Below, piece after piece: positions 1-47,862 of a DNA stretch of 47,862 nt. A model generated the notes under the pieces. It was not told where the DNA came from and searched no databases. It was given only the letters and a program-made list of their open reading frames with translations. Every line of letters begins with the position of its first letter. Position 1 is the first letter of the stretch. Origin of the DNA: a phage. The translations under genes were made by a program, and so were the position numbers. The stretch lies in sequence record OZ346152.1, one strand, 5' to 3'.

Positions 1-1569
1 ATGATCATATGGGAAGATTTGACGGCGGCGCAAAAGCGAGCCATTAAAGAAATCAGTGAGCATTCATTCGAAAAGATGATCAGAATCTGGTTCCAGTTAT
101 TGCAGGGGCAAAAATTCCAGAGCAACTGGCATTTTAGCTTATTGTGCAGTGAGGTAGAGAAGATCATCAATGGAGAGTCGCAGAATGTGATTTTCAACAT
201 TACGCCAGGTAGCGGTAAGACTGAGATTTTCTCGATCCACATGTCACCCTACGCGTCATTGAAAAGCCGGAAAGTGAGAAACCTTAACCTTTCGTTTAGT
301 GATGGCCTTGTCCAGCAAAACAGCAACCGGATAAAGGAGATTATTGGTTCTCCTGAGTGGCAAGAGCTATGGCCAGGAAAACTGGCAAAGGCGAGCGCCA
401 AAGATCTGATAGTCACCGAAGGCGGCAAGGTTAAATTGCAAGTTAACTCACGTTCTATTGGCGGCCAGGTAACAGGTTTGCGTGGTGGCTATATGGACGA
501 TGGTTTTACTGGTATGCTGGTTCTTGATGATCCAGACAAGCCGGATGATATGCTTTCTAAGGTAAAGCGTGAGGCTATCCACATGCGGTTAAAAAACACA
601 GTGCGATCGCGTCGAATGAAAGACACCACGCCGATTGTTATGGTGCAACAGCGACTACACGTTAATGATTCCACCTGGTTTATGCTTAATGGCGGGATGG
701 GTGGTATCGAGTTTAAAGTTGTGAGCATTCCGGCGCTGGTTACGGAAGAATACCGCGAGACGCTTCCTGATTGGTTGAAGCCTGAATTTGATCGTGATGT
801 GCTGTCAAGTAAGCCAGTGATGATAGATGGCGTTGCTCATTATTCATTTTGGCCTGCAAAGGAAAGCGCGGAGGAATTGCTTGCATTGCGCAATGCAGAT
901 CCTTACACGTTCGCCAGCCAATACCAACAGCAACCAATCGCGCTTGGCGGGAACGTGTTTAAAACAGAGTGGTTCCAGTATTACGGCAACGGCGAAAAAT
1001 GCGCGCTACCAAAACCGGATCGCTTTGAATACACATTTATTACTGGAGATACCGCGCAGAAGGCCGGAGAGCTTAACGACTATTCAGTTTTTTGTTATTG
1101 GGGGATGTATAAGAATCGCGTTTACTTCATTGATGGCATTCGCGGAAAGTGGGAAGCGCCGGATCTTGAATTAAATTTTATTGCCTTCGTTAACCAGTGT
1201 TGGAAGCGCAATAAAGAGTGTGGCAGCTTGCGACGTATCCACATTGAGGATAAGGCCAGCGGCACGGGCTTGATTCAGGGGGCCAAAAAGAAGATACCGA
1301 TTGATATAAATCCCGTTCAGCGAAGTAATGACAAGGTAACGCGCGCAATGGACGCCGCACCAGTGATGAGGGCCGGACGTGTGGCACTGCCAGAAAATCA
1401 CCCCATGCTGCCTGAGATACTGGCAGAGGTTGCAGCATTCACTTTTGATGATTCTCATCCCCATGATGATATTGTCGATAATATAGTTGATGCTGTTAAC
1501 GTCGAAATGAATTTGGCAGATGATCCGGTAGCAAGGATGAAAAAGTTGGCAGGTCTACGCAATAAATAG
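1..1569 (+). CDS. terL: terminase large subunit
   Basis: 522-aa ORF starting at window base 1; Walker A-like PGSGKT near the N-terminus; directly upstream of portal; TAG stop sits inside a box-motif copy. Confidence 0.8.
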   Translation: MIIWEDLTAAQKRAIKEISEHSFEKMIRIWFQLLQGQKFQSNWHFSLLCSEVEKIINGESQNVIFNITPGSGKTEIFSIHMSPYASLKSRKVRNLNLSFSDGLVQQNSNRIKEIIGSPEWQELWPGKLAKASAKDLIVTEGGKVKLQVNSRSIGGQVTGLRGGYMDDGFTGMLVLDDPDKPDDMLSKVKREAIHMRLKNTVRSRRMKDTTPIVMVQQRLHVNDSTWFMLNGGMGGIEFKVVSIPALVTEEYRETLPDWLKPEFDRDVLSSKPVMIDGVAHYSFWPAKESAEELLALRNADPYTFASQYQQQPIALGGNVFKTEWFQYYGNGEKCALPKPDRFEYTFITGDTAQKAGELNDYSVFCYWGMYKNRVYFIDGIRGKWEAPDLELNFIAFVNQCWKRNKECGSLRRIHIEDKASGTGLIQGAKKKIPIDINPVQRSNDKVTRAMDAAPVMRAGRVALPENHPMLPEILAEVAAFTFDDSHPHDDIVDNIVDAVNVEMNLADDPVARMKKLAGLRNK

Positions 1570-1585
1570 CACTAATTGCTAAAAA
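1566..1585 (+). promoter_or_regulatory. box-motif copy, variant ATAGCACTAATTGCTAAAAA; no -10 at the family spacing
   Basis: Contains the terL TAG stop; near-palindromic TAGCA..TGCTA core; TATAAT at 1590-1595 is too close for the family geometry. Confidence 0.3.
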
Positions 1586-1598
1586 GTTATATAATCAA

Positions 1599-1624
1599 GG
1601 CTGGATTTTTCCAGCCTTTTTTAT
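1599..1624 (+). terminator. rho-independent terminator
   Basis: GGCTGG-ATTTTT-CCAGCC hairpin followed by a T-run. Confidence 0.7.
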
Positions 1625-1639
1625 TATGGAGATTTGAAG

Positions 1640-2932
1640 ATGAGCGAAAAAACAAGGCTAGTTAAGGCCGATGGATACAACGAGATTTTCAAGGGTAGCA
1701 AGGGCAATGGGCGTGTGGAGTTGCCTTTCTTTATGCAAGGGTTCGAATACACCACGCACGCTGATTTTTACATTCGCGACGGCCTAGCAAAACGAATCAT
1801 CGACGTTGTTCCAGAAGAAATGGTGACGCCTGGATTTAATATTGACGGCGTGGAAGATGAGGAAAGTTTTAGATCTTTGTGGGATGAGAAGCGACTAAAC
1901 GATAAAATCATTGATGCGCTTTGCTGGTCGCGTCTTTTTGGTGGCGCGGCAATCGTGGCAATCGTTCAGGATGGCAGGTCGTTAAAGTCGCCTGTAGCGC
2001 CTGGTGCAACCCTTGAAGATGTTCGCGTTTACGATCGCTTTCAGGTTCGCGTAGAAAAGCGCGAAACTAATCCACGCAAGGTACGATATGGTGAGCCATT
2101 AATTTACACCATTGCGCCTGGTGCCGACTTGCCAGAATACCAGGTTCACTATTCGCGAATCTGTATTATCGACGGTGAGCGTCTACCAAATCAGCGACGT
2201 CAATCAAATGATGGGTGGGGTGAGTCGGTCCTGAATAAGCGACTTGTTGAGGCCATTTGTGATTATAACTACTGCGAAAACTTAGCAACTCAATTGTTGC
2301 GACGTAAGCAACAGGCAGTATGGAAAGCTAAAGGACTTGCCGATCTTTGTGATGATGATGATGGTGTTAACGCCGCGCGTTTGCGCCTTGCTCAAGTTGA
2401 TGATGAGGGTGGCGTAGGCCGTGCGATCGGTATTGATGCGGAAGATGAGGAATATGATGTTTTAAATTCTGATATTTCCGGCGTAGATTCATTCCTGGAA
2501 AAGAAGATGGATCGCATTGTATCTCTTTCCGGCATCCATGAAATCATCCTCAAAAACAAGAACGTTGGCGGTGTTAGTGCGAGCCAAAACACGGCGCTTG
2601 AAACCTTCTACAAGCTGATCGATCGAAAGAGAAAGGAGGAATACAAACCAATCCTTGAATTTCTGATCCCGTTCCTGATTCAAGAGGAAGAATGGAGTAT
2701 TCAGTTTGCGCCGTTAAGCGTTCCAAGTGAAAAGGACCAGGCCGAGATCTTGAACAAGAACATTGATTCTTTGAGCAAGGCTATTGACGGTCAATTCATG
2801 GACACAGAGGAGGCGCGCGACACATTGCGAGCCATTGCGCCTAACGTTAAACTAAAAGACGGCAATGACATTAAATTACCTGAGCAGGACGTAGAGCCGG
2901 AGCCAGGAACAACCGAGGGTGACGATCAATGA
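1640..2932 (+). CDS. portal protein
   Basis: About 430 aa, gene order after terL; ATG at 1640 with GGAG 8 nt upstream (track start 1634 is TTG). Confidence 0.7.
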   Translation: MSEKTRLVKADGYNEIFKGSKGNGRVELPFFMQGFEYTTHADFYIRDGLAKRIIDVVPEEMVTPGFNIDGVEDEESFRSLWDEKRLNDKIIDALCWSRLFGGAAIVAIVQDGRSLKSPVAPGATLEDVRVYDRFQVRVEKRETNPRKVRYGEPLIYTIAPGADLPEYQVHYSRICIIDGERLPNQRRQSNDGWGESVLNKRLVEAICDYNYCENLATQLLRRKQQAVWKAKGLADLCDDDDGVNAARLRLAQVDDEGGVGRAIGIDAEDEEYDVLNSDISGVDSFLEKKMDRIVSLSGIHEIILKNKNVGGVSASQNTALETFYKLIDRKRKEEYKPILEFLIPFLIQEEEWSIQFAPLSVPSEKDQAEILNKNIDSLSKAIDGQFMDTEEARDTLRAIAPNVKLKDGNDIKLPEQDVEPEPGTTEGDDQ

Positions 2933-3684
2933 TAGTGAAAGGCGTCGTTAAACAATGGCGCTTTCCTGAAGCAAGCGAGCGGCAATTGCGCCGCTCAATT
3001 CAGGAGGCGGTAAGGGATCTTGTTGTGCTGATGCGCAGCAAAACAAGGGAAATGAAATTTGATGCGGATACCGAAGAAATCAACGCCGCAGAGGATGAGA
3101 TTAGCAGCCTCGCGTTAAAGCTAATAGCTGGCATCGCCGCATCGCTTCCGGCTGTCGGCCTTGCTGTGTATAAATTCAACTCAAAGCAATTTATTAACGT
3201 AGCGAAATCAACGGGAGGTAAGTCAAATTCCGCCGTTATCATCCTTATGGCTATTGGGGCCAATGCGAATGAGAGTTGGTATAGGACGCTATACGGTCAA
3301 TGGCATGACATGACGATCGCATCTCTTCAAAAACTATTTGGAAACATCGTGTCTGACTGGTCAACCAATATCAGATCGGCAAACTTTCGCGGAATGAGAG
3401 ATAGTCAGGTCAATGAATTGGCTGGTAAGAGATTTGCGGTGTATAGCTCTTGGGGTAAGACCAGGGCGGAAAACATCATAGGCGCTTGGAATAGTAGACT
3501 CATGCGCCAGCGTCTTTATGATGCAAAAGTAACTCATTATTTTTGGCATGGTATGCTTGATGACAGAGAGCGATTGCAGCATGTACAATGGGAAGGTAAG
3601 CGCATTGCGCTAGATTCTGAACATGATTTTCCTGGTGAGCCTTTCGGTTGTCGTTGTTGGGCTATACCAGATTGGAATAGTTAA
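2929..3684 (+). CDS. head morphogenesis protein (putative, Mu F / SPP1 gp7-like)
   Basis: 251 aa directly after portal; ATGA overlap with portal stop. Confidence 0.45.
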   Translation: MIVKGVVKQWRFPEASERQLRRSIQEAVRDLVVLMRSKTREMKFDADTEEINAAEDEISSLALKLIAGIAASLPAVGLAVYKFNSKQFINVAKSTGGKSNSAVIILMAIGANANESWYRTLYGQWHDMTIASLQKLFGNIVSDWSTNIRSANFRGMRDSQVNELAGKRFAVYSSWGKTRAENIIGAWNSRLMRQRLYDAKVTHYFWHGMLDDRERLQHVQWEGKRIALDSEHDFPGEPFGCRCWAIPDWNS

Positions 3685-3694
3685 GAGGTATTAA

Positions 3695-4810
3695 ATGAAA
3701 GCAAAACAAAGATTTGATAGCGCCAAAGTAAAGGCGCACTTTGATGATAACGGGTTTTTAGTTGATCGCCCTATCGTGGCGCGAATTGGTTTACAAGTCT
3801 ATCAGACTCCTTTCGGTGAGCGCCGAGAATTTCGTCCGGCGTCCGAAGTATTCAAGGCCGACTCGCTCGCCACCTTCGCAGGGAAGCCAGTCACGGTTGG
3901 TCACGTCACGGTAACGCCAGAAAACGCCGAAAAGGTTGTGGTTGGTTCTTGTGCTGGCGCTGGTGTTCCTAACGGGATCGGCGTAGAGGTTCCGTTAAGC
4001 ATTTACTCAAAACGAGCAATCGAAAGCGCGAAGAAGCGAGACACGGCGGAAATTTCAGTTGGTTATACATCGGTTGATATTGATAAACCAGGCTGGGGCA
4101 ATAATAAAACTGGTGAGTACGTTTTCGATGAGGACGTTAGCGAAGACTGGAAACCTGATTCTCCTGATTGGGTTAAGTTTGATGCAATCCAGACTGAAAT
4201 CAAGGTAAACCACATCGCGTTAGTTTTCCGAGGTCGAGCTGGCATTGCAAAATTAAACCTTGATAGCCAGCAAGATTTTCCGTATAGTGACGACGTTATT
4301 AACAACAAAGAGGATCAAATCATGACTGTAAAAATTAAACTGGATGGCGCTGTAGAGTTTGACGTGCCGAAAGCAGTTGCGGATCACATTGAATCACTGA
4401 AAGCTGATGCCAAAGCGCAGAAAGAAAAGGCGGACGGCCTGGAAGCTGAGCGAGACGCACTGCAAACCAAAGTAGATGGCATTCAGGATCAGATTGATGC
4501 CGCAGTCAAGAAAGCCAAAGAAGATGCCGCGCAACATGCTCAATTAGTAGCGGACGCTAAAGAGTTAGGCATCAAGTGCGACGGCCTGGATGCGAAAGCA
4601 ATCAAGGTTGCATACATCAAAGAAGTTATGGGAAATGACGTTTCCGATAAAACTGATGCCTATATCGAAACAGCTTTCGACATTGCCAAAAACTCTGATA
4701 AAATGGCGGCGCAGCGTAAGAGCATTAAAGGTGACTCTTTCGCGAATGAAAAGCAGGATGACGCAGGTTCTAAGCTGAATCCTAACGCTCGTTTTGAGAA
4801 ACTGAAATAA
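3695..4810 (+). CDS. putative scaffolding protein (possibly with prohead-protease-like N-terminal part)
   Basis: 371 aa; charged coiled-coil-like C-terminal half (KADAKAQKEKADGLEAERDALQTKVDG...); position before capsid genes. Confidence 0.4.
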   Translation: MKAKQRFDSAKVKAHFDDNGFLVDRPIVARIGLQVYQTPFGERREFRPASEVFKADSLATFAGKPVTVGHVTVTPENAEKVVVGSCAGAGVPNGIGVEVPLSIYSKRAIESAKKRDTAEISVGYTSVDIDKPGWGNNKTGEYVFDEDVSEDWKPDSPDWVKFDAIQTEIKVNHIALVFRGRAGIAKLNLDSQQDFPYSDDVINNKEDQIMTVKIKLDGAVEFDVPKAVADHIESLKADAKAQKEKADGLEAERDALQTKVDGIQDQIDAAVKKAKEDAAQHAQLVADAKELGIKCDGLDAKAIKVAYIKEVMGNDVSDKTDAYIETAFDIAKNSDKMAAQRKSIKGDSFANEKQDDAGSKLNPNARFEKLK

Positions 4811-4822
4811 GGAGTAATTAAA

Positions 4823-5332
4823 ATGGCTAAAATTGGAGCAAGTTATTTTGACACTATGGCGCGCGCTCTTCCTGGTCAGGTATCCGATACTTCGGCATAT
4901 AACATCGACGGCGCTTGTGTTCTTGACAAGGATGATGGAATCGCTATCCCCGTTGGCGTGGCGGTAAAATTAAAAGGCGTAGATTCTATGGGTAACAAAC
5001 TTATCGACGCCATCACTTCAAGCGGTGACGTTCCTTATGGCGTGGCTATCCGATCGCACTTCCAGACAACCGGAGAAAACGGTCGTATGGTTTATGAAGT
5101 TGGTGGAGGCATCAACGTCATGACAGAGGGTAGAGTTTGGATGGTCGTAGATGATTCCGATAAGGAAAAGACTCCACAATATCGCGAGCCTGTGAAAATT
5201 GATGATTCCACAGGATTTGTTAAAAGTTCTGGAGCAATTACAACGAACTGGATCTTTACTGGCGATAAAACAACTTACGGTTCTGGTCAGGATGTGATTA
5301 CATTGTTTGAAGTTCAGGTCTTCCCAAGCTAA
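4823..5332 (+). CDS. virion structural protein, paralog A (possible head decoration)
   Basis: 169 aa; strong AAGGAG RBS; shares NIDG..V, RS, VW and WIFTGD segments with the 5383 ORF. Confidence 0.35.
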   Translation: MAKIGASYFDTMARALPGQVSDTSAYNIDGACVLDKDDGIAIPVGVAVKLKGVDSMGNKLIDAITSSGDVPYGVAIRSHFQTTGENGRMVYEVGGGINVMTEGRVWMVVDDSDKEKTPQYREPVKIDDSTGFVKSSGAITTNWIFTGDKTTYGSGQDVITLFEVQVFPS

Positions 5333-5338
5333 AATCAA

Positions 5339-5362
5339 GGCGCTCGCTTGAGCGCCTTTTTT
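5339..5362 (+). terminator. rho-independent terminator
   Basis: GGCGCTC-GCTT-GAGCGCC hairpin plus TTTTTT. Confidence 0.7.
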
Positions 5363-5382
5363 ATTATGTAAGGAGAAATAAA

Positions 5383-6165
5383 ATGGCTAAAGATTATTCA
5401 TCTGTTATGGGTCTTTCTTGCCCTGGTTGTTTGGTTGATTCTACTCGCTACAATATTGATGGTACTGGCGTTTGTGGTTCTGAATCGATCATTGCTGGTA
5501 AGGTTGTTTTCTTTAAGGAGAGAATCGGCGGTTACAACATATTTGTTGACCACAAAGAGGAGGACGCTGTGGTTGCGGGTGTTGCGCTAAGGAGCAACAT
5601 AACAACGACAGTTAACGAGGAAGACGGGTATTCCGACTACAAGGAAGGAGACTCCATCAACATTTTGACAAGAGGTGTTGTATGGTGTGTAACTCAAACA
5701 ATTGAATCTCCCCCTGAGCATGGGGATCTTGTTTATGTTAACAATGATGGTTTTGTAGCAAAGAGTGATGGCGATGAAATCGTCGATGGCTGGATTTTTA
5801 CTGGTGACTTCTACAAGTTTGATGAAACAATAAACATAGTAGGAGTAAGGATAACGCCGCTTCATCATAGAAAATACCTTCTTACTGGTGCGATTATTGA
5901 GGCTGAAAATGGATACATAGAGGGCACAGAGACGATCAATAACGTTCAATTAAAGGTAACGGTTGTTCCGACTTGGGCTGATGACAAAACGGGTCAGTGG
6001 ACAATTACAAATCCACAAGATCCAAAGGTTGCCAGTGTTAGCCGCACAGGTCTTGTTGTTCCTACTGGTGTAGGAGGCAGAGTTAATGTCAACTGGACTG
6101 CTAATGATGGTTCTGGAGTTGCTGACCAGTTTGATATTGTATTTAAGAAAACCGCTGGCGCATAA
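5383..6165 (+). CDS. virion structural protein, paralog B
   Basis: 260 aa; AAGGAG RBS; paralogous to the 4823 ORF; Gly/Thr/Val-rich beta-strand-like C-terminus. Confidence 0.35.
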   Translation: MAKDYSSVMGLSCPGCLVDSTRYNIDGTGVCGSESIIAGKVVFFKERIGGYNIFVDHKEEDAVVAGVALRSNITTTVNEEDGYSDYKEGDSINILTRGVVWCVTQTIESPPEHGDLVYVNNDGFVAKSDGDEIVDGWIFTGDFYKFDETINIVGVRITPLHHRKYLLTGAIIEAENGYIEGTETINNVQLKVTVVPTWADDKTGQWTITNPQDPKVASVSRTGLVVPTGVGGRVNVNWTANDGSGVADQFDIVFKKTAGA

Positions 6166-6190
6166 CTGATAGCATAAAAAAACATTGCAC

Positions 6191-6209
6191 GTTTAACAAA
6201 AAGTGCTAT
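6191..6209 (+). promoter_or_regulatory. box-motif copy in reverse orientation (GTTTAACAAAAAGTGCTAT), orphan
   Basis: Lies between the 5383 ORF and the capsid terminator/RBS; no matching -10 on either strand. Confidence 0.3.
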
Positions 6210-6215
6210 CATCTA

Positions 6216-6241
6216 GGCCGTTACATTTAACGGCCTTTTTT
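6216..6241 (+). terminator. rho-independent terminator
   Basis: GGCCGTT-acattt-AACGGCC hairpin plus TTTTTT. Confidence 0.75.
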
Positions 6242-6255
6242 ATGGAGGAAGCAAA

Positions 6256-7227
6256 ATGGCTAAAAAATATGATGAACTAGATGCTACGATTGTAGCGAAT
6301 CATTTGCAGATTCAGGGTGTTAAGTCCGACGCTTCTGATATGGGTATTTGGACCGCTCAAGAGCTACACAAGATCCGCTCTACCGCATACGAGAAAGAGT
6401 ATCCGGCAGGTTCCGCGCTTCGCGTATTCCCTGTAACAAACGAGCTTTCTGATACTGATAAGACTTTCGAGTATCAGACTTTTGATAAGGTTGGCTACGC
6501 GAAAATTATCGCCGACTACACCGATGATCTGCCGACCGTGGACGCGCTGATGACTTCTGAGTTTGGCAAAGTGTTCCGCCTGGGTAACGCTTATCTGATC
6601 TCCATTGATGAGATTAAAGCAGGTCAGCGAACTGGCAAGAGCCTGTCAACTCGCAAGGCTAACGCTGCGCAAAATGCACATGATCAGTTGATTAACTTCC
6701 TGGTGTTCAAAGGTTCCAAGCCTCATAAAATCGTTTCCGTTTTCAATCACCCTAACCTTACGAAAATTGTTTCTAAAGGGTGGATGAGCCAGGACGGCAA
6801 CACCAAGTTCCCGGAAGTGGCAAGCGATGAACTGGAGGCTGCAATCGAAACGATCGAGGAAGTAACCAAAGGTCAGCACCGCGCGACTAACATCCTGATC
6901 CCGCCGTCCATGCGTAAAGTCCTGACGGTTCGAATGGAAAATACCACTGAAAGTTATCTTGAATACTTCCAGAAGCAAAACGGCGGTATCACTATCGACT
7001 CTATCGCAGAGCTTGAGGATATTGACGGCAAAGGTACGAAAGGTTGCTTGGTTTACGAAAAAGATCCAATGAACATGAGCATTGAGATTCCAGAAGCGTT
7101 TAACATGCTTCCGGCGCAGCCAAAAGACCTACATTTCAAGGTTCCTTGCACTTCCAAGTGTACTGGCCTTACGATTTATCGTCCGTTTACGATGGTGCTT
7201 ATTACTGGCTTGAAAAAAGCTGGGTAA
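6256..7227 (+). CDS. major capsid protein (putative)
   Basis: 323 aa; GGAGG RBS; flanked by strong terminators, i.e. an abundant monocistronic unit; head-module position. Confidence 0.55.
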   Translation: MAKKYDELDATIVANHLQIQGVKSDASDMGIWTAQELHKIRSTAYEKEYPAGSALRVFPVTNELSDTDKTFEYQTFDKVGYAKIIADYTDDLPTVDALMTSEFGKVFRLGNAYLISIDEIKAGQRTGKSLSTRKANAAQNAHDQLINFLVFKGSKPHKIVSVFNHPNLTKIVSKGWMSQDGNTKFPEVASDELEAAIETIEEVTKGQHRATNILIPPSMRKVLTVRMENTTESYLEYFQKQNGGITIDSIAELEDIDGKGTKGCLVYEKDPMNMSIEIPEAFNMLPAQPKDLHFKVPCTSKCTGLTIYRPFTMVLITGLKKAG

Positions 7228-7238
7228 TTAGATAACAT

Positions 7239-7269
7239 GGGGAGCCTTAAGGGTTCCCCCTTTTTTTTA
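7239..7269 (+). terminator. rho-independent terminator
   Basis: GGGGAGCC-TTAA-GGGTTCCCC hairpin followed by a 9-nt T-run. Confidence 0.7.
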
Positions 7270-7286
7270 TTTATGGAGTACACAAA

Positions 7287-7553
7287 ATGAGCAAAACTTT
7301 AAAACTTAAAGTAACTGGCGTTTGCATGATTATTATGGACGGTAAGCGTTATCATCCTGGCGATGAAATTGAAATTGAATCCGATCGCATTAATGATTCC
7401 GCAGTTGAATACCTGATCGCTCGCGGTGATGTGGAAGTTAAAGACAATTCCGAAATTAACGAGCAAATCAAGGCGAAAGCGGAGAAGAAGCGCAAAAAAG
7501 ATCCTACCGAGGGTAAGAGCCGCAAAGAGCTAGAGGATGGCGGCGAATATTAA
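7287..7553 (+). CDS. hypothetical protein, Lys-rich C-terminus
   Basis: 88 aa; ATG with GGAG RBS. Confidence 0.4.
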
Positions 7554-7557
7554 TAAT

Positions 7558-7582
7558 TGGGGCGCTTATGCGCCCTTTGTCA
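7558..7582 (+). terminator. hairpin with weak T-tract (attenuator-like)
   Basis: GGGCGC-TTAT-GCGCCC then TTTGT; the same hairpin-plus-GGAGAAAACAAAATG cassette recurs at 22966-23006. Confidence 0.35.
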
Positions 7583-7599
7583 CATCTGGAGAAAACAAA

Positions 7600-8019
7600 A
7601 TGGTAGATGAATTTTACACAGACGCTGAAATCATGCAGCAAATCGTAAAGTTAGCCCCACCAATGCAACAAGTTGATCCCGATTTAATTGTGGCATGGAT
7701 TGAGCTTGCTAAAGAGTTTGTTTGCAAAAAACGGTTTAAAAACTCATACCCGAAAGCGGTTGCGCTTTACACTCTTCACCTTATGACCTTAGACGGGGCA
7801 ATGAAACAGGAAGGTGAAAGCGTAGAAAGCTACTCCCGCCGCGTTGCCTCGTTCACTCTGACTGGTGAGTTTAGTCAGACGTTTGATCGAATTTCTTCCG
7901 ATACAAGCGGAAAGCAGATCCGACAAACGCCGTGGGGCAAAATGTACGAAGTGTTAAACCGTAAGCACGGTGGCGGCTTTGGCCTTGTGACTGGATTGCG
8001 CCGGAGATGCTGCCGATGA
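7600..8019 (+). CDS. head-tail connector / head completion protein (putative)
   Basis: ATG at 7600 with GGAGA 8 nt upstream (track start 7537 has no usable spacing); module position. Confidence 0.35.
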
Positions 8020-8387
8020 ACTACAATGAGATTGCAAGAATGGCTACGGCTGGGATTAACTTTTTCAGCGATGCTAACGGTATGTTTAAGTGCATCACGC
8101 AGCAGGGAGGGGTTGAGATTATCGGCGGAGAGGAAGTTACCAAGCCGGAGATTTCAGTGATGATAAAGGGGCTTGTTAGATCTCCGAGGACTAGAGAGGT
8201 TGACGGTGAAACAATCCGAGTAACCGACAAGTTGGGGATATTCACCAATGAAACTGAGATCAAAAATGGTTATCAGATTGAAGTTGATGGCGAACGTTAT
8301 GTTGTCGTTGAAGCAAGACCAGTCAGGCAGACTAACATCACGGCGGCTTATCGTCCAATATTAAGGAGGATTGCTGTGCATGGCTGA
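8016..8387 (+). CDS. head-tail joining protein (putative)
   Basis: ATGA-overlapped start at 8016; module position. Confidence 0.3.
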
Positions 8388-8823
8388 TAATTATAAGATC
8401 AGGGAATTTCACGGTGATATAAGCAGGTGGATTGATTCAGTAAGCAGCGGCCTTGTTGATTGCGTTGAAATGTTCGCGACAAACGTCCACGAGGATCTTG
8501 TAAATCGCTCGCCAGTTGATACGGGCCGATATAAAGCCAACTGGCAGATAACAGCAAACAAGCCGCCGCTATATGCGCTCAACCAATACGATCGCGATGG
8601 TGGTAAAACCATTGCAGAAGGTAAGCGAGCAATATATGCAATCATGCGTGGCGGTGGCGCGGTGCGGTCAATCTATTTTTCAAACATGCTCATTTACGCC
8701 AACGCGCTTGAATACGGGCATTCAAAACAAGCGCCGTCCGGCGTACTTGGAATCGTGGCGGTAAAGCTGCGATCTTATATGGCTAAGGCAATAAAGGATT
8801 CGAGGGCAAAAAATGCACTATGA
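8380..8823 (+). CDS. neck / tail completion protein (putative)
   Basis: ATG at 8380 with AAGGAGGA 9 nt upstream (track start 8371 is TTG). Confidence 0.3.
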   Translation: MADNYKIREFHGDISRWIDSVSSGLVDCVEMFATNVHEDLVNRSPVDTGRYKANWQITANKPPLYALNQYDRDGGKTIAEGKRAIYAIMRGGGAVRSIYFSNMLIYANALEYGHSKQAPSGVLGIVAVKLRSYMAKAIKDSRAKNAL

Positions 8824-9214
8824 TTTAATGTTGGCGGCAAGAAAGGCGCTGGCGGCTGAATATGAATCACGATTTAAGATAGCCTATGAAAACGTTGATT
8901 TTGTGCCGCCTGGAGATGGTTCTATGTGGTTAAAATTTAACTACATGGAAGTAGACACGGATCGCATATCTCTTGATAGAAAATGTGTTTCTTATATCGG
9001 TTTGGTTCAGGTTGGGATTGTCATTCCTCCTGGCGGTGGCACTGATAAAGCGCGTTTGCTGGCTAAAGAGATTGCGAGATTTTTCTATGATGGTAGAATG
9101 TTTGAAACTGGCTATATTAGCGAGGGGGCAAACGTCCACGCATTACTAAAAAGTGAAACAGGTTGGTTCTTGCCGATCCGTTTCAGTGTTAGGCTTGACA
9201 CAAAGGAGGAATAA
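8813..9214 (+). CDS. tail completion protein (putative)
   Basis: 133 aa; translationally coupled to the upstream gene. Confidence 0.3.
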   Translation: MHYDLMLAARKALAAEYESRFKIAYENVDFVPPGDGSMWLKFNYMEVDTDRISLDRKCVSYIGLVQVGIVIPPGGGTDKARLLAKEIARFFYDGRMFETGYISEGANVHALLKSETGWFLPIRFSVRLDTKEE

Positions 9215-9216
9215 TC

Positions 9217-9879
9217 ATGCACTTGCCTAATGGTTCTCAAATTTTCATCGGCGTTAATATGGGTGAGCCAATTAGCGCGACTCAAATCAGCAATGCTGAT
9301 AATCCTGTTTTTACAACCAAAAACACTCAAAGCATCAAAAAAGGCGCTTATGTTCTTATTGAAACATCTTCTTGGGGCAAACTTGTTAGTCGAGTGCTTC
9401 GAGTTAAGGAAGTATCAGATAATGTAAGTGTTACTCTTGAGGGTGTTAGCACTAAAGATACAAACGTATTTCCAGAAGGACAGAACACAGCAACTTTCCG
9501 AGAAGTGAAATCTTGGGTAGAGGTTCCTTGCGTGCAGGATCTTGCGCAGGACGGCGGCGAGCAACAGTATTACACTTATCAGTGTTTGGCTGATGACCAA
9601 GAGCAGCAGTTGCCGACCTACAAGAGCGCCGTTTCTCTCACCTATACTTTCGCGCATGAGTATGATAATCCGATTTATCCGATCTTGCGCGAGGCTGAGG
9701 AATCCGGCGACGTTACCGCCTTGCGTATGTACGTGCCGAAAGCTAAAGAGATGCGTTGCTGGGCTGGCGTGTTGTCTTTTAATGACATTCCGCAAACCAC
9801 CATGAACGAAATTGAAACTGTTTCCCTTTCCGTATCTCTGAAAGGTCGATTCACGTTCTTACCTTCTGACGTTAAGTAA
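9217..9879 (+). CDS. major tail protein (putative)
   Basis: 220 aa; AAGGAGGA RBS; followed by a terminator and then the chaperone / tape-measure genes. Confidence 0.5.
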   Translation: MHLPNGSQIFIGVNMGEPISATQISNADNPVFTTKNTQSIKKGAYVLIETSSWGKLVSRVLRVKEVSDNVSVTLEGVSTKDTNVFPEGQNTATFREVKSWVEVPCVQDLAQDGGEQQYYTYQCLADDQEQQLPTYKSAVSLTYTFAHEYDNPIYPILREAEESGDVTALRMYVPKAKEMRCWAGVLSFNDIPQTTMNEIETVSLSVSLKGRFTFLPSDVK

Positions 9880-9884
9880 AACAA

Positions 9885-9905
9885 GGGGCGTTGCGCCCCT
9901 TTTTT
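9885..9905 (+). terminator. rho-independent terminator
   Basis: GGGGCG-TT-GCGCCCC hairpin plus TTTTTT. Confidence 0.75.
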
Positions 9906-9944
9906 CATTCCTGTAAAATCAATCTATCAAATAAATTAATTCCA

Positions 9945-9964
9945 CTTTTAACAAAAAGTGCTAT
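9945..9964 (+). promoter_or_regulatory. box-motif copy in reverse orientation (CTTTTAACAAAAAGTGCTAT) abutting the SD of the tail chaperone gene
   Basis: Perfect box core; on the minus strand N18 then TAGATT would point leftward into the terminator. Confidence 0.3.
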
Positions 9965-9978
9965 AAGGAGATCTTGAG

Positions 9979-10296
9979 ATGGCAAAGATGAAACTAACGT
10001 TAGGCCCACTGCCTGATTTTAAGCTGCCTGTTTCTTTCGTGCTTCCAAATGGTGATGAGCAAGTTATTGTTTTTACCGTGCGCCACAAGAAGGCAAGCGA
10101 GATTCACGAACGATACACGGCAGAAAAGCCGATGAGTGACGTAGAAATGATCACTTTCCTTGCTTCCGGTTGGGATCTGGAAGATGAATTTAACGAGGAA
10201 AACGTTGCTAAATTGCTGGATTATTACCCTTCTGCTTCATTATCGCTGACTGGTCATTATATGAAAGCACTTGCGGGGCAGCGGGTAAAAAACTAA
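9979..10296 (+). CDS. tail assembly chaperone (gpG-like)
   Basis: 105 aa immediately upstream of the tape measure; ends just after an A_AAA_AAC slippery heptamer. Confidence 0.6.
   Translation: MAKMKLTLGPLPDFKLPVSFVLPNGDEQVIVFTVRHKKASEIHERYTAEKPMSDVEMITFLASGWDLEDEFNEENVAKLLDYYPSASLSLTGHYMKALAGQRVKN
10287..10293 (+). other. -1 programmed ribosomal frameshift slippery heptamer A_AAA_AAC
   Basis: Heptamer sits 1 codon before the chaperone stop; the -1 frame is open from here to 10613. Confidence 0.55.
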
Positions 10297-10613
10297 AGCG
10301 GGCGGTTTACCTGTTTTACCTCAAGCCGCCAACTGACGCACAATTAGAGGCCGTCGGCCTATCCCGTTCAGACTACGAAGGGGAGGAGCCGCCGGAGGTA
10401 ATTTTTGATGAATCAATGTTTCAATCTTGGGATCTGTTTTGCGCTATGCAGACGCAATGGAGATCGACTAGCGGCAGTGTGTATGGGTTCGACTATAACG
10501 TTTTGCCTATGCTTTTTGACATTTACAAGATTGAGGATCGGGAGATGGCGCTAAATGATTTGCGCATCATGGAACAAAAGGCGCTAGAAATGATTCATTC
10601 AAACAAAACATAA
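10287..10613 (+). CDS. -1 frame extension of the tail chaperone (gpGT-like fusion, 9979..10613 with a -1 shift)
   Basis: The -1 frame reads KKLKRAVYLFYLKPP... with no stop and joins the track ORF 10416..10613. Confidence 0.5.
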   Translation, partial: KKLKRAVYLFYLKPPTDAQLEAVGLSRSDYEGEEPPEVIFDESMFQSWDLFCAMQTQWRSTSGSVYGFDYNVLPMLFDIYKIEDREMALNDLRIMEQKALEMIHSNKT

Positions 10614-10633
10614 GCGCCGCAAGGCGCTTTTTT
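10614..10633 (+). terminator. rho-independent terminator (weak)
   Basis: GCGCC-GCAA-GGCGC hairpin plus TTTTTT. Confidence 0.55.
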
Positions 10634-10652
10634 AATATCTGGAGGTTTTAAA

Positions 10653-13334
10653 ATGGCTGAGAAATACGCTGGCCTAACGCTAGGCGTTGACGTGTCGCAG
10701 GTCAATAATGCTGTTAAATCATTGCAGCAATTCAAGAAGGCAAACGACGACGCAAAAAAAAGCGTTAATGAATTTGTTGATTCTGAGGTTGTGGCCCGAC
10801 AGCAAGCAAAACAGCTTGCCGAAGAACTGGCGCGCCAGAAAGCAGAATTTAAGAAAATCCAGGAGTCAATTGATCCCACCGCATCAAAGATGGATAAGCT
10901 GCGAAAGGCAGCGACACAGCTTGATGCGCTATGGAAAAAGGGCGTTGTTCCTGATCAGACTTTTTTTGAGCTTGGGGCAATTCTTGAGACGCAGCAAAAC
11001 AAGCTGATCGCAACCAAAAAAGCGATGACAGAGGAAGGCCGCGCGGCGCTTGAGGAATCAAAGAACAAGGCGCGCGCAGCGGAAGAGGCTAGAAAATTCG
11101 TCCAGGCTTTGCGTGAGCAGGAGGAAGCAGCAGGAAAAAGCAAGTCTGAATTGCTGGAAATGAAAGCGGCACAGCTTGGAGTTAGCCAGGAAGCAGCGCC
11201 TTACATCGCAAGGCTGAAAGAGCAGGAAAAGCAGATCCAGAAACTTGGAATTTCTACGGGCCAATACAATCAAGCAATGAAGCTATTGCCAATGCAGATC
11301 ACAGACGTGGTGACTTCACTTGCTTCTGGTATGCCCGTTTGGTTGGTAGCAATCCAGCAGGGTGGACAGATTAAGGATTCTTTTGGTGGGGTGGCTAATA
11401 CATTTAAGGCACTAATGACCTTTATCACTCCTTTAAGTGCTGGAATGACTGTGTTGACTGGTGCTCTTGGATTTGCTGCATACAATGCATATAAGGCAAA
11501 TGCGCAGCTAAAGGAGATCACAAAAACAGTTGAGGATGCAACTGGTCTTTCTGGTGAGTTTGCCGAAAAGATTGCTACCGGAATCCAGGAGCTTTCCGAC
11601 AAAACAGGAGAAAGCGCCGAAGATCTGGCAAAGGCTTACATCACCACGAAAGACGGCGCGAGCGAGGCGATTAAAAAACTGGTTGACGTTGGCATGACTT
11701 ATGATGACGCAAAAAAGAAAGTCAACGAGTACAAGGGCGCGTCTAGCTTTGTTAGCTTGAATAACGAAATTGCAAACCACAAAAACAAAGTCCTTGAGTT
11801 GGGCGATTCGTGGTATGAAGTGTTGAAAGCGAAACGTGATTACGCTTCCCCGTCAGGCGGCCTGTTAGGTAAAGAGCTTGGCTATGTTAATCCTATGCTT
11901 AAGTTTGCACTTAACACTTATGAAGACATTGGAAAGGTCGTAAAAGATGCGAATAGGGATATGGCTGAGCGAGCGGAGCGAATCGACAAAGAAAACCTGT
12001 CATTAAACAGAGTGAGAGCAGCACAAGAGGCTTTAAACAAAGCCATTGAGGATCAGAAGGGTGTGGCGCGTTCTGCTGATGAAGAACTGAAAAAGCGAGC
12101 GGCTGAAAACGTGGAGTTCAGACGCAAAGAGCTTGAGGAGATCAAGAAGCAGGAGCAGAAAAAGAAAGAGGCTAAAGGCGGAATAGTTCGCGGCCCGACT
12201 GAGCAGCTTGATAAAGAGTTGTACGTTTTAAAGGCGCAACTGGAAACGCTTAAAGAGCATCGCACTGTTAATGATGTTATTTCTCGTCAGCGTAAATCTT
12301 TATGGAGCATCGAAAAGCAGATAGAGATCCTGGAGGATGCGCAGAGCAAGCGTAAATTGACCGGAGCGGAACAGGCGCTACTAAACGAGCAAAAAGCCGT
12401 TCTTGAAATGGCAAGGCAAAAAGCGGAGTTAGGGGATCAGATTGTTTTGCAGGAGCGCAAAAACAAGCTGGAGCAAGATAGCATTAAGTTTATCCGTGAA
12501 ACGCAGGCGGCTATTGATGTGCTTGGCCTTAAGCAACTTGGCTACACTGAAAAGCAGATCGAGCGCGAGCTAGAGTTACGCAAGCTGCGCACCGACTACG
12601 AGGCGCAAGGCGGAAGCGTTAGCGATGAAGTTTTTCAGCAAATGGAGGCAAAACTTAAGCTGTATTACCAGACGCAAGACGAGGCGCAAAGCAACTGGTT
12701 AGCCGGAGCAAAGAACGCATGGGAGCTATTCGCGGAAGATGCAAACAATGCCTATGGCAATGTTCAGCAGATCGCAAGCGAGGCGTTAAACGGCCTTACA
12801 AACCAACTAGCGAATTTTATCGCTACTGGCAAGGCAAACTTTAAAGACTTATCGACGGCTATCATCAAAATGATTATTCAGATGATCACGAAAATGGTTG
12901 TCTTTAATGCTTTATCTGGCCTGATGGGTGGTCAAACCTGGACGATGGGGAGCTTGCTTAAGAACATTGGCGGATTTGCTGGCGGTGGATACACTGGCGA
13001 CGGCGGGAAGTATGAGCCAGCCGGAATTGTCCATAAGGGTGAATTTGTCATGACGAAGGAGGCGACGCAGCGTATCGGGGTAGGCAACTTGTACCGCATG
13101 ATGCGAGGCTATGCTAACGGCGGCGTTGTTGGTAGTTCCGGCTATACTGGCGGTGGCGCTGTCACTGGTGGAGCACCTCAATTTAACATTGGTGGGATTG
13201 ATGTTAGCATCAATAACGGCAGCGATCCGAAGGGCATCGAAACTGGCGTTAAGATGATCTTTACTGATATGATTAAACGTTCCTGTATGCAGGGCGGGGA
13301 GGTTTACGAATTTGTTATGAGCAAGCGAGGTTGA
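10653..13334 (+). CDS. tail tape measure protein
   Basis: 893 aa; long coiled-coil-rich N-terminal two thirds, hydrophobic/Gly-rich C-terminal third; follows the chaperone. Confidence 0.85.
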   Translation: MAEKYAGLTLGVDVSQVNNAVKSLQQFKKANDDAKKSVNEFVDSEVVARQQAKQLAEELARQKAEFKKIQESIDPTASKMDKLRKAATQLDALWKKGVVPDQTFFELGAILETQQNKLIATKKAMTEEGRAALEESKNKARAAEEARKFVQALREQEEAAGKSKSELLEMKAAQLGVSQEAAPYIARLKEQEKQIQKLGISTGQYNQAMKLLPMQITDVVTSLASGMPVWLVAIQQGGQIKDSFGGVANTFKALMTFITPLSAGMTVLTGALGFAAYNAYKANAQLKEITKTVEDATGLSGEFAEKIATGIQELSDKTGESAEDLAKAYITTKDGASEAIKKLVDVGMTYDDAKKKVNEYKGASSFVSLNNEIANHKNKVLELGDSWYEVLKAKRDYASPSGGLLGKELGYVNPMLKFALNTYEDIGKVVKDANRDMAERAERIDKENLSLNRVRAAQEALNKAIEDQKGVARSADEELKKRAAENVEFRRKELEEIKKQEQKKKEAKGGIVRGPTEQLDKELYVLKAQLETLKEHRTVNDVISRQRKSLWSIEKQIEILEDAQSKRKLTGAEQALLNEQKAVLEMARQKAELGDQIVLQERKNKLEQDSIKFIRETQAAIDVLGLKQLGYTEKQIERELELRKLRTDYEAQGGSVSDEVFQQMEAKLKLYYQTQDEAQSNWLAGAKNAWELFAEDANNAYGNVQQIASEALNGLTNQLANFIATGKANFKDLSTAIIKMIIQMITKMVVFNALSGLMGGQTWTMGSLLKNIGGFAGGGYTGDGGKYEPAGIVHKGEFVMTKEATQRIGVGNLYRMMRGYANGGVVGSSGYTGGGAVTGGAPQFNIGGIDVSINNGSDPKGIETGVKMIFTDMIKRSCMQGGEVYEFVMSKRG

Positions 13335-13336
13335 TA

Positions 13337-13687
13337 ATGAAGCTGGATCAGTTTAAGTGGTGTACGCAGGTTCAGAACGGCGGCGGGTCCATGACGTCAT
13401 CAAATAACGATCGAGAGATTGCATTCGGTAACGGATACACACAGGTAGCATCTGGAGGCTTTAACACAATCCGGCGAGAGTTTAGCATTGTTTACGCTGG
13501 GCTTGATTACAGAGATGTTGTCAAGTTCCTGAATGAGCACAGGCTAAAACCTTTCTTGTGGATCATGCCAGATGGAAGCCCTGGATTGTTTAGGGTGAAA
13601 AGCGGTAGCGTCGGGCTTACTCCGTTGTCGCCAACCGTTCAGGAAGTAAAAGCCACTTTTACGGAACAATTTACATCAATGCAGTAA
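13337..13687 (+). CDS. minor tail protein (gpM-like)
   Basis: ATG at 13337 with GAGG RBS (track start 13331 is TTG); position after the tape measure. Confidence 0.5.
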   Translation: MKLDQFKWCTQVQNGGGSMTSSNNDREIAFGNGYTQVASGGFNTIRREFSIVYAGLDYRDVVKFLNEHRLKPFLWIMPDGSPGLFRVKSGSVGLTPLSPTVQEVKATFTEQFTSMQ

Positions 13688-13693
13688 TTTTAA

Positions 13694-13716
13694 AGCCGCC
13701 TTTGTGCGGCTTTTTT
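13694..13716 (+). terminator. rho-independent terminator
   Basis: AGCCGC-loop-GCGGCT hairpin plus TTTTTT. Confidence 0.6.
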
Positions 13717-13750
13717 CTTGATGTTACAATGAGCAAAAAGGAGGTAGAAA

Positions 13751-14512
13751 ATGGCTAATAAAGAATCAGGTAGAGTTGAATTTGAGAACTGCCTACAAAG
13801 TTTGTACCCAGGCGAAATTATAACGCTTGTAGAGATTGACGGGACGAAGTTCGGAGCAAATATTTACCGATTTCACAATGAGAACATCTCTTATACTGCC
13901 GAAGAATTAATGCAAGCGCAGCAAACTGGAATCTTGCCGCCGAAAGATATTATTTTCCGGGGTGAGGTTTACGGGGCGCGGCCTTTCGGTGTGAGCGGGA
14001 TTAACTTCACAAGTAACGGCAGGGCAGATAAGCCTCAGCTTATATTGTCAAACCTTGACAGCAGGGTTAGCGCAATGATCAGAAATTACAATGGCATGAT
14101 GCAAGCAAAGGTGACTTTCTGGATCACGGCAAAGGAATTTATCGGAGAAGGCGGAGCAATCAAAGATGGCGCTTACAGAAAATTGGTTTATTACATTGAG
14201 CGACCAAGCCAGTATAATAGAGAGGTGGCGAAATTTGATCTGACGTCGCCTTACGATATGGATGGATTGATGATCCCGCCGCGCATCACTCAAAGCGTTT
14301 GCTATTGGGCGCAAAGGGGGTGGTACAGGAGCGGAAAGGGTTGCTCTTATAACGGATCGGCAATGTTCGATAAAGACAATAAGCCAGTAACAGATCCATC
14401 ACAAGACTATTGCGCCGGAACTGTAACGGCTTGCAAATTGAGATTCGGTCAGCAAAACGAGTTGGATTTCGGCGGTTGCGCGGTGGCGTCACTGCTACGG
14501 AGGAATCAATAA
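13751..14512 (+). CDS. minor tail protein (gpL-like)
   Basis: 253 aa; C-terminal Cys cluster (CYW..GCSY..C..C) like the lambda gpL Fe-S motif; gene order. Confidence 0.6.
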   Translation: MANKESGRVEFENCLQSLYPGEIITLVEIDGTKFGANIYRFHNENISYTAEELMQAQQTGILPPKDIIFRGEVYGARPFGVSGINFTSNGRADKPQLILSNLDSRVSAMIRNYNGMMQAKVTFWITAKEFIGEGGAIKDGAYRKLVYYIERPSQYNREVAKFDLTSPYDMDGLMIPPRITQSVCYWAQRGWYRSGKGCSYNGSAMFDKDNKPVTDPSQDYCAGTVTACKLRFGQQNELDFGGCAVASLLRRNQ

Positions 14513-15243
14513 TGATTAGTGCAAAAATTAAACTTGAAATAATGCAGCACGTTAAAGAGGAATACCCTAAAGAGGCTTGCGGCGTCATAACTCAAAAGTC
14601 ACGGGTACAGAAATATCACCGCATAACCAACGTGCATGACGATCCAGAAAATCATTTTGAAATGGATGCCGTAGAATACGCTGAATCGCTCGACAAAGGC
14701 GAATTAATCGCGGTGGTACATTCCCATTGCGGTGACGGTGCTAGTACGATACCGAGCGCGCACGACTCGTGTATGTGCGATGAAATGGGTGTATCGTGGA
14801 TTATAGTTTCATGGCCCGAAGGTGATATGAGAATTGTCGAGCCGCAGGAGAGGCCGCTTATCGGTCGCCCGTGGTCGCTGGGGTCGTTCGATTGCTGGGG
14901 TCTTATCATGGCATGGCATAAACAGCACGGAATAGTATTGAATGACTTCCGAAAGCCTTACGAGTGGTGGAAGTCAGAATATGGTGAAAATCTTTACCAG
15001 GATAATTATTTGAAAGAGGGATTTGTTGAAACTAACGAGCCTCCAAAACCTGGTGATATGGTGATTATGCAGCTATCATCGCCAGTCTGGAATCATGCGG
15101 GGATTTATTTGGGTAACAATCAGCTATTACATCATGCGTTTGGAAAGCTATCTCGCATCGACTTGTATTCTGGATGGTATCAGGAGCACACTGTAAAAAT
15201 TTGCCGACATAAGGATCTGAAATATGACATTGAAAGTAATTAA
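14512..15243 (+). CDS. tail tip assembly protein (gpK-like, MPN/JAB plus NlpC/P60)
   Basis: HSHCGDG metal-site-like motif and DCWGL Cys-peptidase motif; TAATG-coupled ATG at 14512 (track start 14410 runs into the upstream gene). Confidence 0.6.
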   Translation: MISAKIKLEIMQHVKEEYPKEACGVITQKSRVQKYHRITNVHDDPENHFEMDAVEYAESLDKGELIAVVHSHCGDGASTIPSAHDSCMCDEMGVSWIIVSWPEGDMRIVEPQERPLIGRPWSLGSFDCWGLIMAWHKQHGIVLNDFRKPYEWWKSEYGENLYQDNYLKEGFVETNEPPKPGDMVIMQLSSPVWNHAGIYLGNNQLLHHAFGKLSRIDLYSGWYQEHTVKICRHKDLKYDIESN

Positions 15244-15823
15244 ACTATCTGGTTCCCTGGGTCGTAGATTTGGCGTCTTTCATAAAATGGCGGTTGACTC
15301 ATACCCCGAAGCAATACGCGCGTTATCTTCCCAAGTTGATGGGTTCAAAGACTACATGCAAAGCGAAGTAGGATCGCGTATGCGTTACGCTGTTATTGTT
15401 GACGGCAAAGAGATTAGCCAGCATGACGAACGCACTTGGAAATGCGCGAAAGAGGTCAGGATAATTCCAATTCCCACGGGGTCGAAGTCAGGAGGGCTGT
15501 TCCAATCCATACTTGGTGTTACCATTATGGCGGTGGCAGTGATTGCAAGTGGCGGCGTGGCAGCAATGATGGCTAGTTCGTTTGCATCTTCTGCTTTCCT
15601 CATGGGCGGTGCTATCGCGCTTGGCGGTGTCATGCAAATGATTTCGCCGCAGCAGGGCGGAATGAAACTGCAAAGCCAATCAGCAGAAAACAAGCCTTCT
15701 TACGCTTTCGGCGGCGCAGTAAATACCACGGCGGCAGGTTATCCGGTTCCTTTGCCATATGGATATAGGACAGTAGGCGGAGCGATCTGGTCGGCTGGAA
15801 GCTACGCAGAAGATAAAGCATAA
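15224..15823 (+). CDS. tail assembly protein (gpI-like)
   Basis: 199 aa; Gly/Ala-rich hydrophobic C-terminal half; position between the K-like and J-like genes. Confidence 0.5.
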   Translation: MTLKVIKLSGSLGRRFGVFHKMAVDSYPEAIRALSSQVDGFKDYMQSEVGSRMRYAVIVDGKEISQHDERTWKCAKEVRIIPIPTGSKSGGLFQSILGVTIMAVAVIASGGVAAMMASSFASSAFLMGGAIALGGVMQMISPQQGGMKLQSQSAENKPSYAFGGAVNTTAAGYPVPLPYGYRTVGGAIWSAGSYAEDKA

Positions 15824-15830
15824 AAAAATA

Positions 15831-15852
15831 CCCGCCTTGCGCGGGTTTTTTT
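15831..15852 (+). terminator. rho-independent terminator
   Basis: CCCGC-CTTGC-GCGGG hairpin plus TTTTTTT; a TATAAT at 15860-15865 lies just downstream. Confidence 0.6.
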
Positions 15853-15901
15853 GTGCCTTTATAATGTTCAAACCAAGAAACAGCACAAAAGGTTAAAAGT
15901 C

Positions 15902-18900
15902 ATGGCTAAACATATGATAAGCGGCAGTAAGGGCGGAAGCAAAAAGCCATACGTGCCAAAAGAGATGGAAGATAACCTGATCTCGATAAACAAGATTAAA
16001 GTTTTGCTGGCTGTATCTGATGGCGAGTGCGATCCAGATTTCACGTTGCGTGATCTTTATCTTGATGATGTTCCTGTAATTGCCAGCGATGGCACTGTTA
16101 ACTATGAGGGGGTAACGGCTGAATATAGGCCAGGCACACAGACGCAAGATTACATCCAGGGGTTTACTGACACATCAAGCGAGGTGACAGTTTCGCGAGA
16201 TATTACAGCAGACAATCCCTATATTATCTCTGTAACAAACAAAAATCTTTCCGCAATCAGAATCAAGATTCTGATGCCAACTGGCATAAAACAGGAGGAT
16301 AACGGCGATCTTGTTGGTGTAAGGGTTCAATATGCCGTAGATATGGCTGTTGATGGCGGTTCTTATAACGAGGTTATGAGAGATGTAATTGACGGCAAGA
16401 CAAGATCAGGGTATGACCGCAGCAGAAGGATTGATCTTCCTAAGTTTGAGGAGCGCGTTTTAATCAGAGTTAAGCGACTGACTCCAGATAGCACATCTTC
16501 AAAGGTGACTGATAAAATCAAACTGCAAAGTTACGCTGAGGTTGTGGATGCAAAATTCCGTTATCCTCTGACTGGACTTGTATTCGTAGAATTTGACAGC
16601 GAATTGTTTCCTACGCAAATCCCTAACATTTCTATAAAAAAGAAATGGAAGATTATTAATGTGCCAAGCAACTACGATCCAATATCAAGAGAATATCACG
16701 GGTCATGGGATGGTACTTTTAAAAAAGCGTGGTCAAATAATCCTGCATGGGTTCTTTATGATCTGGTGACGAATCAGCGTTATGGACTTGACCAGCGAGA
16801 GTTAGGAATACAGATCGACAAGTGGAGCTTATACGAGGCAGGTGTTTACTGTGATCAGAAAGTTCCAGACGGCAAGGGCGGGACAGAGCCTCGCTACCTA
16901 TGCGATGTGGTGATCCAGAATCAAGTAGAGGCTTATCAGCTAATCCGTGACATTTGCTCAATCTTTCGCGGAATGAGCTTTTGGAATGGAGAGAGCTTAT
17001 CAATCGTGATTGATAAACCGCGCGATCCATCATACGTGTTTACTAATGAAAACGTCATCAACGGTGATTTTCAGTACACAGCAGCAAGCGAAAAAAGCAT
17101 GTACACGCAATGTAATGTGACGTTTGACGACGAACAAAACATGTATCAACAGGACGTCGAGGGTGTTTTTGATACTGAGGCGGCATTACGATTTGGATAC
17201 AATCCAACAAGCATTACAGCGATCGGGTGTACACGCAGGAGCGAAGCGAATCGTCGCGGTCGGTGGGTTTTGAAAACAAACCTTAGAAGCACTACTGTAA
17301 ACTTTGCTACTGGACTGGAGGGGATGATTCCATCAATAGGTGATGTGATTGCTATCGCTGATAATTTTCAGAGCAGCAACCTAACGTTAAACCTATCGGG
17401 CCGAGTGATGGAAGTTTCAGGATTGCAGGTTTTCGTTCCGTTTAAGGTTGATGCTCGTCCTGGTGATTTTATTATCATCAACAAGCCGGACGGCAAGCCA
17501 GTTAAGCGAACGATCTCAAAGGTGAGCGCAGACGGAAAAACCATTGAGTTAAATATTGGATTTGGTTTTGATGTTAAGCCTGATACTGTTTTTGCGATTG
17601 ACCGTACTGACCTTGCGTTGCAGCAATACGTTGTGACAACTATCAGCAAGGGTGATGACGAAAACGAGTTTACCTTTTCAATCACGGCTGTGGAGTACGA
17701 TCCGAACAAATACGACGAGATTGATTATGGCGTAAACATTGATGACAGGCCAACTTCAATTGTTCAGCCTGACGTGATGGTAGCGCCTGAGAACGTGCAG
17801 ATCTCTTCTTATTCTCGCGTCGTGCAGGGTGTAAGCGTTGAAACTATGGTTGTGTCGTGGGATAAAGTGCCTTATGCATCGCTGTATGAAATGCAGTGGC
17901 GTAAAGGTGATGGAAACTGGCTGAATACACCACAGACCGCAAACAAAGAAGTTGAGGTTGAAGGTATTTATTCAGGTAACTACCAAGTAAGGGTGAGATC
18001 TGTTTCTGCTTCCGGTTCTACGTCGCCGTGGTCAAAGATTGCAACCGCCACCCTGACAGGTAAAGTTGGCGAGCCAGGAGCGCCGATTAATCTTACAGCT
18101 TCTGATAATGAAGTTTTTGGCATTCGTGTTAAATGGGGTATGCCGGAAGGATCAGGCGATACGGCTTACATTGAGCTTCACCAATCGCCGGATGGGACGG
18201 TGGAAAACTCAAGTTTGCTTACGCTGATCCCGTATCCTCAATATGAGTATTGGCATAGCACGTTACCAGCGGGTCAAGTTGTATGGTATAGAATCCGTAG
18301 CGTTGACAGGATCGGCAACGTTTCCGGCTGGACTGACTTTGTTCGCGGCATGGCGTCAGATGATGTTGAATCTGTTTTAGGCGACATTCTGGACAAGATT
18401 TTTGATACCGAAGCGGGTCAAGAAATCAAAGAGAACGCCATAGACAGTGCAAACAAAATCAAAGACCAGGCGCAATCAATCATCCAGAACGCATTGGCAA
18501 ACGATGCCGATGTGAAGTGGACGCGAGTACAAAACGGAAAGCGTAAGGCTGAATATGGTCATGCACTGGAGCTTATTGCTACCGAAACGGAGGCGCGAGT
18601 AACTCAAATCGAAGAGTTAAAGGCGTCAATTGATGAAGATATAGTTTCAAGTATCAAAACCGTTCAGGAAGCGATTGCCAACGAATCAGAGACGCGAGCT
18701 ACTCAAGTGCAGCAGCTTGATTCTAAATTTACGAAGGAAATAGACGGCGTAAAACGAGATACGGCTGCAAGTATTGGCGAGGTAAGGCAAACAATTGCCA
18801 ATGAATCAGAAGCGCGCGCCCAGGCAGTTCAGCAGCTTGACGCCAAGTTTACGAAAGAGATAAACGACCTTGACGAAGTTATCAAGACCGAAGTCGAGGC

Positions 18901-19480
18901 TAACATCTCAGAAGTGAAACAGGCGATCGCTAATGAGACAGAGGCGAGGGTTCAGGCTGACCAGGCTTTAACAGCCAAATTCGGAGACGTTGAATCAGCA
19001 CTAGCCGAAAAACTTGATTCGTGGGCTAACGTTGATTCGGTTGGCGCTAAGTACGCTATGAAATTGGGCCTTACTTACAAGGGACAGAAGTACAGCGCAG
19101 GAATGATCATGCAGTTGTCGCAATCTTCTCAAGGCTTGATCTCGCAAATCTTGTTTGATGCTAACAGGTTCGCGATCATGACTAGCTCTACTGGCGGAAC
19201 GTTTACTTTGCCTTTCGTTGTTGAAAACAACCAGGTTTTCATTAACAGCCTGCTAGTGAAAAACGGGTCCATTACTAACGCAATGATTGGTAACGTGATT
19301 CAGTCAAATAACTTTGTTCAGAATCAGCAAGGATGGAGGCTTGATAAAAATGGTAACTTTGAGAACTACGGAACGAGAGCGGGGGAAGGTGCTACAAAAT
19401 TCACTAACGAAGGATTAAAGGTGAAAGATGCAAATGGACAATTGAGGGTTGAAATAGGGAGAATAACCGGAAGTTGGTAA
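15902..19480 (+). CDS. central tail fibre / host specificity protein (J-like)
   Basis: About 1193 aa from the ATG at 15902 (track start 15851 is TTG); fibronectin-like middle and repeated coiled-coil C-terminal segments (ANESETRA..QQLD..KFTKEI). Confidence 0.8.
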   Translation: MAKHMISGSKGGSKKPYVPKEMEDNLISINKIKVLLAVSDGECDPDFTLRDLYLDDVPVIASDGTVNYEGVTAEYRPGTQTQDYIQGFTDTSSEVTVSRDITADNPYIISVTNKNLSAIRIKILMPTGIKQEDNGDLVGVRVQYAVDMAVDGGSYNEVMRDVIDGKTRSGYDRSRRIDLPKFEERVLIRVKRLTPDSTSSKVTDKIKLQSYAEVVDAKFRYPLTGLVFVEFDSELFPTQIPNISIKKKWKIINVPSNYDPISREYHGSWDGTFKKAWSNNPAWVLYDLVTNQRYGLDQRELGIQIDKWSLYEAGVYCDQKVPDGKGGTEPRYLCDVVIQNQVEAYQLIRDICSIFRGMSFWNGESLSIVIDKPRDPSYVFTNENVINGDFQYTAASEKSMYTQCNVTFDDEQNMYQQDVEGVFDTEAALRFGYNPTSITAIGCTRRSEANRRGRWVLKTNLRSTTVNFATGLEGMIPSIGDVIAIADNFQSSNLTLNLSGRVMEVSGLQVFVPFKVDARPGDFIIINKPDGKPVKRTISKVSADGKTIELNIGFGFDVKPDTVFAIDRTDLALQQYVVTTISKGDDENEFTFSITAVEYDPNKYDEIDYGVNIDDRPTSIVQPDVMVAPENVQISSYSRVVQGVSVETMVVSWDKVPYASLYEMQWRKGDGNWLNTPQTANKEVEVEGIYSGNYQVRVRSVSASGSTSPWSKIATATLTGKVGEPGAPINLTASDNEVFGIRVKWGMPEGSGDTAYIELHQSPDGTVENSSLLTLIPYPQYEYWHSTLPAGQVVWYRIRSVDRIGNVSGWTDFVRGMASDDVESVLGDILDKIFDTEAGQEIKENAIDSANKIKDQAQSIIQNALANDADVKWTRVQNGKRKAEYGHALELIATETEARVTQIEELKASIDEDIVSSIKTVQEAIANESETRATQVQQLDSKFTKEIDGVKRDTAASIGEVRQTIANESEARAQAVQQLDAKFTKEINDLDEVIKTEVEANISEVKQAIANETEARVQADQALTAKFGDVESALAEKLDSWANVDSVGAKYAMKLGLTYKGQKYSAGMIMQLSQSSQGLISQILFDANRFAIMTSSTGGTFTLPFVVENNQVFINSLLVKNGSITNAMIGNVIQSNNFVQNQQGWRLDKNGNFENYGTRAGEGATKFTNEGLKVKDANGQLRVEIGRITGSW

Positions 19481-19510
19481 AAAAAAGGGGGCATAGCCCC
19501 CTTTAATTTT
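19481..19510. terminator. bidirectional rho-independent terminator
   Basis: GGGGGC-ATA-GCCCCC hairpin flanked by an A-run and a T-run, between convergent genes. Confidence 0.65.
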
Positions 19511-20123
19511 AATCATAGTGTGATGAATTTATAACCAAAACAGATGAAGCCGTGTAAATACCAACAGGACCAGAAGTTTGCGCAACCTGCCTAGATAAAG
19601 AATATACCCCGTTGCCATACGCGGCAGCTTGAGACTCAAATATCATGAATCCACCTAAAGACGGATTACGCACAGAGTTTAAAGCTGTTAGTGATGGCAT
19701 GATGGCGCAAGGGTATCCCAAGTTAACGTCAAAAGTGATCCCGCTTACAGATACAAGTTTTGCATCCAAAGGCTTCATCTTTCCATGATAAACCATCTCA
19801 CCATTAGCATTATAAAAAGCTATTCCGTGACTACCAGGAGGAGTAACCATATTGCTAAAAGCATAAACAAATACCTCACCTTGATTGTCGGACTTTTCTA
19901 TCTTTATTGCGTGCTTCCCACCATTATTAAACTGATTAAATGCTATGTATGATTTTGATGTTAACCTTACAAAAAAGAAGCACGGCCTATTTATTGGTAT
20001 AGAAGTATTAAAAACGGTTCCTGTTTTTGCTGATATTTTACCTTTATCTATAAGGTTAACAGGAGTGAAATCTGGACTTAACCACAATGATCCGTCTGGT
20101 TTTTTTATGCTCATCCCGTACAT
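19509..20123 (-). CDS. putative receptor-binding / tail-tip accessory protein
   Basis: 204 aa from ATG at 20123 (track start 20135 is TTG); reverse-strand locus immediately downstream of the J-like gene. Confidence 0.3.
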   Translation of the reverse strand: MYGMSIKKPDGSLWLSPDFTPVNLIDKGKISAKTGTVFNTSIPINRPCFFFVRLTSKSYIAFNQFNNGGKHAIKIEKSDNQGEVFVYAFSNMVTPPGSHGIAFYNANGEMVYHGKMKPLDAKLVSVSGITFDVNLGYPCAIMPSLTALNSVRNPSLGGFMIFESQAAAYGNGVYSLSRQVAQTSGPVGIYTASSVLVINSSHYD

Positions 20124-20125
20124 TA

Positions 20126-20404
20126 TTACCCCCAAAAAGTATATATATATCTTGAGTCAGATCCAGAAAGTCCGCTCCATGTAACAGTATCACCGCTTAC
20201 ACCTAAACTTGGAGCGCCAGGATCTCCTCCGCGCCACGAATTCATTCCAACATATATTGCTTTCAACGACTTACCTGGCGGCCTGTTTGAGTAGGTCTTA
20301 CTGCCAGATGATTGAGTAAATTTATCCAAGAAAAAAACTGGAGTTAAAAGGCCAGTAACATTTCTACCTTGCTCATCATATATTGCATACCCATATTCAG
20401 CCAT
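20126..20404 (-). CDS. hypothetical protein (receptor-binding locus)
   Basis: 92 aa; GAGGTG RBS; ends with TAATAA overlapping the next start. Confidence 0.3.
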   Translation of the reverse strand: MAEYGYAIYDEQGRNVTGLLTPVFFLDKFTQSSGSKTYSNRPPGKSLKAIYVGMNSWRGGDPGAPSLGVSGDTVTWSGLSGSDSRYIYTFWG

Positions 20405-20672
20405 TTTTGCACCTCAAATCAATGAATTTTCTTTCATCTTGCCAACGGTTGATAAATTTAACTTCTTTATTGTCAACGCTCAACCTGTATTGCTTTTGGC
20501 TGAATCTGTTTTCGCGGACAGCATTAATTTTAACCTCATGGAATCCGTTAACAGGGAATGTTTTAACGTTAAATTTTGCCGTGCAATCGATCTCCTTGAA
20601 GTTGCCAGTAGGCGAAGAAGAACATCCGGTCAGAGCGGCTACGGTGGCTATAACTGCGATTAATTTTTTCAT
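20397..20672 (-). CDS. lipoprotein (superinfection-exclusion-like, Cor/Llp-type)
   Basis: 91 aa from ATG at 20672 with AAGGAG RBS; signal peptide with lipobox LTGC; first gene of the leftward locus. Confidence 0.5.
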   Translation of the reverse strand: MKKLIAVIATVAALTGCSSSPTGNFKEIDCTAKFNVKTFPVNGFHEVKINAVRENRFSQKQYRLSVDNKEVKFINRWQDERKFIDLRCKNG

Positions 20673-20703
20673 CTTCAATACTCCTTAGTTGTTGTTGGCT
20701 GTA

Positions 20704-20746
20704 ACTATACACGATCCGACAAGCTGGGTTTAGCAAAAAGTGCTAC
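20704..20746 (-). promoter_or_regulatory. box-type promoter unit (box, N18, TATAGT) firing leftward into the lipoprotein locus
   Basis: Minus-strand GTAGCACTTTTTGCTAAAC, 18 nt, TATAGT about 30 nt upstream of the lipoprotein RBS. Confidence 0.5.
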
Positions 20747-20869
20747 ATGTTATTTTTTGTTTTACAGTGTTATCTGATTTAAGACGGCGTAAATTTAGCG
20801 CAAATTTTATCCAACATAAGGGCAATAAACAATCAATAAAATAGATATATACATATAAAATCAATAGTT

Positions 20870-21050
20870 TATTTATGTATGTATGTATATTTGTTTTTTC
20901 TTGTTATCTGTGTTTCTTGTGGTTTTGGTTGTTTGTGGTGATTTTTCTTTCTGAGTATCTGTATGTGCCATCATTCATGTGTATGTATATAATCCGGCGT
21001 ATCTGAGAGAACAAGGGAACAAGAAAAATAACACATATTAATCATTAACT
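20870..21050. repeat. AT-rich intergenic element A, paralogous to 41140-41320
   Basis: Shared blocks (tttatttat, tgttttctt, tgtgg-rich run, catgtgtatgtatata..tccggcg, aacagaaaaataaca) in the same order. Confidence 0.6.
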
Positions 21051-21116
21051 TACGTGTCAGATTTGTTTTCTTGCCATCTGAGAACGTTTAGAAAACAGAA
21101 AAAAACAAAACAACTA

Positions 21117-21144
21117 TTGACTAAATCAACCAAATGGCTACAAT
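21117..21144 (+). promoter_or_regulatory. sigma70-type promoter (TTGACT, 16 nt, TACAAT)
   Basis: Near-consensus hexamers about 30 nt upstream of the 21175 ATG. Confidence 0.55.
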
Positions 21145-21174
21145 GCACGCACAAAGCAACTAGGAGCATTAAAG

Positions 21175-22230
21175 ATGAGTGATTTTAACGCCTACACTAG
21201 CGAAGAAATGAGCAATGAGCTTTATCATGATCCTAACGCGTGGACGGCTGAATACGTCAGCGGTTCCAGCTTGGCGGAGATTTACAGCACGTGCCCGGCG
21301 TACTGGAAGTACAAGCCTCGCCAGGAAACTAAGGCACTTGTTTTCGGTACGCAGTCGCATACCAATTTTGAAAGCAAGGAGTTATTCGAAAAAACATATC
21401 GCCGCGCACCGTCGCAGGATGATTTTAAAGATCTGATCACAAGTCAAACGGCGTTGGCCTCAAAGCTGAAATCTTTTGGCCTGAAAGGTACAACTGGTAA
21501 GCAATACCCCGAATTGCTGGAAATGCTGTACAAGTGCGGTGAGGATCTCAATGTATGGTGGCTTATCGAAATGATGGCAGAATGCCAGGCCGCAGCGGAC
21601 GGCGTGCAGCTAATCGACGCGAAAGATTATGATGCCTGTGTAGCGATGCGGCGAGTACTTGAGGCAATACCTGAGCATAATGCTTGCATGAATAGCCCAA
21701 CCGCGCAGCGTGAAATGTCAATATTCGGGATCATCAATGGCGTAAAAGTTAAAGTGCGCCTTGATCACGTTGACGTAAACAAGGATGTAAAGGCCACAAT
21801 CATTAACGGTTACGACGAAAAAGGCCGACCGATTTATGAAGAAGTCATCTATCCAGAAGCTGTGATTATCACTGACTATAAAACAACGGTTAGCGCAAAT
21901 CCGGTTGACTTCCAGCGCCTGGCTTACAATCACGGCTATTATCTCAAAATGGCTTTGCAGCATGATTTATTTAAAAAGGCGTATCCAGACGAGGAAAGGC
22001 CAGTAATTGTGAGATTGCTTGCTCAAGAGAAGAAAGAGCCTTACTTGCCGCTCGCATTCCGAATGAACATTGAGCAATTGAAGATCGGTCGCATCCAGTA
22101 CATGAGCGTGATCAACAAGTTCAACGTTTGCCAACAGTTAGATGAATGGCCTTCGTATGCAAACGGGCAACCAGAAATTGATCTTGATACTCCTGATTGG
22201 GTACGCGCTCAATTCAGGCAGTATCTATGA
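21175..22230 (+). CDS. putative recombination exonuclease (PD-(D/E)xK, RecB/Cas4-like)
   Basis: 351 aa; IITDYKTT motif typical of RecB-family nuclease domains; first gene of an operon with annealing protein and SSB. Confidence 0.45.
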   Translation: MSDFNAYTSEEMSNELYHDPNAWTAEYVSGSSLAEIYSTCPAYWKYKPRQETKALVFGTQSHTNFESKELFEKTYRRAPSQDDFKDLITSQTALASKLKSFGLKGTTGKQYPELLEMLYKCGEDLNVWWLIEMMAECQAAADGVQLIDAKDYDACVAMRRVLEAIPEHNACMNSPTAQREMSIFGIINGVKVKVRLDHVDVNKDVKATIINGYDEKGRPIYEEVIYPEAVIITDYKTTVSANPVDFQRLAYNHGYYLKMALQHDLFKKAYPDEERPVIVRLLAQEKKEPYLPLAFRMNIEQLKIGRIQYMSVINKFNVCQQLDEWPSYANGQPEIDLDTPDWVRAQFRQYL

Positions 22231-22242
22231 CAAACCAAATAA

Positions 22243-22276
22243 ATAGCTAAACTTTTATAATGGTTGGTGATATAAT
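22243..22276 (+). promoter_or_regulatory. candidate promoter with truncated box (AAATAGCTAAAC), 18 nt, extended -10 TGaTATAAT
   Basis: TATAAT at 22271-22276 preceded by TG at 22268-22269; the proximal part of the box sits at the family distance. Confidence 0.4.
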
Positions 22277-22291
22277 TCGCCAACCAGATAA

Positions 22292-22960
<669 letters not shown>

Positions 22961-22965
22961 TAAAC

Positions 22966-22987
22966 GGGGCGCTTGCGCCCCTTTTGT
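22966..22987 (+). terminator. rho-independent terminator / attenuator
   Basis: GGGGCG-CTTG-CGCCCC hairpin plus TTTTGT. Confidence 0.6.
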
Positions 22988-23003
22988 CATAGGAGAAAAC
23001 AAA

Positions 23004-23456
23004 ATGCACGTTATTACAGGTGAGATCCGAAAAGAGCCAAAAGTAAAGCAAATGCCTAACGGCAGCACGCTATATGTTGTTGAGCTTTCCGAACGATATA
23101 AAGACCGTGAAGGCAATTGGCAGTATACAAACTATGTATTTTTCTTTAACGCGAAAACAGACGGCCTGAATGGTTGGTATGCTGAGGCGTTCCAGGTAGG
23201 CAAGGTTATTTCTGTTTCCTGCGATACCTTGCGAGTTGAAACGCGAGAATACAACGGAAAGATTTACAGCACCGTGCAGCCTGGCGGATTTGCAAACCTG
23301 CTATTTAGCCAGCGCGGAGAAAGCCAGCAACAATATCAGCAGCGAACACAAGGAGGCTGGGGGCAACCACAGCAGCAACAGCAACAAAACACTCAACAGC
23401 AGCCACAGCAAAGCAATCAGCCTCCGATTGACTTTGACGACGATATACCATTCTGA
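23004..23456 (+). CDS. ssb: single-stranded DNA-binding protein
   Basis: OB-fold-sized N-terminal part, Gln-rich linker, acidic tail DFDDDIPF; ATG at 23004 with GGAGA RBS (track start 22953 is TTG). Confidence 0.8.
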   Translation: MHVITGEIRKEPKVKQMPNGSTLYVVELSERYKDREGNWQYTNYVFFFNAKTDGLNGWYAEAFQVGKVISVSCDTLRVETREYNGKIYSTVQPGGFANLLFSQRGESQQQYQQRTQGGWGQPQQQQQQNTQQQPQQSNQPPIDFDDDIPF

Positions 23457-23460
23457 TAAC

Positions 23461-23491
23461 AAAAAGCCCCGCATGTGCGGGGCATTTTTTT
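23461..23491. terminator. bidirectional rho-independent terminator
   Basis: GCCCCGCA-TG-TGCGGGGC hairpin flanked by an A-run and a T-run, between convergent ssb and fibre genes. Confidence 0.7.
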
Positions 23492-25868
23492 AGTTAAGAG
23501 TAGTAGGATTGTTGATTAGCTTTGACAGTAAATCTTTTAATTCTGCAACCTCATTTTCAAGTTTGCTTATGCGATCATCACTTTCACGGCATACTTTCAC
23601 AAGCAATCCAGTAACAGCACCATAATCAACAGATAAGAATCTTTCCTCGCCAACTAACTGATTTCCATCCTTAGTTGGACCAGCAAGATCCGTGTACTGA
23701 GTGAATCCGCCAACAGCTTCCGGTATTGCCTCCATTACTTCTTGAGCAATTACCCCAGCATAAGGTAAACCATTCTCCTTAAGCGTGTAAGTGTATCCGC
23801 TCATTTTGCGCAATGATTCAGTCGCGTTTTCAATCTCCTCAATGTTGTCCTTAAGATCTCTGTCAGATACTTGATTGAATGCCGTCGCATTTACAGGGCC
23901 GTTAACTTGAAGATGCTTTGAGTTATCTTTATTTAACTGACCGTAAAAAATCCACCCAGGGCCGTTATCGAAAGCCCACTCAATAACAGACGGTCTATCT
24001 GACCCGTTCCCCCACAATTTGAAACTTGCAGGGTGTGATGAGTTTCCGTCGTTCTGCATATTGAAATACTTACCACTCGGTCGGTCTATCTCTAAACTCG
24101 CCGCCTGTACATATGCTTTTCCCGCAAAGTCTTTCGTACCTAACACAACCCCAGAATCGATAAGTTCAACCTTGCTTTTCGTTATGTCATTTAGAAATAA
24201 CGCACTCGTTCCAGTATCTTTACCTAAAAACCAAAGACGTGTGCCTGCGGAGTTGTACCCTGTTACGTGCAGCGGTTGGTTGTTTGTTGATGCTGTTCCG
24301 TCGATACGAAAACCGCCATTAGCGGTTGTAACTTTAATGCTTGGTACGGTCATAGCGAATGTGCCACTGGCCGCAAGGCCGTTATACGCGATCAGCTTGT
24401 TGTCATACGAAAGGCCGCCATCATCACGCAGCTGTAGCACTTTCTGCGACGTGCGGTTGCGAATGCCAACATCCGTGCCTCCTACAAACATTTCGACGAT
24501 TCGATCACCGCTTTTAGCTCTCACGTAAGCGTTATATTCCGGCGACGACCCCGCGTTATACAACTCGTACCATTTAGACCAGATGCCAGTAGTCGCGTTA
24601 CTAAGCCATCGCATAAAGCGACGCCCGCTATTGTATCCTGTAAACGTCTGTATGCAGCTTTTAGGATCGTTAGCGCCAGTGCGCTGAACAAGTAGACAAC
24701 CTGCTTCCTGAACGGGATAATTACGCTCCGGCGTTGCGTTGGCAGATAAGCTAGTATAATAAAATCCAGCCTTATCACCCTGAAGGATGTTAAGGTCTTC
24801 ACTAACCAACGTTGCCCGGCGCTCATGCATGACCTGAAGGTTTGCGCGCGCTCCCTGGTCGTTCGATGCTCCTGTCCCGCCGTCACCGATCGCCACGTCA
24901 CCATTAGCACCCAGCTTCGCCAGTTCAATGGCACCCACATTTCCAGATGAGCCGTTAATCGCGGCATTGTTTCCAGCGAAAACCTTCACGCGAGAGGTCA
25001 GGTAGTCAACGTTAAACGCAAAAAATGTGTCACCAGCACCCCCGCACACCCCAGGACCATATTTGAACGGCGTCATCTCGCCCGAAGGGAACTGAGAAAT
25101 ATCATCAACGCGCCAAAAGCCGCCTTTGACCGAATCGCGCAACCGCTTGAGCATATCCCTTACGCCAGTCGGCGCAGGTAATGTTACACCCGCATACGGC
25201 ACTCTATTTTGAGCTTCTGAACTTTCAGCAGCAGCCGCTGCGCGATCAGCCTCTGTTTTAGCCTTGTTTGCACTGTTTGCAGCATTAGTTTCCGATGTTT
25301 TAGCGTTTGTTTCAGAAGTCTTCGCGGCACTAGCCGAGTTAGCAGCATTAGTTTCCGATGTTTTAGCCGCATTCTTACTTGCATTAGCTGCATTTTCAGA
25401 TGCTTTGGCATTAGTTTCCGATGTTTTAGCGTTTGTTTCAGAAGTCTTTGCAGCACTAGCGCTCTGTTTTGCTGATTCAGCGCCTTGTTTCACCTGATTC
25501 ACAAGATCTTTCAACCCATCAAGATCGAAATCTCTAAAAAATTCAAGCGCGTCAGCAATCTCCGTTTCCTTGCTTTGATAGTAACGCAGTGTTTCCGCTA
25601 CGTCCTGCGCCAGCCCGTCAACCGTCAACGAGTCATGAAGCAAGATCAGGTAATTTGTCTTCTGGACTACCGCGCCGCCAGTAGTAATTGCGCGAATGCT
25701 TGTATCGCTAATCACCTCTGTAATCACAGCAGCTTGCAAAGGTTGAGTAAGAAAGAAAATAGTTGCACCTGGGCGAATCAATGTTAATTGCTCACGCCAT
25801 TTTGTATCGTAACCAGTTACATAACCTTGCGCGTCCATAGACGCTTGGCCTTGTCTGTAAATCGCCAT
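23490..25868 (-). CDS. side tail fibre with C-terminal intramolecular chaperone (S74-like) domain
   Basis: 792 aa from ATG at 25868 with AGGAGG RBS (track start 25892 is GTG); N-terminal SETNAK-type repeats; C-terminal [24 protein letters not shown]. Confidence 0.75.
25282..25460. repeat. imperfect tandem repeat, period about 63 bp, three copies, coding
   Basis: Near-identical blocks gcattagtttccgatgttttagc.. at 25282, 25345 and 25408 encoding the fibre's TSETNAK repeats. Confidence 0.7.
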
Positions 25869-25885
25869 TTGTAAAATCCTCCTAA

Positions 25886-25905
25886 ATAGCACTTTTTGCT
25901 AATGA
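25886..25905 (+). promoter_or_regulatory. box-motif copy (variant ATAGCACTTTTTGCTAATGA), orphan, abutting the side-fibre SD on the opposite strand
   Basis: Diverged proximal half and no -10 at N18 on the plus strand. Confidence 0.3.
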
Positions 25906-25933
25906 CAATGCAGATAATAGCATTTTCAAGTGC

Positions 25934-25958
25934 AAAAAAAAACCCCGCATAAGCGGGG
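25934..25958 (-). terminator. rho-independent terminator (minus strand)
   Basis: CCCCGC-ATAA-GCGGGG hairpin with a plus-strand A-run upstream, i.e. a T-run on the minus strand. Confidence 0.65.
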
Positions 25959-25974
25959 CAATACTAGCGGAGTT

Positions 25975-26904
25975 TTATAGCAGTGATTCGGGCTTGTAGA
26001 GTTTTCTTTCTACGCCCTGTTTAAAATTATCGTTAACAGGCATCATTATGTCAAGACCTCTTTCCTCTGCCGCGATTATCACATCACGATCATCTTTCCG
26101 GCAGACTACGCGCATTCTTCTTTCTCCTTTATATCTATGCGCAACCATTTCAAGATTTGAAGGAGTAAAACAGGCCCACACCTCTTGACCAGTTGATAAA
26201 TGAACGTGTTGGGAGTCAACCCAATCAAGGCACAAATAGATCGTCTTATCCGTGCTACCTGTTTTAACAACAGATCCGCGCGTGTAGTCGCGAGCTAAAA
26301 ACCAATCCTTTCCATCCTCATCAATGAAAAGCACGTTACACATTTCATCATCCAGCCCGTCATCATGCACCAGGTGACAAGGTAGCGCGTGAATGTATCG
26401 ACCATCCTTGACGCCGCAATCATAATGACAATCTTCCGGCGGATATATCCCCTCATAAACGCTTAAAGGTGTGCGATCGAATTTTAATGTTTTTGCCATC
26501 ACTTTTTCGCAGCATTCATGACTTGCCTGTTTCCCGAACGAGTAGCCAGAAGAACGTGAAGCGCGTTTGTTTGCTCTGATCCTGTAATCTTGTGGCACTT
26601 TGCCGAGGAAGCGGCCCAAAATGTTGATGGCCTCGCTGTAAGGTTCGCCAGTCAATTTCATTAACCAACCGATTCCAGTGTCGTTACCGCACACGTTGCA
26701 GATCGCGCCGCCGTCGCCCTCTTCGTTTAGCTTATCAGTCCATCTAAAACGATCCTTACCGCCGCAGTGTGGGCAAGGCTGATGCTTTTTGTTGAAAACA
26801 TCGCTATGCAGTCCGCAAATGCTTTGTAATGCTTCACGCCATAACCCCTTCATATATGGCAAAACGTCTTCTTTCTGATAGGTCATAAAGTTTTCAGTAT
26901 TCAT
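25975..26904 (-). CDS. DNA primase (putative, zinc-ribbon type)
   Basis: 309 aa from ATG at 26904 (track start 26931 is TTG); CPHCGG..CNVCG zinc ribbon near the N-terminus; adjacent to the helicase. Confidence 0.5.
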   Translation of the reverse strand: MNTENFMTYQKEDVLPYMKGLWREALQSICGLHSDVFNKKHQPCPHCGGKDRFRWTDKLNEEGDGGAICNVCGNDTGIGWLMKLTGEPYSEAINILGRFLGKVPQDYRIRANKRASRSSGYSFGKQASHECCEKVMAKTLKFDRTPLSVYEGIYPPEDCHYDCGVKDGRYIHALPCHLVHDDGLDDEMCNVLFIDEDGKDWFLARDYTRGSVVKTGSTDKTIYLCLDWVDSQHVHLSTGQEVWACFTPSNLEMVAHRYKGERRMRVVCRKDDRDVIIAAEERGLDIMMPVNDNFKQGVERKLYKPESLL

Positions 26905-26912
26905 AGCAACCT

Positions 26913-26951
26913 CAATAAAAAAGCCCAGCAAATATTATCATTTCGCTGGGC
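26913..26951 (-). terminator. rho-independent terminator (minus strand)
   Basis: GCCCAGC..GCTGGGC hairpin followed on the minus strand by TTTTTTATT. Confidence 0.55.
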
Positions 26952-26958
26952 CTTATCA

Positions 26959-27435
26959 TTAGCTATTCGTGCTGTTATCACCTTTGTAGAATCGTCCGCC
27001 TGGTTCGTAGTCTGAATTTTTGACTACGCGCAACATTTCGTATTTGTCGCAACGGGTAGTAAGGGGCTTACCGTTAGAGTCAAACCGCAGGTCTGGACGA
27101 CAAAACGAGGCGCGGTATCCTTTGCATCCATTATATTTGTAGTCGTTATGCACTTTTTGTGCTCCGGCGGCTGAAATCATACCACGCTTTCGCCATTGGT
27201 TAACTACTTGCTGAGATACGCGCAGACGTCGAGCCATAGCAGGAACACCGCCGTAATACTCGATCAGAATGTCAAGGCGAGATTTCAGGCTTGCTTTTAC
27301 CTCATCTCGCAGGATAAGAAATCCGGTTCGGTGTTTTCGTGGCTTTTTGTCTTTACCTCGTCGCGTTCCGTTGTTACCGTTAATAGTGCGCTTGTCGATC
27401 TCACCCGTAGACACTGCAATTCGTGCATCTTTCAT
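26959..27435 (-). CDS. HTH DNA-binding protein (Cro/XRE-like helix flanked by basic and Cys-containing segments)
   Basis: 158 aa; MARRLRVSQQVVNQWRKRG helix-turn-helix-like segment; N-terminal KKPRKHR; GAGGTG RBS. Confidence 0.4.
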   Translation of the reverse strand: MKDARIAVSTGEIDKRTINGNNGTRRGKDKKPRKHRTGFLILRDEVKASLKSRLDILIEYYGGVPAMARRLRVSQQVVNQWRKRGMISAAGAQKVHNDYKYNGCKGYRASFCRPDLRFDSNGKPLTTRCDKYEMLRVVKNSDYEPGGRFYKGDNSTNS

Positions 27436-27446
27436 CTAGTCACCTC

Positions 27447-27490
27447 ATAGCATTTTTTGTTAAAACAGTTTATTGTAATGAGTCTATTAT
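27447..27490 (+). promoter_or_regulatory. box-type promoter unit (box, N18, TATTAT) for the helicase operon
   Basis: ATAGCATTTTTTGTTAAAAC at 27447-27466, 18 nt, TATTAT at 27485-27490, ATG at 27523. Confidence 0.55.
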
Positions 27491-27522
27491 ATACTCCAAA
27501 TGGCATTTTTTAAAGGTTTAAG

Positions 27523-29520
27523 ATGATTCCAAATATCGAAAAACAAATATCGGCGTTAGGCGAAGCAGTAATAAAAAGCATCCAAGAGCGATTCACGGTT
27601 GGCAATATAGTGCCTTATCCTTATCAGTGCGTTGCGTATGCCGAGATCGCAAAGCGCATGAAAAACTATGAACATCCTTTCTTTGTTAAGGCTTCTGTGT
27701 CGGCTGGCAAAACATTGATGTTTGCGATGGTTGCGGCGCAATGCCGCAAAATGGGATTGAAAATGATGGTGCTTGCTCGCCAGGCTGAAATTGTTGATCA
27801 GGATTCGGAAGAGATCAGCAATCTTGGCGTGCCAAACTCAATCTATTGCGCCGGACTGAAAACAAAAAGCGCATACTTTCCGATCGTAGTCGGTTCTGAG
27901 GGCACTGTAGTAAACGGATTGTTTAAGTCGTTAGGTGATTATGTTCCGCACGTTATCGGTATTGATGAATGTCACCAGGTGGATTGGGAGGATCTCGCGG
28001 ACGCGATAGAAAATAATGAATCTTACCAGCAGATGACCACTAAGAAGGATTTGCCTGTACTGATTGGAGAAGAACAGCAATTTGATTCCAATGGCGATCC
28101 AATGTTCGGAACAGGGCGCACACAGTACACCGTAATAATCATGGAAATGATGCGCAGGTGTCGCGAGGCATACGGGCACGAATTGCGAATATTCGGTATG
28201 ACTGGATCTGAGTTTCGCGGCGTGGTTCCAATACTGGTTGAAGATAAGAACAAAAAGGGATTCTGGCGTGAGCAGGTGACTAACATAGACACAAACTACT
28301 TAATCAAATTTGGTTCGGTAGTGCCAACAAATTTCGGCGACGTAGGCGACCTGGGGTATGACCTTTCAGAGTTCGAAGCCAGTAGCGAGGATGGCGTTTC
28401 AGACTTTGACTCTAAAACATTGCGCAAGATGGAAGAAAAGATCCATCAAGACGCAACAATGACACAGAAAATCATGGCTAAAGTCCATGAGATATGCAAA
28501 GACAGGAACGGAGTTTTAGTTACATGCGCAGGGGAAAGGCACTGCAAGGAGGCCGCCGCCGCACTGCCGCCAGGCGTTGAATACAGGATCATAACTGGCA
28601 AGACTGGAGATAATCAGCGTAAAGAGTGGCTAAGGGAGGCATACGAGGGAAAAGTAAAATACATCTTCCAGGTACAGGCGCTTACCACTGGCGTTAACGT
28701 TCCGTTTTGGGATACTTCGGTAATACTGAGAAAGATAGGATCTCTAACATTGCTTATCCAGCTTTTGGGGCGCGGTATGCGACTGCTTAAGCAATGGCAC
28801 ATTGAGCAGGGATTCAAGAAAAAAGATCATCTTGTATTGGATTTTGCAGGCACTATGGATGAGTTAGGGGATTTGTATTTCGATCCAATTCTTGAGCAAG
28901 CGCAATTTCAAAAGAGATTTACAAACGGGAAAGAGCCTAAGACTTGCCCGATATGTGGAACACTAAACAGCTTTTACGCTCGCCGATGTATGCACGTAGA
29001 CGATAACGGGAAACGATGCGAGCATTTTTGGACTTACAGAATTTGCGAGGACCAGGTAGATCCGAGAACGAAAAAGATAATCAAGCGCGGTTGCGGAACA
29101 AAAAACGACGTGGTGGCGAGGGTGTGCCGTTGTTGCGATATTTCTCTTGTCGATCCTAACGAGAAGTTAAGCGGCAAGCACTACACCAAAAACGATTGGT
29201 GCAACGTTAAATCTTTCCGCGTTGATATGACGAAAAACCAAAAAGGAATTGTTTTTTGCTATGAGCTTGAGGCCAACGGCGACACGTTCAAGGCATACGA
29301 AAGATTTTTCCCTGAGTCAGAAAGCAACATTTGCCGGACGATATGGAGAAAAATAGCATTGCAGCACATACCGGATCGTAAGATTGCTGGTATGGTGGCG
29401 AGCTATAGAAATGCGCGTAAAATAATGTCATACGCTCATCACATCATGCCGCCTGTACGCGTAACGCATCGCAAAAACGGCAAAGGTGAGGATAACATTG
29501 CAAAACGGGAGTTTGTTTAA
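27523..29520 (+). CDS. SF2 helicase (DExH-type) with C-terminal zinc-ribbon region
   Basis: Walker A SAGKT, motif II IGIDECHQ, Cys-rich C-terminus (CPICG..C..C). Confidence 0.75.
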   Translation: MIPNIEKQISALGEAVIKSIQERFTVGNIVPYPYQCVAYAEIAKRMKNYEHPFFVKASVSAGKTLMFAMVAAQCRKMGLKMMVLARQAEIVDQDSEEISNLGVPNSIYCAGLKTKSAYFPIVVGSEGTVVNGLFKSLGDYVPHVIGIDECHQVDWEDLADAIENNESYQQMTTKKDLPVLIGEEQQFDSNGDPMFGTGRTQYTVIIMEMMRRCREAYGHELRIFGMTGSEFRGVVPILVEDKNKKGFWREQVTNIDTNYLIKFGSVVPTNFGDVGDLGYDLSEFEASSEDGVSDFDSKTLRKMEEKIHQDATMTQKIMAKVHEICKDRNGVLVTCAGERHCKEAAAALPPGVEYRIITGKTGDNQRKEWLREAYEGKVKYIFQVQALTTGVNVPFWDTSVILRKIGSLTLLIQLLGRGMRLLKQWHIEQGFKKKDHLVLDFAGTMDELGDLYFDPILEQAQFQKRFTNGKEPKTCPICGTLNSFYARRCMHVDDNGKRCEHFWTYRICEDQVDPRTKKIIKRGCGTKNDVVARVCRCCDISLVDPNEKLSGKHYTKNDWCNVKSFRVDMTKNQKGIVFCYELEANGDTFKAYERFFPESESNICRTIWRKIALQHIPDRKIAGMVASYRNARKIMSYAHHIMPPVRVTHRKNGKGEDNIAKREFV

Positions 29521-29939
29521 TGGCTATAACTGATAAAGGAGATTATCTTGAGTTTTACGAAAGAGATCCAACCGACACAAGAAGGGAGGTTAATCACCAG
29601 ATAGATAGTTTTCAGTGGTTGACTTATGCTCATCCTTACTTGCTGGCGTGGCATACGGTAAACGAGAATGAGAAGTCTAAAGTAACGGCTATGATTGATC
29701 AGCAGTCCGGCTTGGTTAAGGGAGTAAGCGATTTCATCATCCTGATTGGTTTAAACGGAAAATACCCCTTTGCAGCGATTGAGATCAAACGAGTGAATAA
29801 ATCAGGCAAGGGGAAAGCATCACCAGTCAGCGATGAGCAAAAGGCTTTTTTGCGTCGCGTTCGCAGCTTAGGAGGATTCGCTGCGGTAGCCTACGGATTC
29901 AATCAGTTTAAGTTGGCTATTGAATACATGCTTAAATAG
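29520..29939 (+). CDS. VRR-NUC domain nuclease
   Basis: 139 aa; D..E.K core (SDFIIL..AIEIKR); TAATG-coupled to the helicase; TAG stop inside a box. Confidence 0.55.
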   Translation: MAITDKGDYLEFYERDPTDTRREVNHQIDSFQWLTYAHPYLLAWHTVNENEKSKVTAMIDQQSGLVKGVSDFIILIGLNGKYPFAAIEIKRVNKSGKGKASPVSDEQKAFLRRVRSLGGFAAVAYGFNQFKLAIEYMLK

Positions 29940-29979
29940 CACTTTTTGTTAAAACTGGCGCAATGGATTGCGCCATAAT
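29936..29979 (+). promoter_or_regulatory. box-type promoter unit (box, N18 hairpin, CATAAT)
   Basis: Consensus box at 29936-29955; spacer TGGCGCAATGGATTGCGC is an inverted repeat; CATAAT at 29974-29979. Confidence 0.55.
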
Positions 29980-30018
29980 TCAATAACACGAGATTGCTTT
30001 TAATAGCGGAGAAATGAA

Positions 30019-30744
30019 ATGGCTAAAGATATTTTAGATAAAGACACCCATGACGCATTCGTTAGCTTTGAGCAGTTGGAGAGAGAAACGTTTATAGGGA
30101 ATGCCCTTGCAACTGGAGGCCATTACCAGGCAGTAAAGCCAAATCAATATTATAAGGTAAGCGGCAACCGATACGCTGGAAGCACCACGCCTGACGTTGT
30201 GCGCGATATGTGGAGCACGCCTCAAGAGATCGTGGAGTGGATGGAATCAGAATTTGGTGAATACGATCTCGACGCGGCAGCAAGCCAGGAAAACGCAGTT
30301 TGCGAGAAGTTCTATAGCAAGGAAACAAACTGCTTAAAGCGTTGGTGGGGTAGCAACAAGCACGTATGGCTTAACCCGCCGTACAGCAACCCAACTCCAT
30401 TTATCAAGAAAGCAATTGAGCAAATGGAGCACAACAACCAAATTGATGTTTTGTTGCCAGCCGACAACTCTACAGCATGGTTTTATGAGGCACAGAAAAA
30501 CGCGGCTGAAATCATCTGGATCACTGGCGAGGTTTACGAAGAGGGTGGAGTAGAATACTCCCGCACCGGAAGAATAGCCTTTGTGTCTGGATTGACTGGC
30601 GAGCCTGTGCAGGGCAACAATAAGGGAAGCGTGATTTTTGTCATGCGCAAACTTAAAGAAGGCGAGGAGCAGAAAACGCGATACGTTAAGATCAGCGATA
30701 TTTGCCCTTCTGTAACCGAACGCCGCGCGCGCAAACGGAGCTAA
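30019..30744 (+). CDS. dam: DNA N6-adenine methyltransferase (phage Dam-type)
   Basis: 241 aa; catalytic NPPY motif (WLNPPYS); GGAGA RBS. Confidence 0.7.
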   Translation: MAKDILDKDTHDAFVSFEQLERETFIGNALATGGHYQAVKPNQYYKVSGNRYAGSTTPDVVRDMWSTPQEIVEWMESEFGEYDLDAAASQENAVCEKFYSKETNCLKRWWGSNKHVWLNPPYSNPTPFIKKAIEQMEHNNQIDVLLPADNSTAWFYEAQKNAAEIIWITGEVYEEGGVEYSRTGRIAFVSGLTGEPVQGNNKGSVIFVMRKLKEGEEQKTRYVKISDICPSVTERRARKRS

Positions 30745-30748
30745 CACG

Positions 30749-31006
30749 ATGAAAAAAGAGAGAAGCGTTTATTTAAATGAAACTGGCGAATGGTTGTTAT
30801 TTCGCGCTATGGTGTGCGATGCACTTGATAAAAATCCTAACGTGAAAAAGATGATTGATTGCGATCCGTGGGAATTTTCAAGCGCATTAGATATGAGCTT
30901 TGAGGAGACAAGAAAACTCCCGCTTGAAAAATGGCACGAACAAATCAGAAATGACATGCAAGAGTTTGTCGATTCGTGGAATTTTCAGCACGGAATGATC
31001 CACTAA
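30749..31006 (+). CDS. hypothetical protein
   Basis: 85 aa; GGAG RBS; stop TAA-TAG merges into a box. Confidence 0.4.
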   Translation: MKKERSVYLNETGEWLLFRAMVCDALDKNPNVKKMIDCDPWEFSSALDMSFEETRKLPLEKWHEQIRNDMQEFVDSWNFQHGMIH

Positions 31007-31049
31007 TAGCACTTTTTGTTAAAACGCCCGGCCTAGTGTCGGGCATAAT
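31006..31049 (+). promoter_or_regulatory. box-type promoter unit (box, N18 hairpin GCCCGGCCTAGTGTCGGG, CATAAT)
   Basis: The whole 44-bp unit is nearly identical, in inverted orientation, to the unit at 34223-34266. Confidence 0.55.
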
Positions 31050-31081
31050 TATTTCAACGAAGCAAACATGAGGAAATAAAA

Positions 31082-31261
31082 ATGGTGGTATTCGATAAAC
31101 GCGCTTTTAATCTTGCTCAAGAAGTAGCAAAAGGTTCAGTAGAGGGCGGTTCAAAGGAAGGATTCCAGTTTGATTGGGGCATCGCGATGTTTTTACTGAA
31201 AGTTGCATACGGTCACGCGCCAATTGAACAAGCGGAGACATATTATAAGCATGAAGGTTGA
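31082..31261 (+). CDS. hypothetical small protein (59 aa, below the track cutoff)
   Basis: ATG with GAGGAAA RBS about 30 nt downstream of the box promoter; ORF translated by hand. Confidence 0.3.
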   Translation: MVVFDKRAFNLAQEVAKGSVEGGSKEGFQFDWGIAMFLLKVAYGHAPIEQAETYYKHEG

Positions 31262-31493
31262 GCAAGGAAGAGATGCAGTATGGAATCACGCTAAAGAATG
31301 CGGAATAGCCGACGATATAAAGAAGATCGCGCAATACTTTGATATTGCAGATGTGAGCATAATTAGCGGCGACAAGATGACTTTCCTCAAGGAAAGGCCG
31401 CGAAAAATGGTAAGAGTTCCAGCAGTTCCAACAAAAATTGATTTCAAAGAGGCAATGGCTAAAATCCGAGAGCCTCGCAAATATTATAAATGA
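31251..31493 (+). CDS. hypothetical protein
   Basis: 80 aa from the first ATG of track ORF 31203..31493; overlaps the preceding small ORF. Confidence 0.3.
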   Translation: MKVEQGRDAVWNHAKECGIADDIKKIAQYFDIADVSIISGDKMTFLKERPRKMVRVPAVPTKIDFKEAMAKIREPRKYYK

Positions 31494-31587
31494 GGATAGT
31501 TATCATGTGGCGCTTGTTTGTTCTACCGTTACCCGTTATCATCGCTGTTACAGTTATGTACCATATAGTGATGAGATAGGTAGCAGA

Positions 31588-32703
31588 ATGAAAAATGTAA
31601 AAATTACAGATGAGCAATTCAAGATCGAACGGGCGGCAGGTAAGACATATAAACAGATCGCTCAAGAGTACGGAATGAATGTGAGAAGCGTCGAGCGTCG
31701 CGCGGCGCGTCTTGCAAAGCAAGGGCAGTTATCGACCATCGGGGCGCCTGGTTTTGGTGTTCATGGTGAGTCAGTAATGACTGACAAAGAAGGAAATATA
31801 ATCCTCAAGTGGACCAAAACCAGCAAGGATAAAGAGCAATTAGAGGCACTGATGCGCGCAGCAATGGAGGCATTTAGCGAGGAAGTGCCGCGATTAGATC
31901 CAGTTCCATTGCAGGAGCGTAACTATAATGAAACGCTTTCATTGTATCCGATCTTTGACATGCACTTAGGCGCTATGGCCCATAAGCACGAATGCGGCGA
32001 AAATTGGGATACTGCGACGGCAGAGCGCGTTATGAATAACTTTATCGACTATGCTTTGATGTGCGCACCGGACAGCGAAAAGGCTGTTATCCTGATTGGT
32101 GGCGATATGCTGCATAGCGACGGCCTGGAGGCGGTGACACCTGCAAGCGGTCACGTACTTGATCAAGATAGCCGATATGCAAAATTGGTTTACGTTGCAA
32201 TACGTGCAGTGCGCCGCGCAATTAATAAAATGCTGTTAAAGCATAAACATGTTGAGGTCCAGGTCGTAGAGGGTAATCACGACCAATCAGGAATGATTTG
32301 GCTACGCGCAGCAATGGCGGCAGCATATGAGAACGAGCCGCGCGTTTACGTTGATGTTTCTCCTCGCGTTGTTCACCACACGCAATACGGAAAAACTTTC
32401 CTTGCGTACCATCACGGGCACACAGTGCGCAAACCTGAGACTTTGCTAATGATGTGCGCGTCAGATTGGCGGGAGGACTTCGGAAACTCAAAAACTATGT
32501 ATGCGCACGTAGGGCACTGGCATCACCAGACTGTGACGGAAACGTCGCTTGGCATCGTTGAGGTGCATAGCACCCTGGCGGCAAAAGACGCATACGCCGC
32601 GCGCGGTGGCTGGAGATCTCGACGCCGTGCAGCGGTTATCATTTACGACAAAGAGCATGGAGAAGTGGGGCGATTTGTTCACTATCCAGAAATGATGAAT
32701 TGA
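31588..32703 (+). CDS. metallophosphoesterase (calcineurin / SbcD-Mre11-like) with N-terminal sigma-region-4-like HTH
   Basis: Motifs DMH, GGDMLHSD, GNHD, GHWHH; N-terminal TYKQIAQEYGMNVRSVERRAARLAKQ; first ATG of the frame (track start 31438 is TTG). Confidence 0.55.
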   Translation: MKNVKITDEQFKIERAAGKTYKQIAQEYGMNVRSVERRAARLAKQGQLSTIGAPGFGVHGESVMTDKEGNIILKWTKTSKDKEQLEALMRAAMEAFSEEVPRLDPVPLQERNYNETLSLYPIFDMHLGAMAHKHECGENWDTATAERVMNNFIDYALMCAPDSEKAVILIGGDMLHSDGLEAVTPASGHVLDQDSRYAKLVYVAIRAVRRAINKMLLKHKHVEVQVVEGNHDQSGMIWLRAAMAAAYENEPRVYVDVSPRVVHHTQYGKTFLAYHHGHTVRKPETLLMMCASDWREDFGNSKTMYAHVGHWHHQTVTETSLGIVEVHSTLAAKDAYAARGGWRSRRRAAVIIYDKEHGEVGRFVHYPEMMN

Positions 32704-32749
32704 TGAATTTTTATTTAAATCAATGACAAATTAAATCAAAAACTTGCAA

Positions 32750-32779
32750 AGGGGCGGCGTTTGTCGCCTCTTTTTTTTG
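32750..32779 (+). terminator. rho-independent terminator (moderate)
   Basis: AGGGGCG..CGCCTCT stem with one G-T pair followed by an 8-nt T-run. Confidence 0.45.
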
Positions 32780-32848
32780 TTTAATTTTTTACCATGTAAG
32801 TTTATCATTCGGTCAATATATTGACTTTAATTAATATGGAGAATAAAA

Positions 32849-33064
32849 ATGAAAGATTTTATTAACGCAGCTACCGCCGGATCTGGCGGTTCATCTATCG
32901 CAAGCGCAGCTACAGGGCAGTTAACCATTGCTATTGCCAGCTTTGTTTTAATGGCTGCATTCGGTGCATGGGGCGCTTACCTTCGCTGGCGTGATAGTAA
33001 AAAATTCCACGAGGCGATCGAAAAAGGTGATATTCAAAAAGCTATTGAAATCAGGGGCAAGTAA
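32849..33064 (+). CDS. holin (pinholin-like)
   Basis: 71 aa; weakly hydrophobic Gly/Ala/Ser-rich first segment then a hydrophobic second TMD and charged C-terminus; directly upstream of the endolysin. Confidence 0.55.
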
Positions 33065-33555
33065 TGAGCATAAAGAACAAGGTAGCGGCTGCGGCCTTTG
33101 GCGTTGCGGTTGCCTTGACTTCTCCACTTCTTGAAGAGATCGAAGGGGTAAGATACAAGCCATACAAAGATATTGCGGGAGTATGGACTGTTTGCGCAGG
33201 AATAACCGGACCAGATGTTATCCTGGGGAAAACGTACACTAAAAAAGAGTGTGATGCTTTGTTGGCTAAACATATCCAGGTTGCTAAAAAAGAAGTTGAC
33301 AAGCAAGTTAAGGTTGACATTCCTGATAGTATGCGTGCAGCAATGTACTCATTCACTTATAATGCAGGAGTTGGAGCTTTCAGAAATTCAACAATGCTGA
33401 AACTCATCAACCAGGGGAAATTAAACGAGGCTTGCGATCAGCTTTATCGTTGGACGTATTACCATAACCCCAAAACAGGAAAGCGCGAGAAGTCTAAAGG
33501 CTTACTTAACAGGCGCAAGGTCGAATACAAATATTGCACAATGGATCTGAAATGA
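33064..33555 (+). CDS. SAR endolysin (GH24 lysozyme)
   Basis: N-terminal signal-anchor-release-like segment ([15 protein letters not shown]) then lysozyme E..D..T catalytic arrangement ([26 protein letters not shown]). Confidence 0.75.
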
Positions 33556-33947
33556 TGAAGAAATTTTTACTTACACCAATCGCAATGGCGGTGATCTTGT
33601 CTGGATGTTCAAGCGTTACGCCACTGACCGGATTAATCGGCAGTAAGCCGGAAATAACAGCACAGGCTGGCGCGGAGAACGTGAAGCAGACAGTTGGCAT
33701 TACAGCAAAGCAGGACGCCAGCACAAAACAGAAAACCACAATAAAGGAATCTGCGGTTGACAAGGTGGACACGTCCAGCAAGAAGGATTTCACAACATCA
33801 ACCATTCAGGCCAATACCATCAAGGCAGACAAAATTCAGGTCGTGCAGGGTAATAACGGCAGATGGTACGATCCAGTAATCATATGCGTGGTTGTGTTAA
33901 TTGTGCTGATTTGTCTTTACTGGAGAGAAAAGAAAAAGGAGGCTTAA
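33552..33947 (+). CDS. unimolecular spanin (T1 gp11-type)
   Basis: Lipoprotein signal with lipobox LSGC at the N-terminus and a single C-terminal TMD ([16 protein letters not shown]); overlaps the endolysin stop. Confidence 0.7.
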
Positions 33948-33965
33948 TGCCTCCTTTATTTTTAT
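33938..33965. terminator. bidirectional terminator
   Basis: GGAGGC-TTAAT-GCCTCC hairpin with T-rich runs on both strands, between convergent genes. Confidence 0.55.
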
Positions 33966-34186
33966 GCGTCGGGCCACATATGAGTTTCGTTTGTTGGCTT
34001 GTTCGATTCGTCGTACTGCCTTACTTCAATGCTGAAAGTGTCGCCGTACAGTTCTGCAATCTTGCGCTCATTTTCAACCGCCGATTGCTCACTCCATCCA
34101 AAATCCCTGTCGTAAATTGTCGGGATTTCAGCAGAAGATCCGTTGTCATGATTATATACGCGAACTACTAAAAACTTGCTGGACAT
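33962..34186 (-). CDS. hypothetical protein (acidic)
   Basis: 74 aa; AAGG RBS; driven by the box promoter at 34223-34266. Confidence 0.4.
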   Translation of the reverse strand: MSSKFLVVRVYNHDNGSSAEIPTIYDRDFGWSEQSAVENERKIAELYGDTFSIEVRQYDESNKPTNETHMWPDA

Positions 34187-34222
34187 AATTTTACCTTTTG
34201 GTTGTTTCGTTTCGATGAAACA

Positions 34223-34266
34223 AATATACCCGACACTAGGCCGGGCGTTTTAACAAAAAATGCTAT
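34223..34266 (-). promoter_or_regulatory. box-type promoter unit (box, N18 hairpin, TATATT), inverted copy of the 31006 unit
   Basis: Minus strand ATAGCATTTTTTGTTAAAAC, GCCCGGCCTAGTGTCGGG, TATATT. Confidence 0.55.
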
Positions 34267-34457
34267 TCCATACGCTTTACCGTAACCAGTAATACACCAT
34301 CATCATTGCATAAAACATGTTCAGTGGTGCTAAAAGCGCGCATATCTGAATAAAGTAGCGTAAGTAAAGCATGAATAAAATCCTCATGTGATATTGAATT
34401 TACGGCGCAGTGCTTCAAGATCTTGTCTATTAGCTTTTGCCTGGAACAATTCATCAT
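34263..34457 (-). CDS. hypothetical protein (overlaps the 3' end of the 34384 gene out of frame)
   Basis: 64 aa; GGGGAG RBS; TAG stop inside the box; real status uncertain. Confidence 0.25.
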   Translation of the reverse strand: MMNCSRQKLIDKILKHCAVNSISHEDFIHALLTLLYSDMRAFSTTEHVLCNDDGVLLVTVKRME

Positions 34458-34779
34458 CGCCCATCTCCCCTATTCTCGCCATATCCCTGATCCAGTCGTT
34501 GCGCATACCATCCAGGCTATACAATTCGAATCCGAAAGGCCGCTTTGACGATCCTTTGGACCAGTATTTTCCGCAGACCCCATCTATATAACCAGCCGTC
34601 ATCATTCTTGCGCAAAATTCCTTAGATGCAAGGCTGGCGAACATTCGCGGCGTAAGTCCGGCGGCCCGTGCGAGCCGCTCACATTCTCTATGCTGATAGA
34701 TAAATTTGGCTATGTGCTGCCTGTTAAACCAGTCGTATGACTCACACCATTTATACAGATCAAGCAAAAACATAATCAT
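34384..34779 (-). CDS. hypothetical protein
   Basis: 131 aa; ATGA overlap with the upstream ATPase gene. Confidence 0.4.
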   Translation of the reverse strand: MIMFLLDLYKWCESYDWFNRQHIAKFIYQHRECERLARAAGLTPRMFASLASKEFCARMMTAGYIDGVCGKYWSKGSSKRPFGFELYSLDGMRNDWIRDMARIGEMGDDELFQAKANRQDLEALRRKFNIT

Positions 34780-36356
34780 CCCAGCAGTATTGGATTGACA
34801 AAAATAACACCATTAATCACACAAACATAATTTCTTTCTTCCAGCATTGGCAGCAAGTGCCCTTCTATCCTCTTCATTACGCCAGCCTGACCAACGAAAG
34901 GTTTTACCTTTCTCGCCGATTCGTACAGGGCGCGAATATTCAGGATACCTTTGTTAGCCTTGCCGTGCCTCGTGATCAATTCAATCAATTTACCCATTTC
35001 AGCATCATCACCAGCATAACCAGAAGCATTGGCGGCGCTAATGTATGTTTTGCTCAATTCCTGAAACATGATCAACGCCTCTTGCATTGTTTCCACGTCG
35101 ATCTCTTTCGACTTCTGCGGGTATCCGGCAGGATTAAACCAGTTACGGATAACATGCAGGACGGAAGCAAGCCTGATCACCTGTTTATCCATTTTACCCA
35201 GCGCACCGCGTAACATTGTATGAGAATACTTTCCGCCGTCTGCAAGATGCGGTTCCATATCCTGGCGAGCAATGTTGAGCACTCGCATAGCTGAGCGGCT
35301 TATTTTCAGCGATATATTTGATTCGCTCATGATGTTATGCACCAATTGATAATATTGGGCTTTCAATTCAGAATCCACCGCCTCATAGGTAGAATCACCA
35401 TTTTCATCAATGAATGAGCGACGGCCTAAGAATGATTCTTCGCGGACCAACAAAAAGCGCTCACTCACACCGATACCGCGCGATCCAGCGTCCATGATAC
35501 CGCTTATCGTTTCATCCTGTGCTATAACGCTCATGCATCCAAGCGCGCGAAAACTCATATTATTGTCAGCATTAGCACGGGCAATTGATACGTGACCATT
35601 ATCCCACGCCTTAAGCACTAGCTCACTGTTAGTCTTCCTTTCGCTATTTGCATAGGTCAAGCCTAACAGGCTATTAATACTTGTTGCTTCGTCAGATATT
35701 ACGGCAAAGTTACCTTGCTTGTTGTTGATTTTCGCCAAGCCTTCTGGAGTTGTATCTGAAACAGGAAAAGTTATATCACACATTTTTTCCAGCTTTTCCT
35801 CCAGATCCTCTTTTTCCTGGTATAGAGATTCCATATCAGCGCCGGATCTTTCGCTTTTCATCTCCTTTGCAAGACCTGCCAGCTTTGCCTGTATTTTCTT
35901 TCTTTCCTTGCGGCGTTGCTCGTTGATCTTCTCAACTTCCGCAATCATCGGAGCAATAGCCATACTGTTGATCGCAGATTTACCAGTTGACGGCGGCTGG
36001 CTTGTAACGACGTAAAGCGCAGTCGGCTGATCGGTTCCGTGATAGTCAACCGTAAAGCGTCCAAGCATAGCGGCAGAAATGCAGCCGATAAAGTGCATGT
36101 AAGCCGATGATTCAGGGAATTGAACGGATCGCGCAATGCTGCGTGATAACTTGCCTACAACATCAATATCATTACCAAGAGAAATAACGGGGTAGCGATC
36201 GTGACCGCTATTCACATCCTTTACGTCGCCCCAAAAGCTGGACGACTGGCGATAGCCGTTAGCCTGAATTGATACGCGAACTGGCGAAAGGTTCTGGCTT
36301 TCAGCCATAGCGATTATTTGCTGTGGAGTTAATTTGTTCGTTTCTAATGAAAACAT
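34776..36356 (-). CDS. P-loop NTPase of unknown role (possible replication/recombination ATPase)
   Basis: 526 aa; Walker A-like PPSTGKS and Walker B-like FAVISDEATS; AAGGAG RBS. Confidence 0.4.
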   Translation of the reverse strand: MFSLETNKLTPQQIIAMAESQNLSPVRVSIQANGYRQSSSFWGDVKDVNSGHDRYPVISLGNDIDVVGKLSRSIARSVQFPESSAYMHFIGCISAAMLGRFTVDYHGTDQPTALYVVTSQPPSTGKSAINSMAIAPMIAEVEKINEQRRKERKKIQAKLAGLAKEMKSERSGADMESLYQEKEDLEEKLEKMCDITFPVSDTTPEGLAKINNKQGNFAVISDEATSINSLLGLTYANSERKTNSELVLKAWDNGHVSIARANADNNMSFRALGCMSVIAQDETISGIMDAGSRGIGVSERFLLVREESFLGRRSFIDENGDSTYEAVDSELKAQYYQLVHNIMSESNISLKISRSAMRVLNIARQDMEPHLADGGKYSHTMLRGALGKMDKQVIRLASVLHVIRNWFNPAGYPQKSKEIDVETMQEALIMFQELSKTYISAANASGYAGDDAEMGKLIELITRHGKANKGILNIRALYESARKVKPFVGQAGVMKRIEGHLLPMLEERNYVCVINGVIFVNPILLG

Positions 36357-36384
36357 TCGTTAGCTTCTCCTTTGTGGGCCGTAA

Positions 36385-36428
36385 ATTTTAACGGCCCAAT
36401 ACTACCCCGTTTTGTCAAAAAGTGCTAT
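36385..36428 (-). promoter_or_regulatory. box-type promoter unit (box variant with GACAAAAC, N18, TAAAAT)
   Basis: Minus strand ATAGCACTTTTTGACAAAAC, 18 nt, TAAAAT; GGGCCGT..ACGGCCC dyad spans the -10. Confidence 0.5.
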
Positions 36429-36646
36429 TTGATCCGCTCTATTGCAACCAGAAGTCGATCAGGCTGGCGGTCGCTGTAGCATTCTCCTGTAATCCCATCC
36501 TTAAACGTAAAGTAAAGCGCCTTATGATATGAAAAACCAATCAGCCAACCTACCGCCGTTTTTTTGATGGGCCTGACTATATCGCCAGGCTTGAAAGTCT
36601 TTGTGGTAGAATGCGTTACTTTGTAACGGTTTTCACTGTTTATCAC
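36425..36646 (-). CDS. hypothetical protein (GTG start)
   Basis: 73 aa; GTG start preceded by GAGGG and overlapping the upstream stop; TAG stop inside the box. Confidence 0.35.
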   Translation of the reverse strand: MINSENRYKVTHSTTKTFKPGDIVRPIKKTAVGWLIGFSYHKALYFTFKDGITGECYSDRQPDRLLVAIERIK

Positions 36647-37029
36647 AGATATTTTCCCTCAAAAAGATAACAGCCGCCAGCAGAGAATCCGACCTCTTCA
36701 CGGTACAGGTTCCAGCGGTCGCCGCACTCATCAAAAACATAACCCGCAACGCTTCCAAGCGGTCGCCCTTTCTCGATCTGGTATCGCTTGCCCTGCTTAA
36801 AGTGCTTTTTGCACGGCATGTTATGATCTACAAACGTGCAAAGAACGGTTTTTGTGTTAATGGCGCGGTAATCATCTCGGTTTGCTGGAAGCCAGCGGCT
36901 ACCCTTAACAAGCGTCTTAACTTGGAACTCTTCCACCTCGATCACATCATTACTTCCTGCAATCTTCTGATAAACCGTTTTAAAACGGCCTTTCATCAAT
37001 ACGTTGGTTTCATTACAGATAACATTCAT
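36643..37029 (-). CDS. hypothetical protein
   Basis: 128 aa; AAGGAG RBS; several Cys/His residues. Confidence 0.4.
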   Translation of the reverse strand: MNVICNETNVLMKGRFKTVYQKIAGSNDVIEVEEFQVKTLVKGSRWLPANRDDYRAINTKTVLCTFVDHNMPCKKHFKQGKRYQIEKGRPLGSVAGYVFDECGDRWNLYREEVGFSAGGCYLFEGKYL

Positions 37030-37058
37030 GATCAGATCTCCTTTGTTTGTTCGATGTG

Positions 37059-37102
37059 ATTATGCCAGGTTTTTACACCTGGCTTTTAACAAAAAGTGCT
37101 AT
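37059..37102 (-). promoter_or_regulatory. box-type promoter unit (box, palindromic N18 CCAGGTGTAAAAACCTGG, CATAAT)
   Basis: Perfect box core on the minus strand; 18-nt hairpin spacer; CATAAT. Confidence 0.55.
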
Positions 37103-37809
37103 TTTGAGTTTGACTCAAAGACGGCGCGAGCAAAGCCGCGCGGAGTGAGGGAGCGGATCATCTTTGTGCGCGATGACTTGCCGCCAGTTTTGGCCCATCC
37201 TGGATTATCTTTGTCTTCCTCTTTCGGCAGGATTAAAGCGCGTGGAGGAATAACAAAGCCGTTGCCAGTCCAGAGGCACGTTTTCTTAAAGTAGCGATCC
37301 CGCGCCGGAATAATATCAGGGAAGTCGGGATGTTTATCATCTTCCGGCAGATAGCCAGCGTAATCGCACGGATGGAACGTATAATCAGGCTTTCGCCATA
37401 ACGTTGACAACTTGCCAACCGGATTTTCGATCATGTAAGGAACACCGAAATAATCAGCTATATCAGCCGCGATCCTGCAAGTGTCGGCGGCCTCATCCTG
37501 GAACGATGGATTCTCAAGGCGTTTTTTGGCCCAATGGCGAGATCCGCTATTTGCAAGGTCGGTGCATGGTGGAAATGCCATAATAAAGTCAGGAATGCCC
37601 CATTCCTCCCAGCGCGCGCGGTGGTAAAATCTTTCATCAATCCAGACGTTAACGTATTCGATATTCTCATGCTGTATGCGCACTGACTGGTAATCACCGT
37701 GATCGCCGCCGTCAGCATTAAAGCAAATGCACTTATAGCCATTATCAGCCCAATCTTTAACGGCTTTACCAGATCCATCAAATAGGGAGAATATTAAACC
37801 TTTATACAT
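37099..37809 (-). CDS. DNA C5-cytosine methyltransferase-like protein (small Dcm-type)
   Basis: 236 aa from ATG at 37809 with GAGG RBS; motif I-like FSLFDGSG, motif IV-like PPCTDLANSG, motif VI-like IENPVG; TAG stop inside the box. Confidence 0.55.
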   Translation of the reverse strand: MYKGLIFSLFDGSGKAVKDWADNGYKCICFNADGGDHGDYQSVRIQHENIEYVNVWIDERFYHRARWEEWGIPDFIMAFPPCTDLANSGSRHWAKKRLENPSFQDEAADTCRIAADIADYFGVPYMIENPVGKLSTLWRKPDYTFHPCDYAGYLPEDDKHPDFPDIIPARDRYFKKTCLWTGNGFVIPPRALILPKEEDKDNPGWAKTGGKSSRTKMIRSLTPRGFARAVFESNSK

Positions 37810-37819
37810 CGTAATTACC

Positions 37820-38044
37820 TCAAAACGGAAAACAGCGCGCACAACCAGGATCGAAATCGCATCCACAATCATTAACAATCATGGTGGGATCTGCAAATAT
37901 TGCGCTTGATTCAAGATCCATATCCATATCACCTAAAGCCTCATCAAGAGTCTTAATTTTATATGCCACTTCAAGCGCTGCCTCTTTATTTAGTCCGGCA
38001 TCTTCTGCCATTTGAAGGCGTTCAAAAAATCCGTCTTGACTCAT
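37820..38044 (-). CDS. small acidic protein with C-terminal Cys cluster
   Basis: 74 aa, Asp/Glu-rich, CGCDFDPGCARC near the C-terminus; AAGGAG RBS inside the upstream peptide ORF. Confidence 0.4.
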   Translation of the reverse strand: MSQDGFFERLQMAEDAGLNKEAALEVAYKIKTLDEALGDMDMDLESSAIFADPTMIVNDCGCDFDPGCARCFPF

Positions 38045-38157
38045 CGCATAATCTCCTTAATAACAACCAAGATAATAGCCAGGCCAGCAGCAGTAACCAA
38101 AAAGCCAGCCGCGCCAATAATCGAATAAAAAAAGAAATCAATAGCTTTATCCATCAT
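38041..38157 (-). CDS. small hydrophobic peptide (38 aa, single predicted TMD)
   Basis: MMDKAIDFFFYSIIGAAGFLVTAAGLAIILVVIKEIMR; GAGGTG RBS; stop overlaps the next ATG; below the track cutoff. Confidence 0.3.
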   Translation of the reverse strand: MMDKAIDFFFYSIIGAAGFLVTAAGLAIILVVIKEIMR

Positions 38158-38199
38158 TTTTCACCTCATTTAAAAGGCGGCAAAACGCCGCCAGATTAA

Positions 38200-38427
38200 T
38201 TAAAGAGCGCGCCAACTTTGAATATAGAAAGCGTTTTCTTCCAGTAATTCTTTTACCTGATCTTTATTGTATTTGCGCACCTTGCCGCCTGGATGGATGC
38301 CAATAAGATAGCCGCCTTTGCCCTCGGTGATAGTGATTTGGCTAATTCCGCAAGACTTATCAAGTTTTACAGCCACGCGGTGATGAGCGTCAATAGTTGC
38401 CATAATGTTTAAAACTTTTGCTTTCAT
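38200..38427 (-). CDS. hypothetical protein
   Basis: 75 aa; GAGGA RBS. Confidence 0.4.
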   Translation of the reverse strand: MKAKVLNIMATIDAHHRVAVKLDKSCGISQITITEGKGGYLIGIHPGGKVRKYNKDQVKELLEENAFYIQSWRAL

Positions 38428-38535
38428 TTAAATATCCTCAATTGAAATATGAATGACGTGGCGCTCTTTTCCCGTCGCCGCCGTAATGGTCATTTGCAAC
38501 CGCCACCATCCAGGTATTTTTGAAAATAAATAGCA

Positions 38536-38748
38536 TCATTTCTTATTTTTCATCTTAAATTTATGGCCTGGAACACCAGCGCCAATATAGCCATCGTTGT
38601 ATTCCATTAAATAAAGGTGAAGACCATTGTCTGAAATTACATGGGGATCTTCTTTGAGATTTCCCATTAGTGGATATTCTTTTCCGCGCGTAAATCTCCA
38701 AGTTGAGTTATAAGTTTCTACGCATTTAAGTTTTAATTGCTTTGCCAT
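38536..38748 (-). CDS. hypothetical protein
   Basis: 70 aa; TAATG-coupled to the upstream gene. Confidence 0.4.
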   Translation of the reverse strand: MAKQLKLKCVETYNSTWRFTRGKEYPLMGNLKEDPHVISDNGLHLYLMEYNDGYIGAGVPGHKFKMKNKK

Positions 38749-38945
38749 TAAATGATCTCCATTACGGTTTCAAAGCCAGCCAACTTGAAATGATATTCGT
38801 TAACCTTAACAACCTTCCATTCCAAGCCTGAATGGTAAGCAACCATATCATCAAGATCGATGGTAATTTCAGTGCCTTTCTTGAATAAGCCTTTTTCGTG
38901 AGACTTGTCGCGAATAATTACTTTAACATCAACTTGATTTTCCAT
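38748..38945 (-). CDS. hypothetical protein
   Basis: 65 aa from ATG at 38945 with GAGGA RBS (track start 38996 would lie inside the promoter unit). Confidence 0.4.
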   Translation of the reverse strand: MENQVDVKVIIRDKSHEKGLFKKGTEITIDLDDMVAYHSGLEWKVVKVNEYHFKLAGFETVMEII

Positions 38946-38976
38946 CTTTAAATCCTCGTTTGTTGTCGATGGGTGT

Positions 38977-39020
38977 AATATACCATTCAGGAGCACATCG
39001 TTTTTAACAAAAAGTGCTAT
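38977..39020 (-). promoter_or_regulatory. box-type promoter unit (box, N18, TATATT)
   Basis: Minus strand ATAGCACTTTTTGTTAAAAA, 18 nt, TATATT, then ..CATCGACAAC..GAGGATTT, ATG. Confidence 0.55.
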
Positions 39021-39307
39021 TCAACAACTTTTCCAGTTAAAGAGATAAGTTGCCTTGTAATCTTGTGGCGTCGATACTTACGCGCAACAACCGGAAGGTT
39101 TTCACCGCTTTGATGACCAAAACAGATCGGCAATTCACCTTCAAGCGAACGGAAGCCGCCAAATTCAAGATCCCGCACTGGCTTCGCGCGCCAGGCTTCA
39201 ATAAATCCGCGTTCGTCACGAGTGATATAGCGGTATATGTTCGGGAGGGGCAATTGTATCCCCTCAAAATCCACGGTATCGGTATAGCTATAAAACTTAG
39301 AACTCAT
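39017..39307 (-). CDS. hypothetical protein
   Basis: 96 aa from the ATG overlapping the upstream small-ORF stop; TAG stop inside the box. Confidence 0.4.
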   Translation of the reverse strand: MSSKFYSYTDTVDFEGIQLPLPNIYRYITRDERGFIEAWRAKPVRDLEFGGFRSLEGELPICFGHQSGENLPVVARKYRRHKITRQLISLTGKVVE

Positions 39308-39449
39308 AGTCAACAACTCCAAACTCGTTAACGATTTGCGCCTTGTAGAAGCCGCCATTTTTAGCCAGGTTGTAACAAGCGGCTACGGTTTCAAATTCGC
39401 GCGCTTCCGGCTGGCTGTTTTCGTGTTCCCAGGTAATCAGAGTAACCAT
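39297..39449 (-). CDS. hypothetical small protein (50 aa, below the track cutoff)
   Basis: Hand-translated MVTLITWEHENSQPEAREFETVAACYNLAKNGGFYKAQIVNEFGVVDYEF; GAGGA RBS 8 nt upstream. Confidence 0.3.
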   Translation of the reverse strand: MVTLITWEHENSQPEAREFETVAACYNLAKNGGFYKAQIVNEFGVVDYEF

Positions 39450-39482
39450 TTTCAAATCCTCACATTCGTTGTCGATGCGTGT

Positions 39483-39526
39483 AATGTACAGGAATGCGAG
39501 GATTGAGTTTTAACAAAAAGTGCTAT
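39483..39526 (-). promoter_or_regulatory. box-type promoter unit (box, N18, TACATT)
   Basis: Perfect consensus box on the minus strand; downstream leader GTACATTACACGCATCGACAACGAA resembles those at 38977 and 40787. Confidence 0.55.
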
Positions 39527-39790
39527 TTAGTCCAGAAATTCGATTTCACGCTCGCCAGTTAACGGATCTACAAGCCAGAATCCGAGAGGTTCGCCATAAA
39601 CACCGCCATAGAATCCAAGCGCCGCCAGATCTTCACCTTTAACGAATACCAGGTTCCCGCTACGGCTTACGTGAGACACGTTAACGATAACCGGAAATGT
39701 GCGATCCTTAAATGCGGGCCGCAGGGCGTAACATCCGTTATTAAGCAAACGTGCTTTGCGCTTAACTGGAATAGGTGCATTAATTTTCAT
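39527..39790 (-). CDS. hypothetical protein
   Basis: 87 aa; AAGGAG RBS; TAA stop merges into the box. Confidence 0.4.
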   Translation of the reverse strand: MKINAPIPVKRKARLLNNGCYALRPAFKDRTFPVIVNVSHVSRSGNLVFVKGEDLAALGFYGGVYGEPLGFWLVDPLTGEREIEFLD

Positions 39791-40016
39791 GGTTATTACT
39801 CCTTATCGTAAAGATTTAAAGACGTATAGTTTATTGCGGTAACTATATATCCGCATTGTTATTTCTCGCAATGCAATATATTCCTTCCTGTTTTCCGGCA
39901 TCCTGGCGAGCAATAACAGGCAGTATTTATAAGCGCGGTCAAGATTCCTTTCCGTGCCCCTGCAATATCCCTTGTTGCGCCTGGAGCGGTACAGCCATAA
40001 CAATTTCTTGAACATT

Positions 40017-40226
40017 TCAGATACGCCCATACAGATCGCAAACCTCGTTGATAAAACAGCGTTGAGACTCTTTATTGTCACGCTCAAAAATTGCGCGGCA
40101 TTCAAACTTAAGATTATGCACGATGACAACAACCATATTTTCAGGCATTGAGCGGTTATAGCGTCGCGCGTCAGTGATTAAAACATCCATACCCATCTCA
40201 TGTGCTTTCTTGATCACATCCAACAT
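40017..40226 (-). CDS. hypothetical protein
   Basis: 69 aa from ATG at 40226 with AGGAGA RBS (track start 40250 is TTG). Confidence 0.35.
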   Translation of the reverse strand: MLDVIKKAHEMGMDVLITDARRYNRSMPENMVVVIVHNLKFECRAIFERDNKESQRCFINEVCDLYGRI

Positions 40227-40480
40227 TTTTTCTTCTCCTGCAATAAGCAAACATCATTGATAAAATCAGCACGGCCCTTAATGTTGCTGATGTGGAACGT
40301 CTTTTCAGCGTACAGGCCATCACCTTCAATCACGATCATTACGCGAGTCGGTTTATTCACGGGCGCACATGAAAAGAGTGGGCGCACCGGAAGAAATTTA
40401 GTAGCCACATCCAGGTTAGCCCTGGCGGCCCTGCAAAATGCCTCCGCCAGATCCAAATCATTTTCGGTAATCACCGCCAT
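40214..40480 (-). CDS. hypothetical protein
   Basis: 88 aa; TAATG-coupled to the upstream gene. Confidence 0.35.
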   Translation of the reverse strand: MAVITENDLDLAEAFCRAARANLDVATKFLPVRPLFSCAPVNKPTRVMIVIEGDGLYAEKTFHISNIKGRADFINDVCLLQEKKKCWM

Positions 40481-40752
40481 TACTTCTTGATCTCCTCACT
40501 GATAAATTTCAGCACCTGACGCAAGAAAACTTCGTTGTTGATAGTCGCTGGCAATTCTTCCTTCACTTCTTGCGGCAGATAGATATTGCCGTGCCAGGTC
40601 AAGCAATCGTAGTTGATACGATAAGAGCAAAGCCACTCACAATCGTTATCTGCTTCCCAAATACAGAGTTGCAGAACATCGCCAAAATCTTCAACAGTCA
40701 GATCCAGACCGTGACGCTTAGCGAAGTTGAAAGTGGTTTTGCTGATGTTCAT
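40480..40752 (-). CDS. hypothetical protein (first gene of the leftward early block)
   Basis: 90 aa; AGGAGA RBS; several Cys/Trp residues. Confidence 0.4.
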   Translation of the reverse strand: MNISKTTFNFAKRHGLDLTVEDFGDVLQLCIWEADNDCEWLCSYRINYDCLTWHGNIYLPQEVKEELPATINNEVFLRQVLKFISEEIKK

Positions 40753-40786
40753 TGCTATCTCCTGAGCGGTTCGTTTTGATGTGTGT

Positions 40787-40830
40787 AATGTACCCGATCA
40801 GACGGCCTGAGTTTTAACAAAAAGTGCTAT
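40787..40830 (-). promoter_or_regulatory. box-type promoter unit (perfect box, N18, TACATT) for the leftward early block
   Basis: Minus strand ATAGCACTTTTTGTTAAAAC, TCAGGCCGTCTGATCGGG, TACATT, 34 nt before the ATG at 40752. Confidence 0.55.
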
Positions 40831-40860
40831 TTGACGGTTAGCACCAGGATTGTGATCGAA

Positions 40861-40949
40861 ATAATCAAAAGTAATCATTCGTAATCAAATCACGTCAAAA
40901 TGATGATTTCCTTTGCAAATTTGATGAGAAAAGTAATCACGTTTAATCA
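40861..40949. repeat. iteron-like array: five copies of (A/G/T)TAATCA with 10-bp phasing
   Basis: Copies starting at 40861, 40871, 40881, 40933 and 40943 in the divergent control region. Confidence 0.45.
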
Positions 40950-41139
40950 TTGGTTGCAGGGGAGATAGTGAAACCTTCCCCTCTTGCCTCACTTTTCCGC
41001 CTGGCTGTCAGTGGTTGTTGTCTTTTGTTCACCCCTGTTACCGATTTCAGGCGGCGTGTTTCCGCGCGGTTTTCCGGTGTAGCGAAAACGGAAAAAACAA
41101 AAAAAATCCTATATAATACATTGAAAATAAAGATTATTT

Positions 41140-41320
41140 ATTTATATATATCTATAATGTTTTCTTTTTGTTCTCACTGTTACAGTGCTTTTTGTTGGTT
41201 ATGGTGTGGTTGTGTGTGGGTATATATGGATAGTTGCGCGCGCTGCGGATTGCATATGTATATATACTTTTTCCGGCGGATTGCGTTAACAGCGTGAACA
41301 GAAAAATAACAGCCCTGAAA
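41140..41320. repeat. AT-rich intergenic element B, paralogous to 20870-21050
   Basis: Same ordered blocks as element A; an estimated 65-70% identity by eye. Confidence 0.6.
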
Positions 41321-41385
41321 TCAACAACTTGCGCATGATTTTGTAGTTTTTCGATATTGGTAACGTTTTGAATACAACAAAAACA

Positions 41386-41413
41386 TTGACACGCACCAAA
41401 TAGCTTTTATAAT
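41386..41413 (+). promoter_or_regulatory. sigma70-type promoter (TTGACA, 16 nt, TATAAT)
   Basis: Consensus -35 at 41386-41391 and consensus -10 at 41408-41413; about 30 nt upstream of the 41445 ATG. Confidence 0.6.
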
Positions 41414-41444
41414 GCGCCAACAGTCAACAACTGGAGGAAAGGAA

Positions 41445-41909
41445 ATGGAACAGAAGACCACTAAGGACTATTGCGATTGGCTTCGCGAGCTTGGTCGCCG
41501 CCTGGCTAGTGGCGATATTGAAGAGTATAAAATGTCACTAATTGACCTGGCCGGAATGTTAAGCGGTGATGACTGCTACAAGATCACGCGCAGTTCATCC
41601 TACAGCCGGACCATTATCAACCGCGTTCCAGAAGTAAGGGCCGCAGGTCGGGTAAGTATCAAGGTCGAGGAAACGGAAGATGATAAATTTTACGTTTTCC
41701 GCATGGTCCGAGAATCGAAAAGGAAAATCATCACGCCCGAAGAATTGCCAGCCATCAAGGCAAGGGCGATCAAAAAGTTTGCCGATCGCTTACTGGCAGC
41801 AATCCCGAACATCGTTGACCTGGAAGGGGATAAACTGGCTGGAGCTTGTGAGGGCGTAAGCCGCTACCAGGATATGATCCGCGAAATCATCAAAGAGGAG
41901 GAGCAATAA
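41445..41909 (+). CDS. hypothetical protein, first gene of the rightward early operon
   Basis: 154 aa from ATG at 41445 with GGAGG RBS (track start 41412 lies inside the promoter -10). Confidence 0.45.
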   Translation: MEQKTTKDYCDWLRELGRRLASGDIEEYKMSLIDLAGMLSGDDCYKITRSSSYSRTIINRVPEVRAAGRVSIKVEETEDDKFYVFRMVRESKRKIITPEELPAIKARAIKKFADRLLAAIPNIVDLEGDKLAGACEGVSRYQDMIREIIKEEEQ

Positions 41910-42448
41910 TGAAAAAATACACTTTCGAACTGTGGGGCAAGAAGTACGAATTAATCACCAGCAAGCCGATTGTTATCGTTGATCTGGATGGCACACTATC
42001 GGACGGATCGCATCGCTTGCACTTGTTGCCAACTGAAAACTTGCACCTTACCGAATCGTGGAGCGAATTTAACAGGGCCGCCGCCGGAGATTCGCCGATT
42101 AAAAGCACGATCGCAGTTATTAACGGTTTGTGGGTGTCAGGATTTGCCATCGTCATCTTGACCGGACGCAGCGACGAGGTGCGCTACGAAACCTGCAAAT
42201 GGCTTAACGAGAACGGCGTGAAGTTTGACGAAATCATCATGCGCCGCCAGGAGGACAACCGAAAGGATACGGTTATTAAAGAAGAAGCCTTGCGCGCTAT
42301 TGGCCTGGACAACATTGTTTGCGCCTTTGACGATTCGCCGAACGTGGTTAAGCACTTCCGCAGCTTGGGGATCACAACCTATCAGGTCACGGAATACGAC
42401 AAGCCACACGCTCACCTGCAATCTCACGGCGTGGAGTGTTTAAAATGA
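41909..42448 (+). CDS. HAD-superfamily phosphatase (putative nucleotide or polynucleotide phosphatase)
   Basis: Motif I IVIVDLDGTL (DxDGT), motif II ILTGR, C-terminal FDD; TAATG-coupled start. Confidence 0.55.
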   Translation: MKKYTFELWGKKYELITSKPIVIVDLDGTLSDGSHRLHLLPTENLHLTESWSEFNRAAAGDSPIKSTIAVINGLWVSGFAIVILTGRSDEVRYETCKWLNENGVKFDEIIMRRQEDNRKDTVIKEEALRAIGLDNIVCAFDDSPNVVKHFRSLGITTYQVTEYDKPHAHLQSHGVECLK

Positions 42449-42606
42449 CTTGGTTGCTTTTAATCTTTGTCACAAGTTACAACTCCGCAGCTATTGAGTC
42501 GCAGGAGTTCCACGGCGAATCAAGATGCCAGGAAGCGCGAAAGCAAGTTATTCTCCACATGTCAGATAGCGGGAAGGATGTAACAGCGTTATGCGTTCGT
42601 AAATAG
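42445..42606 (+). CDS. hypothetical small protein with hydrophobic N-terminus (53 aa, below the track cutoff)
   Basis: ATGA-coupled to the phosphatase stop; ends AAA-TAG inside the box at 42603. Confidence 0.25.
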   Translation: MTWLLLIFVTSYNSAAIESQEFHGESRCQEARKQVILHMSDSGKDVTALCVRK

Positions 42607-42645
42607 CACTTTTGCAAAAACAGATTATCGGGCTTGCGGTATAGT
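42603..42645 (+). promoter_or_regulatory. box-type promoter unit (box variant ATAGCACTTTTGCAAAAAC, N18, TATAGT)
   Basis: 19-nt box, 18 nt, TATAGT at 42640-42645; GGGCTT..AAGCCC dyad spans the -10; ATG at 42677. Confidence 0.5.
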
Positions 42646-42676
42646 AAGCCCATCAACAACGAACGAGGATTAAATC

Positions 42677-42940
42677 ATGGCTAACAAGATCGAGTTTTTT
42701 AAAGCGGTAGACATTATCGACGGCGCGCCTAGCTTCTTCGCTATCCATTCTATTGACGGCAAGGATATTGGGTACAACGTCATTCGTCGAGATGGAATCT
42801 CAAAACTTAGCGACCTGGTAGGTTTTGTTGTGTCAAACGGGAAATGTGCATGGCGCGATTCGCCACGAGAGCCGCGCCGCCGCGACATGATTGATCCTGA
42901 ATTACTTTACACGCTGGTAGTTGAAGGAGAAAATAAATGA
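42677..42940 (+). CDS. hypothetical protein
   Basis: 87 aa; GAGGA RBS. Confidence 0.4.
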   Translation: MANKIEFFKAVDIIDGAPSFFAIHSIDGKDIGYNVIRRDGISKLSDLVGFVVSNGKCAWRDSPREPRRRDMIDPELLYTLVVEGENK

Positions 42941-43122
42941 TTTGGTTACTTGCTTTTTTGGTTGTTTTTCTTTACATTTCAGGCTTATTCACGTTCCGCG
43001 CGTTGGTGAAATATTCTGACGCGACAGACAAAGACGATAAAATCGTTCTCGCTTTCTGGTTTGTTTGGGTGTGGTTAGCAATTTACGAGATCATCAGAGA
43101 CAAACATAAATTTGAGTGGTGA
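42937..43122 (+). CDS. small membrane protein (two predicted TMDs)
   Basis: 61 aa; hydrophobic segments LLAFLVVFLYISGLF and LAFWFVWVWLAIY; GGAGA RBS. Confidence 0.4.
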   Translation: MIWLLAFLVVFLYISGLFTFRALVKYSDATDKDDKIVLAFWFVWVWLAIYEIIRDKHKFEW

Positions 43123-43178
43123 TTCTTGCTATGGCGCATTCATGAAGTGCGCCATTTTGAGAAAACCTAAAGGGGGAA

Positions 43179-43331
43179 ATGATGCGTAACTTTGAAAAAA
43201 TCATTACCAAAAAGAAGCGTCGCGGGTACGATGAGCATGTGGAGCTTGTGAAAAAGCAACGCAAGAAGCGCAACGAAGACAAGAAGCGCGGGAAAAAATT
43301 TAATGCGATTTTTCGCTATGGAGATCATTAA
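43179..43331 (+). CDS. small basic protein (about 50 aa, below the track cutoff)
   Basis: AAGGGGGA RBS; Lys/Arg-rich (KKKRRG..KKQRKKRNEDKKRGKK); ends 3 nt before the kinase ATG. Confidence 0.3.
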   Translation: MMRNFEKIITKKKRRGYDEHVELVKKQRKKRNEDKKRGKKFNAIFRYGDH

Positions 43332-43333
43332 TC

Positions 43334-43924
43334 ATGAAACGAGACATTATCATCCTTAATGGGCCGCCAGGTTGCGGGAAGGACACTATTGCAGCTTACC
43401 TAACGGGCCATCGTTACCCAGCGGTTAAGGCATCATTCAAGCAACCTATGTTCGACATTGCTTTTTCTATGCTTGGCCCGACTCGATACGATGAATTTAT
43501 GGGCCTATACAACGACCGAGAGCAAAAAGAAAAGCCTCAAGTTATCTTAGGTGGCAAGTCGCCTCGACAATTCATGATCTGGATTAGCGAGGATGTAATG
43601 AAGCCAGTTTTTGGAGATCACTATTTCGGGCGTCGAATGGTTGAAGAGATTCACGAGATGTACCGAGATTTGTCGGTTGTGATCAGTGATGGCGGATTCC
43701 CCGAAGAAATCAAGCCGCTCGTTAAGGCGGGGCATGAGGTGCATATTTGCCGATTGCATCGCGACGGCTTCACGTTTGCTGGCGATTCGAGAGATTATAT
43801 TGACCTGAGCGGTTATCACTATCGAATCCATCACTATGATTTCCACTTGCAGGACGGCAAGCCGGAACTGGCTGTAAGCGAGATCGTCAATGCAGTCAAA
43901 TGGAAGCACACACAGATTAAATAG
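43334..43924 (+). CDS. P-loop kinase, dNMP-kinase-like
   Basis: N-terminal IIILNGPPGCGKDT P-loop resembling the phage dNMP kinase family; TAG stop inside the box. Confidence 0.5.
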   Translation: MKRDIIILNGPPGCGKDTIAAYLTGHRYPAVKASFKQPMFDIAFSMLGPTRYDEFMGLYNDREQKEKPQVILGGKSPRQFMIWISEDVMKPVFGDHYFGRRMVEEIHEMYRDLSVVISDGGFPEEIKPLVKAGHEVHICRLHRDGFTFAGDSRDYIDLSGYHYRIHHYDFHLQDGKPELAVSEIVNAVKWKHTQIK

Positions 43925-43964
43925 CACGAATTGCTAAACGCGGGGTTATCGGCCCCGCTATAAT
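43921..43964 (+). promoter_or_regulatory. box-type promoter unit (variant ATAGCACGAATTGCTAAACG, N18 hairpin, TATAAT)
   Basis: Spacer CGGGGTTATCGGCCCCGC is a dyad; consensus TATAAT at 43959-43964; ATG at 43995. Confidence 0.55.
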
Positions 43965-43994
43965 GCTCACATCAACAAGCAAGAGGAAATCGCA

Positions 43995-44375
43995 ATGGTT
44001 AACATCAGAAAAATTCGCGTCGGCACTAAATTCTTAGTTACTTACGCAATTCCAGATAGCGGAATGAAGAAGGGGCAGATTGTTAAGGTTGATAGCAAAA
44101 GATTCGGAATCCCTGGTATCAATGGCTATCTAATCAATAAAGATCTTGGATTCGACGGATTCGCTATCCGTGCGCTTGAGGGTATTGTTGCCACTCTTAA
44201 ACGAATCACTAATCATCGCGGTTGTCCAATCAAGACGATTAAAGCGCCAGTAAATTACGGCAAACTGGATAATCGTCGAATCCGCCGCCTGGCGCGTAAC
44301 GCGTTAAAATTCCGTGGCGTAGGCGATGATTTCTACTATGGATACAAGAGGATTGCGCGCAATGCTGGGAAATAA
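43995..44375 (+). CDS. hypothetical protein
   Basis: 126 aa; AGAGGAAA RBS. Confidence 0.4.
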   Translation: MVNIRKIRVGTKFLVTYAIPDSGMKKGQIVKVDSKRFGIPGINGYLINKDLGFDGFAIRALEGIVATLKRITNHRGCPIKTIKAPVNYGKLDNRRIRRLARNALKFRGVGDDFYYGYKRIARNAGK

Positions 44376-44474
44376 CAATAACGCAACGAATCCTAAGCCA
44401 CCTTTTGATTTTCATTCCGCAATGATTGCGGTATTATCAATGCTACTTTTTCTTTATAGCACGAGGGCGCTACT

Positions 44475-44723
44475 ATGGTTTTTAACGCATTGAAACGACT
44501 GTTTAAGCCGGAATACCGGATCGTATTTTGCCGCGACTGTTCTACTTATCATGTGCAGCGACGCAGCTTAGGCGGCAATTGGCACTATGTTACAGATGAC
44601 TTTTTCGGCATCATTGCCACTGAATTTAAGTATTACAGTGATGCCTATATGTACGTCAAGAAGCGCCACCGCTTACGCAAGTGTCGTTTTTCCGTACTGA
44701 TTCACGTTAATGATTGTTACTGA
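44475..44723 (+). CDS. hypothetical protein (Cys/His-containing)
   Basis: 82 aa; GAGGG RBS. Confidence 0.35.
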   Translation: MVFNALKRLFKPEYRIVFCRDCSTYHVQRRSLGGNWHYVTDDFFGIIATEFKYYSDAYMYVKKRHRLRKCRFSVLIHVNDCY

Positions 44724-44730
44724 GGTGAAA

Positions 44731-44913
44731 ATGAAGACTGGTATTATTATTCTTTTCCTGATCCTTTTCGGCAGCCATTTAACCATTAACTATGAGGGCA
44801 TTATGGCCTTTTGGGGCAACTTGATGATGTTTGCCGCTGGTTCAATTGCTGGCTACTCTGACGGGAAAAAGGATGGCGTGCGCAAGATGCTGATGGGACT
44901 TAAACAAAAATAA
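44731..44913 (+). CDS. small membrane protein
   Basis: 60 aa from ATG at 44731 with GAGGTG RBS; hydrophobic IIILFLILFG and MMFAAGSIAG segments. Confidence 0.35.
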   Translation: MKTGIIILFLILFGSHLTINYEGIMAFWGNLMMFAAGSIAGYSDGKKDGVRKMLMGLKQK

Positions 44914-44924
44914 GGGGATCTAAA

Positions 44925-45215
44925 ATGGCAAACAAAACTTACCGCAAACTACTGGTTAACGCTTTTGAAAACATCGCGCAGTGTAACAAGTGGAACGACT
45001 CTAAACACTCGCCAGTCACAATGAAGCGCGCCGGATTCAAAAATGCTCGTTCATGGGCGCGAGCTTTCGCAGCTTGCTATATGCCGGATGGTGGACTAGG
45101 AGCGATGAACGACTTCTTGATCAACATGATAGAGGAAGCGGCGCGAGAGGATCGACCGCTGACACAGCGAGATTTTGACGACTTCGCGCGCGATGAGCTT
45201 TACTATCTGAGCTAA
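44925..45215 (+). CDS. hypothetical protein
   Basis: 96 aa; AAGGGGA RBS; stop TAA-TAG merges into the box. Confidence 0.4.
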   Translation: MANKTYRKLLVNAFENIAQCNKWNDSKHSPVTMKRAGFKNARSWARAFAACYMPDGGLGAMNDFLINMIEEAAREDRPLTQRDFDDFARDELYYLS

Positions 45216-45258
45216 TAGCACTTTTTGTTAAAACTTCCGCAAGGGCATTTGATAAAGT
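45215..45258 (+). promoter_or_regulatory. box-type promoter unit (perfect box, N18, TAAAGT)
   Basis: ATAGCACTTTTTGTTAAAAC at 45215-45234; GGGCA..TGCCC dyad spans the -10; ATG at 45291. Confidence 0.5.
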
Positions 45259-45290
45259 GCCCTTATTGAAGCGAAACAGAGGAAAGCGCA

Positions 45291-45503
45291 ATGAAAATCA
45301 AAATCACCAAAATCGACACTATCAACGGCGACGGATCAATCACTCTTGAGCAATGCGGTTTGGTTGTTGGTGATGTGCTGGAAGTTGACGGTCATTTCAG
45401 TGACGGATCTTATTGTGTTATTGCGCCGCGTAACAGCGAGTTTATCAAGGCTGGCGACAATATTAGTGTTAACCATGACGAATGCGAGGTAGTAGAAGAA
45501 TGA
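45291..45503 (+). CDS. hypothetical acidic protein
   Basis: 70 aa; AGAGGAAA RBS. Confidence 0.4.
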   Translation: MKIKITKIDTINGDGSITLEQCGLVVGDVLEVDGHFSDGSYCVIAPRNSEFIKAGDNISVNHDECEVVEE

Positions 45504-45763
45504 TCACGATTAACCTGTCAGAGCAGCAAGCGCGCATTATGTTAGCGGCCTTTGGCTGGCGAGATGATGACGGTATTCAGGCAACGGTTAAAATCCCTGA
45601 GACGGTAGCGCGTGAAGTTTTTAACCAGCTTGAACACGCATTTGTTCCTGTTGGCACTGATCAGGCAGAAACAGCGGCTTGGTTCGGAGAGAACGGATAC
45701 AGAGATCAGCAAGTCGAAAACTGGAAGCGCATAAACGAGACTGCGGAGGAATCAGGACTATGA
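45500..45763 (+). CDS. hypothetical protein
   Basis: 87 aa from the ATGA-coupled ATG at 45500 (track start 45482 lacks an RBS). Confidence 0.35.
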   Translation: MITINLSEQQARIMLAAFGWRDDDGIQATVKIPETVAREVFNQLEHAFVPVGTDQAETAAWFGENGYRDQQVENWKRINETAEESGL

Positions 45764-46083
45764 TTTATATTCACTACTACAAGATCGGAACTAACGAAAA
45801 CAAGCAGGAGCGTCGCGCAATTTGTGACACGCTTGATGAGGCTAAAAAGCGTCAACAGGTTTTAGGTGGGTGCATTCAGGGTTTTGAGTGCGTGGAGAAC
45901 ATCGAACAAACCAACGAACTTGTTGTCGACGAGGTGAGCCAATTGATTGACGATCTAATTAGCGAAGAATTGGGATCGCCCAGGAGCATGAATTTCACCA
46001 CTGAGCAGTGGAACGAGTACAAGCACAACTCACTGGAAAACATCAAGTGCATAATGCGCGGAGAATTTAACGAAAATGAATAG
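45760..46083 (+). CDS. hypothetical protein
   Basis: 107 aa from ATG at 45760 with GGAGGA RBS and ATGA overlap (track start 45679 overlaps the upstream gene). Confidence 0.4.
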   Translation: MIYIHYYKIGTNENKQERRAICDTLDEAKKRQQVLGGCIQGFECVENIEQTNELVVDEVSQLIDDLISEELGSPRSMNFTTEQWNEYKHNSLENIKCIMRGEFNENE

Positions 46084-46139
46084 CCATAGGAGCGCATAAA
46101 TCTCATTCTAACGATGAATTTTTTAATTAAGGTGATTCA

Positions 46140-46268
46140 ATGGATAACTACATAAAACCGTCGCAGTGGTGCGCACAGAAGCAAGAGGAAGCATTAGAGC
46201 GAGGCGACACTGAAACAGCAATGCACTATTTCGAAATGTACAACTTGTGGAAGGGTAGAGGTCTGTAA
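46140..46268 (+). CDS. hypothetical small protein (about 42 aa, below the track cutoff)
   Basis: AAGGTGA RBS; TAATG-coupled to the next gene. Confidence 0.25.
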   Translation: MDNYIKPSQWCAQKQEEALERGDTETAMHYFEMYNLWKGRGL

Positions 46269-46498
46269 TGTTTGGAATGAACGAGGCGCAATTCAACGCA
46301 GCTAAACGCCAGGCTAAAAAGTGCGGCGAGGCGATGAAAGCGGATGTGGAAAAGCGCGGGAAGTATGTTGATGAAGTAATGAAGGGCATCATTGCAGAAC
46401 ACTACCAGCCAATCGCGCCAATGTTGACGATCACTCAATTCATTTGGCTATGTGGTTACTTGCGCGGACGTTGGGGGAACGCTTTCGACAGGGAATGA
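46268..46498 (+). CDS. hypothetical protein
   Basis: 76 aa; translationally coupled. Confidence 0.35.
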   Translation: MFGMNEAQFNAAKRQAKKCGEAMKADVEKRGKYVDEVMKGIIAEHYQPIAPMLTITQFIWLCGYLRGRWGNAFDRE

Positions 46499-46660
46499 TT
46501 GACAACTCTTTCCTGATTGGTTAGCATGGCGTCGTTTACATAAGAGCGGCTTAGTCCGAACGCGTGACGCGATAGTCACACAGCAACGGCGATATGCAGG
46601 AGGTTTTTGCAATGCAAGATAATCCGTAAGACGTATCGCCTTTTTTAATGGAGATTCAAA

Positions 46661-46894
46661 ATGATTAAATACAAATTAACCGTTTCTTTCCGTGATACCG
46701 TTATTCATCCTTTCTACAATAGCTTTGTTAACAGCTTTACAGTAGAAGCTACAGAGGATCAGCTAGACGGTGACGAAACTTGCATTTCTATCGGTAATGT
46801 TGCTTACCCGATTCACAACATTACCAGCATTAAGCGTGAGGTTGTCGCTGATGAATTACAAAGTGAAGATGACGATCCGGCGAATGGGGCGTAA
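46661..46894 (+). CDS. hypothetical acidic protein
   Basis: 77 aa; GGAGA RBS; preceded by a structured 160-nt non-coding leader. Confidence 0.4.
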   Translation: MIKYKLTVSFRDTVIHPFYNSFVNSFTVEATEDQLDGDETCISIGNVAYPIHNITSIKREVVADELQSEDDDPANGA

Positions 46895-47036
46895 TTGCCA
46901 ATCATGCAAACAGGAATATGAATGCGTAGTTGATGCTCTTGATGAACTGGAAGCAGTAGCAAAAGCAAAAGAGCAATCTGGCGCTAATCCTGAAACACAT
47001 CAATTTTCAATTAACCTTGTGAGGGCTTTACAATGA
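46869..47036 (+). CDS. hypothetical Cys-containing small protein (start uncertain)
   Basis: First ATG of track ORF 46770..47036 that does not lie deep inside the upstream gene; CQSC..C pattern. Confidence 0.25.
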   Translation: MTIRRMGRNCQSCKQEYECVVDALDELEAVAKAKEQSGANPETHQFSINLVRALQ

Positions 47037-47257
47037 TCGCATTATCTTTCTGCATTGGTTTTATCATGGCTATCATTATCTTTTCCGTTGTCATGCGCTT
47101 TGCTTATAAGTTCGTGATTAATAAAGGTTGGTACGCTTCTGCAATCTGGAGCGAAAAACAAAAGAAATGGCTTGTCCGTGGTCAATACCTGATGATCGGT
47201 AGCAAGATCCTAAATTCCATTCGAGCCAAAGATGGAAAAGTAAAATATACAGCTTAA
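47033..47257 (+). CDS. small membrane protein
   Basis: 74 aa; N-terminal hydrophobic segment IALSFCIGFIMAIIIFSVVM; ATGA-coupled. Confidence 0.4.
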   Translation: MIALSFCIGFIMAIIIFSVVMRFAYKFVINKGWYASAIWSEKQKKWLVRGQYLMIGSKILNSIRAKDGKVKYTA

Positions 47258-47263
47258 AAATCA

Positions 47264-47286
47264 CCCGCCGAACGGCGGGTTTTTTA
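47264..47286 (+). terminator. rho-independent terminator
   Basis: CCCGCCG-AAC-GGCGGG hairpin plus TTTTTTAT. Confidence 0.7.
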
Positions 47287-47298
47287 TTGCCCGTTGTC

Positions 47299-47307
47299 TG
47301 GTATAAT
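47299..47307 (+). promoter_or_regulatory. extended -10 promoter element (TGgTATAAT) upstream of terS
   Basis: TG at 47299-47300, TATAAT at 47302-47307; about 28 nt before the terS RBS. Confidence 0.45.
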
Positions 47308-47335
47308 CAGGAATCTAACAAAAGGAGGATTAACA

Positions 47336-47862
47336 ATGGCTAAAAACGTTGAGCCTGCTGTAAAGGCATTAAATTTCAAAGAGTTATACAATAAAACTTA
47401 TGGCGATATTGTTACGCTAAACAACCGCCACAAGTACACGCCGGAACAGGTTTTTGATATGGCGATCCGCTATTTCACTTGGGCCGAAGAGAATCACATT
47501 CAGGCGGCTGAAACTGCTTCCTTTCAGGGTGACGTGTACGAGAGCAGAGTTTACAAGCCTCGCGTTTTCACGGTAAACGGATTCAGCTTGTATCTCGGCG
47601 TGACTGAGGCGGCTGTAAGCAAATGGCGTAAAGAGCCTGGATTCTGCGATGTGATGGAGTTTGTTGATAAAGTAATTTACGAGCAAAAATTCCAGCTTGC
47701 GGCAAATAACATGATTAACGCTGGATTTATCGGTAAAGAGATCGGAGTAGAGAAGCCAGCAACAGTGAGCGTTGAAGCGAGCGCGGCAGCTAATGCAAGC
47801 ATTGACGCAGTAACTGCCGATGAGGTGAAAGAGGCTGTGATTGATATTCTGGAGCAACTTTA
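47336..47862 (+). CDS. terS: terminase small subunit (putative; 3' end at the window edge)
   Basis: ATG with AAGGAGGA RBS; 175 codons run to the last base; the final 'ta' plus window base 1 'a' would give a TAA overlapping the terL ATG on a circular map; absent from the track because no in-window stop. Confidence 0.5.
   Translation, partial: MAKNVEPAVKALNFKELYNKTYGDIVTLNNRHKYTPEQVFDMAIRYFTWAEENHIQAAETASFQGDVYESRVYKPRVFTVNGFSLYLGVTEAAVSKWRKEPGFCDVMEFVDKVIYEQKFQLAANNMINAGFIGKEIGVEKPATVSVEASAAANASIDAVTADEVKEAVIDILEQL

Follow-up and report, generated by a model that had tools for sequence, protein, structure and literature searches.

A phased TAATCA array beside the genome ends of T1-like phages, a candidate recognition element for DNA packaging

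The array and its intergenic setting

The DNA analyzed here (the window, 47,862 nucleotides, record OZ346152.1) is a complete circularly permuted T1-like siphovirus genome (Drexlerviridae, Tempevirinae, close to Warwickvirus). It opens at the start codon of the large terminase gene, and the small terminase gene ends on its last base, such that the terS stop codon overlaps the terL start codon across the circular junction. Three genes of the window bear on the argument.

1-1569 (+): terL, encoding the large terminase (nuclease/ATPase), which would make the packaging cut
26962-27435 (-): gene for a Cro/YdaS-like HTH protein ("putative transcriptional regulator"), an alternative candidate binder of the array
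47336-47862 (+): terS, encoding the small terminase (P22 gp3 family), the candidate array-recognizing protein

The array lies within a 683-bp divergent early intergenic region bounded on the left by a leftward gene starting at 40752 and on the right by a rightward DUF7174 gene, which is preceded by a perfect TTGACA-16-TATAAT promoter at 41386-41413. As a preliminary description made from the sequence had stated, the array is situated between a minus-strand box (40811-40831) and a paralogous element, which starts at 41016. The features of this segment are as follows.

40811-40831 (-): leftward box AATAGCACTTTTTGTTAAAAC, which borders the module on the left and marks the recombination boundary of phage MatMar
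40830-41015: candidate pac module of 185 bp, absent at 20.7 kb
40862-40887 (+): hexamer group 1, three TAATCA copies (40862, 40872 and 40882) with an exact 10-bp period
40888-40892 (+): extra AATCA half-site TAATCAAATCA, 5 bp past hexamer 3; the TAATCAAATCA string is inverted in phage TLS
40896-40908 (-): spacer element ATGATGATT, which includes an inverted TGATT (40904)
40934-40949 (+): hexamer group 2, two TAATCA copies (40934 and 40944), in phase with group 1 (52 bp, ~5 turns)
40953-40968: putative first packaging cut zone of 16 bp, placed by homology to the ends of relatives
40958-40985: small conserved hairpin, AGGGG (40958-62)-loop-CCCCT, with the record starts of phages XY3 and G29-2 in the loop

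The sequence of the array region is gaaATAATCAaaaGTAATCAttcGTAATCAaatcacgtcaaaatgatgatttcctttgcaaatttgatgagaaaaGTAATCAcgtTTAATCAttgg. The five seven-base copies had been placed at 40861 (ATAATCA), 40871, 40881 and 40933 (GTAATCA in each case) and 40943 (TTAATCA), and all of these coordinates were correct upon re-checking. The TAATCA hexamers themselves thus begin one base further on, and five of five read on the plus strand. Helical phasing of the copies had also been proposed and is borne out: the spacings of 10, 10, 52 and 10 bp place every hexamer within ~40 degrees of one face of the helix when calculated at 10.4 bp per turn. The 4-bp spacers between the hexamers vary, whereas the exact hexamer is kept five times. 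The sixth AATCA half-site and the inverted TGATT were absent from the earlier description. The element that carries the latter, ATGATGATT, is the IHF consensus AATCATCATTTTG with one mismatch, a weak site of which ~1.2 are expected per 683 bp. The ATGATGATT and TGATGAG strings of the spacer are common to TLS and T1, where they are found near base 1.

Throughout the 47.9-kb window TAATCA is in mild excess (54 copies vs 32.5 expected), but it clusters only here. The maximum in any other 95-bp stretch of the genome is two copies, and in 300 genomes simulated with an order-1 Markov model the largest cluster was three per 95 bp. Scanning the whole window at other positions gave no second cluster and no pairs of TAATC at period 10, and so the dense occurrence of the repeat throughout AT-rich intergenic DNA, which the preliminary description had named as the observation that would count against it, was not found. 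The five-hexamer array is real, unique and phased, and is not due to chance. As judged from its sequence it holds up as a unique phased set of short sites of the kind that would be bound by a multimeric DNA-binding protein.

The base composition changes to the right of the array. The array has 31% GC and the stretch 40960-41100 has 52% GC. This stretch had been described as GC-rich with dyad symmetry; the composition stands, but the symmetry is not special, the single-stranded fold having a z score of 0.01 relative to shuffled versions. We also discarded a GC-rich dyad at 40940-41100 as a structured element, because its fold energy equals that of shuffled sequence and from 41016 onward it is part of the paralogous element. 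The sole structure standing out in the GC-rich stretch is the AGGGG/CCCCT hairpin, and an Rfam scan of the whole window gave no family at threshold.

The 21-nt box repeat aaATAGCACnnnTTGnTAAAA was published for TLS as a repeat whose role its authors left open; at least 17 copies are present in the window, including that at 40811-40831 (-). A separate observation is that the box (in the form ATAGCACnnnTTGnTAAAA) is followed ~20 bp on by a conserved -10-like element (cATAAT / GTAtATTACAC), for example at 29933-29980, 31003-31050, 43918-43965 and 45212-45259 on the plus strand and at 34206-34267, 38960-39021, 39466-39527 and 40770-40831 on the minus strand. A GC-rich hairpin such as CTGGCGCAATGGATTGCGCCA is often embedded in the spacer between box and -10-like element. 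Taken together, box and -10-like element look like a class of phage-specific promoters whose spacer is unusually long and structured.

A second divergent intergenic region, located at 20.7-21.1 kb, is paralogous to the array region (65% identity over 381 bp, E = 4e-29). Positions 20685-20745 of this copy A align to 40770-40829 of copy B (the box region), and 20748-21107 align to 41016-41385. Both copies combine a leftward box with an AT-rich TATATA element and a strong sigma-70 promoter directed rightward. However, in copy A the box directly abuts the TATATA element, whereas in copy B the 185 bp from ~40830 to 41015 lie in between, and this insert contains the whole array, the hairpin and the putative cut zone. 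Because box, TATATA element and promoter occur together at 20.7 kb with no array, we consider the array to be a separate functional module. Two observations concern the DNA to the right of it. The TATATA element is kept even in distant Drexlerviridae of Salmonella, Citrobacter and Enterobacter, and it might act as an enhancer, as an origin or as a signal for DNA entry. At 41319-41340, away from the array (which has only the weak site in its spacer), AATCAACAACTTG matches the IHF consensus perfectly; it is part of an inverted AATCA...TGATT pair ~45 bp upstream of the -35 element of the rightward early promoter.

The setting of the array bears directly on an operator function, in which a phage protein such as the Cro/YdaS-like HTH protein would bind the repeats as an operator or activator array and switch the leftward early operon on or off. 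The leftward box promoter is ~30-140 bp downstream of the array, and a direct-repeat period of 10 bp fits regulators that bind in tandem. A further target of such a protein might be a weak rightward promoter-like site (TTAGCA-16-AATAAT, 40838-40865), a 9/12 match that overlaps hexamer 1, but the count of such sites is no higher than in shuffled sequence. Moreover, the hexamer motif is absent from all of the other box copies (at least 16), the 20.7-kb region manages the same box, AT-rich element and sigma-70 promoter without an array, and the promoter region of the HTH regulator itself (27436-27522) contains no AATCA.

Genome ends and repeat cassettes in relatives

Seven genome-end anchors from three Drexlerviridae subfamilies lie about 0-60 bp right of the repeat cassette that occupies the homologous position. 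The anchors are base 1 of T1, base 1 of TLS, the PhageTerm ends of MSK and SU57, and the record ends of XY3, G29-2 and haarsle, of which the T1 and TLS starts are of low resolution and the GenBank record starts are no proof of physical ends. T1, TLS, MSK and SU57 are documented pac (headful) phages.

In T1 a 2.8-kb terminal repeat starts at base 1, which is in the homologous intergenic region 36 bp right of the T1 cassette, and the first bases (GTTGCA) align to positions 40953-40958 of the window. Base 1 of TLS was set by restriction mapping of a submolar pac fragment, the exact base being picked by resemblance to the P22 pac site (2024 re-annotation), and it falls within a run of TGATT right of the TLS cassette. 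For MSK a packaging start at 36,862 in the forward direction was reported from PhageTerm (p = 1.6e-9); this is position 1063 of our MSK locus L265, directly past the right side of the repeats at ~150 bp from the box. The SU57 record was opened at a PhageTerm end coinciding with a step in coverage, and its start is 21 bp from the homologous position. The three remaining anchors, from unrelated records, are mutually within 10 bp: XY3 starts at window position 40968, G29-2 starts at about 40967 and the haarsle record ends at 40958/9. If linearization were random, ~0.05 such record ends would be expected by chance among the ~125 records. The direction of packaging is rightward in T1 and in MSK.

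Given these ends, we infer that Drexlerviridae make their first packaging cut inside the module, at a distance of a few to a few tens of bp from the right side of the repeats. A location of the packaging start within the module is very probable, and more secure than the role proposed below for the array itself. In the literature searched we found no pac signal defined at the sequence level for any T1-like phage; work on phage Rtp had proposed ATATA repeats as a guess.

Searches of related genomes, an avenue raised in the preliminary description, gave a divided answer. The array itself was found in 61 records, whereas other lineages have different repeats with an AATCA/TGATT core in common. The relatives keep the flanks, with the box to the left of the slot and the GGGGAGATAG hairpin to its right, and the repeats in between are lineage-specific. 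The T-type cassette, with TAATCA as in the window, is at least 95% identical in each of the 61 records; a comparison of six T-type sequences showed no change in the hexamers, but substitutions are too few for a significant difference from the spacers. The A-type cassette, carried by 64 Hanrivervirus records, is composed of two TTATTCC, one TTAATCA and two GGAATAA plus the palindrome TAATCAagtGATTA, and variants of it are present in MatMar and T1. TLS has two copies of AGACCGATTGGTCT followed by the TGATT run, and the Braunvirinae MSK and SU57 have ATTGCA/TGCAAT plus TGATT. The AATCA/TGATT core is found beside the anchored end in five lineages, at 7, 4, 4, 5 and 5 copies per 180 bp vs 0.9 expected. 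Its orientation depends on the lineage, AATCA being on the top strand in the window and TGATT in T1, TLS and MSK.

A comparison with MatMar gave a further observation on how cassettes may be exchanged. MatMar is 95-98% identical to the window over 37200-40800 and about 70-80% identical elsewhere, and identity collapses exactly where the cassette begins, which places a recombination boundary at 40801-40835 of the window (about 41080 in MatMar, locus L020). This suggests that the conserved box may serve as a recombination joint for module exchange.

Wider searches were less productive. Scanning viral and metagenome contig collections for TAATCA-N4-TAATCA-N4-TAATCA recovered mostly unrelated 10-bp tandem repeats and only one T1-like locus, and a search for related loci with the DUF7174 protein found only two. 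Several incidental observations were made. About 20 UNVERIFIED "Campylobacter jejuni phage" records (MG0656xx; E6, A113, A118 and others) are Hanrivervirus T1-like coliphage genomes with the A-type cassette, and are probably contaminants or have a mis-assigned host. At 25282-25460 of the window a tandem repeat with 21/42/63-bp periodicity (GCATTAGTTTCCGATGTTTTAGC...) lies inside the minus-strand lateral tail fiber gene, a region lacking a counterpart in MatMar (23600-25600 unmatched). The T1 record NC_005833 opens (bases 1-17) with the perfect palindrome GTTGCAtggtgTGCAAC; it has a second box followed by CGATTACGATTACG (103-134), and three tandem copies of CGATTAACA precede the first rightward gene (396-424). 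Hence, repeats of the GATTA/TAATC type are present at several positions within the intergenic region of T1.

Candidate binders and competing readings

The small terminase (TerS) of the window belongs to the P22 gp3 family (PF16677, 43.5 bits with a cut-off of 29.4, E = 3.8e-11; PDB 3P9A, E = 1.7e-15). TerS proteins of at least 95% identity were found in 61 records, which are those that carry the T-type cassette. Each search listed 60 records, of which 59 were shared, and the odd record in each listing is consistent with the one unlisted record of the other search. The next TerS identity band is at 80% or below. The Cro/YdaS-like HTH protein gave the same count, being at least 99% identical in exactly 61 records, a match that speaks for the operator reading. 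Thus, the co-occurrence of cassette and TerS is confounded by clade, and covariation does not separate TerS from the Cro-like regulator. MatMar, a Warwickvirus with a foreign cassette, has a TerS that is 66.5% identical, but its genome as a whole is about 75-85% identical, so that the divergence is not specific to TerS.

Two other groups of candidate binders were rejected. The leftward early proteins are encoded in the block 37200-40800, which is 95-98% identical in MatMar up to the box, yet the MatMar cassette is different. The DUF7174 protein is at least 95% identical in only 45 of the 61 T-type records. Hence, neither of the flanking early gene sets tracks the cassette. The near identity of the MatMar leftward operon despite its different cassette also argues against the array controlling that operon, and together with the paralogous region and the missing phased pairs it makes an operator function unlikely.

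A second alternative retains a packaging role and removes the sequence read-out. The phased AT-rich repeats and A-tracts would form a bent or easily wrapped 90-bp segment that is chosen for its conformation as a shape signal within pac, with TAATCA being incidental and arising from local duplication. The A-runs of three or more (40859, 40867, 40887 and 40897) are at intervals of 8, 20 and 10 bp and thus roughly in helical phase, the AT-rich array is flanked by DNA of much higher GC content, and studies of SPP1 and SF6 favor a TerS ring that selects pac DNA by its conformation. It is also in keeping with this reading that the cassettes differ greatly between lineages although their TerS proteins are 50-75% identical. 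However, conservation of the exact hexamer in all five positions amid differing 4-bp spacers is not what an incidental sequence would give, nor is recurrence of the AATCA/TGATT core beside the end in five lineages. We regard shape alone as a plausible but less likely basis for the array.

The preliminary description had proposed iterons or operators. The general idea of a phased array of short sites stands, but neither function is the best fit, and the array coincides with the packaging start of relatives. If the repeats were replication-origin iterons, an initiator would bind the five copies and melt the nearby AT-rich TATATA element (41100-41270). In favor of this function, the direct repeats are unique and phased, and a very AT-rich segment shared with distant Drexlerviridae lies no more than ~150 bp away. 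Nevertheless, there is no cluster of DnaA boxes (one DnaA-like site with a single mismatch was seen) and GATC has two sites where about four are expected. A copy of the AT-rich element at 20.7 kb has no array beside it, no initiator-like protein was found or tracks the cassette, and at 6-7 bp per 10-bp unit the repeats fall well short of the usual iteron length. With the array positioned beside the mapped genome ends of relatives, we consider an origin quite improbable.

Host factors fare worse. The geometry of direct repeats at 10 bp is typical of the OmpR/PhoB family of response regulators, and GTAATcattcGTAAT resembles the CpxR box GTAAA-N5-GTAAA, the consensus being matched at 40871 with two mismatches. 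There is, however, a mismatch in each half-site, and close relatives growing on the same host have wholly different cassettes, which a host factor would not explain. Binding by such a regulator thus seems highly improbable. The scan for host-factor motifs found no Fis site and no DnaA-box cluster, and GATC was depleted.

A candidate packaging module and known systems

The reading we prefer, with somewhat better than even confidence, is that the TAATCA array is the recognition part of a pac site that is bound or wrapped by the P22-gp3-type TerS and directs packaging rightward. We infer that this phage is cut where its relatives are and that TerS is the binder. The uniqueness of the array in the genome was counted in favor of this reading, because a pac site should be unique. 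Also counted were the anchored ends of relatives, confinement of the array to an insert missing at 20.7 kb, enrichment of the AATCA/TGATT core, the matching sets of cassette and TerS records and a layout like that of known pac and cos sites. The lineage-dependent orientation of the core and the single in-gene site used by P22 TerS count against it. In the proposed sequence of events, oligomeric TerS would bind or wrap the ~90-bp AT-rich stretch with the five hexamers on one face and the 45-bp spacer possibly bent. The bound TerS would thereby place the large terminase for a first cut at about 40953-40968, 4-20 bp right of the array and within or beside the small hairpin, and headful packaging would proceed rightward through the early genes towards terS and terL. 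The lineage-specific repeat cassette may set packaging specificity.

Whether TerS reads the hexamers themselves we judge to be evenly balanced. Recurrence of the AATCA/TGATT core beside the ends of five lineages argues for some base-specific read-out, but the isolated DNA-binding domain of the SF6 small terminase bound without sequence specificity, which makes hexamer read-out uncertain.

By analogy, the four cassette types (TAATCA; TTATTCC/GGAATAA; AGACCGATTGGTCT; ATTGCA/TGCAAT) might constitute a swappable packaging-specificity module, each cassette being matched to its own gp3-family TerS allele and exchanged by recombination at the box. This extension is speculative, and we put it forward only tentatively. 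If it is true, co-infecting T1-like phages would avoid packaging the DNA of one another, and a P22-family TerS would have come to read an array of several sites in place of one 22-bp site.

T1 is a classical T phage and a generalized transducer. The analysis narrows the pac signal of T1-like phages to a 185-bp module having a mutable candidate (the five hexamers) and a predicted 16-bp cut zone. This opens to testing pac recognition by gp3-family TerS proteins, packaging specificity between co-infecting Drexlerviridae and the engineering of T1-like phages and pac plasmids for transduction. It would also supply a biologically meaningful start coordinate for several hundred Drexlerviridae records that are now opened arbitrarily.

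P22 provides the homologous TerS and also packages by headful. However, the P22 pac is a single asymmetric 22-bp site inside gene 3, whereas the site proposed here is intergenic and repeated, with the ends 6.4 kb upstream of terS. A P22 pac look-alike, the approach used for TLS, was absent: the P22 22-mer had no match in the window at up to three mismatches, and the 12-mer pac core matched at chance frequency and never in terS.

Iterons of lambdoid and plasmid origins share with the array direct repeats in helical phase near AT-rich DNA. They are typically 17-22 bp long and located next to or inside the initiator gene, whereas here no initiator, DnaA boxes or GATC cluster was found.

The pac site of P1 contains seven TGATCA/G hexamers in groups of four and three around the cut, together with an IHF site, and is under Dam control. 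The array resembles it in having two hexamer groups (here three plus two) and a spacer with a possible IHF-like site, and TAATCA and TGATCA are one base apart. Unlike P1, where the cut is between the groups, the putative cut here is to the right of both, and the P1 pacase is unrelated. The hexamers of the array lack GATC, which makes Dam control impossible, and GATC is under-represented in the region.

In cosB of lambda and phage 21 (R3-I1-R2-R1), gpNu1 reads 16-bp R sites and a staggered nick is made at cosN. The model proposed here for the T-type and A-type cassettes likewise has repeated TerS sites beside the cut, a bend site between them and lineage-specific repeats that set packaging specificity. 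Lambda packages from cos, however, whereas the T1-like phages are headful pac phages in which the pairing for specificity is putative.

SPP1 and SF6 offer a similar layout (boxA in pacL, the cut in pacC, then pacR). The SPP1 pac site has direct-repeat boxes, its pacL is protected by TerS and the cut is made between repeat sets; the repeats differ between SPP1 and SF6. The isolated SF6 DNA-binding domain noted above showed little specificity for the repeat elements, and the SF6 authors proposed that pac DNA is selected by conformation. The module described here would share with both systems short direct repeats by a defined first cut, most of them in DNA left out of the first headful, and AT-rich bendable DNA suited to wrapping on a TerS ring. 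In each case the repeats vary among close relatives and the flanks do not. The arrangement differs in that the SPP1 pac overlaps the terS promoter and start, whereas the candidate site is ~6.4 kb ahead of terS, between the divergent early genes, and in that SPP1 TerS has an N-terminal HTH fold, whereas the TerS here is gp3-like and its binding is predicted. By these comparisons the candidate module is best filed among the repeat-containing pac sites, a known mechanistic class.
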